A stretch of 64,000 nucleotides of DNA from an uncultured Gammaproteobacteria bacterium (GTDB lineage Bacteria > Patescibacteriota > Patescibacteriia > Patescibacteriales > UBA12465). Below the pieces are notes generated by a model. It worked only from the letters and a program-made list of their open reading frames with translations, searched no databases and had not been told where the DNA came from. Position 1 is the stretch's first letter. Each line of letters opens with the position of its first letter. Both the position numbers and the translations under genes were made by a program. The stretch lies in assembly GCA_964408775.1 (NCBI GenBank), contig CAYPAP010000002.1:65109-129108 (forward strand). The letters are read 5' to 3'. Positions 1 to 64,000 of this stretch are shown here, piece by piece.

Positions 1-2
1 AA

Positions 3-1448
3 GATGGAATTAATAATGGTTCTTACGCCTTGTCTTTTTGTTTGGGTGGAGTTTCCGAGAATTTAACAGCTGGGCCCAAAATAGCCACTCCTGAGGCTTG
101 GTTTTCAACAGCTTCTTCGGGCCCAAGCGAGGAATTACTATCTATTTCTAAAAGTGGAACAGGAAGTGGTACTGTTAGCAGTTCTCCTTCCGGTATAGAT
201 TGTGGCTCAACTTGTTTTTATTCTTATGAACAAGATACTTCAGTAACACTATCGGCCAGTTCTTCTGTCGGTAGTACTTTTTCTGGTTGGTCGGGCGCTT
301 GTTCGGGTACTGGTTCTTGTGAAGTTTCTATGACCGAACCTAAGTCAGCAACAGCAAGCTTTACTATTAATAATTATGCCCTATCAGTGTCTAAGAGTGG
401 GGCAGGAAGTGGTACTGTTAGTAGTTCTCCTTCGGGTATAGATTGTGGTGCCAGTTGTTCTGGTGATTTTGACTATGGGACTTCGGTTACTCTAAGTGCC
501 GTCGCTCCAGTCGGTAGCGTTTTTACCGGATGGTCGGGCGAGGGTTGTTCAGGAACCGGAACCTGCGTTATTTCTGTCACCGAAGCTAAAAGTGTTAGCG
601 CTAATTTTGATATAAGTTATTGTAGTTTAGATATAAGTAATGTTGTTTTTGAAGATTTTTTTACAGGTTCCACTCTGGATACTGATAAATGGACAGAAAT
701 TGGTGCTAGCTTTGGGTCGATTTCTGTTGCTGATGGTTATTTAAATATAGTTAACCAAACTGGCGGAAGTAGCAGTTTTATAGGCGCGGCTACTAAAGAT
801 TTTAGATTACAAGTTGGTCAAATTATAGAAACAAGAGTAAAAAATACCTCTGGTAGGCATTCAGCAGTAATTGCCTTTGGTCAGGCTAATTGGTATCCCT
901 ATCCTCATGGAGGTAGTATCGGGGCTTCTTTGTATTCTAGGGCTGACGCTAAAACAGCTACAATATCTTTAAGGAGAGCTAATAATACAACAAGCTCAGG
1001 CTCTCCAACTATCCAGGATTATACTGATTTTAGAGTTTTAAAAATGTTTAGGTTAACCCAAGATCTAATCGAGTTTTATGCTGACGGAACAAAGGTTGGT
1101 CAATTTACCGATGCTGGATTATCGGCCGGTTACGCTGTTTATTATTCATACGATGGTCATACTAAACCAAATACCGCCGTAATAGATTATTTATTAGTTT
1201 TCTCTGAGGGGGGAACAGTTAGCCCTGTTGTCAGTGAAGATCGAGTTTGTGGAACAGAGGTAACTCTAACCGCTGCTCCTAGCACTGGCTATGTCTTTGT
1301 TTCTTGGACGGATGAAGGTGATAATGTTTTAAGTACTAATAATCCATATTCCTTTAATCTTTCAACTAATCAAACAATAAAAGCAAATTTTTCTGACACG
1401 AGCCCTCCTCCTCCGGATGATGATCCTCCAGGGCCACAACCAATTTAA
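3..1448 (+). CDS. secreted/surface protein with its 5' end outside the window: tandem InlB-B-repeat-like Cys modules, a concanavalin/LamG-like central domain and a Pro-rich tail
   Basis: The frame is open from the window edge, with no stop before the TTG at 30. Two ~80-aa repeats match SKSG.GSGTVSSSPSGIDCG..C...TSVTLSA...GS.F.GWSG.CSGTG.C...E.KS..A.F, and a third degenerate copy lies near the C-terminus (GTEVTLTAAPSTGYVFVSWTD). TAA at 1446-1448 is followed by a hairpin terminator. Confidence 0.8.
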   Translation, partial: DGINNGSYALSFCLGGVSENLTAGPKIATPEAWFSTASSGPSEELLSISKSGTGSGTVSSSPSGIDCGSTCFYSYEQDTSVTLSASSSVGSTFSGWSGACSGTGSCEVSMTEPKSATASFTINNYALSVSKSGAGSGTVSSSPSGIDCGASCSGDFDYGTSVTLSAVAPVGSVFTGWSGEGCSGTGTCVISVTEAKSVSANFDISYCSLDISNVVFEDFFTGSTLDTDKWTEIGASFGSISVADGYLNIVNQTGGSSSFIGAATKDFRLQVGQIIETRVKNTSGRHSAVIAFGQANWYPYPHGGSIGASLYSRADAKTATISLRRANNTTSSGSPTIQDYTDFRVLKMFRLTQDLIEFYADGTKVGQFTDAGLSAGYAVYYSYDGHTKPNTAVIDYLLVFSEGGTVSPVVSEDRVCGTEVTLTAAPSTGYVFVSWTDEGDNVLSTNNPYSFNLSTNQTIKANFSDTSPPPPDDDPPGPQPI

Positions 1449-1475
1449 ACTTTATCCATTTTTTAAAAATAATTT

Positions 1476-1499
1476 AAAGAGCCGTTAAGGCTCTTTTGT
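1476..1499 (+). terminator. intrinsic terminator after the surface-protein gene
   Basis: AGAGCC / GGCTCT 6-bp stem, 5-nt loop, then a T-run. Confidence 0.6.
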
Positions 1500-1706
1500 T
1501 ATTATTAATTTGTTTTTAAAATCCTTTTAAAACACAAAATAAAAGTCATAAAATTCAAGGCCTTTTTATGGGATAAGGTTATTGAAGATGTGTTTCGGGG
1601 CGTCTTTATTAAATATTTTATTATTAAAATCCTCGACCAGGTTTTAACGATAGACTAATTTTATCAAGCGCCCCTAAAAGGATTATTATAATTAATAATA
1701 ATAATT

Positions 1707-2702
1707 ATGGATAAGGTTTTTTCTTTTTTAAAAAAATATCGCCGGAAAATTATTTTTATCTCTGTTTTTTTAATAATTTTTGTGTTTATCGTTTTCTTCT
1801 TTCTTAAAACTATTTACGGCTCTTGGTGGACTATTTATCCCCAGCGGGTCAAAAGTTTTATTTCCTTAAATCGTTTGGCTATTTCGGTCTACGAAGACCC
1901 TTGGTGTCGCCTGGATTGTTATTTAGAGCGCCAAATTTATCAGCAGGAGATTGTGAAGTTTATTAAAAATGATAAATTTGCTGAAAAAATAAAGAGGGTA
2001 ATTTTAAATGAAGAAGGAAATTTAGCTTGGCGTTTGGAATTATTAAAAGTTTTATCTTTAGTAGAAAACAGGGAGGGTCTAACTATTTTTAATGACCTGC
2101 GAGACTATCTAAGCAGGACAGATGGTAATTTAGCGGTTAAACAGGCCATTGCTTACTATTTTTTGGATGAAAATTCGGAGGAGTATTTAGATTTATTAAA
2201 AAATCAATTAGCCAATGATTCTTACCCCACAGAAGAAAGACTAACTGTTTTGAAAAATTTAACTTCTTTAAATATCTCTCAAGCTGATTTTTATTTAGCC
2301 TTATTAGAGTTAAGCTCCGAAGATGATTTTAATATTGAATTATTACGAGCCCTAGGTGCCGACGAAGGTCGTTTTTCATTAAATCAAGAAAAATTATTTT
2401 CCAATTTAGAAAAAATTATTTTATCACCCAATTCCAGCTTCACCTCTCGTCGTCTAGCTATATTTATTCTCTCTGATTTTTTGGAAAACGAATTAGAAAA
2501 ATTTGAAGATAAAAATTTTGTTGAAAGCAGAGTTTCGGATGATTTAAATGCTTATGATTTATTTAAGTATTTAATTGCTAATGAAAACATAGACATTTTT
2601 AGCCGGTATTTATTAGTGGATATTTTAAACAATAAGACCGAAACAAAGCAACCCTTGCCAGAAATTTCCACTGAAGAATGGGGGGTTTATTACGCCAATT
2701 AA
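1707..2702 (+). CDS. hypothetical membrane-anchored helical-repeat protein
   Basis: 331-aa ORF with a single N-terminal TM (IIFISVFLIIFVFIVFFFL), followed by a Leu-rich helical-repeat-like sequence. No catalytic motif recognised. Confidence 0.6.
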   Translation: MDKVFSFLKKYRRKIIFISVFLIIFVFIVFFFLKTIYGSWWTIYPQRVKSFISLNRLAISVYEDPWCRLDCYLERQIYQQEIVKFIKNDKFAEKIKRVILNEEGNLAWRLELLKVLSLVENREGLTIFNDLRDYLSRTDGNLAVKQAIAYYFLDENSEEYLDLLKNQLANDSYPTEERLTVLKNLTSLNISQADFYLALLELSSEDDFNIELLRALGADEGRFSLNQEKLFSNLEKIILSPNSSFTSRRLAIFILSDFLENELEKFEDKNFVESRVSDDLNAYDLFKYLIANENIDIFSRYLLVDILNNKTETKQPLPEISTEEWGVYYAN

Positions 2703-2792
2703 AACAAGGACTGGCTTTTAGCCACGATTTACATAAGAGGTGGGGCCGGTGAAAACCGGCTCAATCTCGCTATAATTAATTTTTTTAGATCT

Positions 2793-5700
2793 ATGTTGTT
2801 GAGAAAAAAAACGGCGCTTATTATAAGCGCCTTCGTTTTAAGTTTCTTTCTTAGTTTTTTCTGCGGACATTTGGCTCGGGCCATGCCAGTTGGAACCTTG
2901 CTTTATAGGACTTCCAGTAATGGCAACCTTTACGGCCACAACACTACTGAATTGGTAGTAGTAAAAAACAAAATGGTAAAAAATATTTATACTGGTCATG
3001 TGGCAATGTATATTGGTCAGGAGGATGGAGTTGATTATATAGTAGAGGCTATGCCTGATGGTATTATTAAACTTCCAGCTAAGTATTTTTTAAATTCAAA
3101 AAATGGTGAAAAATTAATTGGAGCCAAGATTCCTAAAAATTTAAGTGAAGTTCAAAGACTTAAAGTGGTAGAGCTAGCCAAACAATTAGCTGATAGTAAT
3201 TTATCCTATGATTTTGATTTCAAAAAACAAAAAGGCCCCAATAGTGGGGAGTGGATTTGTGTTGGATTAACTGAAAAGATTTATGAAAGCGCCAATATTT
3301 CTAACCCCCTGGATTTAAGGGGATTGGAATATGATCCCCAGAAATATGCCGTTGATATTACCCCTGACGGTTTTGATGATTATAGTATTATTGATACTGA
3401 TAGTGGCGATTGCCTTTCACGTAATAGAGAATTTTCTAAAATATCAGCCGATCGTCGCACTATTTTGCCCTTGCCAGAGGTTTTTGGTTTTAATGCTGGA
3501 AGGGAATACAATGGCGAGCGCTATTTCTTCTTTCCCTTAACTCAATATTTTCAGGAAAGTTTAGAAAATGTGTCAGTAGATATTCAATTAGAAAGTGATT
3601 TTATTGATAATAATGTCAGAGGTAAGGTTCCTGAAATAGCCATGATATTTCGTTGGAGCTTGGTTAATAATCCTGTTTCAGCTTTAAAAGGTATGGCCAA
3701 TAAAATAGTTAGCATTTTTTCTGGTGATAAAAATTCTAGTAAGAATAAATTAACTGATTCTGATATCCATTCTTCAGTTGACAATAATATTGAAAAAGAG
3801 GAAGAAGATGTCGGGGAGGACGACTCTCTGTTAGTTAATAATTCAAGCGAAGACATTGTCGCAGTTGTTTCTAATGCTAATACTGAATCAGCCTCGCAAA
3901 TTACCTTAGGCAAAGTTCAAAGTACTATTTCTATAGAGGATGGCCCTGGTTTAAATATTTCAGCTGAAAACCTTAGCTCCTCTAATCAGCCCGATGATTT
4001 TGCCAGCATTGAATTAAATAATCTCACTAACACCTCAACTGAAATCATTGAGGAGGAGGCAGAAGACGTTAAGGAGGAGCCAGAGATTATAGAGAATGAG
4101 TTAGATATTATGTTGGGCTTAGCGCAAAATTTATTAATTAGCAAAATTTACGCTACCTTAAGCGATGACTATATTGAAATTTATAATCCCACCAACAAAA
4201 CTATCGATTTAGAAGAGGCTGGGGTCAGGTTGTATAAGGTTAAAACTAGTGCGACCCCATCCCTTATAATGCGTTTAGGAAATCTTAGCGATGGTTCTTA
4301 CCCCGGAGGAGTAAAAATCTCTCCCTCAGGTCGATATTTAATAGCTAGAGTAAATGCTAGCGAGGAAATAAAATCTCAGGCTCAGGCTATTGCCACCAAA
4401 AGCGATTTTACCTTTGCTGGAAATGGTTACACTATTTATTTGAGTACCGGAGTTGTTTCTAGTGATATTGATGAAGACATTGTTGATAAAGTTGGTTTTG
4501 GTAAGGCTAAATATTTTCGCCAAAAATCAGCTCCAGAAATTTTGGATAATCATATTTTAGTACGTAAGGCTAAAAATAATTCTACGGCAATTTCTATGAA
4601 GACTGGTGAGTCTGATTATTTATTAGGCCATTCTTATAATAGTAAAAATAATTTTTCTGATTTTGTCTTAGTTTCTTTAATAGAAAATAATAATAATGAA
4701 AGTAATTCTAATAATACCAATAACAATTCCAGTAGTTCTAGCACTTCCAATAATTCTAACAGCTCAAATAGCTCTAATACTTCTAATGATAGCTCTTCTA
4801 ACAGTAATTCTGATGATGATTCCTCTGATGACGAAAATAATACTAATGATCAAATAGCTAGCACCACCGAAGAAATAAAGCCCTTGTTAATAAGCAAAAT
4901 TTATACCACTGGCAGCGATTCTTATGTGGAAATTTATAATCCTAATAATCAAGAAATAAATTTAGAAGAAGCTGGAATTAGACTTTATCGAGCTAAAACC
5001 AGCGCTACACCCTCTATTATGATGAGAATAGGGAACTTAAGCGACGGTTCTTATCCGGGCGGGGTCAGTGTTTCTCCTTTTGGCAAATACTTAATAACTC
5101 GTAGCTTGGCCTCCGATGAAACCAAGTCAATGGCCCAGGCTATTTCTACTAGAAGTGAATTCAATTTTCCCTTAGGTGGATATACGGTTTATTTGGCTGA
5201 TGGGGCTGTTTCTTCGGACACCGATGAGGATATTATTGATAAAGTTGGTTTCGGTGACGCTGTTTATTATTGTGCTTTTCCAGCACCTGAAATTTTGGAA
5301 AATAATATTTTAGTTCGCAAGGCTACCAGTACTTCTACCGCTAGGGATATGTCAGTTTATGGTAATCATCATTCTTTGGGAAATAATTATGATACTAAAA
5401 ATAATTTTTCCGACTTTGTTTTAGTGGACTTAAACTTTGATTATTCCCAAGCAGAAGAGACTGAAGGCGGCGATGATGATGAGGAAAACGAAAATACTGA
5501 AGGCGATGAAGATGGTGATGATAATGAACAAGGTGAGGAAGATCATAATCCCGAGGGTGAAGATAATGATGGGGTTATTGATCCTGTTTACCCTGATAAT
5601 AATGAACCTGGTGATAACAACCCCGAAGAGCCCGACCCTGAAGACCCTGATCCCGAAGACCCCGACCCCAGCGATGATTCTGAAGAAAGCGATTCAAGTA

Positions 5701-6404
5701 ACGAAGACGACGATGAGTCTAATAATGAAAATGGGGGAGTTGCTGATTATTGCCTAGCGCCAGGTTTATACTTAGATAATATTATTCATCTTTGGCACGC
5801 TGATGAATGCCAGGGATCCAACACCTTGGATTATATTAGTGGAGAATTGTCGGAAATTAATTTTTCTTGGCAGGAGGGCAAATTTGCTTGTAGTTTTAGG
5901 CAGTATTATGCTAATGGCTATTTAACAAAAACCCTAGACGAATCTTTTAGTTCTAATAATTTCACTCTCTCTTTCTACTATAATAATTTAAACATTAATT
6001 CGCGCCCAGAAATGAAGTTCTCTAATTCTATTAGTGGAGATTTTTTTAGGATTAGACTTTACCCCACTAATACCGATTTTTATAATACCCCCGGAGCTTA
6101 TCTAAAAGATTATGCTTTAGTTTGGCCTAGCGACGGACAATGGCATTTTTTTACTTGGGTGGTTAATAAACCGGAAAATTATTGGGTACTATATCGTGAC
6201 GGGGTAGAGGTTTATCGGAAAAATATGGAAAGCTCGCTTTTTATTGAGGTAGATGAATTTAGAATAAAGGGTGATAATAATTATAATTTAATGGATGAAA
6301 TTGCTATTTTCAATCGAGCCCTATCACCAACTGAAATTGCTGATATTTATGACACCGACCTTCCTCTAAATCACATTAATTGCCAGGCAAGTCTGGTTGA
6401 CTAA
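2793..6404 (+). CDS. giant secreted multidomain protein: signal peptide, YiiX-like permuted papain (NlpC/P60-type) domain, 2x lamin-tail domain (LTD), acidic linker, C-terminal LamG domain
   Basis: The signal peptide ends at HLARA. The His-then-Cys order (GHVAMYIG...VEA, then GEWICVGLTEKIYE) is typical of permuted papain amidases (approx 2895-3393). Two LTD-like modules begin LLISKIY...Y(I/V)EIYNP (4131-4679 and 4884-5432). There are N/S-rich and D/E/P-rich linkers. The C-terminal LamG signature is LMDEIAIFNRALSPTEIADIY (approx 5745-6404). Confidence 0.85.
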   Translation: MLLRKKTALIISAFVLSFFLSFFCGHLARAMPVGTLLYRTSSNGNLYGHNTTELVVVKNKMVKNIYTGHVAMYIGQEDGVDYIVEAMPDGIIKLPAKYFLNSKNGEKLIGAKIPKNLSEVQRLKVVELAKQLADSNLSYDFDFKKQKGPNSGEWICVGLTEKIYESANISNPLDLRGLEYDPQKYAVDITPDGFDDYSIIDTDSGDCLSRNREFSKISADRRTILPLPEVFGFNAGREYNGERYFFFPLTQYFQESLENVSVDIQLESDFIDNNVRGKVPEIAMIFRWSLVNNPVSALKGMANKIVSIFSGDKNSSKNKLTDSDIHSSVDNNIEKEEEDVGEDDSLLVNNSSEDIVAVVSNANTESASQITLGKVQSTISIEDGPGLNISAENLSSSNQPDDFASIELNNLTNTSTEIIEEEAEDVKEEPEIIENELDIMLGLAQNLLISKIYATLSDDYIEIYNPTNKTIDLEEAGVRLYKVKTSATPSLIMRLGNLSDGSYPGGVKISPSGRYLIARVNASEEIKSQAQAIATKSDFTFAGNGYTIYLSTGVVSSDIDEDIVDKVGFGKAKYFRQKSAPEILDNHILVRKAKNNSTAISMKTGESDYLLGHSYNSKNNFSDFVLVSLIENNNNESNSNNTNNNSSSSSTSNNSNSSNSSNTSNDSSSNSNSDDDSSDDENNTNDQIASTTEEIKPLLISKIYTTGSDSYVEIYNPNNQEINLEEAGIRLYRAKTSATPSIMMRIGNLSDGSYPGGVSVSPFGKYLITRSLASDETKSMAQAISTRSEFNFPLGGYTVYLADGAVSSDTDEDIIDKVGFGDAVYYCAFPAPEILENNILVRKATSTSTARDMSVYGNHHSLGNNYDTKNNFSDFVLVDLNFDYSQAEETEGGDDDEENENTEGDEDGDDNEQGEEDHNPEGEDNDGVIDPVYPDNNEPGDNNPEEPDPEDPDPEDPDPSDDSEESDSSNEDDDESNNENGGVADYCLAPGLYLDNIIHLWHADECQGSNTLDYISGELSEINFSWQEGKFACSFRQYYANGYLTKTLDESFSSNNFTLSFYYNNLNINSRPEMKFSNSISGDFFRIRLYPTNTDFYNTPGAYLKDYALVWPSDGQWHFFTWVVNKPENYWVLYRDGVEVYRKNMESSLFIEVDEFRIKGDNNYNLMDEIAIFNRALSPTEIADIYDTDLPLNHINCQASLVD
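4131..5432 (+). repeat. intragenic tandem duplication of a ~180-aa LTD module separated by an N/S-rich low-complexity linker
   Basis: Modules 4131-4679 and 4884-5432 are collinear and roughly 60% identical at protein level by eye (LGNLSDGSYPGGV, DEDI(V/I)DKVGFG, NNFSDFVLV). Confidence 0.8.
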
Positions 6405-6475
6405 AAGATTTGTTTTTGGTATTATTTCTAATAGAATTGCTTTTAAAATTAATAGTTTTAATAGCAATTCTATTA

Positions 6476-6860
6476 GATCAAATAGATGGTTACTGTCATT
6501 ATTATTTATTAATAAAGGCAGAGGAAAGTCCGGACTCTCAACAGTTGATAGTGGATAACGTCCACCGCTTTGTATCACTTCGGTGCTATAAAGTAGGGAA
6601 AGTGCCACAGAGACAATACTATCTCTAGCTTTCGGGTTAGAGAGAAAGGTGAAAAGTTGATTGAGGTTAATTTATTAGCCACAATCTTTGCCCTTTGGTA
6701 ACAAAGGTGTCAGGGTAAACCCTATCAGAGAGCAAGAGTAAACCATGCCTTCGGGTATGACGAAAAGTAACTCGCACGAGCTAATTAGTAATAATTAGCC
6801 TAGATAAATGACCATCACGGAGCTTCGGCTCTGGACAGAATCCGGCTTATTTTTTGATCT
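6476..6860 (+). ncRNA. rnpB: RNase P RNA, bacterial type A
   Basis: Universal motifs are present in the correct order: GAGGAAAGTCCGG (P4 5' strand), GGATAACGTCCACC, AGGGAAAGTGCCACAGA, GGGTAAACCC..AGAGAGCAAG and ACAGAATCCGGCTTA (P4 3' strand). A putative P1 pairs GATCAAA (6476-6482) with TTTGATC (6853-6859). This is a GC-rich structured island in an AT-rich intergenic gap. End points are approximate. Confidence 0.92.
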
Positions 6861-6881
6861 TTTTTATTATTTACTTATTTT

Positions 6882-8321
6882 ATGAAAAAAATCGATTTAT
6901 TTTTTTCTTTTATTTTAGTCCCGCTGGACTTTATTTTGTTAGTTTTAGCTGGAGTTTCAGCTTATTTTATTAGGTTTTCTCGCTTCACTACCGAAATTAG
7001 GCCCATAATATTTGAATTAGACTTCGCTGTTTATTTCAAAATAGTTTTATTTGTGGCTTTTTTGTGGGTAATTATTTTTGCCCTTTCTTCGCTTTATTCC
7101 ATGACTAGCCGAAGGTTGAGTCAGGAAATTCATCGAATTTTTTTAGCTTGTTCGGCTGGGTTTGTTTTGGTGATAATTCTGATATTTTTCCAAAGAGAAT
7201 TGTTTGATTCTCGTTTTATAGTATTAATGGCCTGGTTTTTGGCTATAATCTATGTTTCCCTGGGGAGAATAATTGCTTATTGGATAAAAAAATCTTTGTA
7301 TGCTCAGGGTTTTGGTAATAAAAATGTGATCTTAGTTGGTTCTAGCAAAACAGGGGATAACCTTATTAAAGAATTTTTTAATAAAAAATATTCTGGTTAC
7401 AAGGTCGTAAAGCGAGTGAGAGATTTTTCTATTGAAACAGCTAGAGATTTAAGTGTTTTTATAGAAGAATTCAATAAAGAAGGGAAGTTAAGGAATGAAA
7501 GAGTTGATGAAATAATTCAAAGTGACCCAAATCTAAGTAAGGTAGAGACTTTACGCTTATATGATTTTGCTAATGAATATCATATTACTTTCAAATATGT
7601 AGCTGACTTATTAGAGGTCAAGGTTCTAAAAACTGAGGTTTCTGAGGTTGCTGGAATCCCCATGGTGGAGGTGAAAAGAACCACCCTGGATGGTTGGGGT
7701 AGAATAGTAAAAAGAATCTTTGATATTATTTTTTCTGGGTTGATTATTTTGATTTTGTCTCCAATCATTATTATAACTATTATTTTAATAAAAATTGATT
7801 CTCATGGTCCGGTCTTTTTCTATCGTCGAGATGATGGTTCGCCCGTTTTTCGTGTTGGTCAGGGGGGTAAAACTTTCAGATATTTTAAGTTTCGCTCCAT
7901 GATTCCCGGAACAGATAGTATGCGCTATAACGAGCTATCGGATAAAAATGTTCGTAAAGATGGTCCTATGGTTAAAATTGCCGATGATCCTAGAATTACT
8001 CGGATAGGGAGGTTTATTAGGCGCTGGAGTATTGATGAGTTACCTGAATTATTTTTGGTTTTTGTTGGTAAGATGAGCTTGGTCGGACCTCGTCCTCATT
8101 TACCTGAGGAGGTTGCTAAATATGAGCAGCACCATAAAAAGACCTTAACCGTTAAGCCGGGGATAACTGGTTTAGCTCAGGTTTCTGGACGCAGTGATTT
8201 ATTGTTTGAAGAAGAAGTCAAGTTAGATGTTTATTATATCGAAAATTGGTCCCTCTTATTAGATTTGTCAATACTATTTAGAACGCCTTTGGCTATATTC
8301 AGAAATAGAAAGGCTGAATAA
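6882..8321 (+). CDS. polyprenyl-phosphate glycosyl-1-phosphate transferase (WbaP/EpsB-type bacterial sugar transferase)
   Basis: Multiple N-terminal TMs and a central nucleotide-binding-like domain. The C-terminal sugar-transferase core reads KRIFDIIFSGLIILILSP...FRSM...DELPQL-like (IDELPELFLV)...GPRP...PGITGLAQV. Confidence 0.9.
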   Translation: MKKIDLFFSFILVPLDFILLVLAGVSAYFIRFSRFTTEIRPIIFELDFAVYFKIVLFVAFLWVIIFALSSLYSMTSRRLSQEIHRIFLACSAGFVLVIILIFFQRELFDSRFIVLMAWFLAIIYVSLGRIIAYWIKKSLYAQGFGNKNVILVGSSKTGDNLIKEFFNKKYSGYKVVKRVRDFSIETARDLSVFIEEFNKEGKLRNERVDEIIQSDPNLSKVETLRLYDFANEYHITFKYVADLLEVKVLKTEVSEVAGIPMVEVKRTTLDGWGRIVKRIFDIIFSGLIILILSPIIIITIILIKIDSHGPVFFYRRDDGSPVFRVGQGGKTFRYFKFRSMIPGTDSMRYNELSDKNVRKDGPMVKIADDPRITRIGRFIRRWSIDELPELFLVFVGKMSLVGPRPHLPEEVAKYEQHHKKTLTVKPGITGLAQVSGRSDLLFEEEVKLDVYYIENWSLLLDLSILFRTPLAIFRNRKAE

Positions 8322-8329
8322 TAAAAAAT

Positions 8330-9457
8330 ATGAAAGTTGCTCTAATCCACGATCATTTAGCTCAAGACGGTGGAGCCGAAAAGGTTTTGGAAGTTTTTTG
8401 TCAGATGTTTCCCAAAGCTCCGATCTACACCTTGCTTTATGATAAGAAAAAAGTCGCTCATCGCTATCCAGACAGGCGCATAGATACTTCTATTATCCAG
8501 AAAATGCCTGGCGGTGTTCGGTTTTATCAATGGTACTTACCTTTTATGCCCATGGCAGTAGAGTTTTTTGATTTACGTGAGTATAATTTGGTTATTTCCG
8601 ATACCAGCTCTTTCGCTAAGGGTGTTATAACTCAACCATCCACGGTGCATGTTTGTTATTGCCATACCCCTACTAGATATTTATGGAGCGACACTCATCA
8701 ATATATTAATGAGTTAAAGTATAATAAATTTCTTAAAAAAATAGCTTCTTTAATTTTAAGTCGTATTAGATCCTGGGATAGATTGGCAGCTGATAGAGTC
8801 GATCATTTTATTGCCAACTCTAAGGCTGTTCAGGAGAGAATTACAAAGTATTACAAAAGAGATTCGGTAGTTATTTACCCACCGGTAGAGGTTGATAAAT
8901 TCTTTATCGCCAGGGAATTAGAGGATTTTTTTCTAATAGGTTGTCGATTGGCCCCCTATAAAAGAGTTGATTTAGTAGTAGAAGTGTTTAAAAAGTTGGG
9001 CCTAAATTATAAGTTAAAAGTTTTTGGCGATGGAGTTGATTTGAAGCGTCTTAAGAAAATAGCTAAAAATTGTCCTAATATTGAATTTCTAGGTCGCATC
9101 AGTGATAAGGAGAAGGCTAGATTAATGAGCAAGTGCTTGGCCTTTTTAAACCCCCAAGAAGAAGATTTCGGAATATCCAAGGTGGAAGCTATGGCCTCGG
9201 GTCGTCCAGTTATTGCCTATAAAAAAGGGGGAGCCCTAGAGACTATAATAGAAGGGAAAACCGGAGTGTTTTTTGCTGAGCAAACCGTTGACTCTTTATC
9301 GACTGTTGTACAAAAATTTTATACAGATATAAAAGAGGGGCAGAAAAAATGGGATAGCCAGGAAATTAGGGAACATGCTAAGAAATTTTCTCGAGATAAT
9401 TTTGAGGAAAATATTAAGAATTTTATTGATAAGGTCTATAATAAAGATAAGTTTTAG
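8330..9457 (+). CDS. glycosyltransferase family 4 (GT-B)
   Basis: 375 aa. The C-terminal donor-binding region is EEDFGISKVEAMASGRPVIAYKKGGALETI. It lies 8 nt after the sugar transferase and ends in TAG. Confidence 0.85.
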   Translation: MKVALIHDHLAQDGGAEKVLEVFCQMFPKAPIYTLLYDKKKVAHRYPDRRIDTSIIQKMPGGVRFYQWYLPFMPMAVEFFDLREYNLVISDTSSFAKGVITQPSTVHVCYCHTPTRYLWSDTHQYINELKYNKFLKKIASLILSRIRSWDRLAADRVDHFIANSKAVQERITKYYKRDSVVIYPPVEVDKFFIARELEDFFLIGCRLAPYKRVDLVVEVFKKLGLNYKLKVFGDGVDLKRLKKIAKNCPNIEFLGRISDKEKARLMSKCLAFLNPQEEDFGISKVEAMASGRPVIAYKKGGALETIIEGKTGVFFAEQTVDSLSTVVQKFYTDIKEGQKKWDSQEIREHAKKFSRDNFEENIKNFIDKVYNKDKF

Positions 9458-9461
9458 ATTT

Positions 9462-10607
9462 ATGAAGATCGGCATTGATGTTCGGGTTTTGCTGGATAAA
9501 AATTATAGTGGTGTTGCCAGCTTTACCTATAATTTATTAAAAAATATTATCAAAAAAGATGAGCGTGATGCTTATTATTTTTTTTATAATTCTTTTAAAA
9601 AGGCAAAATTACCCAGCTTTATTCCTGAGAGTAAAATTATTAGCACCAGGTATCCTAATAAAATTTTTAATTATTTTTTACAGAAAAGATTATCTTATCC
9701 TCGTTTGGACAAGATTGTTGGTGATGTTGATGTCTTTTATTTACCTCATATTAATTTTTCTTCTTTTTCTAGTAAAAGTAGAAATATTATAACCATTCAT
9801 GACCTATCCTTTTTGCGTTATCCGGATTTTTTTAGTTCTCGAAAAAACTTTTGGCACCAAGCTATTAATATTAAGAAAAATATTAAAAAATTCAATAAAA
9901 TAATCGCCGTTTCTCATAATACCAAAAATGACATTATCGAATTACTAGGTGTCTCTCCGGATAAAATAGAAGTTATTTATCCTGGACTACCAGAATTTCA
10001 ATTTTCTAAGGTTTTTTCTTCTAATTATCTAGAGGAAAAATATAATATTAATCGTGATTATATTTTATATTTAGGAACTATTGAGCCTAGAAAAAATATC
10101 AGCGGATTAATATCAGCTTATAATTTGTTGCGTGATAATGGTCATAATTTTTTATTAGTTTTGGCTGGAGCTTGGGGTTGGAAAACAGCTGAAATACGAA
10201 AAGAATGGCAAAAATCTCCTTACAAAGATGATATTCGCTTTATTTCTTACGTAGATGACGAGGTGAAACCTCTTTTATATGAAAAGGCCCGGGCTTTTGT
10301 TTATCCTTCTTTTTATGAGGGTTTTGGTTTTCCGCCACTTGAAGCTATGAGTTTTTCCTTGCCAGTTGTAGCTAGTAATACTTCTAGTTTACCTGAGGTC
10401 TTAGGCGATGGAGCTTTATTAGTAAATCCAGACAAGCCTCAGGAGATTTATTCAGCTATGAAAAATGTTTTAATAGATGAAGATTTGCGACATAGTTTAA
10501 TAAAAAGAGGACAAGCTAGAGTAGCTGAATTTTCTTGGGAAAAAACCTCCCAAGAATATCTAAATGTTTTTAGGTCGGTTTTAAAATCTGAAAAATATTC
10601 CAACTAA
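9462..10607 (+). CDS. glycosyltransferase family 4/1 (GT-B)
   Basis: The start is moved to the ATG at 9462 (MKIGIDVRVL); the track's 9375 start overlaps the previous gene. Motif YPSFYEGFGFPPLEAMSFSLPVVASNTSSLPEV. Confidence 0.85.
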   Translation: MKIGIDVRVLLDKNYSGVASFTYNLLKNIIKKDERDAYYFFYNSFKKAKLPSFIPESKIISTRYPNKIFNYFLQKRLSYPRLDKIVGDVDVFYLPHINFSSFSSKSRNIITIHDLSFLRYPDFFSSRKNFWHQAINIKKNIKKFNKIIAVSHNTKNDIIELLGVSPDKIEVIYPGLPEFQFSKVFSSNYLEEKYNINRDYILYLGTIEPRKNISGLISAYNLLRDNGHNFLLVLAGAWGWKTAEIRKEWQKSPYKDDIRFISYVDDEVKPLLYEKARAFVYPSFYEGFGFPPLEAMSFSLPVVASNTSSLPEVLGDGALLVNPDKPQEIYSAMKNVLIDEDLRHSLIKRGQARVAEFSWEKTSQEYLNVFRSVLKSEKYSN

Positions 10608-10621
10608 GTATTTAATAAAAT

Positions 10622-11713
10622 ATGTTAGACAAAAGATTAAAAAATAAAAAAGTTTTAGTAGCTATTTCTGGAGGAGTTGACTCAGCGGTGTCAGCTCATC
10701 TTTTGATTCAGGCTGGTTATTCTGTTAGTGGAATTTTTTTAAATTTCTGGAAGGATAATAGTGAACCTAGTTCAGAAAATAAGTGTTGCTCAATTCAGGC
10801 TCAAATGGATGCTAAAAAAGTTTGTTTAAATTTAGGTATCCCATTTTACACCTTTGATTTTTCTAAGGCTTTCAAAAAGGAGGTAGTCGATAATTTTTTA
10901 AATGAATATGCTATTGGTCGCACACCAAATCCTTGCGTTGTCTGTAATAAGAAAATAAAAATTGGGGGACTTTTGGAATATGCTAAATCCTTGGGCTTTG
11001 ATTATTTGGCCACTGGTCACTATGGTTATATAGAAAAAGATGGGAAAGACTATAAAATGTTTAGAGGGGTCGACAAAAATAAAGATCAGACTTACTTTTT
11101 ATATACCTTAAACCAAAAACAATTATCTAAATTATTACTACCCTTGGGTAAATTAAAAAAACCAGCTGTTAGACAAATTGCCAAGAAAGCCGGATTATTA
11201 GTAGCCTCTAAAAGCGATAGCCAGGAAATATGCTTTATTTCTGGTAAGCGTCATAATGATTTTTTAAAAAAATATTTGAAATTAAAGCCCGGCGAGATTC
11301 GATTGTTGGGTGATAATAAAAAGGTTGGTGAACATCAGGGGCTGTCGCTTTATACTATCGGACAAAGGAGGGGAATAGAAATTGGTGGAGATGGTCCTTA
11401 TTATGTAGCGCAATTTGATTATGATAAAGATATATTATATGTAGTTCGCAATTTTAATGACACTATTTTATATAGCTCCAGCATGACATTAACTGATGTT
11501 AATTGGATGAACTTAAAAGAATTAAAATTTCCTCTAAGGGCTGACGTTGTAATTCGCTACCAACATAAACCAGTTAAGTGCTTAATTGATTATAATAAAA
11601 AAAATAATACCGCTCAGGTAAAATTTTTTAAGATACAACGTGCCATCACTCCCGGCCAAAGTGCCGTCTTCTATCGCGATAGCGAAGTTCTAGGTGGAGG
11701 AATAATTAATTGA
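10622..11713 (+). CDS. mnmA: tRNA 2-thiouridine(34) synthase
   Basis: PP-loop SGGVDSAV, TPNPCVVCNKKIK, and LATGHY followed by KDQTYFLY; 363 aa. Confidence 0.93.
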   Translation: MLDKRLKNKKVLVAISGGVDSAVSAHLLIQAGYSVSGIFLNFWKDNSEPSSENKCCSIQAQMDAKKVCLNLGIPFYTFDFSKAFKKEVVDNFLNEYAIGRTPNPCVVCNKKIKIGGLLEYAKSLGFDYLATGHYGYIEKDGKDYKMFRGVDKNKDQTYFLYTLNQKQLSKLLLPLGKLKKPAVRQIAKKAGLLVASKSDSQEICFISGKRHNDFLKKYLKLKPGEIRLLGDNKKVGEHQGLSLYTIGQRRGIEIGGDGPYYVAQFDYDKDILYVVRNFNDTILYSSSMTLTDVNWMNLKELKFPLRADVVIRYQHKPVKCLIDYNKKNNTAQVKFFKIQRAITPGQSAVFYRDSEVLGGGIIN

Positions 11714-11720
11714 GATCTTG

Positions 11721-11770
11721 CCTTCCGTGTCACCCCCGGCGAGCGTAGCGAGGGAAGGGGGTCCAGGGTT
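11721..11770. repeat. left inverted-repeat arm of the GIY-YIG cassette
   Basis: CCTTCCGTGTCACCCCCGGCGAGCGTAGCGAGGGAAGGGGGTCCAGGGTT. It pairs with 12122-12212. Confidence 0.85.
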
Positions 11771-11798
11771 GGTCCATATAAATAATAATACTTATAAA

Positions 11799-12050
11799 AT
11801 GACCAAAGAGTACAATTATTATATTTATATATTATCAAATAAAAGAAACGGAACATTATATATCGGAGTAACTAATAATTTACTCTCAAGGACATTCCAA
11901 CATAAATTAAAAGAAAATAAAAATAGCTTTAGCGCTAAATATAAAACAGACAAATTGGTTTATTATGAAAATTATCAATATATTGAAGACGCTTTAAATA
12001 GAGAGAAGGAGTTAAAAAAATGGAATAGATCTTGGAAAATAAAAAATTAA
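11799..12050 (+). CDS. small GIY-YIG nuclease (COG2827-like), apparently frameshifted; the conserved C-terminus continues in the -1 frame to 12100
   Basis: YIYILSNKRNGTLYIGVTNNLLSRTFQHK...KLVYYE...REKELKKWNRSWKI. The ATG at 11799 is preferred over the track start at 11718, which lies in the repeat arm. After the A6 run (12041-12046) the -1 frame reads KLIEEENPTWRDMFRDMD*, matching the family C-terminus as I recall it. Confidence 0.8.
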   Translation: MTKEYNYYIYILSNKRNGTLYIGVTNNLLSRTFQHKLKENKNSFSAKYKTDKLVYYENYQYIEDALNREKELKKWNRSWKIKN

Positions 12051-12121
12051 TAGAAGAAGAAAATCCTACTTGGAGGGATATGTTTAGGGATATGGATTAA
12101 TAACAAAAGATTTATCGAGTT

Positions 12122-12212
12122 AACCCTGGACCCCATTCCCTTCCCACGTAAAAACTCTCAGTTGCACTTCGTGCACCTTCGAGTTAACGTGGGTCGCCGG
12201 GGGTGACAAGGG
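12122..12212. repeat. right inverted-repeat arm of the GIY-YIG cassette with a nested hairpin
   Basis: AACCCTGGACCCC..CCCTTCCC, then the nested hairpin CCCACGT(12143-12149)...ACGTGGG(12187-12193) with an inner TGCAC-TTC-GTGCA, then TCGCCGGGGGTGAC. Confidence 0.85.
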
Positions 12213-12224
12213 AAAAATAAATTG

Positions 12225-12306
12225 TGCCGATGGTGGGAATCGAACCCACAAGCCTTGCGGCACACGAGTTTGAGTCGTGCGTGTTTGCCAGTTTCACCAC
12301 ATCGGC
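12225..12306 (-). tRNA. tRNA-Leu(CAA), class II with a long variable arm
   Basis: The reverse complement folds as a cloverleaf: acceptor GCCGATG/CATCGGC, anticodon stem CACGA/TCGTG with loop CTCAAAC (anticodon CAA), 13-nt variable arm, T arm GTGGG-TTCGATT-CCCAC, discriminator A. CCA is not encoded. Confidence 0.93.
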
Positions 12307-12413
12307 CGATGCAGGAATATATTAGATTATTTTTCCGTAATTGTCAAAATTTTATTTGCCATTTTTTATTAGATGAATTATAATATTAGAGTAATTAATT
12401 CTTATTTTATTTT

Positions 12414-13175
12414 ATGGGAAAAATAATTTCCATTGTTAACCAAAAGGGAGGTGTCGGAAAAACAACCACTTCAGTCAACCTCGGAGCTTATCTAGCTCAT
12501 TTTGGTAAAAAAGTTTTATTGGTGGACGTGGATCCTCAGGCCAATGCTACTTCAGGCCTAGGCGTTGATCATCGTCAGGTTGAAAAAGGTATTTACGATG
12601 TTCTAATGGGTGATTGTCCAATATCTGAAGTTATACTTAAAACTAAACAAGACAATTTTTTTCTTATTCCAGCTACGGTCAACTTATCCGGAGCTTTGAT
12701 TGAATTGGTTGAAGTAGAGAATAGAGAATTTAGTTTACTTTCGGCCCTGGAGGAAATCAAGGAAAAATTTGATTATATTATTATTGATGGACCGCCTTCT
12801 TTGGGGCTATTAACAGTAAATATTTTAGTCGCTTCTGATAGAGTTTTAATTCCTATCCAAAGTGAATATTATGCTCTAGAGGGATTAAGTCAGCTCATGG
12901 AAACTATTTCTTTAATACAAAATAACTTACGACCGCAATTAGGAATATTAGGAGTAGTTATAACCATGTTTGATAAGAGAAATCGTTTATCAGCCCTGGT
13001 TAGAGACGAGTTGTACAAATATTTTCCTAATAAGGTTTTTAAATCAATAATCCCTCGTACCGTTCGCTTGGCCGAGGCTCCTAGCTATGGTCTTAGTATT
13101 TTGCAATATGATCCCAAGTCATCAGGTGCTAAAGCTTATGAGGAATTAGCCAAAGAAATTATTAATTTAAGTTAA
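12414..13175 (+). CDS. parA: chromosome partitioning ATPase ParA/Soj
   Basis: Deviant Walker A NQKGGVGKTTT, DVDPQANAT, IIDGPPSLG; 253 aa. Confidence 0.93.
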   Translation: MGKIISIVNQKGGVGKTTTSVNLGAYLAHFGKKVLLVDVDPQANATSGLGVDHRQVEKGIYDVLMGDCPISEVILKTKQDNFFLIPATVNLSGALIELVEVENREFSLLSALEEIKEKFDYIIIDGPPSLGLLTVNILVASDRVLIPIQSEYYALEGLSQLMETISLIQNNLRPQLGILGVVITMFDKRNRLSALVRDELYKYFPNKVFKSIIPRTVRLAEAPSYGLSILQYDPKSSGAKAYEELAKEIINLS

Positions 13176-13184
13176 AATAAAATT

Positions 13185-14066
13185 ATGGCAAATAAAGGAT
13201 TGGGAAGAGGATTAGGTTCTCTTATTCCTAAAAAAATAAATATTAATGATTATTCAGATTTTTCGTTAGATGAAAAAAGCAAAGAATTGGTTGATAGTAG
13301 GGGGGGAGTAGTTGAAGTTGACCCTAAAAAAATAGTTCCCAACCCTTATCAACCTCGTAAAGAATTTGATCCTATTTCTTTGAATAATTTAGTTGAGTCA
13401 ATTAAGGAGCATGGCATAATCCAGCCCCTAATAGTTAGCCCCGAAAAAGATGGTTCTTATGAGTTAATTGCTGGAGAAAGGCGTTTACGTAGTGCCATAG
13501 AGCTAAATATGTTCAGTGTTCCGGTAATTGTTCGTGATATTAGTAATCAGAAAAAATTAGAGTTAGCTTTAATTGAAAACCTACAACGAGAAGACTTAAA
13601 TCCAATAGACTCAGCTGTGGCTTATAATCAATTAATAAATGAATTCAATTTAACTCAAGATGATTTGGCTAAAAAGTTGGGGAAACCAAGGTCTACTATT
13701 ACTAACACTCTTAGATTTTTAGCTCTACCTGAAGAGATTAAAAAAGCTTTAACCGAAAAAAGAATTTCCGAGGCTCATGCTAAGTATTTATTAGGATTAG
13801 ACAACGAGGTTAAGCAGTTGACAATTTTCCGTAAAATATTGTACAATAATCTTTCAGTTAGGGAGACAAATAAATTAATTAGAGAATCCGGCGGAACCAG
13901 AAAGGCCAAGGTGATTATTGGGGAAAATGACAAGAAAATTATTGATTCTTTACAAACATATTTAGGGACCAAGGTTGATATTAAAAGAGCTCAAAAGGGT
14001 GGTAAGGTGGAAATTAATTTTTATTCCGACGATGATTTAAATAGTATTATTAAAAAAATAATGTAA
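13185..14066 (+). CDS. parB: chromosome partitioning protein ParB/Spo0J
   Basis: ParB box GIIQPLIV...IAGERRLRS and LIENLQREDLNPID, with an HTH in LTQDDLAKKLGKPRSTITN. It lies 9 nt after parA. Confidence 0.93.
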   Translation: MANKGLGRGLGSLIPKKININDYSDFSLDEKSKELVDSRGGVVEVDPKKIVPNPYQPRKEFDPISLNNLVESIKEHGIIQPLIVSPEKDGSYELIAGERRLRSAIELNMFSVPVIVRDISNQKKLELALIENLQREDLNPIDSAVAYNQLINEFNLTQDDLAKKLGKPRSTITNTLRFLALPEEIKKALTEKRISEAHAKYLLGLDNEVKQLTIFRKILYNNLSVRETNKLIRESGGTRKAKVIIGENDKKIIDSLQTYLGTKVDIKRAQKGGKVEINFYSDDDLNSIIKKIM

Positions 14067-14087
14067 AACCACAAAACAGGGAAAACC

Positions 14088-14243
14088 ATGAAATACAACT
14101 TTATTATGGAAGCTGTCCAAGTAATTGGAATTATTCTTTCCTTTTTGAGCCTGTTTATTATGATTTTTTGGGGCGGAATCTCCTTGCTCGGTTTCTATCT
14201 TAAACAAGTAGAGGATATTGAGCGGGAGACACTTGAAAAATAA
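14088..14243 (+). CDS. possible 51-aa small membrane protein (not in the ORF track)
   Basis: ATG at 14088. Sequence MKYNFIMEAVQVIGIILSFLSLFIMIFWGGISLLGFYLKQVEDIERETLEK has one or two TM segments. TAA at 14241-14243 is followed by a strong terminator. Confidence 0.35.
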   Translation: MKYNFIMEAVQVIGIILSFLSLFIMIFWGGISLLGFYLKQVEDIERETLEK

Positions 14244-14267
14244 AGAGGGGAGACAGAGGAGTGGTGA

Positions 14268-14291
14268 GGCCGGACAAATCCGGCCTTTTTT
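14268..14291 (+). terminator. intrinsic terminator closing the parAB unit
   Basis: GGCCGGA-CAAA-TCCGGCC 7-bp GC stem followed by TTTTTT. Confidence 0.8.
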
Positions 14292-14389
14292 ATTTAATAT
14301 TTGTCTTATACTCAAAAATAAATTATAATAGAGTAAGGTTTGAAAAACAATAGTTTTTTATTGTTATTTTTTATTTTTTATCTTTTTTT

Positions 14390-17300
14390 ATGTCATTTGT
14401 CCACCTACATAATCATACTCATTATTCTCTTTTAGACGGTTTAGCTAAGATAGACGATCTTATTGCTTTGGCTAAGCAGCAGGGGTCTCCAGCTATTGCC
14501 ATTACTGATCACGGGGTTATGTATGGTGTAATAGAGTTTTATAAAAAATGTAAAAAAGCTGGAATAAAACCAATAATCGGGGTAGAAATTTATTTAGCCC
14601 CAAAATCTCGTTTTGATAAAAACACAAGAGAGGATGCTAAAAATTTTCACTTATTATTATTAGCCAAAAATAATATTGGTTATCAAAATTTAATTAAATT
14701 AACCTCCTTGGCTCACTTGGAGGGTTTTTATTATAAACCTCGAGTTGATTGGGAGCTCTTAGAAAAATATCATGAAGGTCTTATTGCTTCTACAGCTTGT
14801 TTGGGGGGCGAAATTCCATATTTAATTAGAGGTGGAAAGATGGATTATGTTAAAAAAAGAATTTTGGAATACAATAATCTTTTTGGTCAGGATAATTTTT
14901 ATCTAGAAATTCAAGATCATCCCGAGTTAGAGGGTCAAGCAGAAAATAATAACCAATTAATAAAACTTTCGCGTGAATTAAATATTCCTTTAGTGGCCAC
15001 TAATGACGTTCATTATATAGAGAAGGATGATGATGAAGCTCAGGATATTTTACTGTGTTTACAAAATAAAAAGAAAAGAGAGGACGTTGATAGAATGAAA
15101 ATGATAGGCTACGGGGATTATTCTTGTCGTGACCCTAAGGAGATTATAGAGGCTTTTAAAGATGTCCCTGATGCCGTTGAAAACACTTTAAAGATTGCGG
15201 AGAGATGTAACGTTGAGATTAATTTAGATGAAGTTCATCTACCTCACTTTGAAGTTCCTGAGGGCTATGATCAAGCTTCTTTTTTACGTAAATGGTGTGA
15301 GGACGGCATAAAAATTCGTTTTCCTGATGTTGAGGAAGAGGAGTTAAAAGAGATTAGAACAAGAATGGATTACGAGTTAGAGGTTATTAATAAAATGGGT
15401 TGGCCTTCATATTTCTTAATTGTAGCTGATTTAGTTAATTGGGCTAAAAATCAAAAAATTGTTGTTGGACCAGGACGTGGTAGCGCTGCTGGATCTTTGG
15501 TTTGCTATTTAACTGGAATTACTAATTTGGATCCTATTAGATATGAATTGCTCTTTGAGAGATTTTTAAATCCTGACAGAATATCTATGCCTGATATTGA
15601 TTTGGACTTTGCTGACACTCGACGAGATGAGGTTATTTCTTATGTAGCTGAAAAATATGGGCATGATAATGTCGCCCAGATTATCACTTTTGGAACTATG
15701 GCTGCTCGAGCTGCTGTTCGAGATGTAGGTCGAGTTTTAGATGAGCCTTATGATTTTTGTGATAAATTAGCCAAGATGATTCCAATGAATTACAAGGTTA
15801 AGGAGGCGGTAGAAAATTTACCCGAAGTTAAAGATATTTATAAAAAAGATCCAGCTGCTAAAAGAATTTTAGATTTTGCTCAAAAATTAGAAGGTGTTGC
15901 TAGGCACGCCTCTACTCATGCCTGTGGTGTTTTAATAACCAAGGAGCCTCTGACCAATTATGTTCCTTTACAGTATGCATCTTCTTCTGACAAAAGTATT
16001 GTTTCACAATATTCACTTCACCCGGTTGATGATTTGGGCTTATTGAAAGTTGATTTTTTAGGATTAAAGAATCTTACTATTATTGAAGCTGCTATTAAAA
16101 TTATTAAAAACACTCGAGAGGTAGAGATTGATATTGATAAAATTCCCCTAGATGATAAAAAAACATTAGAATTATTTAAAAAAGGAGCAACTACTGGAGT
16201 TTTTCAGTTTGAGTCAGGTGGTATGAAGCGGTACTTGAAGGAATTAAAGCCAGGAAAGTTTGAGCATATAATTGCCATGGTGGCTCTCTATCGTCCCGGA
16301 CCAATGGAATGGATTCCAGAATTTATTGCTGGTCGACATGGACGTGAAATGACCTATTTACACCCCAAGCTAAAACCAATTTTAGAAAAAACTTATGGAG
16401 TGGCTGTTTATCAGGAGCAGGTTATGCAAATTTCTCGAGAGTTAGCTGGTTTTACTCGGGGAGAGGCTGATACCCTGAGAAAAGCTATGGGTAAAAAAAT
16501 ACCTGAACTCTTGGCTGAGCAAAAAGAGATGTTTGTTGATGGTTGTATAAAGAATGGTTTGGGTAAAAAATTAGCTGAAAAAATATTTTCTTTTATTGAA
16601 CCTTTTGCTGGTTACGGCTTTAATCGTTCTCACGCTGCTTGCTATGCTATGATTGGCTATCAGACTGCCTATCTCAAGGCGCATTATCCATCCGAGTTTA
16701 TGGCTGCTTTACTTACTGCAGACCAAAATGACACTGATAGAATCGCTATAGAAATCGATGAATGCAGAAGTATGGGGATGGAAATCATGCCTCCGGACAT
16801 TAACGAATCTTTTGCTTCTTTTACGGTTGTTACTAGTGGAACTGTTCAAAACAAAGCTGTTGCCGAGGTGGAAAAAACAAAAACAATTCGGTTTGGTTTG
16901 AATGCTATCAAAAATGTTGGTCATCATATTGTCGAGGAGATAATTAAAGAGCGCAAAGCTAATGGACCCTATAAAAATATTTTTGATTTGCTAGAACGAG
17001 TCTTGGATAAAGATTTAAATAAAAAATCTTTGGAAAGTTTAATAAAATGCGGGGCCTTTGATCAATTTGAAGACAGGGGAGTGCTACTCGGAAGCCTAGA
17101 GTCCCTGTTGGAATTCAATAAGGAGATATCTCGCGTCAAAAACAGCCCCCAAATTTCTTTATTTGCTGAATCGCCTGATGCTATGGTTTTTAACTATCCT
17201 CGCCTCGACAAAAAAATAGAAATTAATAATAACGAAAAGCTGCAATGGGAAAAAGAGTTACTCGGTCTTTATATTTCCGAGCATCCCTTCAATGATTTTA

Positions 17301-17974
17301 AAGGAAAATTAGGAGATGATATAATTTCCTTAGGTAATTTAAAAAACTACAAGAATCAAGATGTTTTATCAGCTGGAGTAGTTTCAGTTATTAAAAAAAT
17401 TATCACCAAGAAAAATGATAATATGCTTTTCGTCAAAATAGAGGATGGGATTTCTTTTGTAGAAATTTTGGTTTTTCCAAAAGTTTTAAAAGAAACTCCA
17501 GATATTTGGCAGGAAGGGAAGACGGTTTTATTAAATGCTAACGTCTCTGATAAGGACGGAGAAATAAAATTATTAGTTAATAAGGCGGTTGTTTTGGACG
17601 TGGATAATTTAAAAACTACTTTAAAAGATTTTAGAAATATAAAAATACCCAAGCGATTTAATGCCAATGGTGGTGGAAATGGTTTTTATGGAAATGGCAA
17701 CGGTTATAATAATTACAATAATGGAAACGGATCTTATGTTCCACAAAGTACCAGCAAATCATTGGGAATAGCTATAAAAAATGGTATTACCCCAGAGATT
17801 TTCAATAAAATAAAAGGAATACTAGAATCATATCCGGGTTCCGATGCTGTTTATTTAAAAGTAAATTTGCCTGATGGTGAAAAATTAATTAAGTCTGACT
17901 TAAAGGTTGATAATTGCCCAGAATTAAAAGATGAGTTGAAAAATGAATTGTCTGACTTAGTAGATATTGTTTAA
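14390..17974 (+). CDS. dnaE: DNA polymerase III alpha subunit
   Basis: PHP domain HLHNHTHYSLLDG and polymerase core (GPGRGSAAGSLV, PDIDLDF, FESGGM, YRPGPM, GFNRSHAAAY-like GFNRSHAACYA). 1194 aa with an N/G-rich linker near the C-terminus. Confidence 0.96.
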   Translation: MSFVHLHNHTHYSLLDGLAKIDDLIALAKQQGSPAIAITDHGVMYGVIEFYKKCKKAGIKPIIGVEIYLAPKSRFDKNTREDAKNFHLLLLAKNNIGYQNLIKLTSLAHLEGFYYKPRVDWELLEKYHEGLIASTACLGGEIPYLIRGGKMDYVKKRILEYNNLFGQDNFYLEIQDHPELEGQAENNNQLIKLSRELNIPLVATNDVHYIEKDDDEAQDILLCLQNKKKREDVDRMKMIGYGDYSCRDPKEIIEAFKDVPDAVENTLKIAERCNVEINLDEVHLPHFEVPEGYDQASFLRKWCEDGIKIRFPDVEEEELKEIRTRMDYELEVINKMGWPSYFLIVADLVNWAKNQKIVVGPGRGSAAGSLVCYLTGITNLDPIRYELLFERFLNPDRISMPDIDLDFADTRRDEVISYVAEKYGHDNVAQIITFGTMAARAAVRDVGRVLDEPYDFCDKLAKMIPMNYKVKEAVENLPEVKDIYKKDPAAKRILDFAQKLEGVARHASTHACGVLITKEPLTNYVPLQYASSSDKSIVSQYSLHPVDDLGLLKVDFLGLKNLTIIEAAIKIIKNTREVEIDIDKIPLDDKKTLELFKKGATTGVFQFESGGMKRYLKELKPGKFEHIIAMVALYRPGPMEWIPEFIAGRHGREMTYLHPKLKPILEKTYGVAVYQEQVMQISRELAGFTRGEADTLRKAMGKKIPELLAEQKEMFVDGCIKNGLGKKLAEKIFSFIEPFAGYGFNRSHAACYAMIGYQTAYLKAHYPSEFMAALLTADQNDTDRIAIEIDECRSMGMEIMPPDINESFASFTVVTSGTVQNKAVAEVEKTKTIRFGLNAIKNVGHHIVEEIIKERKANGPYKNIFDLLERVLDKDLNKKSLESLIKCGAFDQFEDRGVLLGSLESLLEFNKEISRVKNSPQISLFAESPDAMVFNYPRLDKKIEINNNEKLQWEKELLGLYISEHPFNDFKGKLGDDIISLGNLKNYKNQDVLSAGVVSVIKKIITKKNDNMLFVKIEDGISFVEILVFPKVLKETPDIWQEGKTVLLNANVSDKDGEIKLLVNKAVVLDVDNLKTTLKDFRNIKIPKRFNANGGGNGFYGNGNGYNNYNNGNGSYVPQSTSKSLGIAIKNGITPEIFNKIKGILESYPGSDAVYLKVNLPDGEKLIKSDLKVDNCPELKDELKNELSDLVDIV

Positions 17975-18039
17975 TTCTATTAAAAATGTTATTATTTTAT
18001 TATAATGCTTTCTTAAATTAAAAATAAATTATCAATTCT

Positions 18040-19410
18040 ATGCCTTTAAAAAAACCAGCAATCAAGCCTACGAAAAAAACCAAAACTAGCAAGGCTTCAA
18101 CGAATAAAAAAGTTTCAAAAAAGACAGAGGATGTTGTTGAGGAAAAAAAAATTTCTCCTCCAGTTACTGTCTTAGACTCACAAAAAGAATTTTTTCGGTT
18201 AATGTCTGAAAGAATAAAAGAAGATATGCCTGAAGATGAGGCGATTGTTGATGATTTTTCCGAGACAAATGATAATAACTCAGACAAAATAATTCATATT
18301 GGGAAAGTTTCTCTTTATAGAAAAATGTTTTGGCGTTTTTCTTTTCTAGTAGCTATTTTATTAGTAGCTGTTTTTTATTTTTCTATTATTAGCTTAGAAG
18401 TTGTTATAAAAAGTGATGAAAAATCAATTGATGATAGCCTTAATTTTTATGCTTATTCCGACAGTGCTCAGGTAAACATAGATAGGGCTGTCCAGGCTAA
18501 TATTAATAGAGTAGAGTTGAGTGTTACAGATAGTTTTCCTAGTACTGGTCAAAAAAATCTAGGCGGTCAGGTCACTGGAAAAGTTACTATAATAAATAAT
18601 TATACCAGAAATCAGCCTTTAGTAGCTACAACTCGCTTACTTAGTCCGGATAATAAACTATTTCGTCTTAAAAATACAGTAAATGTTCCTGCCGGTGGAT
18701 CACTTGAGGTTGAGATTTATGCCGATGAAATTTCTGCTGATATGGCCATTGCTCCAACTAGATTTATTATTCCTGGCCTATGGGAGGGAATCCAAGACAA
18801 AATCTACGCCGAAAGTTATCAGAACTTCGTTTATAGTCAAGAATCTGTAAAATTTGTTGCTCAATCAGATATTGATAAGGCAATTAATATTCTAAATCAA
18901 TCTCTAATAGACGAGGCTAAGAGCAAGGATAAAGGATCTAGCGGCTCAATGAAAAATATTTTTACTTTAGATTCTTCTAGTATTGAGGTTATTATTAGCG
19001 AGGAAGTTGGAACCGAGGTTGATTCTTTTACAGTTACTATCGAAGGTGTCGTTAATATGATAACATTAAACGAAGAGGACGTAATTGGCGTTATAAAAAA
19101 GAGATTAGAGATTTTAGACTTTAATCAAGATAGATCCGAAGTAGATTCAGAATCTCTTAATTACAATCTTCTTAGTTTTAATTCTTCTAAATCTTTAGCT
19201 GAGATTAAGGTCAATTTTTCCGCTAAAGCCTCCTCTGTTAAGGATTCGGGATCTTTTAAAAAAGATTATTTAGTGAATTTAAATGAAGGTCAAATTAGGG
19301 CTTACTTAGATAATATTCCCGAAATAGATTCTTATGAGCTAGTTTTTAAGCCTAATTTTTTCAAAAGAGCTCCTATGTTTTCTGGTCGTATAACTGTTAG
19401 TTATAAATAA
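18040..19410 (+). CDS. hypothetical membrane-anchored protein (Lys-rich N-terminus, one TM, large extracytoplasmic beta-rich region)
   Basis: 456-aa ORF with TM FSFLVAILLVAVFYFSIISL. No motif recognised. Confidence 0.6.
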   Translation: MPLKKPAIKPTKKTKTSKASTNKKVSKKTEDVVEEKKISPPVTVLDSQKEFFRLMSERIKEDMPEDEAIVDDFSETNDNNSDKIIHIGKVSLYRKMFWRFSFLVAILLVAVFYFSIISLEVVIKSDEKSIDDSLNFYAYSDSAQVNIDRAVQANINRVELSVTDSFPSTGQKNLGGQVTGKVTIINNYTRNQPLVATTRLLSPDNKLFRLKNTVNVPAGGSLEVEIYADEISADMAIAPTRFIIPGLWEGIQDKIYAESYQNFVYSQESVKFVAQSDIDKAINILNQSLIDEAKSKDKGSSGSMKNIFTLDSSSIEVIISEEVGTEVDSFTVTIEGVVNMITLNEEDVIGVIKKRLEILDFNQDRSEVDSESLNYNLLSFNSSKSLAEIKVNFSAKASSVKDSGSFKKDYLVNLNEGQIRAYLDNIPEIDSYELVFKPNFFKRAPMFSGRITVSYK

Positions 19411-19415
19411 TATCC

Positions 19416-19517
19416 ATGAAGGCACTAAAGGACTTTTTACCAACTACAGTTGTTATGGCTATTGTTTTAGGTGTTTATCTCTTAGTTAAAAGCTTGCTCC
19501 ATTCTTTATATTTTTAA
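19416..19517 (+). CDS. possible 33-aa single-TM peptide (not in the ORF track)
   Basis: MKALKDFLPTTVVMAIVLGVYLLVKSLLHSLYF. It starts 6 nt after the previous stop. Confidence 0.25.
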   Translation: MKALKDFLPTTVVMAIVLGVYLLVKSLLHSLYF

Positions 19518-19527
19518 AAATTTTTAG

Positions 19528-20232
19528 ATGTTAAAAATTGAAAAAGTATTATTGAGTCAAAAAAACCCATCTAAATCAAAAATATTATCCCGCTACTTCA
19601 AGACTGGTCCAGGGGAATATGGAGAGGGGGATGTTTTTTTAGGTATCACTGTGGTTGATCAACGAGAAATTATTAAAAATTTTATTGACCTATCGCTACA
19701 AGATTTACAAAAACTATTAAACTCTAAATATCATGAATTCCGTTTTTCGGCTCTTTTGATTTTAATCAAAAAGTGTCAAAAAGCTGATTCCCGAGAAAAG
19801 AAAAAGATAGTAGATTTTTATTTGAAAAATATTAAAAATATTAATAATTGGGACTTGGTCGATGTTAGTTGTCATTACATTATTGGAGATTATCTTTTTG
19901 ATAAAGATAGAAAGATTCTTTATGAACTAGCTGTTTCTAAGAATCTTTGGGCCAGAAGAATTGCTGTAGTTACCACCTTTTATTTTATTAAAAGAAATGA
20001 TTTAAAAGATATTTTTAAATTATCCCAGCTTTTATTAGGGGATAATCACGATTTAATACATAAGGCTGTAGGTTGGATGCTGAGAGAAGCTGGAAAGAAG
20101 GATGTTAATAGATTGGAAAAGTTTTTAATAAAAAATAGAAATAGAATTCCTCGTACTACGCTTCGTTATGCTATTGAAAGGTTTCCCGAGAAGAAAAGAA
20201 AAATTTTCTTAAAAAGTAATTTAATTATATGA
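19528..20232 (+). CDS. DNA alkylation repair protein (AlkD/AlkC-like HEAT-repeat glycosylase family)
   Basis: YFKTGPGEYGEGDVFLGI, HEFRFSALLIL, INNWDLVDVS, LWARRIAVV. Confidence 0.8.
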   Translation: MLKIEKVLLSQKNPSKSKILSRYFKTGPGEYGEGDVFLGITVVDQREIIKNFIDLSLQDLQKLLNSKYHEFRFSALLILIKKCQKADSREKKKIVDFYLKNIKNINNWDLVDVSCHYIIGDYLFDKDRKILYELAVSKNLWARRIAVVTTFYFIKRNDLKDIFKLSQLLLGDNHDLIHKAVGWMLREAGKKDVNRLEKFLIKNRNRIPRTTLRYAIERFPEKKRKIFLKSNLII

Positions 20233-20831
20233 AAAAAATGAATCAAGCTATGATTCAGGAAAGAGTTGATAATCTTAATAGAAAGATAATCCATATTATC
20301 TCCGCTATTTTAATAGCTTTTTTCCCTTATTTTTTTACACTTAGAGAGATAATTTTTATTTCTTTATTTTTTGCTTTTTTGTTTTCTTTGGCCAGGGTTT
20401 TTAATGCAATTAAAATTTTTAATTTATTTAAAATAATAAACAAGGTAAATAGGATTTCCTGGGGGGAGGTTTTTTATCCTCTAGGAGTAATGTTGTCGGC
20501 TATTTTTTTTCTACCTGACAGAATATTAGCCTTTCAGTTTGGAATTTTAGTCTTAGGTTTATCTGACGCCTTGGCCAATATTTTTGGGGGACTATTTGGC
20601 ACCTACAAGGTTAAAATTTTCAATGGTATTAAAAGTCTAGAAGGATCTGCAGTTTTCTTTGTAGTTACTCTTTTATTATTAATTGTGTTTCAGGGCTGGG
20701 CTGGTGTTTATTTTTCCGTTCCTTTTTTATTTGTAGCTCTAATTTTAACTAGTATTGAATTTGCCTTATTCTTTGGTCTAGATAATTTGTTTTTACCAAT
20801 ATTAGCATCTTATCTCTTTACTCTAGTCTAA
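20229..20831 (+). CDS. polyprenol/dolichol-kinase-like (CTP-dependent kinase, cytidylyltransferase family) membrane protein
   Basis: Six-TM protein with GLSDALANIFGGLFG...KSLEGSAVFF. ATGA overlap with the upstream gene. Confidence 0.55.
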   Translation: MKKMNQAMIQERVDNLNRKIIHIISAILIAFFPYFFTLREIIFISLFFAFLFSLARVFNAIKIFNLFKIINKVNRISWGEVFYPLGVMLSAIFFLPDRILAFQFGILVLGLSDALANIFGGLFGTYKVKIFNGIKSLEGSAVFFVVTLLLLIVFQGWAGVYFSVPFLFVALILTSIEFALFFGLDNLFLPILASYLFTLV

Positions 20832-20838
20832 TTTTTAT

Positions 20839-21300
20839 ATGAAGAAAATAAAGGTATTAAGCATTGGTAGTGTTAAGGAAAATTTTTATAAATTAGCCAT
20901 CTTGGAATATGAGAAGAGGTTGTCCAAGGATGTAAAAATAGAGTTTGTAGAATTACCAGCTAAAAGTTTTTCTGATAAAAATACCCTTATAATTAAGAAG
21001 CAGGAAAGTGAAAGGGTTTTGGAGTTTTTAGAGAAAAATAAAGATTCCGAAATTTTTTTATTAGCTGAAAAGGGTGAAGAGTTAGACTCAGTAGAATTTT
21101 CCCAGAGAATATTTTCCATTAACAAACCAATAATTTTTGTGATTGGCGGAGCTCTGGGATTGGATTTTGAGATTTTGTCAGGTTATAAAAAAATGTCGTT
21201 ATCAAAAATGACCTTTCTACACGAAATGACTAAGATTATCTTATTAGAACAAATTTATCGTGCAGTTAGCATTGAAAAAGGTAAAAAATATCATTATTGA
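20839..21300 (+). CDS. rlmH: 23S rRNA (pseudouridine1915-N3)-methyltransferase (SPOUT)
   Basis: 153 aa. IGGALGL, SLSKMTFLHEMTKIILLEQIYRA, and a C-terminal GKKYHY. Confidence 0.9.
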   Translation: MKKIKVLSIGSVKENFYKLAILEYEKRLSKDVKIEFVELPAKSFSDKNTLIIKKQESERVLEFLEKNKDSEIFLLAEKGEELDSVEFSQRIFSINKPIIFVIGGALGLDFEILSGYKKMSLSKMTFLHEMTKIILLEQIYRAVSIEKGKKYHY

Positions 21301-21360
21301 TTTTGTCTAATTGTTTTTATTACTTTCAGTAGAAAGTCGGTCTAAGCCATAAATAAAAAA

Positions 21361-21392
21361 CCCGGCGTGTTAGAACCACCGGGTATCTTTTT
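21361..21392. terminator. possible bidirectional terminator between convergent rlmH and the EamA gene
   Basis: CCCGG...CCGGG stem flanked by an A-run upstream and a T-run downstream. The stem is only 5 bp with a 13-nt loop. Confidence 0.35.
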
Positions 21393-21405
21393 GAATTTCT
21401 TTTCA

Positions 21406-22326
21406 CTAAACAGCTATCAAAATTGCTCCGATAACTGCCAGTAAAATGGCTATTGTTTTTTGTTTTAGATTTTTTCTCTCTTTAAAGAATAGAAATGAAA
21501 TCAAGAAAACAAAAATAGCCGATGTTTCTTTTAATGCCATAGCATATGCTACTGGCCCAGACTCTAGGGCTAAGTAGCTGTTGATATTTGCTATAGCAGC
21601 GGCCAAACTTATGCTTATTAACCCAATATAAAAATACTTGGGCCAAGAAGCTCTACCTTTTTTTGAAATAATCAGATATTCCTTTCTGATTATAAAAGGT
21701 ATTACAAAAGTCAGGGCAATTAAAAAATGCAGAATAACCGCTGTTGTTGCCGCCGAAGAGAGGTTAATAGCCTCTTTTCTTAGGCTTGGCGTAAAAGTCC
21801 AGGCGATAAAAACAATTGCCAGCATCAACTTGGCTTGGTGTTTGTTTTTTTTATCACTACTGGACACCCTCCCTTTTTCATAGTCAATTAATATAGCTCC
21901 CGAAATAGCTAAAATTATTCCCAATATTCCAACCCAGGAAAGCTTTTCATCAAAAAACCACCAAGCCGGGATAATAGATCCGACGGAAGTTAGTGAAATA
22001 ATTGGGACAATATAGCTAAGCTCCGCTATTCTGAAAGCCTTGAAAAGGGCTAATAAGGCCACCACTTCCAGGAAGCAGTGTATAGCAATCATTAGCCAAA
22101 AATTTGACGAAAGGCTGCCGAGCGATAAACCTACTCCCTTGAGGGGGAAGTAGAAAATGTACAGAAATAGCCCCGAAAGGAAGAACATCAAGAATCCTAC
22201 CAGGCTATCAAGTCGCTTGTCGCGTACTAAGCGGCTCTTAATGGCAAACTGTATTGCCGCAAAAATTGCCGAAGTTATTCCCAAAAGAAACCAGTCCATA
22301 TTATTTTCTTTTTTTTTAATGAGCAT
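21406..22326 (-). CDS. EamA/DMT-family transporter
   Basis: 306 aa, ten predicted TMs in two EamA-like halves. Confidence 0.8.
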   Translation of the reverse strand: MLIKKKENNMDWFLLGITSAIFAAIQFAIKSRLVRDKRLDSLVGFLMFFLSGLFLYIFYFPLKGVGLSLGSLSSNFWLMIAIHCFLEVVALLALFKAFRIAELSYIVPIISLTSVGSIIPAWWFFDEKLSWVGILGIILAISGAILIDYEKGRVSSSDKKNKHQAKLMLAIVFIAWTFTPSLRKEAINLSSAATTAVILHFLIALTFVIPFIIRKEYLIISKKGRASWPKYFYIGLISISLAAAIANINSYLALESGPVAYAMALKETSAIFVFLISFLFFKERKNLKQKTIAILLAVIGAILIAV

Positions 22327-22430
22327 TGATTTTGTTGCTAGGGCTTTAAATCACCCTTCATTCTTCTCTAAACAGCCTTAATGGGCTGTTTGTTCATAAG
22401 AATACATTATTATATCATATTTGAATTTAT

Positions 22431-22483
22431 TTGTCAATACTAGGCTATTAAGTATTGACAAATATTTTATAATATTTTAAGAT
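22431..22483 (+). promoter_or_regulatory. perfect 11-bp palindrome overlapping a TTGACA-17-TAAGAT promoter-like element
   Basis: TTGTCAATACT (22431-22441) pairs with AGTATTGACAA (22451-22461). TTGACA is at 22455-22460 and TAAGAT at 22478-22483. It lies in the divergent gap between the EamA gene and the lipoprotein gene. Confidence 0.3.
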
Positions 22484-22621
22484 GTCAGGATATATTAAAA
22501 ATATTAATATATTAAGATATATTAAAATAGTTCTTTGAAAAAGTTCTTTTTATATTATGGTTAGTACTTATAAGCTTTTTATTCGAAATCTTATAAGTGC
22601 TAACCAAATAAAAAGAGAGCT

Positions 22622-23227
22622 ATGAAAACAAAAGTCGGAACAACCCTTTATGCATTATTTTTGTCAATCTTTTTTGTTTTTGTAGTGAGCTGTAGCTCCT
22701 ACAATAACAACGATGTTGATGCTACAGCAATCACAAAAGCTGAAGAAGCGACAGTCACCCCCGCCTCTTTAATTGATTTTACTGAGGATACCAACTTTTT
22801 TTCAGAGATTGACTTCTCGAGCATTGATTCTCCGGAAGATTATTTGAAGGTAAGAAATAATCTTTTTGAAGAGTATATGGATGCTAATATGAAATTTTAT
22901 GAAAGCTATTTAATGTTCAAAATGAAAGCTTTCAGTATTTACTCTGAAAAAGAGAAAGAGGCAGTCATGGTTTTTCGTAAAAGTAGCGAAGAAGATTATC
23001 TAAACTGGCTGGATGCTGAAAAGACGAGAGATTATGAGCGCTTAAGTCAGATAGAAAAAAACCCGTCCTATATAGAATATAAATCGGTTAAGGACAGGGA
23101 GTACGCTATCTTTAAAGAGACAGAAAAAAGCCTCCATGAGGTCTACTTAAAAAAACAAGAGGCCTTGTACAATGAGCGCGAAAGAAGGGGAGCCTTGGCT
23201 TATTCTGCGTATAAGAAGAATAAGTAG
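22622..23227 (+). CDS. hypothetical lipoprotein (helical, Glu/Lys-rich)
   Basis: Lipobox FVFVVSCSS after the signal peptide; 201 aa. Terminator follows. Confidence 0.65.
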   Translation: MKTKVGTTLYALFLSIFFVFVVSCSSYNNNDVDATAITKAEEATVTPASLIDFTEDTNFFSEIDFSSIDSPEDYLKVRNNLFEEYMDANMKFYESYLMFKMKAFSIYSEKEKEAVMVFRKSSEEDYLNWLDAEKTRDYERLSQIEKNPSYIEYKSVKDREYAIFKETEKSLHEVYLKKQEALYNERERRGALAYSAYKKNK

Positions 23228-23245
23228 AAGACAATAAAGAGTTGC

Positions 23246-23275
23246 CCCCGTTAAAATTTTTGACGGGGTTTTTTA
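23246..23275 (+). terminator. intrinsic terminator
   Basis: CCCCGT...ACGGGG stem followed by TTTTTT. Confidence 0.7.
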
Positions 23276-23374
23276 TTTGAATTTAAAATATCATAATGTT
23301 ATAATTACAATATTATAGTAGCCCTAAATTTAGAAATTAAGTTAAATCTTTATTAAATTTTAATTTAAAAATAT

Positions 23375-24544
23375 ATGATAGCAGATAGCACTTTGTTTAC
23401 CTTGCTCATTGTTTTAAGTCTTGGACTCATTATTCCTGAGCTTTTTAAAAAATCTAGGGTTCCTTTTTTAACCTTAATAATTTTAGCCGGAGCAATAACT
23501 GGTCCTTATGGCTTGAATTATGTCCAGGTAGATTCGACTATTAGCTTCTTTGGTTTTTTGGGTATGGCATTTCTAATGTTTATGGCTGGGCTGGAAACAG
23601 ATATAACCAAAATATATAAATCCAAGTACAAGCTATCGTTAATGGCGTCTTTCAACTCTATTATTCCTTTTATTTTTGGACTGGCTATTACTAGATTTTT
23701 TGGTTATTCTTGGGATGTAAGTATTTTAGTGGGGATAATATTTATATCGTCTTCCGTGGCTGTCATCACCTCTTTTTTAAAGGATTATAAATCCATATCC
23801 AAGGATGTTTCCCAATTAATATTATCAGCTGTGATGATAATTGATATAATAAGTCTCGTTGCCCTAGGTTTTATTTTGCAAACCGCCTCAAAGATAACTG
23901 TGTTGCCCCTACCTGTCTATTTGGTCGTTTTGCTTCTCTCTATATTTGTCTTGCTTCGTGTCGTTCCCCCCATGACTAAAAATATTATAAAAAAAAGGTT
24001 TTTATACGATTATGGTCATGAGGCAAGATTGCGTTTTATTATTATTATTTTAGTTGGGGTTGTTGCTTATTTTTCTTTTCTTGGAGCCCATCCAATATTA
24101 GCATCATTTTTAGCAGGACTCTCTTTGTCGGGAGTTGTCATTTATGAGAAGTCAGAAATATTAAAGTATAAGTTAAATGCTATTGGTTACGGTCTTTTTA
24201 TTCCTGTTTTCTTTTTTGTGGTAGGAATGGATATTAATATATCCCTGCTTAAAGAATTCGATGTTAGAAATGTTTTAATGATTTCGCTTGTACTAGGGCT
24301 AATATTATCTAAATTTTTTAGTGGGTATATTGCTGGCAAAATGGTTGGGCTTTCTAAAAAAGAAGCTTCTTTATTTGGTTCAATATCAATAACTCAGCTA
24401 ACAACAACCTTGGCTGTTACTTATGCTGCTTCATCTGTTGGGCTATTGGACTCTACCTTAACCACATCAATTATATTATTGGCGGTTATAACAACAATAA
24501 TTGGACCAGTTTTATCATCCTACATATCTAGCAAAAGCGTTTAA
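23375..24544 (+). CDS. cation:proton antiporter (CPA2 / Kef-type, membrane domain only)
   Basis: 389 aa, about 12 TMs. N-terminal LGLIIPELFKKSRVPFLTLIILAGAITGPYGL and GLETD are typical of Na+/H+ exchanger family proteins. Confidence 0.8.
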   Translation: MIADSTLFTLLIVLSLGLIIPELFKKSRVPFLTLIILAGAITGPYGLNYVQVDSTISFFGFLGMAFLMFMAGLETDITKIYKSKYKLSLMASFNSIIPFIFGLAITRFFGYSWDVSILVGIIFISSSVAVITSFLKDYKSISKDVSQLILSAVMIIDIISLVALGFILQTASKITVLPLPVYLVVLLLSIFVLLRVVPPMTKNIIKKRFLYDYGHEARLRFIIIILVGVVAYFSFLGAHPILASFLAGLSLSGVVIYEKSEILKYKLNAIGYGLFIPVFFFVVGMDINISLLKEFDVRNVLMISLVLGLILSKFFSGYIAGKMVGLSKKEASLFGSISITQLTTTLAVTYAASSVGLLDSTLTTSIILLAVITTIIGPVLSSYISSKSV

Positions 24545-24584
24545 TTTTTGTAAATATGAATTTAATATAAGAGAAACTAAAACA

Positions 24585-26465
24585 ATGTCTAAACCATTAT
24601 TCAACTTAAAATCAACTTTTCAGCCTGCTGGTGATCAACCAGGGGCTATTTCTAAGCTTCAAAAAGGCCTGGAGAGGGGTTTTTCTTATCAAACCCTCCT
24701 TGGAGTCACTGGATCAGGGAAAACTTTTACTGTTGCCAATATTATTAAAAATATAAATAAACCTGTTTTAGTAATGGCGCCAAACAAATCACTGGCTGCT
24801 CAACTATATCGTGAGTATAAAAATTTTTTTCCTGAAAATGCTGTTCATTATTTTGTTTCTTATTATGACTATTATCAGCCCGAAGCCTACTTGCCTAACT
24901 CTGACACCTATATTGAAAAAGAAGCTATGATCAACGAGGAGATTGATCGCTTGCGTCATGGAGCAACTTCGGCCCTGCTTTCTCGACGGGATGTTATTAT
25001 TGTGGCCTCGGTTTCTTGTATATATAATTTAGGTGTGCCGGTCAGCTATATGGAGGCTTCACTTCATTTAGAAAAGGACAAGTCTATGACCAGGGCTGAC
25101 TTAATTTCGCAATTAATAAAAATGCAGTTTGAACGAGTTAATGGTGATGTTAAGCGTGGACAATTTAGAGTTCGGGGTGATGTTTTTGAAATTCGACCGA
25201 TGTCAGAAAATATTATTTACCGCTTAGAGTTAGAAAATCAAGCTATTTCCGATTTAACTATAATTGATAATTTGACTAAAAATATTTTAGAGCATCTTCC
25301 GGAAATAGTTATTTTCCCACCTAAACACTTTGTTTCCACTAAACCACAAATTGAGCAAGCTATAAAAAGTATTCAAGAGGAATTGAAAGACCGCTTAAAG
25401 TATTTTAAGAAAAACAAGTTATATTTAGAGGCCGAAAGACTGGAGCGTCGAGTTCGTTATGACATGGAAATGCTTCGTAGTCTAGGTTATTGTCACGGGA
25501 TTGAAAATTATTCTCGACATCTAACTGGAAAGTTAGCGGGGGAAGCTCCGGATTCTTTATTGGAGTATTTTCCTAAAGATGAAAAAGGGAAGGCTGATTT
25601 TTTGTTAATTATAGACGAGAGCCATATTGCTGTGCCCCAAATTGGAGGAATGTATGCCGGCGATCGTAGTCGTAAGGATACTTTAGTGAAATATGGTTGG
25701 CGCTTACCATCAGCCTTGGATAATAGACCGCTGAAGTTTGCTGAATTTGAAAAAAAAATTGGTCAAGTAATTTTTACCACGGCTACTCCAGGAAAGTTTG
25801 AATTGGAACACTCCCGACAAATAGCTGAACAAGTTATTCGCCCGACCGGTTTAATAGAGCCGGAAATAGAAATTCGTCCCGTTTTTGATAAGAAGAAAAA
25901 TTATAGTCAAATTGATGACATTATTTCTGAGGCTCAGAAAATAATTAAAAAAGAGGAGAGGGTTATTATAAATACCTTGACTAAAAAACAAGCTGAGGAC
26001 TTGGACTCTTATTTGAGACAAAAGAATATTAAGTCTAATTATGTTCACTCCGATACCAAAACCTTAGCTCGAACAGAAATCTTAAAAAACTTTCGATTAG
26101 GAGAATTCGATATTTTAATTGGAGTTAATTTATTACGTGAGGGATTGGACTTGCCCGAGGTTTCCTTAGTGGCAATTTTAGACGCTGATAGGGAGGGTTT
26201 CTTGCGCAGTCAAACATCACTTATTCAAACTATGGGTCGAGCGGCGCGTAATGTTTCTGGTAAAATCATTTTATATGCAGATAAGATTACGGGCTCAATA
26301 AAAAATGCTACTAATGAAGTAGAAAGAAGGCGCAAAAAACAATTAGCCTATAACAAAAAACATAATATTGATCCGAAAACAGTTATTAAAAAAATTGAAG
26401 ACTTCTTAGATTTAAATGCCGGCGATGATACTGATGATGATGAAAAAATACCCAAAATTTATTAA
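24585..26465 (+). CDS. uvrB: excinuclease ABC subunit B, lacking the C-terminal UVR domain
   Basis: The start is moved to the ATG at 24585 (MSKPLFNLKSTFQPAGDQPGAI). Walker A GVTGSGKT, DESH box, YADKITGS. The protein ends about 25 aa after HNIDPKTV with an acidic tail and no ..FE.AA..RD.. UVR motif. Confidence 0.95.
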   Translation: MSKPLFNLKSTFQPAGDQPGAISKLQKGLERGFSYQTLLGVTGSGKTFTVANIIKNINKPVLVMAPNKSLAAQLYREYKNFFPENAVHYFVSYYDYYQPEAYLPNSDTYIEKEAMINEEIDRLRHGATSALLSRRDVIIVASVSCIYNLGVPVSYMEASLHLEKDKSMTRADLISQLIKMQFERVNGDVKRGQFRVRGDVFEIRPMSENIIYRLELENQAISDLTIIDNLTKNILEHLPEIVIFPPKHFVSTKPQIEQAIKSIQEELKDRLKYFKKNKLYLEAERLERRVRYDMEMLRSLGYCHGIENYSRHLTGKLAGEAPDSLLEYFPKDEKGKADFLLIIDESHIAVPQIGGMYAGDRSRKDTLVKYGWRLPSALDNRPLKFAEFEKKIGQVIFTTATPGKFELEHSRQIAEQVIRPTGLIEPEIEIRPVFDKKKNYSQIDDIISEAQKIIKKEERVIINTLTKKQAEDLDSYLRQKNIKSNYVHSDTKTLARTEILKNFRLGEFDILIGVNLLREGLDLPEVSLVAILDADREGFLRSQTSLIQTMGRAARNVSGKIILYADKITGSIKNATNEVERRRKKQLAYNKKHNIDPKTVIKKIEDFLDLNAGDDTDDDEKIPKIY

Positions 26466-26490
26466 TTATTTTTAGATTATAAAGTTTATT

Positions 26491-26518
26491 AAAAAAATGA
26501 GCCTGAGACTCATTTTTT
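26491..26518. terminator. bidirectional terminator between convergent uvrB and the redox operon
   Basis: AAAAAAATGAG-CCTGAGA-CTCATTTTTT: a hairpin flanked by A- and T-runs. Confidence 0.65.
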
Positions 26519-26546
26519 ATTTTAAGTAATTTTTGAGTAGGTCTAT

Positions 26547-27683
26547 TTAAAAGACTCTTAATAAATAGAACGATCCTAGAAATAAAAATATTAATGCTGC
26601 TACTAAATTAAAGATATTTATAAATTTAGGAGAAACAATTTTTATTCTCATGGTGAAAAAAGCAATCAAGAAGATAATTAGTTCGTCCAACATGTAAAAA
26701 AGTAAGAATAAAACAATATAAGAGATACTGGCCCCAGTAGATATCCCTGATTCTACTAATATACCAGTAAAGAGAACTGGTAAAAAAGCTGAGCAGGGGA
26801 ATTCTATTATAGTAACGGCCGCAGCAAATAGAGCTACGACTCCTATTAATACGGCTATATTTTTCTTTTTAGCAAATATTTTTTCAACCTTAGGTGAAAG
26901 CTTGGCAATAATCCCGCCAGAACTACAGGTCGCTCCTTGTTTAAATGATTTAATGAATTCTCTGAGCAAATAAAACCCTCCAACTAAAGAAATGATTCCA
27001 ATTAGTAATTCCATGCTTTTTATGTAGGGGGAGATAACAGAAAAAAATTGGTGCCACATAAAAATTAATAGTCCGTAAGTTAGGGTGGTAGTAAATAAGA
27101 ATATTCCTCCGATTAAAAATATCCTTTTTCTAGACCCTAAAACCATTACCAAGCCTAGTATAATTATCAATGCGCCCAGTGAGCAAACATTAAAACCATC
27201 CACGGTTCCCAGTACTATTGCCAAAACTGGCAGAGAGACGTCATAAACATTAACTTCCCCAATAAGAGGTATTTTTATGGTGTTGGAAGAATCACTTTTT
27301 TCTAGTCCAGCAACTATTTTTTCAATATTATTGGCGATATCATCATTAAATCCGATAAAGAAATTATCATCTATGAAAGTAGCTGGTACCAAGCCTTGTT
27401 TACTCTTGGGAACTTGATATTCTTGATATAGTAAATTTATTTTTTCAATATTTTGTGAAAAATTATATTCATTAACAATTACTTCTGGATAATCTTTTTT
27501 TAACTCCTTTAAAAACTCTTTCTCAGCTAAACAGTGAGGGCAGGTAGGGCTGCCAAAGAAATTTATTTCCATAGAACTTTTCCCTGGTATTTCCTCGGCT
27601 TTAACTCCATTGATTAATGATGATGAAAATAAAAATAATAAAGTTGATATTATTAATATTTTTTTTATAAACTTAGTTTTCAT
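26547..27683 (-). CDS. thioredoxin-fold domain fused to a DsbD/CcdA-like multi-TM domain
   Basis: Signal peptide, then FGSPTCPHCLAEKEFL (CPHC). The membrane domain carries Cys motifs DGFNVCSLG and EFPCSAF. Confidence 0.7.
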   Translation of the reverse strand: MKTKFIKKILIISTLLFLFSSSLINGVKAEEIPGKSSMEINFFGSPTCPHCLAEKEFLKELKKDYPEVIVNEYNFSQNIEKINLLYQEYQVPKSKQGLVPATFIDDNFFIGFNDDIANNIEKIVAGLEKSDSSNTIKIPLIGEVNVYDVSLPVLAIVLGTVDGFNVCSLGALIIILGLVMVLGSRKRIFLIGGIFLFTTTLTYGLLIFMWHQFFSVISPYIKSMELLIGIISLVGGFYLLREFIKSFKQGATCSSGGIIAKLSPKVEKIFAKKKNIAVLIGVVALFAAAVTIIEFPCSAFLPVLFTGILVESGISTGASISYIVLFLLFYMLDELIIFLIAFFTMRIKIVSPKFINIFNLVAALIFLFLGSFYLLRVF

Positions 27684-27708
27684 AATTTTATATTTTTAAT
27701 ATTTATGT

Positions 27709-28440
27709 TTAGTTTTTTATTAAATTATTTAAAAAGATAAATAGAAAATATGTATAGTAAATCCCAACCCCTAAAAAGACAAAAGATACTAAATAACGAA
27801 TTATTTTTTCTGCTTTTTGCACTTTTTTAAAAGCTTTATTTAAACTTTTAAAACTAAAAGCAATAATAAAGGCAAAAAGTATAACTGGTAAGGCACTACC
27901 AATAGAAAAGGCTGGAGCTAAAAGTAATCCTCCCGGAGTGCTTAGGACCATGGGAATTAAGACAGCAAAAAATAATATTCCTCCATATGGACAAAAGGCT
28001 AGGGCGAATAAAACTCCCAATAAGAAGGCTCCCCAGGACCCCTTTTTAGCCATTTTGCCTTTTATTTTTTCAAAAAAATCACCATTACCTATTCTGAGAT
28101 TAATTCTAATAAGACCGAGCATGGCCAGGGCAATAATTATTAATATTGGCCCCAATATTTTATCACCCCAAAATTGTAAAAATCTTCCAATTTGAAATCC
28201 AGATAAACCAAAATATATTAAAGTGGCTAATAAGGTGTAAGAGACTAAACGTCCCAAGCTATAAAATAATCCATCTAAAATAACGGTTTTTATTTTTTCG
28301 GTTCTTTTAGAGATATAGGCTATCGCAGCGATGTTGGTTGTTAAAGCACAGGGGCTAAGAGCCATTAATATTCCTAGAAAAAAGGCAACCAAGAGTGGAA
28401 AGCTAGAATTATCAATTAGTAGATTTATAAAATTAATCAT
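27709..28440 (-). CDS. CcdA/DsbD-family thiol-disulfide transporter-like membrane protein
   Basis: 243 aa, six TMs. LSPCAL motif in TM1 and a second Cys (FCPYG) in a later TM. Confidence 0.7.
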   Translation of the reverse strand: MINFINLLIDNSSFPLLVAFFLGILMALSPCALTTNIAAIAYISKRTEKIKTVILDGLFYSLGRLVSYTLLATLIYFGLSGFQIGRFLQFWGDKILGPILIIIALAMLGLIRINLRIGNGDFFEKIKGKMAKKGSWGAFLLGVLFALAFCPYGGILFFAVLIPMVLSTPGGLLLAPAFSIGSALPVILFAFIIAFSFKSLNKAFKKVQKAEKIIRYLVSFVFLGVGIYYTYFLFIFLNNLIKN

Positions 28441-28441
28441 A

Positions 28442-28882
28442 TTATTTTAGGTTGTCATTAATTTTTTTAATAATATAATTTTCAAAAGCCTGGTCATTAC
28501 CGACTAAGCGCCAGACATTAGCGTCCTCGGATATGTTTTCTTGTCCATCAATTATAAAATTAAAAAATAAAGAAGAACCCCGAGCTTGGTATTTATTAGC
28601 AATATCTTTATTTTTAGGATTATCAACATTTATATCTTTTAAAATTATTTTCCCGGTTTGGTATTCTTCTCGGAATTTTTTATCAACAATTTCAAAAACT
28701 TTATTTCCAACGTAAACACAGGAGTAGCATTGGTTGGTAGAATAGAATTTTACTATTTCAATTTTTTCAGCTTTAGCCTTTTCTGGTGAGCTTTTAACAT
28801 CCTTATCGCTAGTCTCTAGGCTGCAGGCCGATAAAATTATTAGAAGAACAAAAAGTGATAATAATTTTAATATTTTTTTCAT
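28442..28882 (-). CDS. lipoprotein with a CxxC motif (thioredoxin-like, putative)
   Basis: Lipobox LSACS. TNQCYSCVYVG CxxC; 146 aa. It lies 1 nt from the next gene. Confidence 0.6.
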   Translation of the reverse strand: MKKILKLLSLFVLLIILSACSLETSDKDVKSSPEKAKAEKIEIVKFYSTNQCYSCVYVGNKVFEIVDKKFREEYQTGKIILKDINVDNPKNKDIANKYQARGSSLFFNFIIDGQENISEDANVWRLVGNDQAFENYIIKKINDNLK

Positions 28883-28914
28883 ATTCTTTTATTTCTTGTT
28901 TTTAATTTTATTTA

Positions 28915-30030
28915 TTAAATTATAGATCCAAAAATTAGACCGGCTAAGGTGGAATAAAATATTACCAAAAGTATATAGACTAGAGTTTTTTTATTACCCA
29001 AAACTTTTCTAATAACTAGCATATTCGGTAAGCTTAGTGATGGTCCGGCTAAAAGCAGGGCCAAGGCTGGGCCAGAGGACATTCCCTTGGCTATAAATTC
29101 TTTTAATATTGGAACTTCGGTTAAAGTAGAGAAATACATAAAAGCACCAAAGACAGAAGCAATTAAATTAGCCGAAACAGTGTTAGCTCCAACAACTTTA
29201 GTAATAAATTCCTGCGGTAATAGGGGAGAGATAAATCCAGCGATAAAGACCCCTATAAAAAGCAAGGGCAGTATCATCTTAGAAAAACCCCAGGTTTCTC
29301 TTAGCCAGTTTTTATTAGTTTCCTTGCTGAAGTCAAACAATGAAATATAGGTTATAGCGATTATAAGTAAAGCGGTTAGCCAATATTTTAATCCCTGATC
29401 AATAGCTAGGCCATTTACTACTAATATTGCCAACAGTGAAAAGAAAAATAAAAATATTTTCTTGGGACTTATTTTCTTGCTCTCACTTTTTTCTATAAAT
29501 AAATTACTTTCTTCGACTTTCTCTTTGAAAATAAAATTCATAGTCAGTCCGACTATGATGGCTAGAATTATGGAAGAAATTATTCTAGCTAAGCCAATAT
29601 TTAGTCCTAGAACAGAAATTGTTAAAAAGATAGCAGCAATGTTTATGGCTGGACCAGAAAACAAAAAGGTGATAGCGGGTCCTAGTCCAGCACCTCTTTT
29701 TCTTATCCCAGCGAACAACGGCAGAATAGTGCAAGAACAAATTGCTAAAACGGCCCCCGAAACTGAAGCAATGGAATATGATATTAGGGGTTTAACATTT
29801 TTGCCCAAGTATTTTAAAACCGCTTCTTTTTTTACTAAAACCACGATAGCTCCAGCAATAAAAAAAGCAGGTATTAGGCAGGTTAGAATATGTTCGCGGG
29901 CGTATTCTCTTAATAATTCTAAACCAGAAATTAGAGCTGGATAGAACCAAACAGTTTTACTAGGAAGGAAATAAAAAAAGAGAAAAATTATTATAATATA
30001 AGATAATTTATACCATTCTTTCTTGTTCAT
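28915..30030 (-). CDS. DUF318/ArsP-like permease
   Basis: 371 aa polytopic protein. AICSCTILPLFAGIRKRGAGLGPAITFLFSGPAINI is typical of the predicted-permease family that co-occurs with ArsR and redox-active disulfide protein 2. Confidence 0.75.
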   Translation of the reverse strand: MNKKEWYKLSYIIIIFLFFYFLPSKTVWFYPALISGLELLREYAREHILTCLIPAFFIAGAIVVLVKKEAVLKYLGKNVKPLISYSIASVSGAVLAICSCTILPLFAGIRKRGAGLGPAITFLFSGPAINIAAIFLTISVLGLNIGLARIISSIILAIIVGLTMNFIFKEKVEESNLFIEKSESKKISPKKIFLFFFSLLAILVVNGLAIDQGLKYWLTALLIIAITYISLFDFSKETNKNWLRETWGFSKMILPLLFIGVFIAGFISPLLPQEFITKVVGANTVSANLIASVFGAFMYFSTLTEVPILKEFIAKGMSSGPALALLLAGPSLSLPNMLVIRKVLGNKKTLVYILLVIFYSTLAGLIFGSII

Positions 30031-30036
30031 ATTGTT

Positions 30037-30270
30037 TTATTTAAGCCAAGTCTTAATTTCTTCGACCTCGACGATTCGACCAGCGCTTTTTACTTCTTCG
30101 TTTATAACTAGAGCTGGAGTGGACATTACCCCAAAGCCAATTATTTTATCAATATCTTCCACCTTCTCAATTTTAACATCCTTTAGTTCCATTTCCTCAA
30201 CAGCAAGTTCAACGTTGCTTTTTAATTTTTGGCAATTAGGGCAACCAGTACCCAGAATTTTGATATTCAT
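30037..30270 (-). CDS. thioredoxin-family small protein (redox-active disulfide protein 2 type)
   Basis: 77 aa. MNIKILGTGCPNCQKL with a GCPNC active site. Confidence 0.85.
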   Translation of the reverse strand: MNIKILGTGCPNCQKLKSNVELAVEEMELKDVKIEKVEDIDKIIGFGVMSTPALVINEEVKSAGRIVEVEEIKTWLK

Positions 30271-30280
30271 AATAATTAAA

Positions 30281-30607
30281 TTAATTTTTCTTTAAAAATA
30301 TTTTTAAGGAATATAAATATTTGTCTATATTTTTTTCGTTAATGGAATAAAAGGTTTTCAATCCTTGTTTTCGGGCTTTTAATAATCCCAGGTCTTTTAA
30401 GGTTTTAAGGTGATGTGAAACTAGATTTTGACTTAATTCTAGATTCTCCCAAATATCACAAACGCATTTGGGCCCAGTTTTTAAAATGCATAAAATCCGT
30501 AAACGATTTTCGTCAGAAATGATTTTCAAAAAATCGGTTAGGTCTAATAATTTTTTATCAACTTCTTTTCGTTGGCAACATTTTAATTTAGAAATTTTTT
30601 TGTTCAT
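30281..30607 (-). CDS. ArsR/SmtB-family metalloregulator
   Basis: 108 aa. LRILCIL..GPKCVCDI...LSQNLVSHHLKTLKDLGLL wHTH with a CVC metal site. First gene of the six-gene minus-strand operon. Confidence 0.9.
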   Translation of the reverse strand: MNKKISKLKCCQRKEVDKKLLDLTDFLKIISDENRLRILCILKTGPKCVCDIWENLELSQNLVSHHLKTLKDLGLLKARKQGLKTFYSINEKNIDKYLYSLKIFLKKN

Positions 30608-30791
30608 ATATTTTGATATTTAATATTTCCAGATGTTTCGAATGTTGTTTTTTAATCAATGGCAATTGATATAGTTTATTATAATTTAAATTAAAAATAG
30701 TGTCAAACATTTTCTTTATCTTTTTTTCATCTTGTTTTTATTATTCATTAATGATATAGTTATCTCAAATTAATAATTTATTTACACCCCA

Positions 30792-30810
30792 CCCAAGAAC
30801 CATTCTTGGG
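30792..30810. promoter_or_regulatory. perfect 8-bp palindrome upstream of uvrA (operator or RNA hairpin candidate)
   Basis: CCCAAGAA-CCA-TTCTTGGG, about 20-30 nt upstream of TATAAT boxes at 30833-30838 and 30843-30848. Confidence 0.3.
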
Positions 30811-30856
30811 CCTGTTTTCGTGTCTATTTAAATATAATTAAATATAATATAAAAAT

Positions 30857-33475
30857 ATGATAAATAATAATGATAAAATAATCATCCGAGGAGCTCGGAT
30901 GCACAACTTAAAAAATATTAGTCTAGAAATTCCTCATAATAAATTAACGGTTATTACCGGTGTTTCTGGTTCCGGAAAATCATCCCTAGCCTTTGATACT
31001 ATTTTTGCTGAGGGGCAAAGGCGCTACGTAGAATCCCTCTCTCCCTATATGCGTCAATTTTTGGGTCAAAAAAAGCCAGCTGAGGTAGATGAAATAATTG
31101 GTTTAGCTCCAGCTATTTCTATTGATCAAAAAGCCTTGTCACATAACCCTCGCTCTACTGTGGGAACCTTAACCGATATTTATGATTATTTAAGAGTTTT
31201 ATATGCCCGTTTAGGCGAAGTTTATTGTCCGAAATGTGATCACAAAATTGAAAAATTAACCTTAGAAGAAATGGTCGATATTTCCATTTCTCGTGCCAAA
31301 GAGTCTAAAGCTAAATATTTAACTATAATTTCACCCGTAGTTAGGGGCCGGAAAGGAGAATATTATCAATTATTATATGATTATTTATCTTTAGGTTATT
31401 CTTCGGCTAGAATTGATGGTAAAATTTATTCTTTACGTGATCAAATTAAGCTTAGTCCTAACAAAAAACACAATATTGATATAATTATTGACAAGGTTAT
31501 GCCTAGCGACGATTCGCGCTTGTTTGAGGCCATTGAAAACGCTATTGCCTATAGTAAGGGCTTGGTTTTTGTGTCCTTAGATGATAAAGATGAGTTTTTA
31601 TTATCCTCCAATTGGACTTGTCCCAATGATAGCTTTGCCTTTCCCGAGGTTGAACCACGTTTATTCTCCTTTAACTCTCCACATGGAGCTTGCCCGGCCT
31701 GTTCGGGTCTAGGTAAAATTGGTTTTTATGCTAATGAGGTTTGCCCGAAGTGTAATGGGCTTAGATTAAGAGAGGAGGCCTTGGCGGTTAAGATTAATAA
31801 AAAAAATATTGCCGAGGTTACATCTTTGTCGCTAGAAAAGGCGGGTGATTTTTTTGCTGAGGTTTTAGAGAAACTCAGCAAAAGAGAAATGAATATCGTT
31901 TCGGCAGTGATGCAGCAGATAATTGATCGTTTGGAATTTTTAAACAAGGTTGGATTGGGTTATTTAACTTTAAGTCGGGAGGCTGAAAGTTTGTCTGGTG
32001 GAGAGGCCCAGAGAATTCGTCTGTCTTCACAAATCGGTTCACAATTATCTCGGACTTTATATGTTTTAGATGAGCCAACTATTGGCTTGCACGAGCGCGA
32101 TACTTTTAAGTTAATAGAAACCCTAAAGTCTTTACGTGATAAGGGTAACACCGTTATTCTAGTGGAGCACGATGAGCAAACTATTATTAATTCTGATTTT
32201 TTGGTTGATTTAGGGCCAGAAGCCGGGATTTATGGCGGGGAAATAGTAGCTATTGGTGACACCAAGGAGTTAATAGAGGGGCTTGATATCGGGAATCAAA
32301 AGGATAAAATTAAGACCAAAAACAAGGGAGATAAAAAGGGTGGGAATAACGTTGAATCTCTTAAGACTGCCAAGGATAAAATTAGCTCGGGGTTTATTAA
32401 AAATTCCCTAACTATTGACTATCTAGGGGGCACCAAAAAAATAGCTATTCCCGTCAAAAGACGCCAGCAAAACAAGGGATTTTTGAAGATAAAGGGGGCT
32501 AGAGCTAATAATTTGAAGAATATTAATATTGAAATTCCTTTGGGGAGACTGGTCGGTTTGTGCGGAGTTTCTGGTTCGGGCAAGTCTTCACTTTTGTATG
32601 ATGTCTTGTATAAAAATGTTGTACAGATAAAAAACAATCCCGGTAAAGTTGGAAAATTGGTGGACGTTAAAGAAGTTAAGGGGGCTGAATATCTTAATAA
32701 GGTTTCTATAATTGATCAATCTCCTATTGGTCGAACGCCTCGTTCTAATCCCGCTACTTATACCGGAATATTTACTCCCATTAGGGACTTTTTTGCTGAA
32801 TTGCCAGCATCTAAGGAGCGAGCTTATACCTTGTCTCGTTTTTCTTTTAATCGGGCTGGCGGGCGTTGCGAGGCTTGCCAAGGGGCTGGTTTCAATTTAA
32901 TAGAAATGCATTTCTTGCCAGCTGTTTTAGTGGAATGTGAGGTTTGTCGAGGCAAGCGCTTTAATCGCGAAACTTTACAGGTTGAGTATAAGGGGCATAA
33001 TATTTCTGATGTTTTAAATTTAAGCGTGGAAGAGGCGATAAAATTATTTGATGGTAATTATTATATCACTGATAAATTAAATGTTTTAAAGTCGGTTGGT
33101 TTAGGGTATTTGAAGTTGGGTCAAAGTGCTACGACTTTGTCAGGCGGTGAAGCTCAGAGGGTAAAAATTTCTAAGGAGTTAACTTATACCTTGGGTCAGA
33201 AAACTTTGTATTTATTAGATGAGCCAACGACTGGCTTACATTATCGGGATATTGAATTATTGCTTCAGATTTTGAATAAACTGGTGGAAAAAGGGCATAC
33301 GGTGGTAGTTATTGAACATAATATGCATATGTTGAAATCAATGGATTATTTAATTGACTTGGGACCGGACGGGGGAGAGAAAGGTGGTTATTTATTGGCT
33401 AGTGGTGAGCCAGAGGATATTATTAGAAATGATAAAAGTATTACTGGAAAATATTTAAAGCCTTATTTAAAATAA
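30857..33475 (+). CDS. uvrA: excinuclease ABC subunit A
   Basis: Two ABC modules (GVSGSGKSSL twice, LSGGEAQR twice, LDEPT twice) and zinc modules (CPKC..., CEACQGAG...CEVCRGKR); 872 aa. Confidence 0.96.
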   Translation: MINNNDKIIIRGARMHNLKNISLEIPHNKLTVITGVSGSGKSSLAFDTIFAEGQRRYVESLSPYMRQFLGQKKPAEVDEIIGLAPAISIDQKALSHNPRSTVGTLTDIYDYLRVLYARLGEVYCPKCDHKIEKLTLEEMVDISISRAKESKAKYLTIISPVVRGRKGEYYQLLYDYLSLGYSSARIDGKIYSLRDQIKLSPNKKHNIDIIIDKVMPSDDSRLFEAIENAIAYSKGLVFVSLDDKDEFLLSSNWTCPNDSFAFPEVEPRLFSFNSPHGACPACSGLGKIGFYANEVCPKCNGLRLREEALAVKINKKNIAEVTSLSLEKAGDFFAEVLEKLSKREMNIVSAVMQQIIDRLEFLNKVGLGYLTLSREAESLSGGEAQRIRLSSQIGSQLSRTLYVLDEPTIGLHERDTFKLIETLKSLRDKGNTVILVEHDEQTIINSDFLVDLGPEAGIYGGEIVAIGDTKELIEGLDIGNQKDKIKTKNKGDKKGGNNVESLKTAKDKISSGFIKNSLTIDYLGGTKKIAIPVKRRQQNKGFLKIKGARANNLKNINIEIPLGRLVGLCGVSGSGKSSLLYDVLYKNVVQIKNNPGKVGKLVDVKEVKGAEYLNKVSIIDQSPIGRTPRSNPATYTGIFTPIRDFFAELPASKERAYTLSRFSFNRAGGRCEACQGAGFNLIEMHFLPAVLVECEVCRGKRFNRETLQVEYKGHNISDVLNLSVEEAIKLFDGNYYITDKLNVLKSVGLGYLKLGQSATTLSGGEAQRVKISKELTYTLGQKTLYLLDEPTTGLHYRDIELLLQILNKLVEKGHTVVVIEHNMHMLKSMDYLIDLGPDGGEKGGYLLASGEPEDIIRNDKSITGKYLKPYLK

Positions 33476-33636
33476 TTTTAAAAAATATTTTAATATTTAT
33501 ATATTCTCCTTGTTTTATAGGTATTGATTTTTTCTAAAATATTTGCTATCATTAAATCAATACAAGACGAAGAGGGTCCCGAAGCTTGGTTGGCAATAAA
33601 ACCGAGAAGTAGGTCCCCTTTTTATTTTGTAAAAGC

Positions 33637-34143
33637 TTAGAATTTCTTTTTAATAAGATGTCTAACTTGAAATAAATAATCAAAATGGCGTCCCCTTATT
33701 TGTTTATACAAAGAGGAATAAAACTTTCTATTTGGAAATAATATTTTTTCAAATTTATTTTTTTCTATTAAATATTTTACTAGTTTTATATAATCGCCGT
33801 CTCCTGATACTAGTAATACTTTTCCGAAATCTTCTTTTTCACAAATTTTTTTCATTATATCAAAAATAATATCCGAATCGACATTGCCTTTTTTATTACT
33901 GAGCATTGAATTAATATGCTCTTTATTTATTATAATGAATCCTGCTTCTTTTATTTTATTATAAATACCTGAGTTTTTTGTAATAATTTGTCCAATATAA
34001 TAGTAAGCCTTTTTTACTTGATATTTTTTATATAAGTATTTTCTAAATTTAAACAAATCAATAACCCAGGGAGGATCTTCTGAGTTTGTACCCATATATA
34101 GGTTTTGCCCGTCAATAAAGGCGTAATTTTTGTAATTATTCAT
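33637..34143 (-). CDS. NYN-domain (LabA/PIN-like) protein
   Basis: 168 aa. AFIDGQNLY, NVDSDIIFDIM, LVSGDGDY. Confidence 0.75.
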   Translation of the reverse strand: MNNYKNYAFIDGQNLYMGTNSEDPPWVIDLFKFRKYLYKKYQVKKAYYYIGQIITKNSGIYNKIKEAGFIIINKEHINSMLSNKKGNVDSDIIFDIMKKICEKEDFGKVLLVSGDGDYIKLVKYLIEKNKFEKILFPNRKFYSSLYKQIRGRHFDYLFQVRHLIKKKF

Positions 34144-34270
34144 ATATTTTCTTAATTTTATATTAATCTTAATGATAACAAAAACCCTATAATTTTATCT
34201 TAAATTATTTATAATAAATATTTAAATTTTCCCTATTATTTCAAAGGGATTTTTATGCTATAATATCTTT

Positions 34271-35428
34271 ATGATTAATTTAAAACCACAATTAAAAAAT
34301 ATTCCCCGGTCTCCTGGTATCTATTTTTGGCTCAATTCATCCAATAAGGTTTTGTACGTCGGTCGGGCTACAAACCTGAAAAACCGTCTGTCGCAGTATT
34401 TTTTAAGTAACGTTGATCCTCGAATAAAGGAAATGGTATCTCAAGCTAGAAAAATAAAAACCATTCAGACTGAAACAGTATTAGAAGCTATAATTCTAGA
34501 GGCTAAATATATTAAAAAATATTGGCCCAAGTATAATATTAAAAATAGAGATGACAGATCTTTTATTTACGTCATTATTCCTAAAAAAGATTTTTCTTAT
34601 CCTTTAACTATTCGAGGAAAAGATTTGGCTAAATACTCTCCTGACAAAAATGAAATTTTTGGCCCTTATCAATCTCTAACTTTAATAAAAAATGCGCTAA
34701 GAATAATTAGAAGAATTTTCCCTTACGGCACTTGTTCGCCCAATTCGGGTCGAGCTTGTTTTGATTATCAGATCGGGCTTTGTCCAGGATCTTGCTTGGG
34801 GGATGTTAATAAAAAAGATTATCGTAAAAATATTAAAAAAATATCGCTTTTACTTCAAGGAAAGAAAGAGTTTTTATTAAAAAAAATAAGCAAAGAAAAT
34901 CCAAATCAGGCTCGAGCTTTACAGCATCTCCAAGATGTTTCCTTATTGGAAAGGGAAGCGGGGCTTGCTAAAATTGGCTTTAATAGAATAGAAGCTTATG
35001 ATATTTCTCATTTTTCTGGAAAGGAAGCCTATGGATCTATGGTGGTTTTGGATTCTTATGGTCAACCCGATAAAAAAGAATACCGTTTGTTTAAGATAAA
35101 AAATGATTTTTTGAGCGATGATTTAAGAGCCTTAAAAGAAGTTCTGTCTCGTCGATTAGAGCATCAGGAATGGCCTCAACCTGATCTGATACTAATAGAC
35201 GGTGGTCGTCCTCAATTAGAGTTCTTGTCTAAATTGTTTAAAAAATATAAAATAGAAAATGTTGTTGGTTTGTCTAAGTTTTCCGGAGATAAATTGGTTT
35301 TTTTGAGTAGCTCGGACACTTTTCAGAAAAAAGTTAATAATATTAAAAATAATTTGCTTTTAGCTCGAGACGAGGCTCATCGTTTTGCTAATTCAGCTCG
35401 CAAAAGAAATCTTAAAAATAAATTTTAA
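34271..35428 (+). CDS. uvrC: minimal excinuclease ABC subunit C (GIY-YIG + Cys region + RNase-H-like endonuclease domain; no UVR motif, no (HhH)2)
   Basis: GIYFWLNSSNKVLYVGRATNLKNRL, CFDYQIGLCPGSC, RIEAYDISHFSG, LILIDGGRPQL, and ARDEAHRFANSARKR near the C-terminus. It is 385 aa, versus the ~600 aa that is typical. Confidence 0.88.
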   Translation: MINLKPQLKNIPRSPGIYFWLNSSNKVLYVGRATNLKNRLSQYFLSNVDPRIKEMVSQARKIKTIQTETVLEAIILEAKYIKKYWPKYNIKNRDDRSFIYVIIPKKDFSYPLTIRGKDLAKYSPDKNEIFGPYQSLTLIKNALRIIRRIFPYGTCSPNSGRACFDYQIGLCPGSCLGDVNKKDYRKNIKKISLLLQGKKEFLLKKISKENPNQARALQHLQDVSLLEREAGLAKIGFNRIEAYDISHFSGKEAYGSMVVLDSYGQPDKKEYRLFKIKNDFLSDDLRALKEVLSRRLEHQEWPQPDLILIDGGRPQLEFLSKLFKKYKIENVVGLSKFSGDKLVFLSSSDTFQKKVNNIKNNLLLARDEAHRFANSARKRNLKNKF

Positions 35429-35432
35429 AAAT

Positions 35433-36194
35433 ATGAGTAGAAACAAAAAAATAAAAATTGCTTCATTGATGTTGTATGTTCTTTTGGCCTGTTCGTTTGT
35501 TTTTTATTTTAAACCCGTTTATATCCTCTCAATAGCAGTAGTTTTAGTTCCGCCGAGTATAGTTAACTTTCTTTGGTTAAAAAACTCTCGCTCCAAGGTT
35601 TTAATTTTTTCTCTGGCAGCAACACTTCTTTTTGCTCCGCCTATAGAGTTAATGGCTAGAATTAAAGATGTTTGGGACGTGGTTTCAATTTTTCCTCGAC
35701 CTTTTGGATTAATACCTCTGGAAAATATGCTTTTTGCCTTTTTAAATTTTTTCTGGGCTCTATCTTTCTATGAATATTTTACCGACAAGGATTTACCGAC
35801 AAAGATTAATAAAAAGTTTAAGTATTTATTGGGATTATTCGTTGTTTTCTCAATACTTGTTTTTTCTTTATATTTCTATAATAATGAATTGGTCGGTTTA
35901 AATTATTTTACGATAGCTCTCATTTATCTGATTATTCCGTCAGTAATAATTTTTTCAAAAAACTCCCGACTTATTAAGAAAACAATTTTGACTACAATAT
36001 TTTTTGCTATAGTATTTTTTGTTTATGAGTTAGTATCGCTTAAGGTTGGTAGTTGGTTTTGGCCAGGGGAATATCTTTTTCCTATTGTTATTTGGGGAGA
36101 AATTTTTCCTTTAGATGATGTTATTATTTGGTACTTTTTATCAACTCCGGCTCTAATAGCTGGTTATGAGTTTTTTGCTGATGATTTTAAATAA
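35433..36194 (+). CDS. polytopic membrane protein, possibly a lycopene-cyclase-domain family member
   Basis: The start is moved to the ATG at 35433. Two halves each carry a P.E/D-type motif (IPLENMLFAF, FPLDDVIIWYF). The assignment is tentative. Confidence 0.55.
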   Translation: MSRNKKIKIASLMLYVLLACSFVFYFKPVYILSIAVVLVPPSIVNFLWLKNSRSKVLIFSLAATLLFAPPIELMARIKDVWDVVSIFPRPFGLIPLENMLFAFLNFFWALSFYEYFTDKDLPTKINKKFKYLLGLFVVFSILVFSLYFYNNELVGLNYFTIALIYLIIPSVIIFSKNSRLIKKTILTTIFFAIVFFVYELVSLKVGSWFWPGEYLFPIVIWGEIFPLDDVIIWYFLSTPALIAGYEFFADDFK

Positions 36195-36219
36195 ATAAAA
36201 ATTATAAGAATAAGCAAAA

Positions 36220-36248
36220 ATGACAATTGTTTTTGTTTATGTTATAAT
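36220..36248 (+). promoter_or_regulatory. sigma70-like promoter ATGACA-17-TATAAT
   Basis: ATGACA at 36220-36225, a 17-nt spacer, TATAAT at 36243-36248. It lies 30 nt upstream of the ATG at 36279. Confidence 0.4.
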
Positions 36249-36278
36249 AAAAAACTAAAATTATTAAAATATAAAATT

Positions 36279-36845
36279 ATGAAAAAGGTATTATTAATAC
36301 TGGCTCACCCCAATAAAGACTCTCTTAGCGCCAAATTATTAGATTTCTATTATCATGGCGCCACTGAAAAGGGGTATGAGATTCGTCAATTTTTTTTAGG
36401 AGATATTAATTTTGATTTGAATTTAGCTAAGGGCTATAAAGAGATACAAGAATTAGAACCGGATCTAAAAAAGGCTCAAGAAAATATTGTTTGGGCCGAT
36501 CACTTGGTGTTTGCTTTTCCTATTTGGTGGTATTCTTTCCCAGCGTTACTAAAAGGCTTTATTGATAGAGTGTTTTTGCCAGGATTTGCCTTTAAGTATA
36601 AAGAAGGCTCACCTGTGCCAGAAAAATTACTACAAGGAAAGACGGCTGATATTATTTGCACCTCAGGCGCACCTAAAATTAATTATTTCTTAAAGAATGG
36701 AAATATTGGCCCAAAATTATTGAAAAATATTTTAAAATTTTGTGGAATCAAAACTAGAAAAAGTGTTCTTATAGGGTCAGTTGTTGCTGAGCTATCAGAT
36801 GATAAGTTGGAGTATTATAAAAAGTTAGTCTCAAAAATAATTTAA
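36279..36845 (+). CDS. flavodoxin-like-fold NAD(P)H dehydrogenase (quinone) family protein
   Basis: KVLLILAHPNKDSLSAKL, WADHLVFAFPIWWYSFPALLKGFIDRVF. Confidence 0.8.
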   Translation: MKKVLLILAHPNKDSLSAKLLDFYYHGATEKGYEIRQFFLGDINFDLNLAKGYKEIQELEPDLKKAQENIVWADHLVFAFPIWWYSFPALLKGFIDRVFLPGFAFKYKEGSPVPEKLLQGKTADIICTSGAPKINYFLKNGNIGPKLLKNILKFCGIKTRKSVLIGSVVAELSDDKLEYYKKLVSKII

Positions 36846-36862
36846 AGTTAAAATAAAAAACT

Positions 36863-37906
36863 ATGGCCAGAATTATTGGACAGGGGTATTCTTTTGACGA
36901 TGTTTTATTAGTCCCTAAATATAATAGAGTAAACTCTCGCAAAGAAGTTTCTTTTAGAACTATGGTTACTAAGAATCATTTTTTAGATATACCTTTCTTA
37001 GTCGCTAATATGGATACCGTTTGCGAAAGCAAAATGGCCATCACTATTGGTCGTATGGGTGGACTGGGAGTTATACATCGCTTCTTAACTATAGAGGATC
37101 AGGTTGAGGAGGTGAAAAAAGTTAAACAAGAAAAATTATTATCTGCTGTTGCTATTGGGGTCAAGGATTATGAAGATCGCGTCAAGGCCCTGAGCTCCGT
37201 TGGAGTTGATATTTTAGTTTTAGATGTAGCTCATGGACACTCTAAGAGAGTTGGAAAAACCTTGGACTATATTAAAGAAAATTATCCTAAAATCGATGTA
37301 ATAGTTGGTAATATTGCTACCAAGGACGCAGCAGAATATTTTATTAGTAAAAAAGCTGATGCGATAAAAGTTGGTATTGGTCCGGGCTCGATGTGTACGA
37401 CTAGGGTTATGGCTGGGGCAGGTGTTCCGCAAATCACTGCCATAATGGATGTTTATGAGGCTAGTCAGGGGAGAGTCCCTGTTTGCGCTGACGGTGGTAT
37501 TAGAGTTTCCGGTGATATTGTCAAGGCTATTGGGGCTGGGGCTGACACTGTCATGCTTGGGTCCTTGTTTTCTGGAACCGACGAAACTCCTGGAGGAATT
37601 ATTAAAAAAGATGGTAAAAAGTATAAAGAATATCGAGGAATGGCTAGTTATTTAGCTACTGTTAAAAAAATGGAATTAGATGGTAGAAAAGTGGAAGAGG
37701 TTGTTCATGTAGAAGGGGAGATCACCAAGGTTAAATATAAAGGATCCGTTATTCCAATTGTTAATAAACTACTAGGAGGCTTGGCTTCAGGCATGACTTA
37801 CGCTGGCGCTGACAATATTGAAAAAATAAAAGGTAAAGCTGATTTCATTTCTATTACTGGAGCTGGAATTAAAGAAAGCATTGCTCACGGCTTACTAAGT
37901 GATTAA
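36863..37906 (+). CDS. IMP dehydrogenase/GMP reductase family enzyme without a CBS subdomain (GMP-reductase-like)
   Basis: TIM-barrel motifs [15 protein letters not shown], the catalytic loop [11 protein letters not shown], and ADGGIR; 347 aa. Confidence 0.85.
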
Positions 37907-37929
37907 AAATAATAATTAATTTTTATTTT

Positions 37930-38595
37930 ATGTTAATTTTGAGTGAAATAAAAAAGCATTCTGGTATTCAGGAGTGTATAAAAAAATCAGAGGATTATTT
38001 AAATTATTTGGGTTATACCGATCATGGTTTTCGTCATGTAAATATGGTGGCTGATAGGGCTAGAAGCTTGGCTAAAAATATGGGACTAAGTGTTAGAGAG
38101 CAAGAGCTTTGTGCTATTTCTGGTTATTGTCATGATATGGGAAATTTTTTACAACGTACAGATCATTGTTATACCGGAGCTATGCTTTTTTCTCAATTTT
38201 TCTTGGAAAAAACTGAAGATCGAGCTGGAGTTTTAGAGATAATGCAGGCTATTGCTAATCATGATGAACATAAATTTGAAATTATTAATAAGGTTGGGGC
38301 TATTTTAATTTTGGCTGATAAGTCTGACGTTCATCGTAGTCGGGTCAAGGACAAGAGTCCTAAAAACATTAAGGAGGATATCCATGATAGAGTAAATTAT
38401 TCGGTTATTGATTCTAGTTTTAAATTAAATAAGCCCAAAAAAGAAATAATTTTAAAATTAAAAGTTGATACTAAAGTTACGACCGTCATGGAATATTTTG
38501 AAATTTTTAATGAGCGCATGATTTTATGTCGCAAGGCAGCTGATTTTTTAGGTTACAATTTTGTTTTAATAATAAATAATTTTAAATTATCTTAA
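37930..38595 (+). CDS. HD-domain phosphohydrolase
   Basis: GFRHV...CHDMGN...NHD motifs; 221 aa. Confidence 0.75.
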   Translation: MLILSEIKKHSGIQECIKKSEDYLNYLGYTDHGFRHVNMVADRARSLAKNMGLSVREQELCAISGYCHDMGNFLQRTDHCYTGAMLFSQFFLEKTEDRAGVLEIMQAIANHDEHKFEIINKVGAILILADKSDVHRSRVKDKSPKNIKEDIHDRVNYSVIDSSFKLNKPKKEIILKLKVDTKVTTVMEYFEIFNERMILCRKAADFLGYNFVLIINNFKLS

Positions 38596-38618
38596 AATTA
38601 TTCTAATATTTTTTTATT

Positions 38619-39425
38619 ATGATAGGAGTTTTTGATTCAGGTGTTGGCGGTTTAACTGTTTTAAACCATTTATTAGTAGACCATCCTCAATACAATTATA
38701 TTTACTTAGGTGACAGTGCTAATGTTCCTTATGGTAATAAATCATCGGAAGTGATTTACGGCTACAGCAAGAAAGCCGTAGATTTTTTGTATTCCAAGGG
38801 TTGTAAATTAATAATAGTAGCCTGCAACAGTGCCTCAGCCCAGGCCTTGCGCCGTCTACAGCAGGAATATTTGCCCGAAAAATACCCCGAATTAAAAGTT
38901 TTAGGCGTTATTCGTCCGATAGTTGAGAAAATTACCTCTATTAAAAATATTAAAAAGGTTGGTATTATTGGCACCAAGGCCACCACAAACTCTAATATTT
39001 ATATTGATGAGATTAGCCCAATTAGGCCCGACATTAAAATATATCAAAAAGCAACCCCACTTTTAGTGCCGTTAATAGAGGAGGGTTGGGCTAAAAAACC
39101 AGAAACCAAAATGATTTTAAAAAAATATTTGAGAGAATTAAAAATGAAACAGGTTGAATCTCTAGTTTTAGCTTGTACTCATTATCCCTTTTTGTTAGCA
39201 GATATAAAAAGAATAATGGGAAAAAATTGTTTAATTTTTGATCCAGGAGAGGTCATCAGTGAAAAGCTAGGGGATTATATTAGCAGGCATCCAGAAATTA
39301 AATTAAAAACTAGTAAAAAAGGAAAATGTTTTTTTTACGCCACTGATAACTTGGAGGGTTTTGCAAATTCAGGTTTATTTTTTTTAGGAAAAAAATTAGA
39401 TAATTTGGAAAAAATTGATCTGTAA
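38619..39425 (+). CDS. murI: glutamate racemase
   Basis: GVFDSGVGGLTV, VACNSASA and LACTHYP catalytic Cys motifs. Confidence 0.93.
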   Translation: MIGVFDSGVGGLTVLNHLLVDHPQYNYIYLGDSANVPYGNKSSEVIYGYSKKAVDFLYSKGCKLIIVACNSASAQALRRLQQEYLPEKYPELKVLGVIRPIVEKITSIKNIKKVGIIGTKATTNSNIYIDEISPIRPDIKIYQKATPLLVPLIEEGWAKKPETKMILKKYLRELKMKQVESLVLACTHYPFLLADIKRIMGKNCLIFDPGEVISEKLGDYISRHPEIKLKTSKKGKCFFYATDNLEGFANSGLFFLGKKLDNLEKIDL

Positions 39426-40106
39426 TCACCACTTTTTAGTATCTAGCTTGTATCCTCGTCCTTTAATTGTGTGGATTAATTCTTTTTTATTTTTTGTTGG
39501 ATTTAATTTTCTTCTTAGTTTTAAGATGTGAGTTTCCACAGTATTAGAAAAAGGATCGGCATTAAAATCCCAAATATTCTCTAATAAGACTGCTCGAGGG
39601 ATAACCTTTCCTCTATTTTTTAGAAAAAACTCTAGCATCATCATCTCCTTGAAGGTTAAATAAATACTTTCCTTATCCCTAGCTGCCAGGTGACGATCTA
39701 TATCCACTGTTAGGTCGTCTATTCTATAAATAGAATTTTGAGCTTTGTTTGGTCTTCGCATCACGGCTTTAATGCGAGAGAGGAGTTCGCTGAAAATAAA
39801 AGGTTTGGTTATAAAGTCGTCGATTCCTAATTCAAAAAACTTTTCCCTAGTTTCGGGTTTTACATCTACGGTAATGACAATTATTTTTATATCCTTGTTT
39901 TCTTTCCGAACCTCTTTGATGATTTCCTGACCATTTTTATTTGGCAGGTTATAGTCAATAATTAATAGATCATAATGATTGGTTTGAAAAAGAAATAATC
40001 CTTTTTTACCATCGGAAGAGTAATCGGTCATGAAAATTTCTTTTTTTAAAGATGTCTTTAAAAGTCGGACGATTTCTTGGTCGTCTTCAATGATTAAAAG
40101 CTTCAT
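39426..40106 (-). CDS. OmpR/PhoB-family response regulator (no cognate kinase in the window)
   Basis: Receiver domain (LLIIEDD, DLLIIDYNLP, KP) plus a winged-helix C-terminus (TVETHILKLRRKL...IHTIKGRGYKL). Confidence 0.9.
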   Translation of the reverse strand: MKLLIIEDDQEIVRLLKTSLKKEIFMTDYSSDGKKGLFLFQTNHYDLLIIDYNLPNKNGQEIIKEVRKENKDIKIIVITVDVKPETREKFFELGIDDFITKPFIFSELLSRIKAVMRRPNKAQNSIYRIDDLTVDIDRHLAARDKESIYLTFKEMMMLEFFLKNRGKVIPRAVLLENIWDFNADPFSNTVETHILKLRRKLNPTKNKKELIHTIKGRGYKLDTKKW

Positions 40107-40275
40107 AGGCTTTTGCGGTTATTTTTATTAATTTTAAAAATTAACCGGATTAATTATAAGTTCTTATTTATTTTACAATATTAGGCTTAAAATTATTATA
40201 AACTTAACATAAATTTTAATTAAACTTATTTGATGGTTAAATCCTTGGTTCTGTATTCTTTTTTTATTTTTTTAT

Positions 40276-40304
40276 TTGTTATCCTATTTTTATTATGCTA
40301 TAAT
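40276..40304 (+). promoter_or_regulatory. promoter-like TTGTTA-17-TATAAT placed only 7 nt before the ATG (near-leaderless mRNA)
   Basis: TTGTTA at 40276-40281, TATAAT at 40299-40304, ATG at 40312. Confidence 0.35.
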
Positions 40305-40311
40305 TTACTAT

Positions 40312-41772
40312 ATGGACGAGGCCAAAAAGATAAATAATATCGCCAAAAACACATCATACTTAACGATAGCTCTAATTATTCAAAAAGTTCTATCTTTTTT
40401 TTATTTTGTTTTATTAGCCAGAAATCTAGGGCCAGAGTTTTTGGGTAAATATTATTTTGCTATTTCTTTTACCACTATTTTTGCTATTTTTATTGATCTG
40501 GGATTAGTTAACTATTTAACTCGAGAAACTGCCAAGCAAAAAGAAAGGGCTCCTAAACTACTATCAAATGTTCTGGGCTTTAAGGTTGTTTCCAGTGTTA
40601 TCTCGGTACTTGCGGTTATTTTGTTTATTAATATTTTAGGGGATTATGATGTCATGAGTCGCCAATTGGTTTATATCTCTGTTATTTGTATGGTTTTAGA
40701 TTCTTTTACTCTTACTTTTTTTGGCGCAATTAGAGGTTTCCATAATTTGAAATTTGAAAGCATTTCTTCAATTATATTCCAGCTCATAGTTCTTTCCTTG
40801 GGTTGGATTTTTTTAATTTTAAAAATGGATCTCAGAGTAATAATGCTATCACTGGTTACTGCTAGTTTATTTAATTTTGTTTACTCTTGGGCAATTCTCA
40901 AATACAAAATAAAGATGCCAATATTTTTGGCCTGGGATTTGGCTTTTATTAAAAAAATATTTGTAGTTAGCTTACCCTTTGCTTTATTTGGAATTTTTCA
41001 GAGATTGTATACCTACCTAGATTCAGTTTTGTTATCATTTTTTTCAGGTGATTACTATGTTGGAATTTATCAGATTTCTTTTAAGATAATTTTTGCCCTT
41101 CAGTTTTTACCCATGGCTTTTATTGCCTCGCTTTACCCAGCCATGAGTTATTATTGGTTGGAGAATAGGGAACAATTAGTTATTGCTTTCAGGCGCTCCA
41201 TTGATTATCTTTTATTAATATCAGTCCCAATTTCCTTGGCTGTCTTTATTTTATCCGACAAAATATTATTACTCTTTAATGATGGTTACGAAGACGCTAA
41301 TTGGCCTTTAAAAATTTCTATTTTAGCTCTAGTTTTTATCTTCCTTAATTTTCCAATAGGCTCGCTTCTAAATGCCTGCGACCGTCAATCTAGAAATACA
41401 CGCAATATGCTGACAACCTTGATTTCAGCTATTATTTTAAATATAATATTAATACCTAAATTTCAGGCTGTTGGAGCTTCAGTGGTTGTTTTGTTTAGCA
41501 ATTTCTTAATGTTTGTTCTGGGAATAATTGAGAGCCGAAAAATTATTAAGTATAGTTTTAAGAGTAATATCGTTAGTTTTTTAAAAATATTTTTAGCCTC
41601 TATTTTAATGGGTATTTTTATCTTTGCCCTTAAAGATATTGTAAATATATTTTTACTTTGCTTTTTAGCAATGATTGTTTATTTTTTATTAATTTTTGTT
41701 TTAGGTGGTATAAAAAAGGCTGATATTTTTTATGTTTTAAATTCTTTTAACAAGGGGCCTAAAAAAGTTTAG
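40312..41772 (+). CDS. oligosaccharide flippase (Wzx / MOP superfamily)
   Basis: About 14 TMs. N-terminal KNTSYLTIALIIQKVLSFFYFVLLARNLGPEFLGKY is typical of polysaccharide-biosynthesis flippases. The ATG at 40312 is preferred over the TTG at 40276. Confidence 0.85.
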   Translation: MDEAKKINNIAKNTSYLTIALIIQKVLSFFYFVLLARNLGPEFLGKYYFAISFTTIFAIFIDLGLVNYLTRETAKQKERAPKLLSNVLGFKVVSSVISVLAVILFINILGDYDVMSRQLVYISVICMVLDSFTLTFFGAIRGFHNLKFESISSIIFQLIVLSLGWIFLILKMDLRVIMLSLVTASLFNFVYSWAILKYKIKMPIFLAWDLAFIKKIFVVSLPFALFGIFQRLYTYLDSVLLSFFSGDYYVGIYQISFKIIFALQFLPMAFIASLYPAMSYYWLENREQLVIAFRRSIDYLLLISVPISLAVFILSDKILLLFNDGYEDANWPLKISILALVFIFLNFPIGSLLNACDRQSRNTRNMLTTLISAIILNIILIPKFQAVGASVVVLFSNFLMFVLGIIESRKIIKYSFKSNIVSFLKIFLASILMGIFIFALKDIVNIFLLCFLAMIVYFLLIFVLGGIKKADIFYVLNSFNKGPKKV

Positions 41773-41792
41773 AGAAAAAATCTAAGTAAAAT

Positions 41793-42887
41793 ATGAAATT
41801 TTTATTAACTACATTAGAATATTTTCCCTTCAAAGGTGGTGTCGCCAATTATTATACTAACTTAACTTATTATTGGCCCAAGAGTAGCGAATTATTTATT
41901 TTGAATAATAATAACAATGAGCTTTTATTTCGACGAGGAATTTTTCGTTGGCGTCGTGCTATATTTAAATTGTATCATTATATCAAAAAAAATAAAATTG
42001 ATCATGTTATTGTTGGCCATATTTTACCTTTAGGAATTGCTGTTTTTATTGTTAGTAAAATTATAAAAATTAAATATTCAGTGGTCTTGCATGGGATGGA
42101 CCTGTCTTATGCTACTAAAAATTGTCGCAAGAGATTTATTAGTCGTTTAATATTAAAAAGGGCTGATAAAATTATTGCAGCGAATTCTTACACTGCTATT
42201 ATGTGTTCTAATTTTTTAAAATCAGGACAAAAAATAATAGCGGTTAATCCGGGTGTTAAAGATTTTTCTGACTTTAGCGAGGAGCGAAATAGAGAAATAA
42301 GAGAAAAAAATAACTTAAATGGCCATAAGATATTATTTAGTTTAGGGCGATTGGTTAAACGCAAAGGTTTTGATAAAACAATTTTGGCTGTAAAAAAAAT
42401 ACTAGAAGATCAACCTGATTATGACTTAATTTATTTAATAGCCGGCAAGGGTCCGGATGAGGAATATTTAAAAGATTTAGCTGAGAAAGAATTAGGGAAT
42501 AATTGGAAGAAGTATATTAGGTTTATCGGAGAAATAAATGAGGGTGAAAAATGGTCTCTGTTTTCCCTGTGTGATGCTTTTATAATGCCATCGCGCAATA
42601 TTTCTGGTGACTTTGAGGGTTTTGGTATTGTTTATTTAGAGGCTAATTTAGCTAAAAAAGCGGTTATTGCTGGAAATAGTGGGGGAGTGCCCGATGCTGT
42701 AGAAAATGGTGTTAATGGCCTATTGGTTGACCCTGAGAATGTTAATGAAATTTCTCAGGCTATTTTAAGTCTCTTAAATAATGAAAGTTTGAGAAATAAA
42801 TTAGGAGAAAGAGGGCGCCAAAGAGCTCTAGATAATTTTAATTGGAGAGACAAAATTAATGATATTTATAATTTTTTAAATTTATAG
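41793..42887 (+). CDS. glycosyltransferase family 4
   Basis: MPSRNISGDFEGFGIVYLEANLAKKAVIAGNSGGVPDAV. Confidence 0.85.
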   Translation: MKFLLTTLEYFPFKGGVANYYTNLTYYWPKSSELFILNNNNNELLFRRGIFRWRRAIFKLYHYIKKNKIDHVIVGHILPLGIAVFIVSKIIKIKYSVVLHGMDLSYATKNCRKRFISRLILKRADKIIAANSYTAIMCSNFLKSGQKIIAVNPGVKDFSDFSEERNREIREKNNLNGHKILFSLGRLVKRKGFDKTILAVKKILEDQPDYDLIYLIAGKGPDEEYLKDLAEKELGNNWKKYIRFIGEINEGEKWSLFSLCDAFIMPSRNISGDFEGFGIVYLEANLAKKAVIAGNSGGVPDAVENGVNGLLVDPENVNEISQAILSLLNNESLRNKLGERGRQRALDNFNWRDKINDIYNFLNL

Positions 42888-42899
42888 TTTATACATTTT

Positions 42900-43601
42900 A
42901 TGATTTCAATAATAATTCCCGTTTATAATGGGGCAAAAACATTAGAGACTACTTTAAAAAGTATTGAGAATCAAACTTGGCGATATTTTGAGGTTATTAT
43001 TGTTAATGATGGTTCTAGGGACAATACTTCTGCTGTTTTTGAAAACTTTACTCAAAATAATAATTTGGAAAATAATTATTATTTTATTAATCAAGAAAAC
43101 AAAGGAGCTCCATCAGCTAGAAATAAAGGTTGGCAAAAATCAAAAGGAGATTTTTTATTTTTTTGTGATGCTGACTCTATTCTAAAACCAGATATTTTAG
43201 AAAAAATGATTAAAACCTTAGAGAGTAATAAAGAGGCTTCCTACGCCTACTCTTCCTTTTATTGGGGGAGTAAATTATTTAAATTATGGCCCTTTGATGC
43301 TGAAAAATTAAAAAAAATGCCCTATATTCACACCATGTCGCTTATTCGCCGATCCGATTTTCCCACAACGGGCTGGGATGAAAATATTAAAAAATTGCAG
43401 GACTGGGATTTGTGGCTAACAATGTTAGAGCAGGGTAAAACGGGGATATTTATTGATGAGGTTTTATTTAAGGTTCAGCCAGTTGGTAGTATTAGTTCTT
43501 GGTTGCCATCCTTTTTTTATAAGGTTTTTCCGTTTCTGCCAAAAGTCAAGGAGTATAGAAAGGCCGTTGAAATAATCAAGAAGAAACATAATTTAATATG
43601 A
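42900..43601 (+). CDS. glycosyltransferase family 2
   Basis: ISIIIPVYNG, VIIVNDGSRDNT and FCDADS (DxD) motifs. Confidence 0.88.
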   Translation: MISIIIPVYNGAKTLETTLKSIENQTWRYFEVIIVNDGSRDNTSAVFENFTQNNNLENNYYFINQENKGAPSARNKGWQKSKGDFLFFCDADSILKPDILEKMIKTLESNKEASYAYSSFYWGSKLFKLWPFDAEKLKKMPYIHTMSLIRRSDFPTTGWDENIKKLQDWDLWLTMLEQGKTGIFIDEVLFKVQPVGSISSWLPSFFYKVFPFLPKVKEYRKAVEIIKKKHNLI

Positions 43602-45112
43602 TTAATTTTAATTCCATTTTTAAACAAAGAAAAATAATTTTACTAGTTTTAGCCTCACTTATTGTGGTGGAATTTTTTTCTTTTTTATCTTATTATTTTT
43701 CCATCTTAAACTTGATTATTTTTTCTATTATTGTTTTGTTGTTCTTGGTTTTAGCAGTTTATAAGATAGAGTGGTCCTTTTATATTCTCTTAGCTGAACT
43801 TTTTAGTAATTCCATGGGCTATGCTTTTTACTTGGAGAGTGGTGGATTTAAATTATCTCTGCGCATTGCTTTGTGGTTAGTAATAATTGCAGTCTGGTTG
43901 GCTAAGTTTTTATTAGAAATATTTAAAAATAAAAAAGAGGTTTGGTTTAAATATAAAAAAATTCCATATTTTAAAAATTGGATTTATTTATTTTTCTTTA
44001 TAGCTTTAGGTCTGGTTATAGGAATAATAAAAAATGGCTTTAGCGATGCCTTTTTTGATTTTAATGCTTGGCTTTATTTTGCGCTGATTTTTCCTTTATG
44101 GCATATTGTCTCGGGTAATGATAAAGATATTTTTATAAAAAATGTTGTAAGTATTTTTTTAGGGGCTATCTTGTTTTTAATTTTTAAGTCATTTTTATTT
44201 TTATTTTTATTTTCTCATAACTTAGAGCCATTGATAGCTGATTTGTATTATTGGACCAGAAGATATTATCTGGGAGAAATAACAGCCATGGGCGGTGGTT
44301 TTTATCGAGTTTTTCTGCAATCTCAGATTTATATATTAATAGCTTTTTTAATATCAATTTCAGCTTGGATTTTTACAAAAAATAAAAAGGCCAAAATTTA
44401 TTTATTAGCCTTTCTTTCTTTATTAAATTTAATTTTAATATTAAGTTTTTCTCGTAGCTTTTGGTTAGCTGGATTTTTAACCCTAATCCTAATGTTTGTT
44501 GTTCTTTGGAGCAAGTTTGGTTTTAGAAAGATGTTAAATTCTTTTTTAATAACCTTATTAAGCTTTGTGATTGGATTTTCTTTAGTTTTGGGAATAGTAA
44601 AGTTTCCTTGGCCCAATTCTGAAGTTAAATTTAATTTAGACTCTTTATCTGAAAGGGCCAATGTTCGAGCCGAAGAGTCAGCCATATCATCTCGCTGGAC
44701 GTTATTGGAAATTTTACGCGACGATATATCGGATAATTTTTTGTTAGGCAGGGGATTTGGAGCTAGAGTGGAATATAAATCTAGCGATCCTCGAGTTTTA
44801 GAGCAAACAGCCGATGGTGTTTATTCGACTTACGCTTTTGAGTGGGGTTGGCTAGACATTTGGTTGAAGCTGGGGATATTAGGGATTTTGTCTTATGGTT
44901 TGTTAGTTTATTTGTTTATAAAAGATTTTTGGCAAAAGTTTAAAAGCAAAAATAATTTTATTTATCTAGGTTTGGGTTTAAGTATTTTGTCCTTGGTGGT
45001 AGTAAATTTTTTTACACCCTATTTAAATCATCCTCTGGGGATAGGATTTTTGATTTTGGCAGTTATTTTTTGGTTAAAAGAAAATTCTAAACCTTTCGAA
45101 AGCGAACATTAA
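43598..45112 (+). CDS. O-antigen ligase/polymerase-like (Wzy_C) membrane protein
   Basis: 504 aa polytopic protein. SFSRSFWLAGFL, then a periplasmic-loop segment with R/E residues. ATGA overlap with the GT2 gene. Confidence 0.75.
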   Translation: MINFNSIFKQRKIILLVLASLIVVEFFSFLSYYFSILNLIIFSIIVLLFLVLAVYKIEWSFYILLAELFSNSMGYAFYLESGGFKLSLRIALWLVIIAVWLAKFLLEIFKNKKEVWFKYKKIPYFKNWIYLFFFIALGLVIGIIKNGFSDAFFDFNAWLYFALIFPLWHIVSGNDKDIFIKNVVSIFLGAILFLIFKSFLFLFLFSHNLEPLIADLYYWTRRYYLGEITAMGGGFYRVFLQSQIYILIAFLISISAWIFTKNKKAKIYLLAFLSLLNLILILSFSRSFWLAGFLTLILMFVVLWSKFGFRKMLNSFLITLLSFVIGFSLVLGIVKFPWPNSEVKFNLDSLSERANVRAEESAISSRWTLLEILRDDISDNFLLGRGFGARVEYKSSDPRVLEQTADGVYSTYAFEWGWLDIWLKLGILGILSYGLLVYLFIKDFWQKFKSKNNFIYLGLGLSILSLVVVNFFTPYLNHPLGIGFLILAVIFWLKENSKPFESEH

Positions 45113-45437
45113 AGATGGGTTCGTATTTGTTTTGGTATTCGTCAATTATTTCCACCATTTCTCCTTTTAAAATTTTACTGAGAGTGGCCTGATTTAATAT
45201 TTCCTTATCAGATTCAATATCTACTTTAATAGCATGGAGCTTGTCCATTTCTTCTCGCAACTCACTTTTTAATGTTTCTTCAATTTTTTTCTTTTTATTT
45301 TTAATAGAGTCTAGTTCTTCTAAGATATTTTGATATTCCTGAGAGTTCGCAATAACATCACGGTATATTTGTCTAATGACTTTTTGTTCTTTTTGTTTTT
45401 CTTTGATCTTGTCAAAAATTTCTTGAGCGTTAACCAT
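45087..45437 (-). CDS. hypothetical coiled-coil protein
   Basis: 116 aa, Lys/Glu heptad-rich. Its 3' end overlaps the convergent ligase gene by 26 nt. Confidence 0.5.
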   Translation of the reverse strand: MVNAQEIFDKIKEKQKEQKVIRQIYRDVIANSQEYQNILEELDSIKNKKKKIEETLKSELREEMDKLHAIKVDIESDKEILNQATLSKILKGEMVEIIDEYQNKYEPIFNVRFRKV

Positions 45438-45521
45438 AATTTTAAAATATTAATTTTAGTAATAGAGATAATATACACTAAAAAAATATTTAAGTAAAAT
45501 AATTAATTCATTTTATTTTTT

Positions 45522-46145
45522 ATGCTTCGCATTATTGCCTTTACAACCATGGCCATTGATCACATTGGTCTAATATTTTTTCCACAATTTATAATTTTTA
45601 GAATTATAGGCAGGATTGCTATGCCTTTATTTGCCTTCAGTATCGCCGAGGGTTATGTCAGAACTAGAAATGTTGATAAATATGGGCAAAGAATTTTATT
45701 ATTGGCTTTAATTTCTCAGCCAATTTTTTTTCTTCTTTTTGATAACAATACTTTAAATATATGTTTTACTCTTTTTGTTGGTTTAGCTAGTATTTATATT
45801 TATGATAAAGCTAAAAACTGGACTCTTAAAATTCTTGGAATTTTGTTTTTATTAATATTTTCTACTTTTTTCAATTTAGAATACGGAGCTTACGGCGTAT
45901 TAATGATTTTACTTTTTTATATTTTTAGGAATAATATTTACCTTTTAATAGCTCAGTCGTTGTTAATATTTACCTTTGTTCTAACTGATTTTACTCAAGT
46001 TATTAATATTTTTGCTATTTTAGCTATATTTTTAGCTCATTATTTCAAAAAACACGATTTTAGATTAAATAGATACCTTCAATATTGGTTTTATCCGGCT
46101 CATTTATTGGTAATTTACATAGTTTATCTGTTAATAGGCTCATAA
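45522..46145 (+). CDS. TraX-family membrane protein
   Basis: LRIIAFTTMAIDHIGLIFF...IGRIAMPLFAFSIAEG. Confidence 0.75.
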   Translation: MLRIIAFTTMAIDHIGLIFFPQFIIFRIIGRIAMPLFAFSIAEGYVRTRNVDKYGQRILLLALISQPIFFLLFDNNTLNICFTLFVGLASIYIYDKAKNWTLKILGILFLLIFSTFFNLEYGAYGVLMILLFYIFRNNIYLLIAQSLLIFTFVLTDFTQVINIFAILAIFLAHYFKKHDFRLNRYLQYWFYPAHLLVIYIVYLLIGS

Positions 46146-46241
46146 AAGTAGTAAAACAACTGAAAGCCTTGTTTTTCTTGCCATTTTCTAAATATTAGTG
46201 TATTATTATAAGAATTAAAATAAATAATTAAGCAAAAAATT

Positions 46242-46706
46242 ATGAACGATCAAATCATGACCCAAGAGGGATATGACAAATTAAAAAATGAGTTAGATTA
46301 TTTAACTAAGGTTAAGCGCAAGGAGATTGCCGAGAGAATTGAGAGAGCTAAAGAGCTAGGAGATTTGAGCGAAAATGCTGAATATAGCGAGGCTAAGGAC
46401 GCACAAGCGCTAAATGAGGGCAGGGTTTTAGAATTAGCTGGCATCTTAAAAAATGTTACTGTGGTTAATAGTGTTAATGATAGCAGAAAAGGTGAGGTTG
46501 ATATGGGGTCTACAGTAAAAGTATTGGTTAATGGCAAGGAAAAGGAGTATATGTTGGTAAGTTTTAATGAAGCTGATCCGTTAAATGGTAAAATTTCCAA
46601 TGAATCACCCCTAGGTATGGCATTTTTGGGGAAGAAAAAAGGTGAGGAGGTATTAGTAGAAACTCCTAGAGGTGAGTTTAAATACAAGATTCTAGATGTA
46701 AAATAA
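46242..46706 (+). CDS. greA: transcription elongation factor GreA
   Basis: LTKVKRKEIAERIERAKELGDLSENAEYSEAKD and a C-terminal SNESPLGMAFLGKKKGEEV. Confidence 0.93.
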   Translation: MNDQIMTQEGYDKLKNELDYLTKVKRKEIAERIERAKELGDLSENAEYSEAKDAQALNEGRVLELAGILKNVTVVNSVNDSRKGEVDMGSTVKVLVNGKEKEYMLVSFNEADPLNGKISNESPLGMAFLGKKKGEEVLVETPRGEFKYKILDVK

Positions 46707-46745
46707 TTTTTATTAATAAAACTAAAAAATATTAAGAAAATTAAT

Positions 46746-47150
46746 ATGGATAATTGTATTTTTTGTAAAATTATTAATAAGGAAGTTGAATCTAATATTG
46801 TTTATGAAGATGCTAATGTCCTGGCCTTTTTGGATAATAATCCAATAAGTTTGGGGCATGTTTTAATTGTACCTAAAAAGCATTTTGTTAATGTTTATGA
46901 TATTGAAGAGGGTAGTTTGAAGGAAATAATAGTGGCAGCTAAAAAAATTGCTTTAACTTATAAAGAGGTTTTTGGGATTACTGACCTTAATCTATTACAT
47001 AATGCCGGCAGTAATGGTCAACAAGCTGTTTTTCATTTTCACCTTCATTTAATTCCGAGGAAAGAGGGTGATGATGTGGATTTTGATAATAAGAAATTTC
47101 CGGAATTGAAGGAGAGATATTCGGAGTTTATTGAGAAGTTGAAAGTTTAG
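46746..47150 (+). CDS. HIT-family nucleotide hydrolase
   Basis: CIFCKII and the histidine triad HFHLHLIP. Confidence 0.9.
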   Translation: MDNCIFCKIINKEVESNIVYEDANVLAFLDNNPISLGHVLIVPKKHFVNVYDIEEGSLKEIIVAAKKIALTYKEVFGITDLNLLHNAGSNGQQAVFHFHLHLIPRKEGDDVDFDNKKFPELKERYSEFIEKLKV

Positions 47151-47225
47151 AAATATACCGCCTTCCTCAAGGCTTCGGCGTATTACAAGTCGCCTGCGCT
47201 ACTTTGTAGCTACGGCGTGTTATAA

Positions 47226-47296
47226 TCGGGGATCGTCTAATGGTAGGACTGCAGGTTCTGGTCCTGTATATCTGGGTTCGAATCCTAGTCCCCGAG
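47226..47296 (+). tRNA. tRNA-Gln(CUG)
   Basis: Acceptor TCGGGGA/TCCCCGA (U1-A72), D arm GTCT-AATGGTA-GGAC, anticodon stem GCAGG/CCTGT with loop TTCTGGT (CTG), T arm CTGGG-TTCGAAT-CCTAG, discriminator G. No encoded CCA. Confidence 0.93.
47279..47296 (+). repeat. direct repeat copy 1 (the 3' end of tRNA-Gln)
   Basis: CGAATCCTAGTCCCCGAG, identical to 47482-47499. Confidence 0.95.
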
Positions 47297-47302
47297 CGAG
47301 TG

Positions 47303-47328
47303 AAAAAACACCCTTTGGGGTGTTTTTT
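47303..47328 (+). terminator. terminator after tRNA-Gln
   Basis: ACACCC-TTTG-GGGTGT followed by TTTTT. Confidence 0.75.
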
Positions 47329-47330
47329 GC

Positions 47331-47481
47331 GAGTGAGGGGAAGCGAAGTGCCTGCGCACTTCGCGCCTAGGATGAGAAAGCCGGAGCGATGTGTGAGCGT
47401 AGCGAGCACCGCGAGGCCAGGCCAGAGCGCTTAGTGAGCGTAGACTGCGTAGCAGTCAAGCGAGACTTAGCGACGTGTGGC
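47331..47481. other. GC-rich non-coding insert between the two tRNA-Gln 3'-end copies
   Basis: Hairpin GCGAAGTGC-CTGC-GCACTTCGC (47343-47364). 10-nt direct repeat GTGAGCGTAG (47393-47402 and 47434-47443). Recurrent GCGAG/GCGTAG words. The ORFs predicted here have no coding features. Confidence 0.7.
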
Positions 47482-47499
47482 CGAATCCTAGTCCCCGAG
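47482..47499 (+). repeat. direct repeat copy 2 (orphan tRNA-Gln 3' end)
   Basis: CGAATCCTAGTCCCCGAG. No matching T-stem or acceptor 5' strand lies upstream, so this is not a second tRNA. Confidence 0.95.
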
Positions 47500-47510
47500 C
47501 TACGATCAAG

Positions 47511-47535
47511 AACACCTGTAAACACAGGTGTTTTT
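47511..47535 (+). terminator. second terminator, after the orphan 3'-end copy
   Basis: CACCTGT-AAAC-ACAGGTG followed by TTTTT. Confidence 0.75.
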
Positions 47536-47597
47536 GTTTATATTTTAGCTCGAATCCTTGTTGAGGTATAGATTTAATTATGATATAATATAATTAT

Positions 47598-48068
47598 ATG
47601 ATTTATAAAGAAGACGCGAAATACTTGAAGGAAGCAATTCGAAAATCTAGGGAAGCGACAAAAAAGGGAGGTTTCCCCGTAGGGGCTTTGATTGTTAAAA
47701 ATAACAAGGTTATTTCTTTTGGTTTTAGTAACGGCAAGACAAAGAAAGATGCAACTCTTCATGCAGAAATAGATGCTATTAGAAAAGCTTCAAAGAAATT
47801 GAATTCAAGAAATCTGCCAAATACTACACTATATTCTTCTTTGGAGCCATGTTTAATGTGTTTTTCGGCCACCTATTGGGCATATATCCCAAGAATAGTT
47901 TACGCATGTAGTAAGAAAAAGGTTTCAAGAATGCATTATGAAGGTACTCAAAATTTAGATATAATTAATAAAAATAATAATAGAAAAATTGAACTTGTAC
48001 ATATCTCGGAATTAGAGAAAGAGGCTTTTGATGTAATTAAAGATTGGGAAGAATCTTTAAAGAGATGA
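47598..48068 (+). CDS. CDA-fold nucleoside/nucleotide deaminase (TadA / guanine-deaminase-like)
   Basis: HAEIDAI and PCLMC zinc motifs; 156 aa. Confidence 0.85.
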   Translation: MIYKEDAKYLKEAIRKSREATKKGGFPVGALIVKNNKVISFGFSNGKTKKDATLHAEIDAIRKASKKLNSRNLPNTTLYSSLEPCLMCFSATYWAYIPRIVYACSKKKVSRMHYEGTQNLDIINKNNNRKIELVHISELEKEAFDVIKDWEESLKR

Positions 48069-48178
48069 TAAATATATAATTTTAGTTCAAAAATTGTCCG
48101 CAACCCAGATTTAGCTATTGACAAATAATTATATTATGTTATTGTTTGAATAATATTGCTCTTTTACATTGCGTTTGA

Positions 48179-49042
48179 TTGGTTTTCATAGGGGCTTTTG
48201 GCTTCTGTGATAACCAATTAAACGCTCCAAACATGAAAACAAGAGAACAGGTCTCAGAAGAGATTATTGCCATTACTTACGGACTTGAATTTATAGATTC
48301 AAGAAACATTTTTGCGTTTATAGAAGAAATTATTAAATACGATTTTTTAAGTACCTTTAAATTTAAGGAAAGCAAAGAAAAACTCAAAAGTAGTATTATT
48401 TTTGCTCTTAGTTCTATCTCTATGAATATAATAAATGAATTAAGAGAGAATAAAAACACAATATCTCATACAACTGAGTTTAAAAATGGCCAGATAGTGC
48501 ATACTTATTTTGATCGTAAAAAGAACAGAGTTCTATCTTCTCGGCTGGATATTTATTCTACAGACGACATTCTCTCTTATCATAATAAAATTTTACAAGA
48601 AACAGGGGATTTTGTTGGGAAAAAAGAAGTCCTAGATCTTTTTCACAAAGAATATTTAAGGGATTTGTCGCACGAAGCAAGGTTGGAGGCTTCTTATTAT
48701 AGAAACATAGATGATCTGTTGGATCTTTTTAACAATCCAAGATATGAAGCGGTCAGAGATGATTCTATATGGTCTGCTATAAGTGATAAGGCTGCAGAGC
48801 AATTACCTTTAGATAATTTAAAGTTTAAAGATATAAAGGAGGCTACGCGAGCCTATCAAGAAGATGGGAAGCCGGAAACTTTGATACAACTAAAAAAACT
48901 CCATATAATTCAGGCAATTAAAAACACAGAAAATTGCTATGACCGTGACGAGCTACATAAAATGCTTGATGAAAGTGAGTTTAAATGTGCTCGAAGGGTT
49001 ATTATGAGGAGATTAGTATGTCTGGATATTACATCGGAATAA
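48179..49042 (+). CDS. hypothetical protein
   Basis: 287-aa ORF from a TTG. An alternative ATG at 48233 gives MKTREQV. No motif recognised. A terminator-like hairpin follows at about 49051-49080. Confidence 0.5.
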   Translation: MVFIGAFGFCDNQLNAPNMKTREQVSEEIIAITYGLEFIDSRNIFAFIEEIIKYDFLSTFKFKESKEKLKSSIIFALSSISMNIINELRENKNTISHTTEFKNGQIVHTYFDRKKNRVLSSRLDIYSTDDILSYHNKILQETGDFVGKKEVLDLFHKEYLRDLSHEARLEASYYRNIDDLLDLFNNPRYEAVRDDSIWSAISDKAAEQLPLDNLKFKDIKEATRAYQEDGKPETLIQLKKLHIIQAIKNTENCYDRDELHKMLDESEFKCARRVIMRRLVCLDITSE

Positions 49043-49228
49043 TGATTTCATAAGCTGCGAATTAAAATCGTGGCTTTTTTATTTTAATCTTTTAAATTAT
49101 ATTAAATTATTCCTTCGCGAATAAAAGCTCCCGTGATTGGGTAAAAGATCAGCTCGCCTTATTTCAGGCGAGTTTTTTATTTACTTTTCCCTAAAATATG
49201 CTAATATTTATATATAAAATATACAAAT

Positions 49229-50074
49229 ATGATGAACATAATAATATCAAACCCAGAAAAATTTGATAATTTAAAACAAATATTAAAAACTGAAGGATTG
49301 GATAAGGTTCATATTTTATCTGATTTTGACAGAACTCTCACCTATGGCTCAGTTGATGGCGTAAAAACATCTTCAATAATGTCACTACTAAGAGACGGAA
49401 AACACTTAAGTTCTGATTATGTTCAAAAGGCCCATGAATTATTTGATACTTATCACCCGATTGAAGTTGATTCAAATATTCCGCTAGAAGAAAGAAAGGA
49501 CGAGATGCGAGAATGGTGGCAAAAACACAATGACTTATTGATAAGCTCCGGCTTGTCTTTAAGTGATTTAGAAGACATCGCTAAAAATGGTCATTTAAAA
49601 TTCAGAGAAGGGGTTCTGGATTTCTTAGATTTCTTGAAGTCAAAAAATATTCCCTTAATCATATTTTCGGCCAGCGGTTGTGGTGATGCTATTGAATTAT
49701 TTTTTAAAAAATATAATAAAGATTATTCCAATATTTATTATTTAACTAATAAATTTAATTGGGATGAAAACGGGAGGGCTATTTCTACTAAGGGCCCGAT
49801 AATTCACTCCTTGAATAAAGACGAAACAGTTCTTTCGGATATTCCGGAAATTTTTAATATTATCAAAGATAGAAAAAATGTTATTCTCTTGGGTGATAGC
49901 TTGGGCGACGTTGACATGATTAATGGTTTTGATTATGATAATTTAATCAAGATTGGGTTTTTAAATTTTGAGTATAATAAAAATAGGGAAGAGTACCAAA
50001 GTAATTTTGATGTAGTTTTGGAGGGTGATGGAGATTTTAGCTTTATTAATAATATTATTCTTAATTTTAATTAA
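49229..50074 (+). CDS. HAD-superfamily pyrimidine 5'-nucleotidase of the eukaryotic UMPH-1/NT5C3 type
   Basis: Motif I ILSDFDRTLT, motif II IFSASGCGD, motif IV VILLGDSLGDVDM. The spacing and ~280-aa length fit the UMPH-1 family as I recall it. Confidence 0.7.
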   Translation: MMNIIISNPEKFDNLKQILKTEGLDKVHILSDFDRTLTYGSVDGVKTSSIMSLLRDGKHLSSDYVQKAHELFDTYHPIEVDSNIPLEERKDEMREWWQKHNDLLISSGLSLSDLEDIAKNGHLKFREGVLDFLDFLKSKNIPLIIFSASGCGDAIELFFKKYNKDYSNIYYLTNKFNWDENGRAISTKGPIIHSLNKDETVLSDIPEIFNIIKDRKNVILLGDSLGDVDMINGFDYDNLIKIGFLNFEYNKNREEYQSNFDVVLEGDGDFSFINNIILNFN

Positions 50075-50143
50075 TTAAATTATAAAACTATAAGAAATTT
50101 TAAAGTTCCAGATAAATTTCCCAAACCAATCATTAACGAATCC

Positions 50144-50692
50144 TTGGGTCGCCCCAGTCTAGAGGGAAGGGGAGATTTATTGAAAGATGAGGATGAGGAA
50201 ATTGTTAATAAAAATGATCCTCGCAATAAACATGTTAAGCCTGAGGATATCGCTGACAATTCATATTTGTCTTACGGAGAAAGTAATGACGACGGTGATC
50301 AAGATTTAGACGAGGACAATTATATGCTGACAGATGAAGAGATTGAAAAAGAAGCGCAGGAGAAAGAAAGAGCCTTATCTTTTAAAAAACAATCAGAATT
50401 AGAATGGTCCGAAGATTATTCTGAAATTAAGTCGGTAACAAACGGGGAAGTGGTGCATTCAAATAGCAAGGAGTTTATTGAAAATTTGAATGGTGACAGT
50501 AAGGACGAAAGTTTAAATAAGGAAACGTTAGAAATAAAACCTATTTCCGGAAGAATGCGAGCTGAAGCTTGGCGTGTTTACAATAAAGGATATATAGCAC
50601 CAGATAAAAATAGGGGTAATTTAAAAACAGAGCTTCCATCAAAAAGAAAAAGAAGAAATAGGGGGCTTTTACGAGGTTTATTTAAGAATTAA
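50144..50692 (+). CDS. hypothetical acidic protein with a basic C-terminal tail; start uncertain
   Basis: The frame is open from 50075. There is no in-frame ATG until codon 61. Candidate TTG starts are at 50144 and at 50180; the latter is preceded by GGAG at 50171-50174. The C-terminus is KRKRRNRGLLRGLFKN. Confidence 0.45.
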   Translation: MGRPSLEGRGDLLKDEDEEIVNKNDPRNKHVKPEDIADNSYLSYGESNDDGDQDLDEDNYMLTDEEIEKEAQEKERALSFKKQSELEWSEDYSEIKSVTNGEVVHSNSKEFIENLNGDSKDESLNKETLEIKPISGRMRAEAWRVYNKGYIAPDKNRGNLKTELPSKRKRRNRGLLRGLFKN

Positions 50693-50740
50693 TAACCTGA
50701 TATTAAAATATTTTCAATTTACAAAATAACAAAAATGAGC

Positions 50741-50767
50741 CCGAAGCTCATTTTTTATTTCATTTCA
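50741..50767. terminator. bidirectional terminator
   Basis: AAAAATGAGC-CCGAA-GCTCATTTTTT. Confidence 0.7.
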
Positions 50768-50777
50768 TAACTTTTTA

Positions 50778-51461
50778 TTATAATTCTTTTTCTTCTTTGG
50801 CCACCTCTTTAATAATTTTTTTCTTAACCTGATAAAGATTCATAAAAGAAAAAACTAATAGTCCACCTAGAAAAATTCCCCAAACGTTCATTAAGAAAAA
50901 TTTTAGAATATATATGAATAATTCAAATTCCATGTTAGCCAAAATTAATCCCAGAGAAGTAAGTGGGGGAATAATAGTAACAGCGATAGCTATTCCCGAT
51001 AAGTAATCCTTGGAATTTGGCCGAGTCCAAGCATAACTGGCAGTTATACCAGCGATAATTGAGATAGTGAAAGTCAACCAAGATATCTCCATTTTTTTAA
51101 TTAACAAAATATCTAAACAGTTAATATTAAAAATAATTCCAGTTAAAGTAGAAAAAACTATGGATAATAGGGTTGCTAAAATAAAAATTCTGATGGATCT
51201 ACCAAAGACCTTAAAATTAGCAATAATACTTCCAAGCGACATCGCTAGAATAGGTGATAGAAGAGGAGCAACTATCATTCCAGCAATAACAAGGGCAATA
51301 TTATCACTAATTAATCCCAGGGCTGTTATCAGGGTGGACAGAGATACCATTAGATAAAAATCAGTTTTAGGAGCGCTGGAATTTATAATACTAGAAACAA
51401 AAATTTTCTTATTTTCTTGCTCGCCATTTTTTAATCCGATTATTTCTTTAAAGCTTAGCAT
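50778..51461 (-). CDS. DUF389-like integral membrane protein
   Basis: 227 aa, six TMs. GMIVAPLLSPILAMSLG resembles the DUF389 core. Confidence 0.55.
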   Translation of the reverse strand: MLSFKEIIGLKNGEQENKKIFVSSIINSSAPKTDFYLMVSLSTLITALGLISDNIALVIAGMIVAPLLSPILAMSLGSIIANFKVFGRSIRIFILATLLSIVFSTLTGIIFNINCLDILLIKKMEISWLTFTISIIAGITASYAWTRPNSKDYLSGIAIAVTIIPPLTSLGLILANMEFELFIYILKFFLMNVWGIFLGGLLVFSFMNLYQVKKKIIKEVAKEEKEL

Positions 51462-51602
51462 AATTTCAAAATAATTTATTTCTTAATTTTATTTTATTAT
51501 AGCTTATTTGAAAAAATGTTTCAACCATTTTTTATGGCCAGCCTATTGCTTTTTATATATTAAAGATATAATATATAGATATTATTAAATAAATTTAAAA
51601 AA

Positions 51603-52235
51603 ATGAAAAAATTTAATCAGGGTCGTGATCGTGATTTTAGCGATAGGGGCCCTAAGAGAGGTTCAGGTGGTTTTGACCGAGGTTCTAGCCGACGACCAGA
51701 GAGAGGCGGCTTTGGGGGAGGGAACCGCAGTGGTTCTTCTGCCATGCATAAAGCAGTCTGTTTTGAATGTGGTAAAGATTGCGAGGTTCCTTTTAGACCG
51801 ACTGGAGGAAAGCCAGTTTTTTGCAGTATTTGCTTTGATAAAAAAGGCGGGTCAGAAAGCAGATCTAGAGGGGGATTTGACGGAAGACCAGAAAGAAGTT
51901 TTGAAAGAGATAACTCTTTCAAACCCAGATTTGATGATAAAAAATTTGGTGATAACAAAAAACCATTTAATGATGGTAAATTAGATGAGGTTATTTCTAA
52001 ATTAGATAAAATTATTAGATTACTTACTCCAGTAATTGACTTAAGAAAAGAAGATCCAGCAATAACAGAATCTAAGGTTGTTAACAAGAAATCTGAAGTA
52101 AGGGATATTAAGAAGGATAAGGTGGTAAAAAAGAGTTCAGCTAAAACCAAGGTTACCCCAAAGAAGAAAAGCAAAAAAGATAGTTTAACTAAAGCAACCC
52201 CTAAAACCAAGGCTAAAGCCAAGACAAAAAAGTAG
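51603..52235 (+). CDS. CxxC-x17-CxxC zinc-ribbon protein with an R/G-rich N-terminus and a Lys-rich C-terminus
   Basis: CFECGKDCEVPFRPTGGKPVFCSICF flanked by RGG-like and KKxK low-complexity regions. Confidence 0.7.
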   Translation: MKKFNQGRDRDFSDRGPKRGSGGFDRGSSRRPERGGFGGGNRSGSSAMHKAVCFECGKDCEVPFRPTGGKPVFCSICFDKKGGSESRSRGGFDGRPERSFERDNSFKPRFDDKKFGDNKKPFNDGKLDEVISKLDKIIRLLTPVIDLRKEDPAITESKVVNKKSEVRDIKKDKVVKKSSAKTKVTPKKKSKKDSLTKATPKTKAKAKTKK

Positions 52236-52266
52236 AGCAAAATTTAATTAAATACTTCCTTTAACA

Positions 52267-52295
52267 AAAGAAGCACCTTTGCGGTGCTTCTTTTA
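52267..52295 (+). terminator. intrinsic terminator
   Basis: GAAGCACC-TTTGC-GGTGCTTC followed by TTTT. Confidence 0.75.
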
Positions 52296-52368
52296 GTTGA
52301 CTTATTTTAAAAATTATATTAAAGTCCTTGATTACATTAACAACATTAAATAAGAAAAGGAGGTGGTT

Positions 52369-53049
52369 ATGAATAAAGTGAGCACTATATTAATTGCTTC
52401 TGGTGGCGGCACGGATGCTAATGCCATAATGGAAGCTTACAAAAAGGGATTTATTCCCGAGATTTTATTGAAAAAGTTAATAAGTACCAAGGAGGGTGCC
52501 GGTTGCCTGGAAAAAGCCAAAAATTTTGGTATTGAAACCACGGTGATTGATAGAAAAGAGCTGGGCTCCCAGGGTTTTAACCGGGAATTATTGCGTCAGA
52601 TACCGTTTTGCGGCTGTGAGTTGGTGTTTCTGGTTGGATGTATAGTAAAAATTGCTCCTATGTTGGGGGTATCGACTTACAATATTCATCCAGCTGATAT
52701 CGAAAAATTTGGAGGAAAGGGAATGTATGGCCTTGCTGTTCATGAAAAAGTTTTGTCTGAAGTCTTGGACTTAATTTCTCGTGGCAAAAAAAGTCCGGAC
52801 GATCGCTTTTTTACTTATCCAACCGTCCATGAAGTAATATCTGAATATGATTCAGGTGCCCCATTGCTTGTGGGAAGTGTAGAAATTCCGAAAGTAATAG
52901 TTACCGGTCTTTTTTATAAGCAGATCAGACTGCAACAAGCGGCCCAGCTTTTACAAAAAGTAGTTCTACCTTATGAGTGGATGATGCTACCGACGGCCGT
53001 CAAAATGGCTGCTAAGAAAATACGAGACAGCACTCCTTTTGGAGGATGA
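52369..53049 (+). CDS. purN: phosphoribosylglycinamide formyltransferase-like (divergent PurN)
   Basis: The ATG at 52369 lies 5 nt after AAGGAGG. ILIASGGGTDANAIM, NIHPA, and HEVISEYDSGAP (compare PurN HFV.DELDGGP). Confidence 0.75.
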   Translation: MNKVSTILIASGGGTDANAIMEAYKKGFIPEILLKKLISTKEGAGCLEKAKNFGIETTVIDRKELGSQGFNRELLRQIPFCGCELVFLVGCIVKIAPMLGVSTYNIHPADIEKFGGKGMYGLAVHEKVLSEVLDLISRGKKSPDDRFFTYPTVHEVISEYDSGAPLLVGSVEIPKVIVTGLFYKQIRLQQAAQLLQKVVLPYEWMMLPTAVKMAAKKIRDSTPFGG

Positions 53050-53080
53050 GCTATGAAGCTCGTAAATTTAGAAAAAAATA

Positions 53081-53105
53081 ATCTCGTCAAACGGCGAGAT
53101 TTTTT
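53081..53105 (+). terminator. terminator after purN
   Basis: ATCTCG-TCAAACGG-CGAGAT followed by TTTTT. Confidence 0.65.
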
Positions 53106-53110
53106 AATTA

Positions 53111-53135
53111 AAAAAGCCACCGAATTTTCGATGGC
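53111..53135 (-). terminator. terminator after the PAICS-like gene
   Basis: On the minus strand, a GCCATCGAA/TTCGGTGGC stem followed by TTTTT. Confidence 0.6.
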
Positions 53136-53170
53136 TGTATTTTTATACCTTTTGAAAAACTTAGACCTTT

Positions 53171-54253
53171 TCAGTCATCTAGTTCTTCAATTTCGTCTTG
53201 TATTTGGGTATACATCGCCGGGTTTTTTTGGCTCAGAATATTAAAAGCAGCTAAGATAGCATTTTCATCTGGCCAGGCAGTCAAAAGAGGCACCTGAAAT
53301 GGCATTCGTAGGCTGGACCAAACATCTTCCGGGAAGTCTTTTAAACTTGCCGGACAGGCTATTACTGGCCATGAAGTCCTGGCTGCCAAAATTGGCCCCA
53401 GACCATTGCTTCTTCCAACCTTGACGATAATCACGCCTCCATCCGGGTAGGCCTGAAGTATTTCTTCGAGCTTTGCCAGAGCCTTGGCGGGAGATTTGTG
53501 AACTGATAATGCCACATCAATCATGTCTATCCCTATTTCTTTTATTTTTTCGGGATAAACGTAATTAACGTACGGAAGAGAGTCTCCAACAGAATACCCC
53601 CAAAAAACCAGAGCTTGATTTGGTATACGGAAGTTGTTAACCATTTGGCTAACTGTTCCGTATTTTTTTTCCACCTCACTCAGGTTTTCTCCTTGTCGGA
53701 AGCTTTCTTTGGAGAGCTCGGTCCAGTTTTTGGTACGCAGTCGCCAGCTGTCATTGTCAATGACATCGGCTACCAGGAGCTCTCCATCGGCCGTGAAACC
53801 GAACTCGATTTTGAAGTCTATTAAGCGCATGTTTTGTTGCGCCCAGGCTGATTCCAAGGTCAGGAAAGTCATCCTCGTTAACTTCTCAATTCTATCAAGA
53901 ATTTGGACGCTAAGGGTGTTTCTTGCCTCTTGCTCATCCGAGACATGTTTATTTAGCTTCAAAACCTCCATAATACTTGGTGCTGTTAAAACCTTCCGAG
54001 AATCAATCGGCGGGTAAAGGACAGCATTCTTTTCCCAGGAAGGAATTTTGGGGTGATAAAGTTCCCACCAATGAGCGTCTTTAGGAATAATCAGAGGATC
54101 CTCTTCTCCTTTTTTCGGATCTAGACCCTTTACCAGTTTTTCCCCAAAAATTTCCAGCTCTCCTCCTGTAGTCTTAAGGAAAAGCTCTATTTTCAGGGAA
54201 TGAAAACGGTCAGGATTATTGCTGTCAGTGCTCATGTTAGGGAAGCGCTTCAA
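53171..54253 (-). CDS. purC-purE: PAICS-like bifunctional gene, downstream part: C-terminal two-thirds of SAICAR synthetase fused to a class-II-like PurE (AIR carboxylase)
   Basis: LIDFKIEFG...[13 protein letters not shown] (SAICAR synthetase), then a PurE fold from about 53620 downward: [29 protein letters not shown]. The ORF begins at a TTG immediately after an in-frame TAG, in the same frame as the upstream fragment. Confidence 0.8.
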   Translation of the reverse strand: [360 protein letters not shown]

Positions 54254-54559
54254 CTAGCTTCCCACGGCATAGCGCCGAGCGATAACCTCCAGTGGTATCA
54301 TCGTACATCGTGGAGCCAGAAATTCTGTTTCACCCAGTTGTTTTTCAAAAGCAACGGGAATTCCGGCTTTTTTCAGCAGTTCAAAAACGCGACAAGTTGT
54401 ATTTGTGGCGTACTTTGCTTTAGCCTCGAACTCCTGAGTTTTGCTGGGGTCATCAAAAGCAGTGATTTTGCTTTTGCTCTCGATGACAACCATTTTCGGA
54501 TTGTCTTCATGGGACCAAATTCTTTTGGTCTTACCTTCTGCGATGAGTCGTTGTCTCAT
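54254..54559 (-). CDS. purC: PAICS-like gene, upstream part: N-terminal SAICAR synthetase fragment ending in an in-frame TAG
   Basis: MRQRLIAEGKTKRIW...KITAFDD...IPVAFEKQLGETEFLAPRCTMIPLEVIARRYAVGS*. The ATG at 54559 is preferred over the track start at 54622, which overlaps purM. TAG is at 54254-54256. Confidence 0.75.
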   Translation of the reverse strand: MRQRLIAEGKTKRIWSHEDNPKMVVIESKSKITAFDDPSKTQEFEAKAKYATNTTCRVFELLKKAGIPVAFEKQLGETEFLAPRCTMIPLEVIARRYAVGS

Positions 54560-54596
54560 TGTCTGTCCTTTCTTTTTAGTTAAGGGATATGAAAAA

Positions 54597-55778
54597 TTAA
54601 GCAATAAACGATCCATGTTCACTATGGATTATCACGCTATTTTTATCAGAGGTGTTTTCCAAACAACATCCGAAAAAATAGTTTTCAATTTTGCATTTTC
54701 GCGAGGTTTCGTTTATGGCCTCGCTGAAAAACAAGTGATCCTCTCCAATGACATCTATGCCGATTCCGCAATTGAAGGTTTCGTACATATTTCTCCAGCT
54801 TTCTCCGCTTTTCTTCTGAATAAGCTGAAAGATTTCCGGGGGAGTGGGCATGTTTTTGTTATAAATTATGCCTCGGCCGACGTTTCTGATCTTGGTTGCT
54901 CCGCCACCAGTATTCATGGTTATACCATGAAGCATGTGGTAGGCGTTTCTTTTTTTTAATTCCAGGGCCAATGTTCTAATAATAATAGCCCATTGTCTAG
55001 TGGGAGACAAAATATTTTTGCTTACTTCCACCCCTAAGGATGGGTTTAAGCTTATATCAATATCTCCTTTGTAAAAATCAGAATCATCACGACGAAGATC
55101 CGGATATTTTTCATTGTAAGAGGAGCTCATCAGAGCACTTCTAGCTAAGGTTAGCCCATTGGACATCAGACCGGAGTTATCTTCTTCTTCCCAAGCAGCT
55201 TTTCCAGCGCTAGAGAATCCAAAAATTAAATCTCCTGGCTGAACATTACCTGCAATAATGTTTTCCTTCTTTTCTCGGGCGGTAACCGTTATATCAAAAA
55301 CGGCTGATTTTACTTGATCTTTCAGATCGGCAGTTTCTCCCCCCAAAAAATGAAGATGGAAGCCATGTTCCTGGTAGAGCTTTTTTAGCTCGGAAAAACG
55401 CAGGGCAATTCTTTCCATTATCAATTTTTTCAATTTTGTTGGTAGGTTAACATTCAGAACATCGGTTATTAACCAATGCCCGAAGACAAATCCACTGGCA
55501 GCAATATCGCCGGTGTTCATGGAAAGGGCATCATCCACCATTCCGTCAAAGATGCTGGCATCTCCGGTTTCCCGGTAATGCAATAATCTTTGGATAAATT
55601 TACTCCCGTCACCATCTTGGTGTTGGGTCATAGCCAGATTAGGGTTATAGGGGTCTGTTATGATATTAACAAAGGCATTGGGATACTCATTGTCAATAAT
55701 CTCTTTAAACACCCTTTTAACTCCTTCTTTTTGGGCATCAACACCCAGTTGTTGGTACAAACTGCTTTCTTTGCTCAT
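54597..55778 (-). CDS. purM: phosphoribosylformylglycinamidine cyclo-ligase (AIR synthetase), divergent
   Basis: LGVDAQKEGV, DGDGSK (compare DGVGTK), FLGGETA, NTGGGATK, MYETFNCGIGI. Confidence 0.8.
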   Translation of the reverse strand: MSKESSLYQQLGVDAQKEGVKRVFKEIIDNEYPNAFVNIITDPYNPNLAMTQHQDGDGSKFIQRLLHYRETGDASIFDGMVDDALSMNTGDIAASGFVFGHWLITDVLNVNLPTKLKKLIMERIALRFSELKKLYQEHGFHLHFLGGETADLKDQVKSAVFDITVTAREKKENIIAGNVQPGDLIFGFSSAGKAAWEEEDNSGLMSNGLTLARSALMSSSYNEKYPDLRRDDSDFYKGDIDISLNPSLGVEVSKNILSPTRQWAIIIRTLALELKKRNAYHMLHGITMNTGGGATKIRNVGRGIIYNKNMPTPPEIFQLIQKKSGESWRNMYETFNCGIGIDVIGEDHLFFSEAINETSRKCKIENYFFGCCLENTSDKNSVIIHSEHGSFIA

Positions 55779-55910
55779 GGTTTTTGGTTTTTTGGTGATT
55801 ATATCATGGAATTAGTGATTTTCATTCATTATCATTAAGTTTTTAAAGACCTAAAGAACAATAAAAGATAGTATTGTATTACAGCTAATTTGTCAATTAA
55901 ATTTTGTGAT

Positions 55911-55938
55911 TTGATTTTTCCAAAAAATAAGCTATAAT
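55911..55938 (+). promoter_or_regulatory. promoter-like TTGATT-16-TATAAT upstream of leuS
   Basis: TTGATT at 55911-55916, TATAAT at 55933-55938, ATG at 55967. Confidence 0.35.
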
Positions 55939-55966
55939 AGGTAGGTAAATATTAACTAAATCAAAT

Positions 55967-58318
55967 ATGGCTAATAAAAATAAATATTATTGTCTAGATA
56001 TGTTCCCATATCCATCTGGATCTGGTCTGCATGTTGGGCACGTTGAGGGCTACACCGCCTCCGATATTTTTAGTCGCTATAAAAGGATGAGGGGATTTGA
56101 TGTTATTCATCCTATGGGTTGGGATTCTTTTGGTTTACCAGCCGAAAATTACGCCATAAAAACTGGTGTTCATCCCTCCAAAACTGTCGACACAGCTATT
56201 GCTGCCTTTATCTCTCAGATGAAAAATTTAGGCCTAGAATACGACTGGGATAGGGAACTTAAGACCTCCGATCCAGAATACTACAAATGGACTCAATGGT
56301 TATTTTTGCTTTTATATAAAAATGGCCTAGCCTACAAGAAAAAAGCCAAGGTTAATTGGTGCGAAAAATGCTCCACCGTTTTAGCTAACGAACAAGCCGA
56401 GACTGGTTTTTGTGAGCGTTGCGGAGATCAAGTGGTGCAAAAAGATTTAGAACAATGGTTTTTTAAAATTGTTGATTTTATAGAAGATCAGGAATTCGAA
56501 GGACGAAAGATAAAAGGTCTTTTGTCGGGTTTAGATGATGTTGATTGGCCCCAGACCACCAAGACTGCTCAAATAAATTGGATAGGCAAAAGCGTTGGTG
56601 CTGAAGTAAATTTCACTGTTAGCGATGGTAAAGATAATTATAATTTAAATGTTTTTACTACCAGACCAGACACCCTATACGGCTGCACCTATATGGCCAT
56701 TAACCCCGAACATGAATTAATTCAAAAATTTTCTGACAGTATAAGAAATTTATCAGAAGTTTCCAAATATATCGACGCGTCTAAGAAAAAAACTGAAATG
56801 GAAAAAATGATAGCTACCAAAGAAAAAACTGGCGTCGAGCTAGAGGGAGTAACCGCTATTAACCCCTTAAACAAAAAAGAAATAAAAATTTTTGTAGCTG
56901 ATTATGTTTTATCTGGTTATGGTTCCGGAGCTATTATGGCTGTTCCGGCTCACGATGAAAGAGATCATGCTTTTGCTAAAAAATATAATTTAGAAATTAC
57001 GGAAGTTATCAGTGGCGGTAATATTTCACAAGAAGCTTACACCGGAGAAGGCACCTTAATAAATTCCGATATTATTAATGGCCTATCAGTAAAAGAAGCT
57101 AAGAAAAAAATTATTAAATATTTAGAAGATAATAAGATTGGTCAAGCTTCAATTAATTATCGTTTGCGTGATTGGTTAATATCTCGTCAAAGATATTGGG
57201 GAGCGCCAATTCCTATTATCTATTGTGATAAATGTGGGGAAGTGCCAGTACCGGAAAAGGATTTACCAGTAATTTTACCAGAAGATGTTGACTTCTTGCC
57301 GACTGGAGAGTCACCTTTAAAATATTCTAAAACTTTTCATGAGGTTAATTGCCCGCTTTGTGGAGCCAAGGCTCGTCGCGAAAACGACACTATGGACACC
57401 TTTGTTTGCTCTTCTTGGTATTATTTTAGGTATTTAGACCCCAAAAATGACCAAGTTTTTGCCGAAAAAGATCAAATTTCACAATTTATGCCCGTAGATT
57501 TATACATCGGCGGAGCTGATCATAGTGTTATGCATCTGCTTTATGCTCGTTTTATTACTAAAGTTTTGCAAAAACATGGTTACTGTGAAGTTAATGAGCC
57601 TTTCAAAAAACTACGTCATCAGGGCATGATTTTAGCTGAAGATGGTAGTAAAATGAGTAAATCTAAGGGAAGCGTAGTTAACCCTAATGATATTATAGCC
57701 GAATATGGAGCTGACACCCTAAAATTATATGAAATGTTTATGGGACCCCTGGAAGATCCTAAGCCTTGGAATACTAAAAATATTTCAGGAATTAAAAGAT
57801 TTTTAGAGAAAACGATTTCGCTATCTAATAAAATTGGGGAAGATACTTCTATTGATTACAAAGAATTAATTTTAGAATTGAATAAAACTATTAAAAAAGT
57901 AGAGGAGGATATTGAAGAATTAAAATTTAATACCGCCATTTCTCAATTAATGATATTGGTAAATACTTTTTCTCAATATGAAAAAATATCTCTAAATCAT
58001 TTTTCTACGCTATTAATAATTATGTCACCCTTTGCCCCTTTTACAGCTCAAGAGTTATGGGAAAAAATAGGGAAGAGCGGAAATGTCTCTCAAGAAACAT
58101 GGCCCGCTTATGATAAAAATATTGTAGAAGCAGAAAAAGTTTCTTTAGCTGTTCAAATTAATGGTAAGACCAGGGGGGCCATAGAAGTTGATCCCAACAG
58201 CGAAGAATCCGAGGTTGTTTCTTTAATAGAAAAAGATGAAAATCTTAAAAAATATTTAATGGGGGATTACAAAAAAATTATTTATGTAAAAAATAGGATT
58301 ATTAATTTCATTATTTAA
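55967..58318 (+). CDS. leuS: leucyl-tRNA synthetase
   Basis: HVGH (HIGH motif), KMSKS, and CP1 editing-domain motifs; 783 aa. Confidence 0.96.
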   Translation: MANKNKYYCLDMFPYPSGSGLHVGHVEGYTASDIFSRYKRMRGFDVIHPMGWDSFGLPAENYAIKTGVHPSKTVDTAIAAFISQMKNLGLEYDWDRELKTSDPEYYKWTQWLFLLLYKNGLAYKKKAKVNWCEKCSTVLANEQAETGFCERCGDQVVQKDLEQWFFKIVDFIEDQEFEGRKIKGLLSGLDDVDWPQTTKTAQINWIGKSVGAEVNFTVSDGKDNYNLNVFTTRPDTLYGCTYMAINPEHELIQKFSDSIRNLSEVSKYIDASKKKTEMEKMIATKEKTGVELEGVTAINPLNKKEIKIFVADYVLSGYGSGAIMAVPAHDERDHAFAKKYNLEITEVISGGNISQEAYTGEGTLINSDIINGLSVKEAKKKIIKYLEDNKIGQASINYRLRDWLISRQRYWGAPIPIIYCDKCGEVPVPEKDLPVILPEDVDFLPTGESPLKYSKTFHEVNCPLCGAKARRENDTMDTFVCSSWYYFRYLDPKNDQVFAEKDQISQFMPVDLYIGGADHSVMHLLYARFITKVLQKHGYCEVNEPFKKLRHQGMILAEDGSKMSKSKGSVVNPNDIIAEYGADTLKLYEMFMGPLEDPKPWNTKNISGIKRFLEKTISLSNKIGEDTSIDYKELILELNKTIKKVEEDIEELKFNTAISQLMILVNTFSQYEKISLNHFSTLLIIMSPFAPFTAQELWEKIGKSGNVSQETWPAYDKNIVEAEKVSLAVQINGKTRGAIEVDPNSEESEVVSLIEKDENLKKYLMGDYKKIIYVKNRIINFII

Positions 58319-58453
58319 TTTTTTTCATAGACTTGACCAACTAAAAAAATAGCGCTAAGATGCCTGAGGGCGTTATTTTTTTTGTAGAATATAATTAATA
58401 ATGTTCAATTTTCTTTGAAAACCGAATAAAACAAAACCATAAAAGAGAGCACT

Positions 58454-59986
58454 ATGAAAGAAAAAATTAACACTTTTTTACAGGGAGTTAACACTCTATC
58501 AATAGTTTGCTATCAGTGGGGAGACACTGGCAAGGGCAAGTTTGTCGATAGATTCGCTGAATGGGCTGATATCATTGCTCGAGGAACTGGCGGTGATAAT
58601 GCCGGTCACACTATCTATTATGATAGCAGGGCCCATGTTTTTCATCTAATTCCTTCGGGAATTTTGTATGATAAATATGGGAAGATTAATGTTATTGGTT
58701 CTGGTACTGTCATCAATCCTCGGACCCTTATTCTGGAAATAAAGCGACTTTTGAAAGATGGTATGACCGTCAACAACCTGAAAATCGCTTTAAATGCTAA
58801 GCTGATTTTACCGGTTCATATCCTCTTGGATCGCCTAAAAGAGGCCGAAAAGACGGACAAAATTGGAACCACTGGGAAGGGAATTACCGACGCTTATCTT
58901 GATCACTATGGTAGAATTGGTCTCTGCATCAATGATCTTTTGAATCCGGATTTGTTTGCCAAAAAGCTTAAGAAAAATCTGGAAGAAAAAAGAAGATTGC
59001 TCAAGACCTACGACATTGAGTTGATTAAGGAAATTTTGCACAGCGATGATTTGGAAAATGGAATTTACTTTCACCCTGAAAAAATCATCAACGAGGATGC
59101 TATTGTGCAAAAATATTTTGGGTATGGGCAAGTTATGCAAAGATTCATCACTGACACGGACGCCTTGTTGAGAAAGAGTGTGGGTAAGAAAAAGATTCTA
59201 TTAGAAGGAGCTCAGGGGATGTTATTATCCATTGATTATGGTAGCTACCCCTATGTTACTTCTTCTGACTCTTCTGGTGTTGGCTTAGCCAAGGGTGTTG
59301 GCCTCAAAGAATCCGATATTGATCTTCAATTGGGGATCATTAAAGGATTCTACATGACCAGAGTCGGATGTGGTCCTTTTCCAACAGAATTAGGTGGAGA
59401 ACTCTCTGCTAAATTCTGTAATGGAAAACATGAACCAGGAATAAGGGTGTTGGAAGTAGAAGAGGTCGCCCTCGGTTTAGAGAGCGGTCGACATGATGAT
59501 CTTTTTCTGGGAAAATTTATTCGCGCCCAGGGATCTGAATATGGGGCCACTACTGGCAGACCTCGCCGAACCGGTTGGCTAGATTTACCGCTCCTTCGCT
59601 ATGCCATGCAAGCGTCAGGTCAAGTAAATCTGATATTAACGAAGCTTGATATTTTGAACAGCCTAAATCAGATTGATCCATATTTAGGTATCAAGGTTTG
59701 TTACGCTCATGTATACAAAGGAGAAAAACCATATCACTACGGTGATAAGGTTATTAAAAAAGATGACGTCTTAACGGTGGCGATTCCCAATGCTGAATTT
59801 CTAAATCAATGCGAACCGATCTACGACTCCTTTAGTCTTTGGAAGGAGGATATCTCACAAATCAAAGATTTGCGAAAAATGCCTCCGAATCTCCGGCTAA
59901 TTCTCCATTATCTAGAGAGGGAGACCAAAGCAAAGATCAGAATTTTGTCCGTAGGGCCTGAAGCTGAGCGAACATTGTTTCTGTAG
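58454..59986 (+). CDS. purA: adenylosuccinate synthetase (expanded, 510 aa)
   Basis: QWGDTGKGKFVD, GGDNAGHT, GTTGKGI, GATTGRPRR, TKLD. Confidence 0.9.
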   Translation: MKEKINTFLQGVNTLSIVCYQWGDTGKGKFVDRFAEWADIIARGTGGDNAGHTIYYDSRAHVFHLIPSGILYDKYGKINVIGSGTVINPRTLILEIKRLLKDGMTVNNLKIALNAKLILPVHILLDRLKEAEKTDKIGTTGKGITDAYLDHYGRIGLCINDLLNPDLFAKKLKKNLEEKRRLLKTYDIELIKEILHSDDLENGIYFHPEKIINEDAIVQKYFGYGQVMQRFITDTDALLRKSVGKKKILLEGAQGMLLSIDYGSYPYVTSSDSSGVGLAKGVGLKESDIDLQLGIIKGFYMTRVGCGPFPTELGGELSAKFCNGKHEPGIRVLEVEEVALGLESGRHDDLFLGKFIRAQGSEYGATTGRPRRTGWLDLPLLRYAMQASGQVNLILTKLDILNSLNQIDPYLGIKVCYAHVYKGEKPYHYGDKVIKKDDVLTVAIPNAEFLNQCEPIYDSFSLWKEDISQIKDLRKMPPNLRLILHYLERETKAKIRILSVGPEAERTLFL

Positions 59987-60148
59987 TTGCTTAATTTTCC
60001 CCTAAAACTAAACACAAAACCGTCAAATCTGGCGGTTTTTTTAATTGTTTCTCTCATTTTACTTTTTTAAAAATAGATGCTAAAATGTATTTAGTTGGGC
60101 TATAAAAATACCTAATTATTTTTGTTAAAGACATTTTTAAAACAAATT

Positions 60149-61693
60149 ATGGCTGTTTTATATCAAAAGTATCGTCCTCAGAAATTCTCTGAAATTTTTG
60201 GGCAAAACAATATCAAAACTACCTTGCAAAATGAAATTGTGACCAATAAAGTGTCTCATGCTTATTTATTTTGCGGACCTCGGGCTGTAGGAAAAACCAC
60301 CTTGGCCCGAATTTTAGCTAAGGCCGTAAACTGCCAAGATCGAAAAGAAAAAGACTTTGAACCTTGTAATAAATGCGATAGTTGTTTAAGCATATCTAAT
60401 TTTAGCAACCTAGATATTATCGAAATAGATGCCGCTAGTAACACTGGAGTGGATAATGTTAGAGAAAATATTATTTCTCTTAGTCGAGTAAAATCTTCTA
60501 ACAATAAATACAAGGTTTTTATCATCGATGAAATTCACATGCTATCCCTGTCAGCCTTTAACGCTTTATTAAAAACTTTAGAGGAACCGCCAGCTAATGT
60601 CATCTTTATTTTATGCACTACCGAAATCTACAAAGTTCCTCTTACCATAATTTCTCGTTGTGAGCGTTTTGATTTTAAGAGGATCAGTGTTAACGACATG
60701 ATGGCCAAGTTAGAAGTTATTGCCAAGAATGAAAAATTAGATATAGATAGAGATGTTTTAGAATTAATATCTCTTAAGGCTGATGGTCACTTGCGTGATG
60801 CCGAAAGTTTGCTCAGTCAGATTATTGCTATTAGTGGTAAAAAAATAGACTTAGCCAGTGCTAATTTAGTTATTCCGTACAACAATCTAGAAGAGAATAT
60901 TAAATTATTAGAATCTCTAGGCCGAAAAGATACTGCCACTGCTATTAAAAGCATTAACGAATTATTGGACTCGGGAATAAATTTAAAAAACTTTTTAAAT
61001 GATTTAGTTGAGTTACTTAGGAAAATGATTTTAAATAAGGTTAATGACTCTCTGTCTAGTAGTTTGGGCCTAGATTTAAGTGAGAAACTAGAAATTAAGA
61101 TTAATGATTTAAATAAAAATTTTTCCCTAAATGATCTTATTAAAATAACCGAGGAATTTTTATCAGCTAGTAAAGAAATCAATCTTGCCCTAATACCATC
61201 ACTGCCCTTGGAGTTGGCAGTAATAAATGTTTGTCACTCTGGAGGAAATTTTGAGGAAGTCGTAAGCAAAAAGATAAACGAAAGTGTTTTTAAAAAAGAG
61301 ACTAAGGAAGAAATTCCTCAAAGTAAAAAAATTATTCAGAAGTCAGTGAGCGCTGTGGTTAGTCAAGAAGAAATAGAAAAAAATTGGTTAGAATTTGTCA
61401 CCAAATTAAAACCACACAACCATTCTCTTTCCTTTATAATGCAATCGTGTAAAATAAATGAGGTTAATGGAAATAAAGTTTGTTTGGCTTTTAAATACAA
61501 ATTTCACAAAGATCGTCTTGATAGCCCTGAGATAAAAAAAATAATAGAAGAAGTTTTGCAGGATGTTTATAAGACAAATTTGGGAGTAGAGGCTATAGTC
61601 GATGAAAAATTAGAAATAAATAATAATAAAAATAATAATAATGAATTAATTGATGGCCTACTAAAAACCTTTGGAGGTAAGGTTATCAACTAA
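60149..61693 (+). CDS. dnaX: DNA polymerase III gamma/tau subunit
   Basis: The start is moved to the ATG at 60149 (MAVLYQKYRPQKFSEI). Walker A GPRAVGKTT, a C.C..C zinc module, IIDEIHML, SRC motif (ISRCERF). Confidence 0.93.
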   Translation: MAVLYQKYRPQKFSEIFGQNNIKTTLQNEIVTNKVSHAYLFCGPRAVGKTTLARILAKAVNCQDRKEKDFEPCNKCDSCLSISNFSNLDIIEIDAASNTGVDNVRENIISLSRVKSSNNKYKVFIIDEIHMLSLSAFNALLKTLEEPPANVIFILCTTEIYKVPLTIISRCERFDFKRISVNDMMAKLEVIAKNEKLDIDRDVLELISLKADGHLRDAESLLSQIIAISGKKIDLASANLVIPYNNLEENIKLLESLGRKDTATAIKSINELLDSGINLKNFLNDLVELLRKMILNKVNDSLSSSLGLDLSEKLEIKINDLNKNFSLNDLIKITEEFLSASKEINLALIPSLPLELAVINVCHSGGNFEEVVSKKINESVFKKETKEEIPQSKKIIQKSVSAVVSQEEIEKNWLEFVTKLKPHNHSLSFIMQSCKINEVNGNKVCLAFKYKFHKDRLDSPEIKKIIEEVLQDVYKTNLGVEAIVDEKLEINNNKNNNNELIDGLLKTFGGKVIN

Positions 61694-61697
61694 AAAT

Positions 61698-62954
61698 ATG
61701 CTAGATATAAAAAAAATACGAGAAGAAAAAAAATGGGTAGAGGAGTCTTTGCGTAAAAAATTAGGAAGCGAGGCGGAGTTAAATCTAGATAGAATAATTA
61801 GCTTAGATGACAGTCGTAAAAAAATTATTCCTAAACTAGAATCATTAAAAGCTGATAAGAACAAATTATCAAAAGTAAAGCCCGACGAAGAAACTATAAA
61901 AAAAATAAAGGATAATAATTTAGAAATAAAGAAACTAGAAGATGAGCTCAATAAAGTGGAGGAAAATTTAAAGGAATATCTATCAGCTCTTCCTAATATT
62001 GTCCTAGAAGATGTTTTGGCTGGTGGAAAAGAAAATAATAAAGTTTCTTATACCTTTAAAGATAAACCTAAATTTAACTTTGAACCCAAAAATCATGTTG
62101 ACTTAGCCGAAAGCCTAGATATTATTGATTATAAAAGAGCCGCTAAAATGTCTGGCTCTGGTTTTTGGATTTATAAAGGAGACGGAGCTTTGCTAGAGTG
62201 GGCCTTATTAAATTATTTTATAACTTTTCATATTAAAAATAATTATACTTTTTTAATCCCGCCATTTTTATTAAACGAAGCCTCAGCCTATGCCTCTGGT
62301 CACTTACCAAAATTTGGTGAAGATCTTTTTTGGTTACAAGACAATAAACTATGTCTAAATGCTACAGCTGAAATGATGCTGGGTAATTACCACCGCGATG
62401 AAGTTTTATCCGAGAGTGATTTACCTTTAAAATATATTGCTTATTCAGCCTGTTTCAGAAGGGAAGCCGGTTCTTATCGTCAAGAAGAGCGCGGAATGAT
62501 ACGTGGTCATCAATTTAATAAAATAGAAATGTTTCAATACACAAAACCAGAAGATTCAGCTAATGTTTTTTTAGAAATGAAAAAACAGGCTCAGGAATTA
62601 TTAGAAGGATTGGGGTTGCATTTTCAAATTAGTGATTTAGCAGCAGGGGATTGCTCGGCTGCTATGGCCAAAACTGTAGATATAGAAGTCTATATTCCTA
62701 GTATGGAGGTCTACAAAGAAGTTAGCTCTATTTCCAACGCCTTGGACTATCAAGCTCGTCGAGGAAATATTAGGTACAAAGACGCGGACGGAAAAAACTA
62801 TTTCCCTCACACTTTAAATGCCTCTGGCATGGCCACATCTCGTTTGATCCCGGCTATTTTAGAACAAAACCAACAAGCCGATGGTAGCGTTGTTTTACCA
62901 GAAGTCTTAAAACCATTTTTACCAGCAAATCTAACTATTATTAAAAAGAAATAA
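61698..62954 (+). CDS. serS: seryl-tRNA synthetase
   Basis: The start is moved to the ATG at 61698 (MLDIKKIRE). Coiled-coil N-arm. Class II motifs FRREAGS, GHQFNKIEMF and TLNASGMATSR. Confidence 0.93.
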   Translation: MLDIKKIREEKKWVEESLRKKLGSEAELNLDRIISLDDSRKKIIPKLESLKADKNKLSKVKPDEETIKKIKDNNLEIKKLEDELNKVEENLKEYLSALPNIVLEDVLAGGKENNKVSYTFKDKPKFNFEPKNHVDLAESLDIIDYKRAAKMSGSGFWIYKGDGALLEWALLNYFITFHIKNNYTFLIPPFLLNEASAYASGHLPKFGEDLFWLQDNKLCLNATAEMMLGNYHRDEVLSESDLPLKYIAYSACFRREAGSYRQEERGMIRGHQFNKIEMFQYTKPEDSANVFLEMKKQAQELLEGLGLHFQISDLAAGDCSAAMAKTVDIEVYIPSMEVYKEVSSISNALDYQARRGNIRYKDADGKNYFPHTLNASGMATSRLIPAILEQNQQADGSVVLPEVLKPFLPANLTIIKKK

Positions 62955-62958
62955 AATC

Positions 62959-63888
62959 ATGAAGATATTATTGGTTTTTGTTTATTATAGTTTTTATTTA
63001 CTTTTTCCCTTGCTAGCGGTTCTTATTTGGCAACTAGGGAGAAATAGTAAAAAATCAATAGAACTAATTATAATTTTAATAGCGGTTCTTTTTTTGATTT
63101 GGATGAGATTTATTGAGCCAGAATTAATAGTTGTTAAAAATTATAACTTTAAAAAATCCGATGAAATTGGTAGGGAATTAAAAGTTGCGGTTTTTTCTGA
63201 CATCCACTTGGGTGTTTACAGTAATAAAGCTTTACTAGAAAAAGTTGTTAACAGAATAGAAAAAATAAATCCTGATATCGTTTTAATTCCAGGAGATTTT
63301 ATTTATTTTTCTAGCAAAGAAAAAATATCCAAAGATTTTAATATTTTAAAAGATATATCCGCTCCAACTTTTGCAGTCTTAGGTAATCATGATTATGGTA
63401 AAAATAAAAGAAATGTTTCACGTGATTTAAATTCTAAATTAGAATCATTGGGAATATTAATGATTGATAACAAAAGCAAAAAAATAATTATAAACAATGG
63501 GCATAAGAATGTCTTGGAGTTTATTGGAGTAGGTGATTTTTGGGTCGGTGATCCTGATTATAGTGTCTTAGAAAAAGATGATTTATATGAAGAAGCTGAT
63601 TTTACATTTTTACTAACACACAACCCTGACACCGCTTATACTGTTAAAGATTTAACGGGCGATAATTACAAAAATATAGACTTACTAATCGCCGGGCATA
63701 CTCATGCTGGCCAAATTAGAATTCCGCTTTTATATAATTATATTATTCCCACTAAGTATAATTTTGACAAAGGATTTTACAATATTTCAGATCTAGATGT
63801 TTTTGTCACTCCAGGAATAGGGACAGTAGCCCTGCCTTTAAGGTTCTTAAACTTCCCAGAAATAAGTGTTATAAACATCAAATATTGA
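62959..63888 (+). CDS. membrane-anchored metallophosphoesterase (YkuE-like calcineurin-fold)
   Basis: Two N-terminal TMs. DIHLG, GDF, GNHDY, GHTHAGQ. Confidence 0.88.
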   Translation: MKILLVFVYYSFYLLFPLLAVLIWQLGRNSKKSIELIIILIAVLFLIWMRFIEPELIVVKNYNFKKSDEIGRELKVAVFSDIHLGVYSNKALLEKVVNRIEKINPDIVLIPGDFIYFSSKEKISKDFNILKDISAPTFAVLGNHDYGKNKRNVSRDLNSKLESLGILMIDNKSKKIIINNGHKNVLEFIGVGDFWVGDPDYSVLEKDDLYEEADFTFLLTHNPDTAYTVKDLTGDNYKNIDLLIAGHTHAGQIRIPLLYNYIIPTKYNFDKGFYNISDLDVFVTPGIGTVALPLRFLNFPEISVINIKY

Positions 63889-63904
63889 CCTTTCTCTTTT
63901 TTTA

Positions 63905-63913
63905 TGGTATAAT
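63905..63913 (+). promoter_or_regulatory. extended -10 element TGGTATAAT
   Basis: TGnTATAAT, 24 nt upstream of the ATG at 63938. Confidence 0.35.
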
Positions 63914-63937
63914 ATACGGTCGTATTAACAAAAAATA

Positions 63938-64000
63938 ATGCCTAAAAAATATCTAAAAATATTAATATTACCCCTTATATTGGCTCTTTTTTTATTTTAC
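63938..64000 (+). CDS. start of an ORF running off the window (signal/TM-like N-terminus)
   Basis: MPKKYLKILILPLILALFLFY. Only 21 codons are visible. Confidence 0.3.
   Translation, partial: MPKKYLKILILPLILALFLFY

Follow-up and report, generated by a model that had tools for sequence, protein, structure and literature searches.

The purCE gene of the window, by which we mean the whole 64-kb stretch of DNA analysed here, is most likely a young pseudogene that arose by recent inactivation within a known bacterial family of fused PurC-PurE proteins. The minus-strand frame 54559..53171 consists of 462 codons, carries a single in-frame TAG at codon 102 and ends with a TGA. A SAICAR synthetase (PurC) domain is encoded first and a PurE-type domain second, both in the same frame (Table 1). 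Besides the TAG, the frame contains no frameshifts and no further stops, and its homology to animal PAICS runs on across the TAG and through both domains. Because of the TAG, the window copy does not provide one uninterrupted ORF for a single polypeptide. Against the NCBIfam models, the protein family scores below both cut-offs (purC, 102 versus 190 bits; purE, 63 versus 150 bits). We propose that a Tyr codon (TAY) within the motif VGS-Y-LKR mutated to TAG. Translation would then end after 101 residues, and the 360 codons downstream have no obvious start of their own. Gene calling on a contig from the Logan collection (L108) gives the identical 101-amino-acid product.

Table 1 Features of purCE and its neighbours, in window coordinates.
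Feature	Position	Strand	Evidence or remark
purN-like formyltransferase, convergent with purCE	52363..53049	+	Pfam Formyl_trans_N E 2e-8; NCBIfam PurN E 8e-12, below cut-off
Two convergent terminator hairpins, sharing TTTTTTAATTAAAAAA (53100-53115)	53080..53136	purN-like + (53080-53101); purCE - (53136-53115)	Terminator scan, junction alignment
purCE TGA stop	53171..53173	-	
purCE codons 316-462, PurE-like domain (AIR carboxylase fold)	53174..53614	-	Pfam AIRC positions 21-143, E 5e-16
PurE-domain motif DVWSSLRMP	53300-53326	-	
PurE-domain motif GRSNGLGP	53393-53416	-	
PurE-domain motif SVHK	53495-53506	-	
PurE-domain motif WGYSVGD	53582-53602	-	
purCE codons 103-315, rest of PurC domain and linker	53615..54253	-	Pfam SAICAR_synt positions 127-230, E 4e-16
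10-residue motif of the PurC domain/linker stretch	53738-53767	-	Common to PAICS and bacterial fused proteins
In-frame TAG, codon 102, within conserved VGS[Y/F]LKR	54254..54256	-	Homolog alignment; three assemblies
purCE codons 1-101, N-terminal PurC part	54257..54559	-	Pfam SAICAR_synt positions 2-95, E 5e-21; NCBIfam purC E 4e-17
EGKTK motif of the PurC domain	54524-54538	-	
purM (AIR synthetase of the long, Bacteroidetes-like type), immediately 5' of purCE in one operon	54597..55778	-	PDB 3mdo E 7e-53 (full length), 3kiz E 6e-50; NCBIfam purM E 5e-17, below cut-off
Promoter-like sites of purM	55798-55896		Promoter scan
purA (adenylosuccinate synthetase), syntenic with relatives, TAG stop	58454..59986	+	Pfam Adenylsucc_synt E 3e-120

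The initial annotation of this DNA had read the frame as a SAICAR synthetase with a C-terminal AIR carboxylase fold in the domain order of animal PAICS. Both statements hold: the Pfam families SAICAR_synt and AIRC are found in that order, and the closest solved structures are the PAICS enzymes of silkworm (E 2e-53) and human (E 4e-51), the top PDB matches by sequence. The peptides quoted in its support are all present in the window, although one of the human PAICS strings given for comparison (13 residues) deviates slightly from the actual human sequence. For this check, the human sequence used has 100% identity with PDB 2h31. The further claim that such a fusion is unusual for a bacterium falls, because relatives of the fused protein make up more than 1200 protein clusters and occur in at least 575 GTDB species-level genomes, and the fusion is already annotated in related bacteria, an outcome that the initial annotation had itself named as refuting its reading. 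The automatic names are 'AIR carboxylase family protein' at NCBI and 'phosphoribosylaminoimidazole carboxylase / phosphoribosylaminoimidazole-succinocarboxamide synthase' at JGI. Full-length members comprise about 440 amino acids and share 50-57% identity with the window copy, which clusters among the fused proteins of Patescibacteria, together with L001 and P0091. Their hosts are mostly Patescibacteria of many lineages, accompanied by some Alphaproteobacteria (including Xanthobacteraceae/Pseudolabrys), Verrucomicrobia and Planctomycetes (including Tepidisphaerales).

The interrupted codon lies at a position that is sense in homologs, with Tyr in four fused proteins (P0027, P0091, P0002, P0005) and Phe in a fifth (P0020) as well as in human and silkworm PAICS. 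The stop is therefore premature, and TAG is a regular terminator in this DNA, as expected of a pseudogene. Two other marks of pseudogenes, a raised substitution rate and additional lesions, were not observed. In a relative-rate test against the closely related copy L001, unique changes numbered 8 versus 4 in the PurC part and 7 versus 5 in the PurE part, neither difference being significant, and long-term relaxed selection was accordingly dropped as a candidate. As the window copy does not evolve faster, its lesion is either young or tolerated. Both this rate and the retained catalytic residues (GKTK, SxHK with its Ser, His and Lys, GRSNGL and the phosphate-ribose loop Asp) count against inactivation. 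The sole other change is a Gly-to-Tyr substitution in W-x-G-S-x-x-D, found in the window copy alone (G-Y-S-V-G-D, with Ser and Asp retained), by which the phosphate/ribose-binding loop G-S-x-S-D that characterizes class II enzymes is no longer intact. Among 117 full-length homologs, 97% have this Gly, and in the other two samples it is invariant; it corresponds to Gly273 in the human AIRc active-site model (PMC9376930). Loss of function, and a recent date for the lesion, are the most likely reading.

The four closest lineages carry four different purCE lesions. Next to the TAG of the window copy, L001 and L002 show a CAA-to-TAA change at the PurC/PurE boundary, L003 has lost the entire PurE domain through an in-frame deletion, and L106 and L107 lack purCE, with purM running straight into the purCE terminator. 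Among the 120 best matches in the family, on the other hand, 117 have full length and no interruption. The gene is thus dispensable in close relatives, and the window lineage is one of a small set of related Patescibacteria that are losing purCE by several routes; in this lineage the gene is probably dying. This pattern agrees with reports that most Patescibacteria genomes lack the de novo pathway: 93% of them are without de novo nucleotide synthesis, and the genes for it are scattered among the genomes of this group (preprint 10.64898/2026.06.21.733656). Four lineages with four lesions of one gene appear to show Patescibacteria in the course of losing de novo purine synthesis.

A split enzyme that still works is the first alternative to be weighed. 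Translation would stop at the TAG and restart either at the TTG immediately 3' of it or at an ATG seven codons on, and the resulting pieces of 101 and about 360 amino acids would assemble into an active PurC with PurE attached. The adjacent TTG makes re-initiation and two polypeptides conceivable, gene callers predict both pieces, almost all catalytic residues are kept at an unraised substitution rate, and purM, the purN-like gene and purA nearby are undamaged. The break, however, falls inside the conserved substrate-binding motif VGS-Y-LKR and not at a domain border, neither candidate restart is preceded by a clear ribosome-binding site, and all 117 full-length homologs are continuous at the TAG site. 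As related lineages have lost parts of the gene or all of it outright, decay is favoured over a new arrangement, and a functional split enzyme appears unlikely.

It is likewise improbable that the gene is intact in the living population and yields a normal bifunctional PurC-PurE enzyme, with the TAG reflecting a minor allele or an error introduced by sequencing or consensus calling. The TAG is one base away from a Tyr codon, and the clean remainder of the ORF, the conserved active-site residues and the unaccelerated substitution rate would all suit such an origin. Yet three assemblies, for which different assemblers were used and one of which derives from a named single run, have the identical TAG: an ENA MEGAHIT contig (L004, 7065 nt) and the Logan contig L108 (1542 nt, run SRR10872584) each match the window at 100% identity across the site. 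The TAG is genuine and not an assembler artefact, as the three assemblies agree, though their read sets may overlap. Exact-pattern and protein-guided scans of the JGI metagenome contigs for closer relatives or a TAY allele returned nothing above 55% identity; no contig with a TAY variant was found in that collection, the search for one giving no match whatever. The dispensability of purCE within the clade, as seen in the relatives, also argues against an intact gene in the population.

Decoding of the TAG as an amino acid, through reassignment, a suppressor tRNA or programmed read-through to the full 462-residue protein, is highly improbable, even though the reading stays open before and after the codon and homology is continuous across it. 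The initial annotation had read the gene through the TAG in this way. Among 52 long ORFs of the window, TAA is the stop codon of 35, TGA of 9 and TAG of 8, at positions that fit ortholog lengths; purA, located 4 kb from purCE, terminates with TAG at a length equal to that of its ortholog. Neither a tRNA with a CUA anticodon nor any other split gene or gene requiring read-through was found in the window. A shared recoding signal is absent as well, because the in-frame stop of the relative L001 is TAA and not TAG. Together, stop-codon use, ortholog lengths and the lack of a suppressor tRNA in the window led us to discard TAG recoding.

Syntenic counterparts of genes around purCE occur in relatives. 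The purN-like gene shares 77% identity with its syntenic counterpart in L001, and purA is 58% identical to L001 purA over its full length. At the junction between the purN-like gene and purCE, alignment with the window places purL in both L001 and L003, and in L106 and L107, which lack purCE, purL lies between the purN-like gene and purM. In the window, purL is not at this syntenic place. The clean junction at AATTAAAAAA was first read as a purL deletion and as proof of pathway erosion; that reading was downgraded, and absence from the syntenic site is what the alignment shows. A 123-kb contig (L104) with a GC content of 0.330, compared with 0.335 in the window, and a tetranucleotide profile correlated with that of the window at r 0.987 carries a purL that is 69% identical to L001 purL. 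The promoter, leader and terminator of purL are conserved between the L001-type and L104 contexts, so that purL acts as a movable cassette. The region from 52 to 56 kb has a GC content of 0.40 versus 0.33, and transfer was considered as a possible cause. The purine cluster is also GC-richer in relatives, and conserved enzyme genes are often GC-richer.

The PurE domain of the window copy displays class II-type motifs and was correctly recognized as such in the initial annotation. In the PDB, it ranks closest to PAICS (E 4e-15 and 2e-12), followed by the class II PurE of Treponema denticola (3rg8, E 2e-6) and by class I enzymes (E 4e-4 or weaker). A Lys follows the catalytic His (S-x-H-K) in the window, as in 60 of 61 fused proteins, whereas class I enzymes have SAHR. 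The G-R-S-N-x-L loop reads GRSNGLGP, identical to PAICS, compared with GRSNALSG in T. denticola. The SVHK variant is not special to this gene and occurs in 18 of 61 fused proteins of other genomes; Val is common at that site, and SVHK was also dropped as a sign of decay. The reported absence of purK from the window is borne out: no PurK homolog was detected in its 64 kb (tblastn with E. coli PurK, best E 0.71), in Pfam scans of the window ORFs from 36 to 64 kb, or in the 13-21 kb of sequence surrounding four relatives. Judging by homology and by the residues that are conserved, the PurE-like C-terminal domain of intact members would use CO2 directly to convert AIR into CAIR, without a need for PurK, and the N-terminal PurC domain would join CAIR and aspartate with ATP to form SAICAR. 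According to literature cited in PMC9376930, the class II PurE of T. denticola works without PurK.

The likeness to PAICS extends to the predicted structure. An AlphaFold model of the intact homolog P0005 (pLDDT 87) has human PAICS (6yb8_A) as its best Foldseek match, with E 2e-32 over 455 columns and a TM-score of 0.60-0.62, and free-standing PurC structures superpose well on it (TM about 0.9 relative to the target). A specific link to the animal enzyme, however, is not supported. In neighbour-joining trees of both domains, the bacterial fused proteins form one group with PAICS outside. For the PAICS PurE domain, 249 of 300 bootstraps give a grouping with free-standing class II PurE and 48 of 300 one with the bacterial fused domain; the trees comprise 144-272 columns (PurE, 144) with two animal sequences, which is a weak basis. 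The PAICS PurE domain also scores 112 bits against free-standing class II PurE and at most 78 bits against bacterial fused domains. The PAICS PurC domain reaches 150-160 bits with non-Patescibacteria fused proteins and 112-127 bits with free-standing PurC. The grouping of PAICS PurE with the free-standing class II enzymes leans towards independent fusions in bacteria and in animals. Most other eukaryotes have PurK-PurE and a separate PurC.

One ancient fusion as the common source of the bacterial proteins and animal PAICS, with the animal enzyme gained from bacteria or the reverse, is a possibility that we regard as doubtful. The same domain order, the shared motifs and the PAICS PurC scores with fused proteins outside Patescibacteria speak for it, and the neighbour-joining PurE tree, with its few columns and two animal sequences, speaks against it. 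That the window gene is a rare PAICS of animal derivation, taken up by a bacterium in a recent horizontal transfer, has only a very remote chance: the animal enzymes are the top solved-structure matches, have an equal domain order and share the 10-residue motif and GRSNGLGP, but identity per domain is only about 25-40%, the fusion occurs in hundreds of bacterial species that form one group without PAICS, and PAICS PurE resembles the free-standing class II enzymes more closely than it does any fused domain from bacteria.

The window gene itself matters little, being a damaged member of a family already known to databases. Taken as a whole, the family shows that PurC-PurE fusions which resemble PAICS and have class II-type motifs are widely distributed among bacteria, and it may bear on the origin of animal PAICS and on how common PurK-independent AIR carboxylation is. 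In the literature searched, the fusion is treated as eukaryotic, and we found no paper there on PAICS in connection with Patescibacteria and none that describes PurC-PurE fusions of bacteria; this large bacterial family thus seems not to have been discussed in it.

Compared with other Patescibacteria fusions (e.g. P0005 and P0020), the window copy has the same two domains in the same order and the common motifs GKTK, VGS[YF]LKR, SxHK, an 8-residue PurE motif and the 10-residue motif, in place of which last free-standing PurC proteins have DE[IF]SPD..RLW. It differs from them in the TAG at codon 102 and the Tyr for the Gly of W-x-G-S-x-x-D, and has a variable loop lengthened by about 20 residues. 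Animal PAICS (human 2H31/6YB8; Bombyx mori 4JA0) shares the PurC-then-PurE order, the catalytic Ser-x-His-Lys and the GRSNGLGP loop, but differs through additional PurC-domain insertions of about 25-60 residues and in the relative orientation of the domains, which is different in the P0005 model (rmsd 7-8 A). The class II PurE of T. denticola (3RG8) and its free-standing relatives have the same Lys after the catalytic His and likewise carry GRSN in the loop where class I enzymes read GGAAHLPG or GLAAHLPG. The T. denticola enzyme, however, is a free-standing protein of about 160 amino acids that the window PurE domain matches only weakly, and it falls with PAICS in the tree and not with the bacterial fused domain, which forms its own lineage and is not nested in the PAICS/T. 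denticola group. The standard bacterial system of PurC and class I PurE with PurK (E. coli b2476, b0523, b0522) employs the same two folds for the same pathway steps, but from separate genes, with the class I motifs SAHRTP and GGAAHLPG and a requirement for PurK.

The disrupted minus-strand purCE frame of the window belongs to a large bacterial PurC-PurE family that databases already annotate, and carries class II-type PurE motifs. Residues 1-101, preceding an in-frame TAG, match positions 2-95 of the Pfam SAICAR_synt profile (E 5e-21), while the 360 residues past the TAG match SAICAR_synt positions 127-230 (E 4e-16) and AIRC positions 21-143 (E 5e-16), so that both domains assigned to this frame in the initial annotation are present. 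The likeness to PAICS, the animal two-domain enzyme, claimed there also stands: among solved structures, the best sequence matches are silkworm (E 2e-53) and human PAICS (E 4e-51), followed by free-standing PurC (~1e-22) and PurE (~1e-5). The peptide strings quoted all occur in the window, and their comparison with human PAICS is correct save for one residue misquoted for the human protein, whose reference sequence we checked against PDB 2h31 (100% identity over 425 residues). An AlphaFold model of P0005, an intact homolog from Patescibacteria (pLDDT 87, pTM 0.88), has human PAICS as its best full-length match (Foldseek E 2e-32, 455 columns, TM 0.60-0.62, rmsd 7.7 Å), ahead of free-standing PurC (TM ~0.9 relative to the target) and then PurE (~0.7).

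For the PurE domain of the window taken alone, PAICS ranks first (4e-15, 2e-12); T. denticola class II PurE comes next (2e-6), ahead of class I enzymes (4e-4 or weaker). The active-site model of human AIRc comprises Gly273-Ser-Thr-Ser-Asp277, Ser301-Ala-His303-Lys304 and Gly330-Arg-Ser-Asn-Gly-Leu335 (PMC9376930). Of these, the window keeps Ser, His and Lys of SxHK, the entire GRSNGL loop, Ser274 and Asp277, but has Tyr in place of Gly273. The equivalent glycine occurs without exception in 26 diverse homologs and in 97% of 117 full-length ones, and every W-x-G-S-x-x-D motif found among GTDB fused proteins has it. SVHK was rejected as a defect, since the residue preceding the His varies across the family (G, V, I or A). 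PurK was not found in the window, as initially noted, nor near the purCE gene in four relatives. The sequence gives good support to a predicted class II-type PurE chemistry.

The gene comes second in a purM-purCE operon. A purN-like gene runs convergently towards the operon, and on the far side of purM are leuS and purA. The nearest relatives, also Patescibacteria, keep this gene order at 73-76% identity in PurCE, each with a different lesion. In L001/L002 (GCA_028696995.1), CAA has become TAA precisely at the PurC/PurE boundary; in L003, an in-frame deletion has removed the whole PurE domain (...LPN/IEELDK, then stop); in L106/L107, purCE is absent and the PurM C-terminus passes directly into the purCE terminator. 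Either a stop codon that was already there went with the L003 deletion, or this position breaks easily.

Including the window TAG, there are four lesions in four related lineages, against 117 intact and full-length proteins among the best 120 of more than 1200 family matches. Mainly for this reason, we regard the window gene as decaying rather than oddly expressed, and it is probably a young pseudogene. Nearly all catalytic residues are kept and no raised substitution rate relative to L001 was found, so that either the nonsense mutation is young or the split is tolerated. A TTG lies immediately 3' of the TAG and gene predictors call two ORFs across purCE; set against the recurrent lesions, a working split gene is nonetheless unlikely. 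Slightly less likely is that the TAG is an error or minor allele. A TAY codon becomes TAG by a single base change, and in homologs, both near and remote, the residue here is Tyr or Phe within the conserved motif VGS[Y/F]LKR. Two contigs, L004 (ENA MEGAHIT, 7065 nt) and L108 (Logan, run SRR10872584, 1542 nt), agree with the window at 100% identity over the TAG, and the stop is therefore genuine at assembly level. Translation through the TAG, as the frame was initially read, is hardly credible, as the window bears no sign of recoding: TAG closes 8 of its 52 long non-overlapping ORFs (TAA 35, TGA 9), purA, 4 kb from purCE, terminates with TAG at its ortholog's length, and ARAGORN detects only tRNA-Leu(CAA) and tRNA-Gln(CTG) in the window. 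A decaying purCE fits the reported scarcity of de novo nucleotide synthesis, which 93% of Patescibacteria genomes lack, such genes being scattered among them (preprint 10.64898/2026.06.21.733656).

Features of the purine region and of related loci (window coordinates unless a locus is named)
Feature	Location	Strand	Remarks
purCE frame	54559 (ATG) to 53173..53171 (TGA)	minus	462 sense codons plus one in-frame TAG
In-frame TAG	54256..54254	minus	codon 102 of purCE
Promoter-like sites of purM-purCE operon	55798-55896		
purM	54597-55778	minus	NCBIfam purM 62 vs cut-off 236 bits
purCE terminator	53136-53115	minus	
Convergent terminator hairpins	53080-53136		one 16-nt T/A tract common to both
Zinc-finger ORF	51603-52235	plus	CxxC-x17-CxxC; long low-complexity tails, Arg/Gly/Ser- and Lys-rich
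UMPH-1 pyrimidine 5'-nucleotidase ORF	49229-50074	plus	Pfam E 2e-63
Deaminase	47598-48068		other nucleotide-handling gene near UMPH-1 ORF
HIT protein	46746-47150		near UMPH-1 ORF
HD-domain protein	37930-38595		
IMPDH/GMP-reductase-like gene	36863-37906		
L003 deletion start	L003:1880-1902 vs L001:6950-6965		same codon as L001 TAA, after ...LPN; junction AAT/ATT
Region upstream of purL	L001:11335-11500, L104:7818-8000, L106:827-1022		outside window; conserved between contexts
Fused PurC-PurE, Pseudolabrys (Alphaproteobacteria)	L062:2956-4269		
Fused PurC-PurE, Terrimicrobiaceae (Verrucomicrobia)	L059:2920-4287		
PurC-only loci	L036, L040-L047, L049, L051, L053, L056, L074, L077		

The window PurM has no Pfam match at E 0.01 but resembles two 'putative' long PurM proteins of known structure, 3mdo (E 7e-53, full length) and 3kiz (6e-50); its L001 ortholog is 54 residues longer and, at 54% identity, the least similar among the syntenic genes. 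GC content reaches 0.39-0.40 at 52000-56000, compared to ~0.33 for the window, and the purine cluster is GC-richer in the relatives too (L001 0.37, L003 0.41, L106 0.42). L106 has the identical hairpin AGCCACCGAATTTTCGATGGCT, there terminating purM instead of purCE. The zinc-finger ORF is conserved at 80% identity beside the purN-like gene in L001, and a 207-aa antisense ORF fully overlapping it is probably spurious. The UMPH-1 family, with one member in the window, is mostly eukaryotic; that member belongs to a set of nucleotide-handling genes together with the deaminase, the HIT protein, the IMPDH/GMP-reductase-like gene and the HD-domain protein.

The purL gene separates purE from the purN-like gene in L001 and L003, and the purN-like gene from purM in L106/L107. 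It is absent from the syntenic place and from the entire 64-kb window, where the junction consists of one copy of the T/A tract found flanking the relatives' purL. We do not claim its loss from the genome, because a purL with 69% identity to the L001 gene occurs in unrelated context on L104 (contig Ga0376279_0000048, 123 kb), whose GC matches that of the window and whose tetranucleotide similarity to it equals that among the window's own thirds, and because the L001 and L104 contexts share a conserved purL promoter, leader and terminator. purL thus seems to move as a cassette with promoter and terminator, bounded by TTTTTTAATT. Its conserved upstream region contains a TTGACT box and the inverted repeat ATTACTTTTTGGTAAT ~50 nt before the start codon, and could act as a regulatory operator or leader travelling with the gene. 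PurL of this clade is 56-57% identical to Desulfobacterota/Syntrophaceae PurL versus 59-60% to other Patescibacteria PurL; transfer of purine genes may have occurred.

The initial view that the fusion is unusual for bacteria does not hold: the fusion is widespread and has annotations in related bacteria, an outcome that the initial annotation itself named as refuting it. The >1200 matches were obtained from 5.8 billion protein clusters and, with each GTDB species represented by one genome, at least 575 genomes were found to contain relatives. The best full-length relatives have ~440 aa, 50-57% identity and both Pfam domains. Where NCBI names them, they are 'AIR carboxylase family protein' or SAICAR synthase of Patescibacteria/Parcubacteria, vague names that arise because the family scores below the NCBIfam purC and purE cut-offs; JGI uses a PAICS-type double name. 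Fused full-length genes occur in numerous Patescibacteria lineages, in bins labelled Parcubacteria/Paceibacterota, Moranii-, Magasanik-, Falkow-, Peregrini-, Peri-, Staskawicz-, Taylor- and Saccharibacteria, and at 36-41% identity in Xanthobacteraceae/Pseudolabrys, Verrucomicrobia and Tepidisphaerales. Two genes from outside the Patescibacteria were checked, each being one ORF with both domains in surroundings devoid of purine genes; their neighbours are chemoreceptor and GGDEF genes, or Tex and GH1 glycosidase. In many Patescibacteria this PAICS-like subfamily is represented by a PurC-only protein that matches fused-protein residues 1-293, and 3 of 15 such loci (L047, L049, L051) have a separate PurE-like ORF ~1.3 kb upstream. 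Gain, splitting or loss of the fusion has thus happened repeatedly.

For comparison with the animal enzyme, we built per-domain neighbour-joining trees (Kimura-corrected distances, 200-300 bootstraps) from human and silkworm PAICS, 29-33 bacterial fused or PurC-only proteins and four free-standing PurC, with three class I and 11 free-standing class II PurE on the PurE side. All bacterial fused proteins form one group without PAICS (300/300 in the PurE tree). PAICS joins free-standing PurC in the PurC tree (184/200), and its PurE domain joins free-standing class II PurE in 249/300 replicates versus the bacterial fused domain in 48/300. In pairwise comparison, the PAICS PurE domain reaches 112 bits with T. 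denticola PurE and no more than 78 bits with any of the bacterial fused domains. The PAICS PurC domain reaches 150-160 bits with fused proteins from outside the Patescibacteria and 112-127 bits with free-standing PurC, and has a 10-residue motif in common with the bacterial fused proteins. A recent transfer between animals and bacteria, in either direction, is ruled out. The position of PAICS outside the bacterial fused group, with its PurE domain beside class II PurE, favours two independent fusions, animal and bacterial, as far as neighbour-joining on short alignments with two animal sequences can indicate. purCE is PAICS-like in architecture, is probably not specifically related to PAICS, and is not rare.
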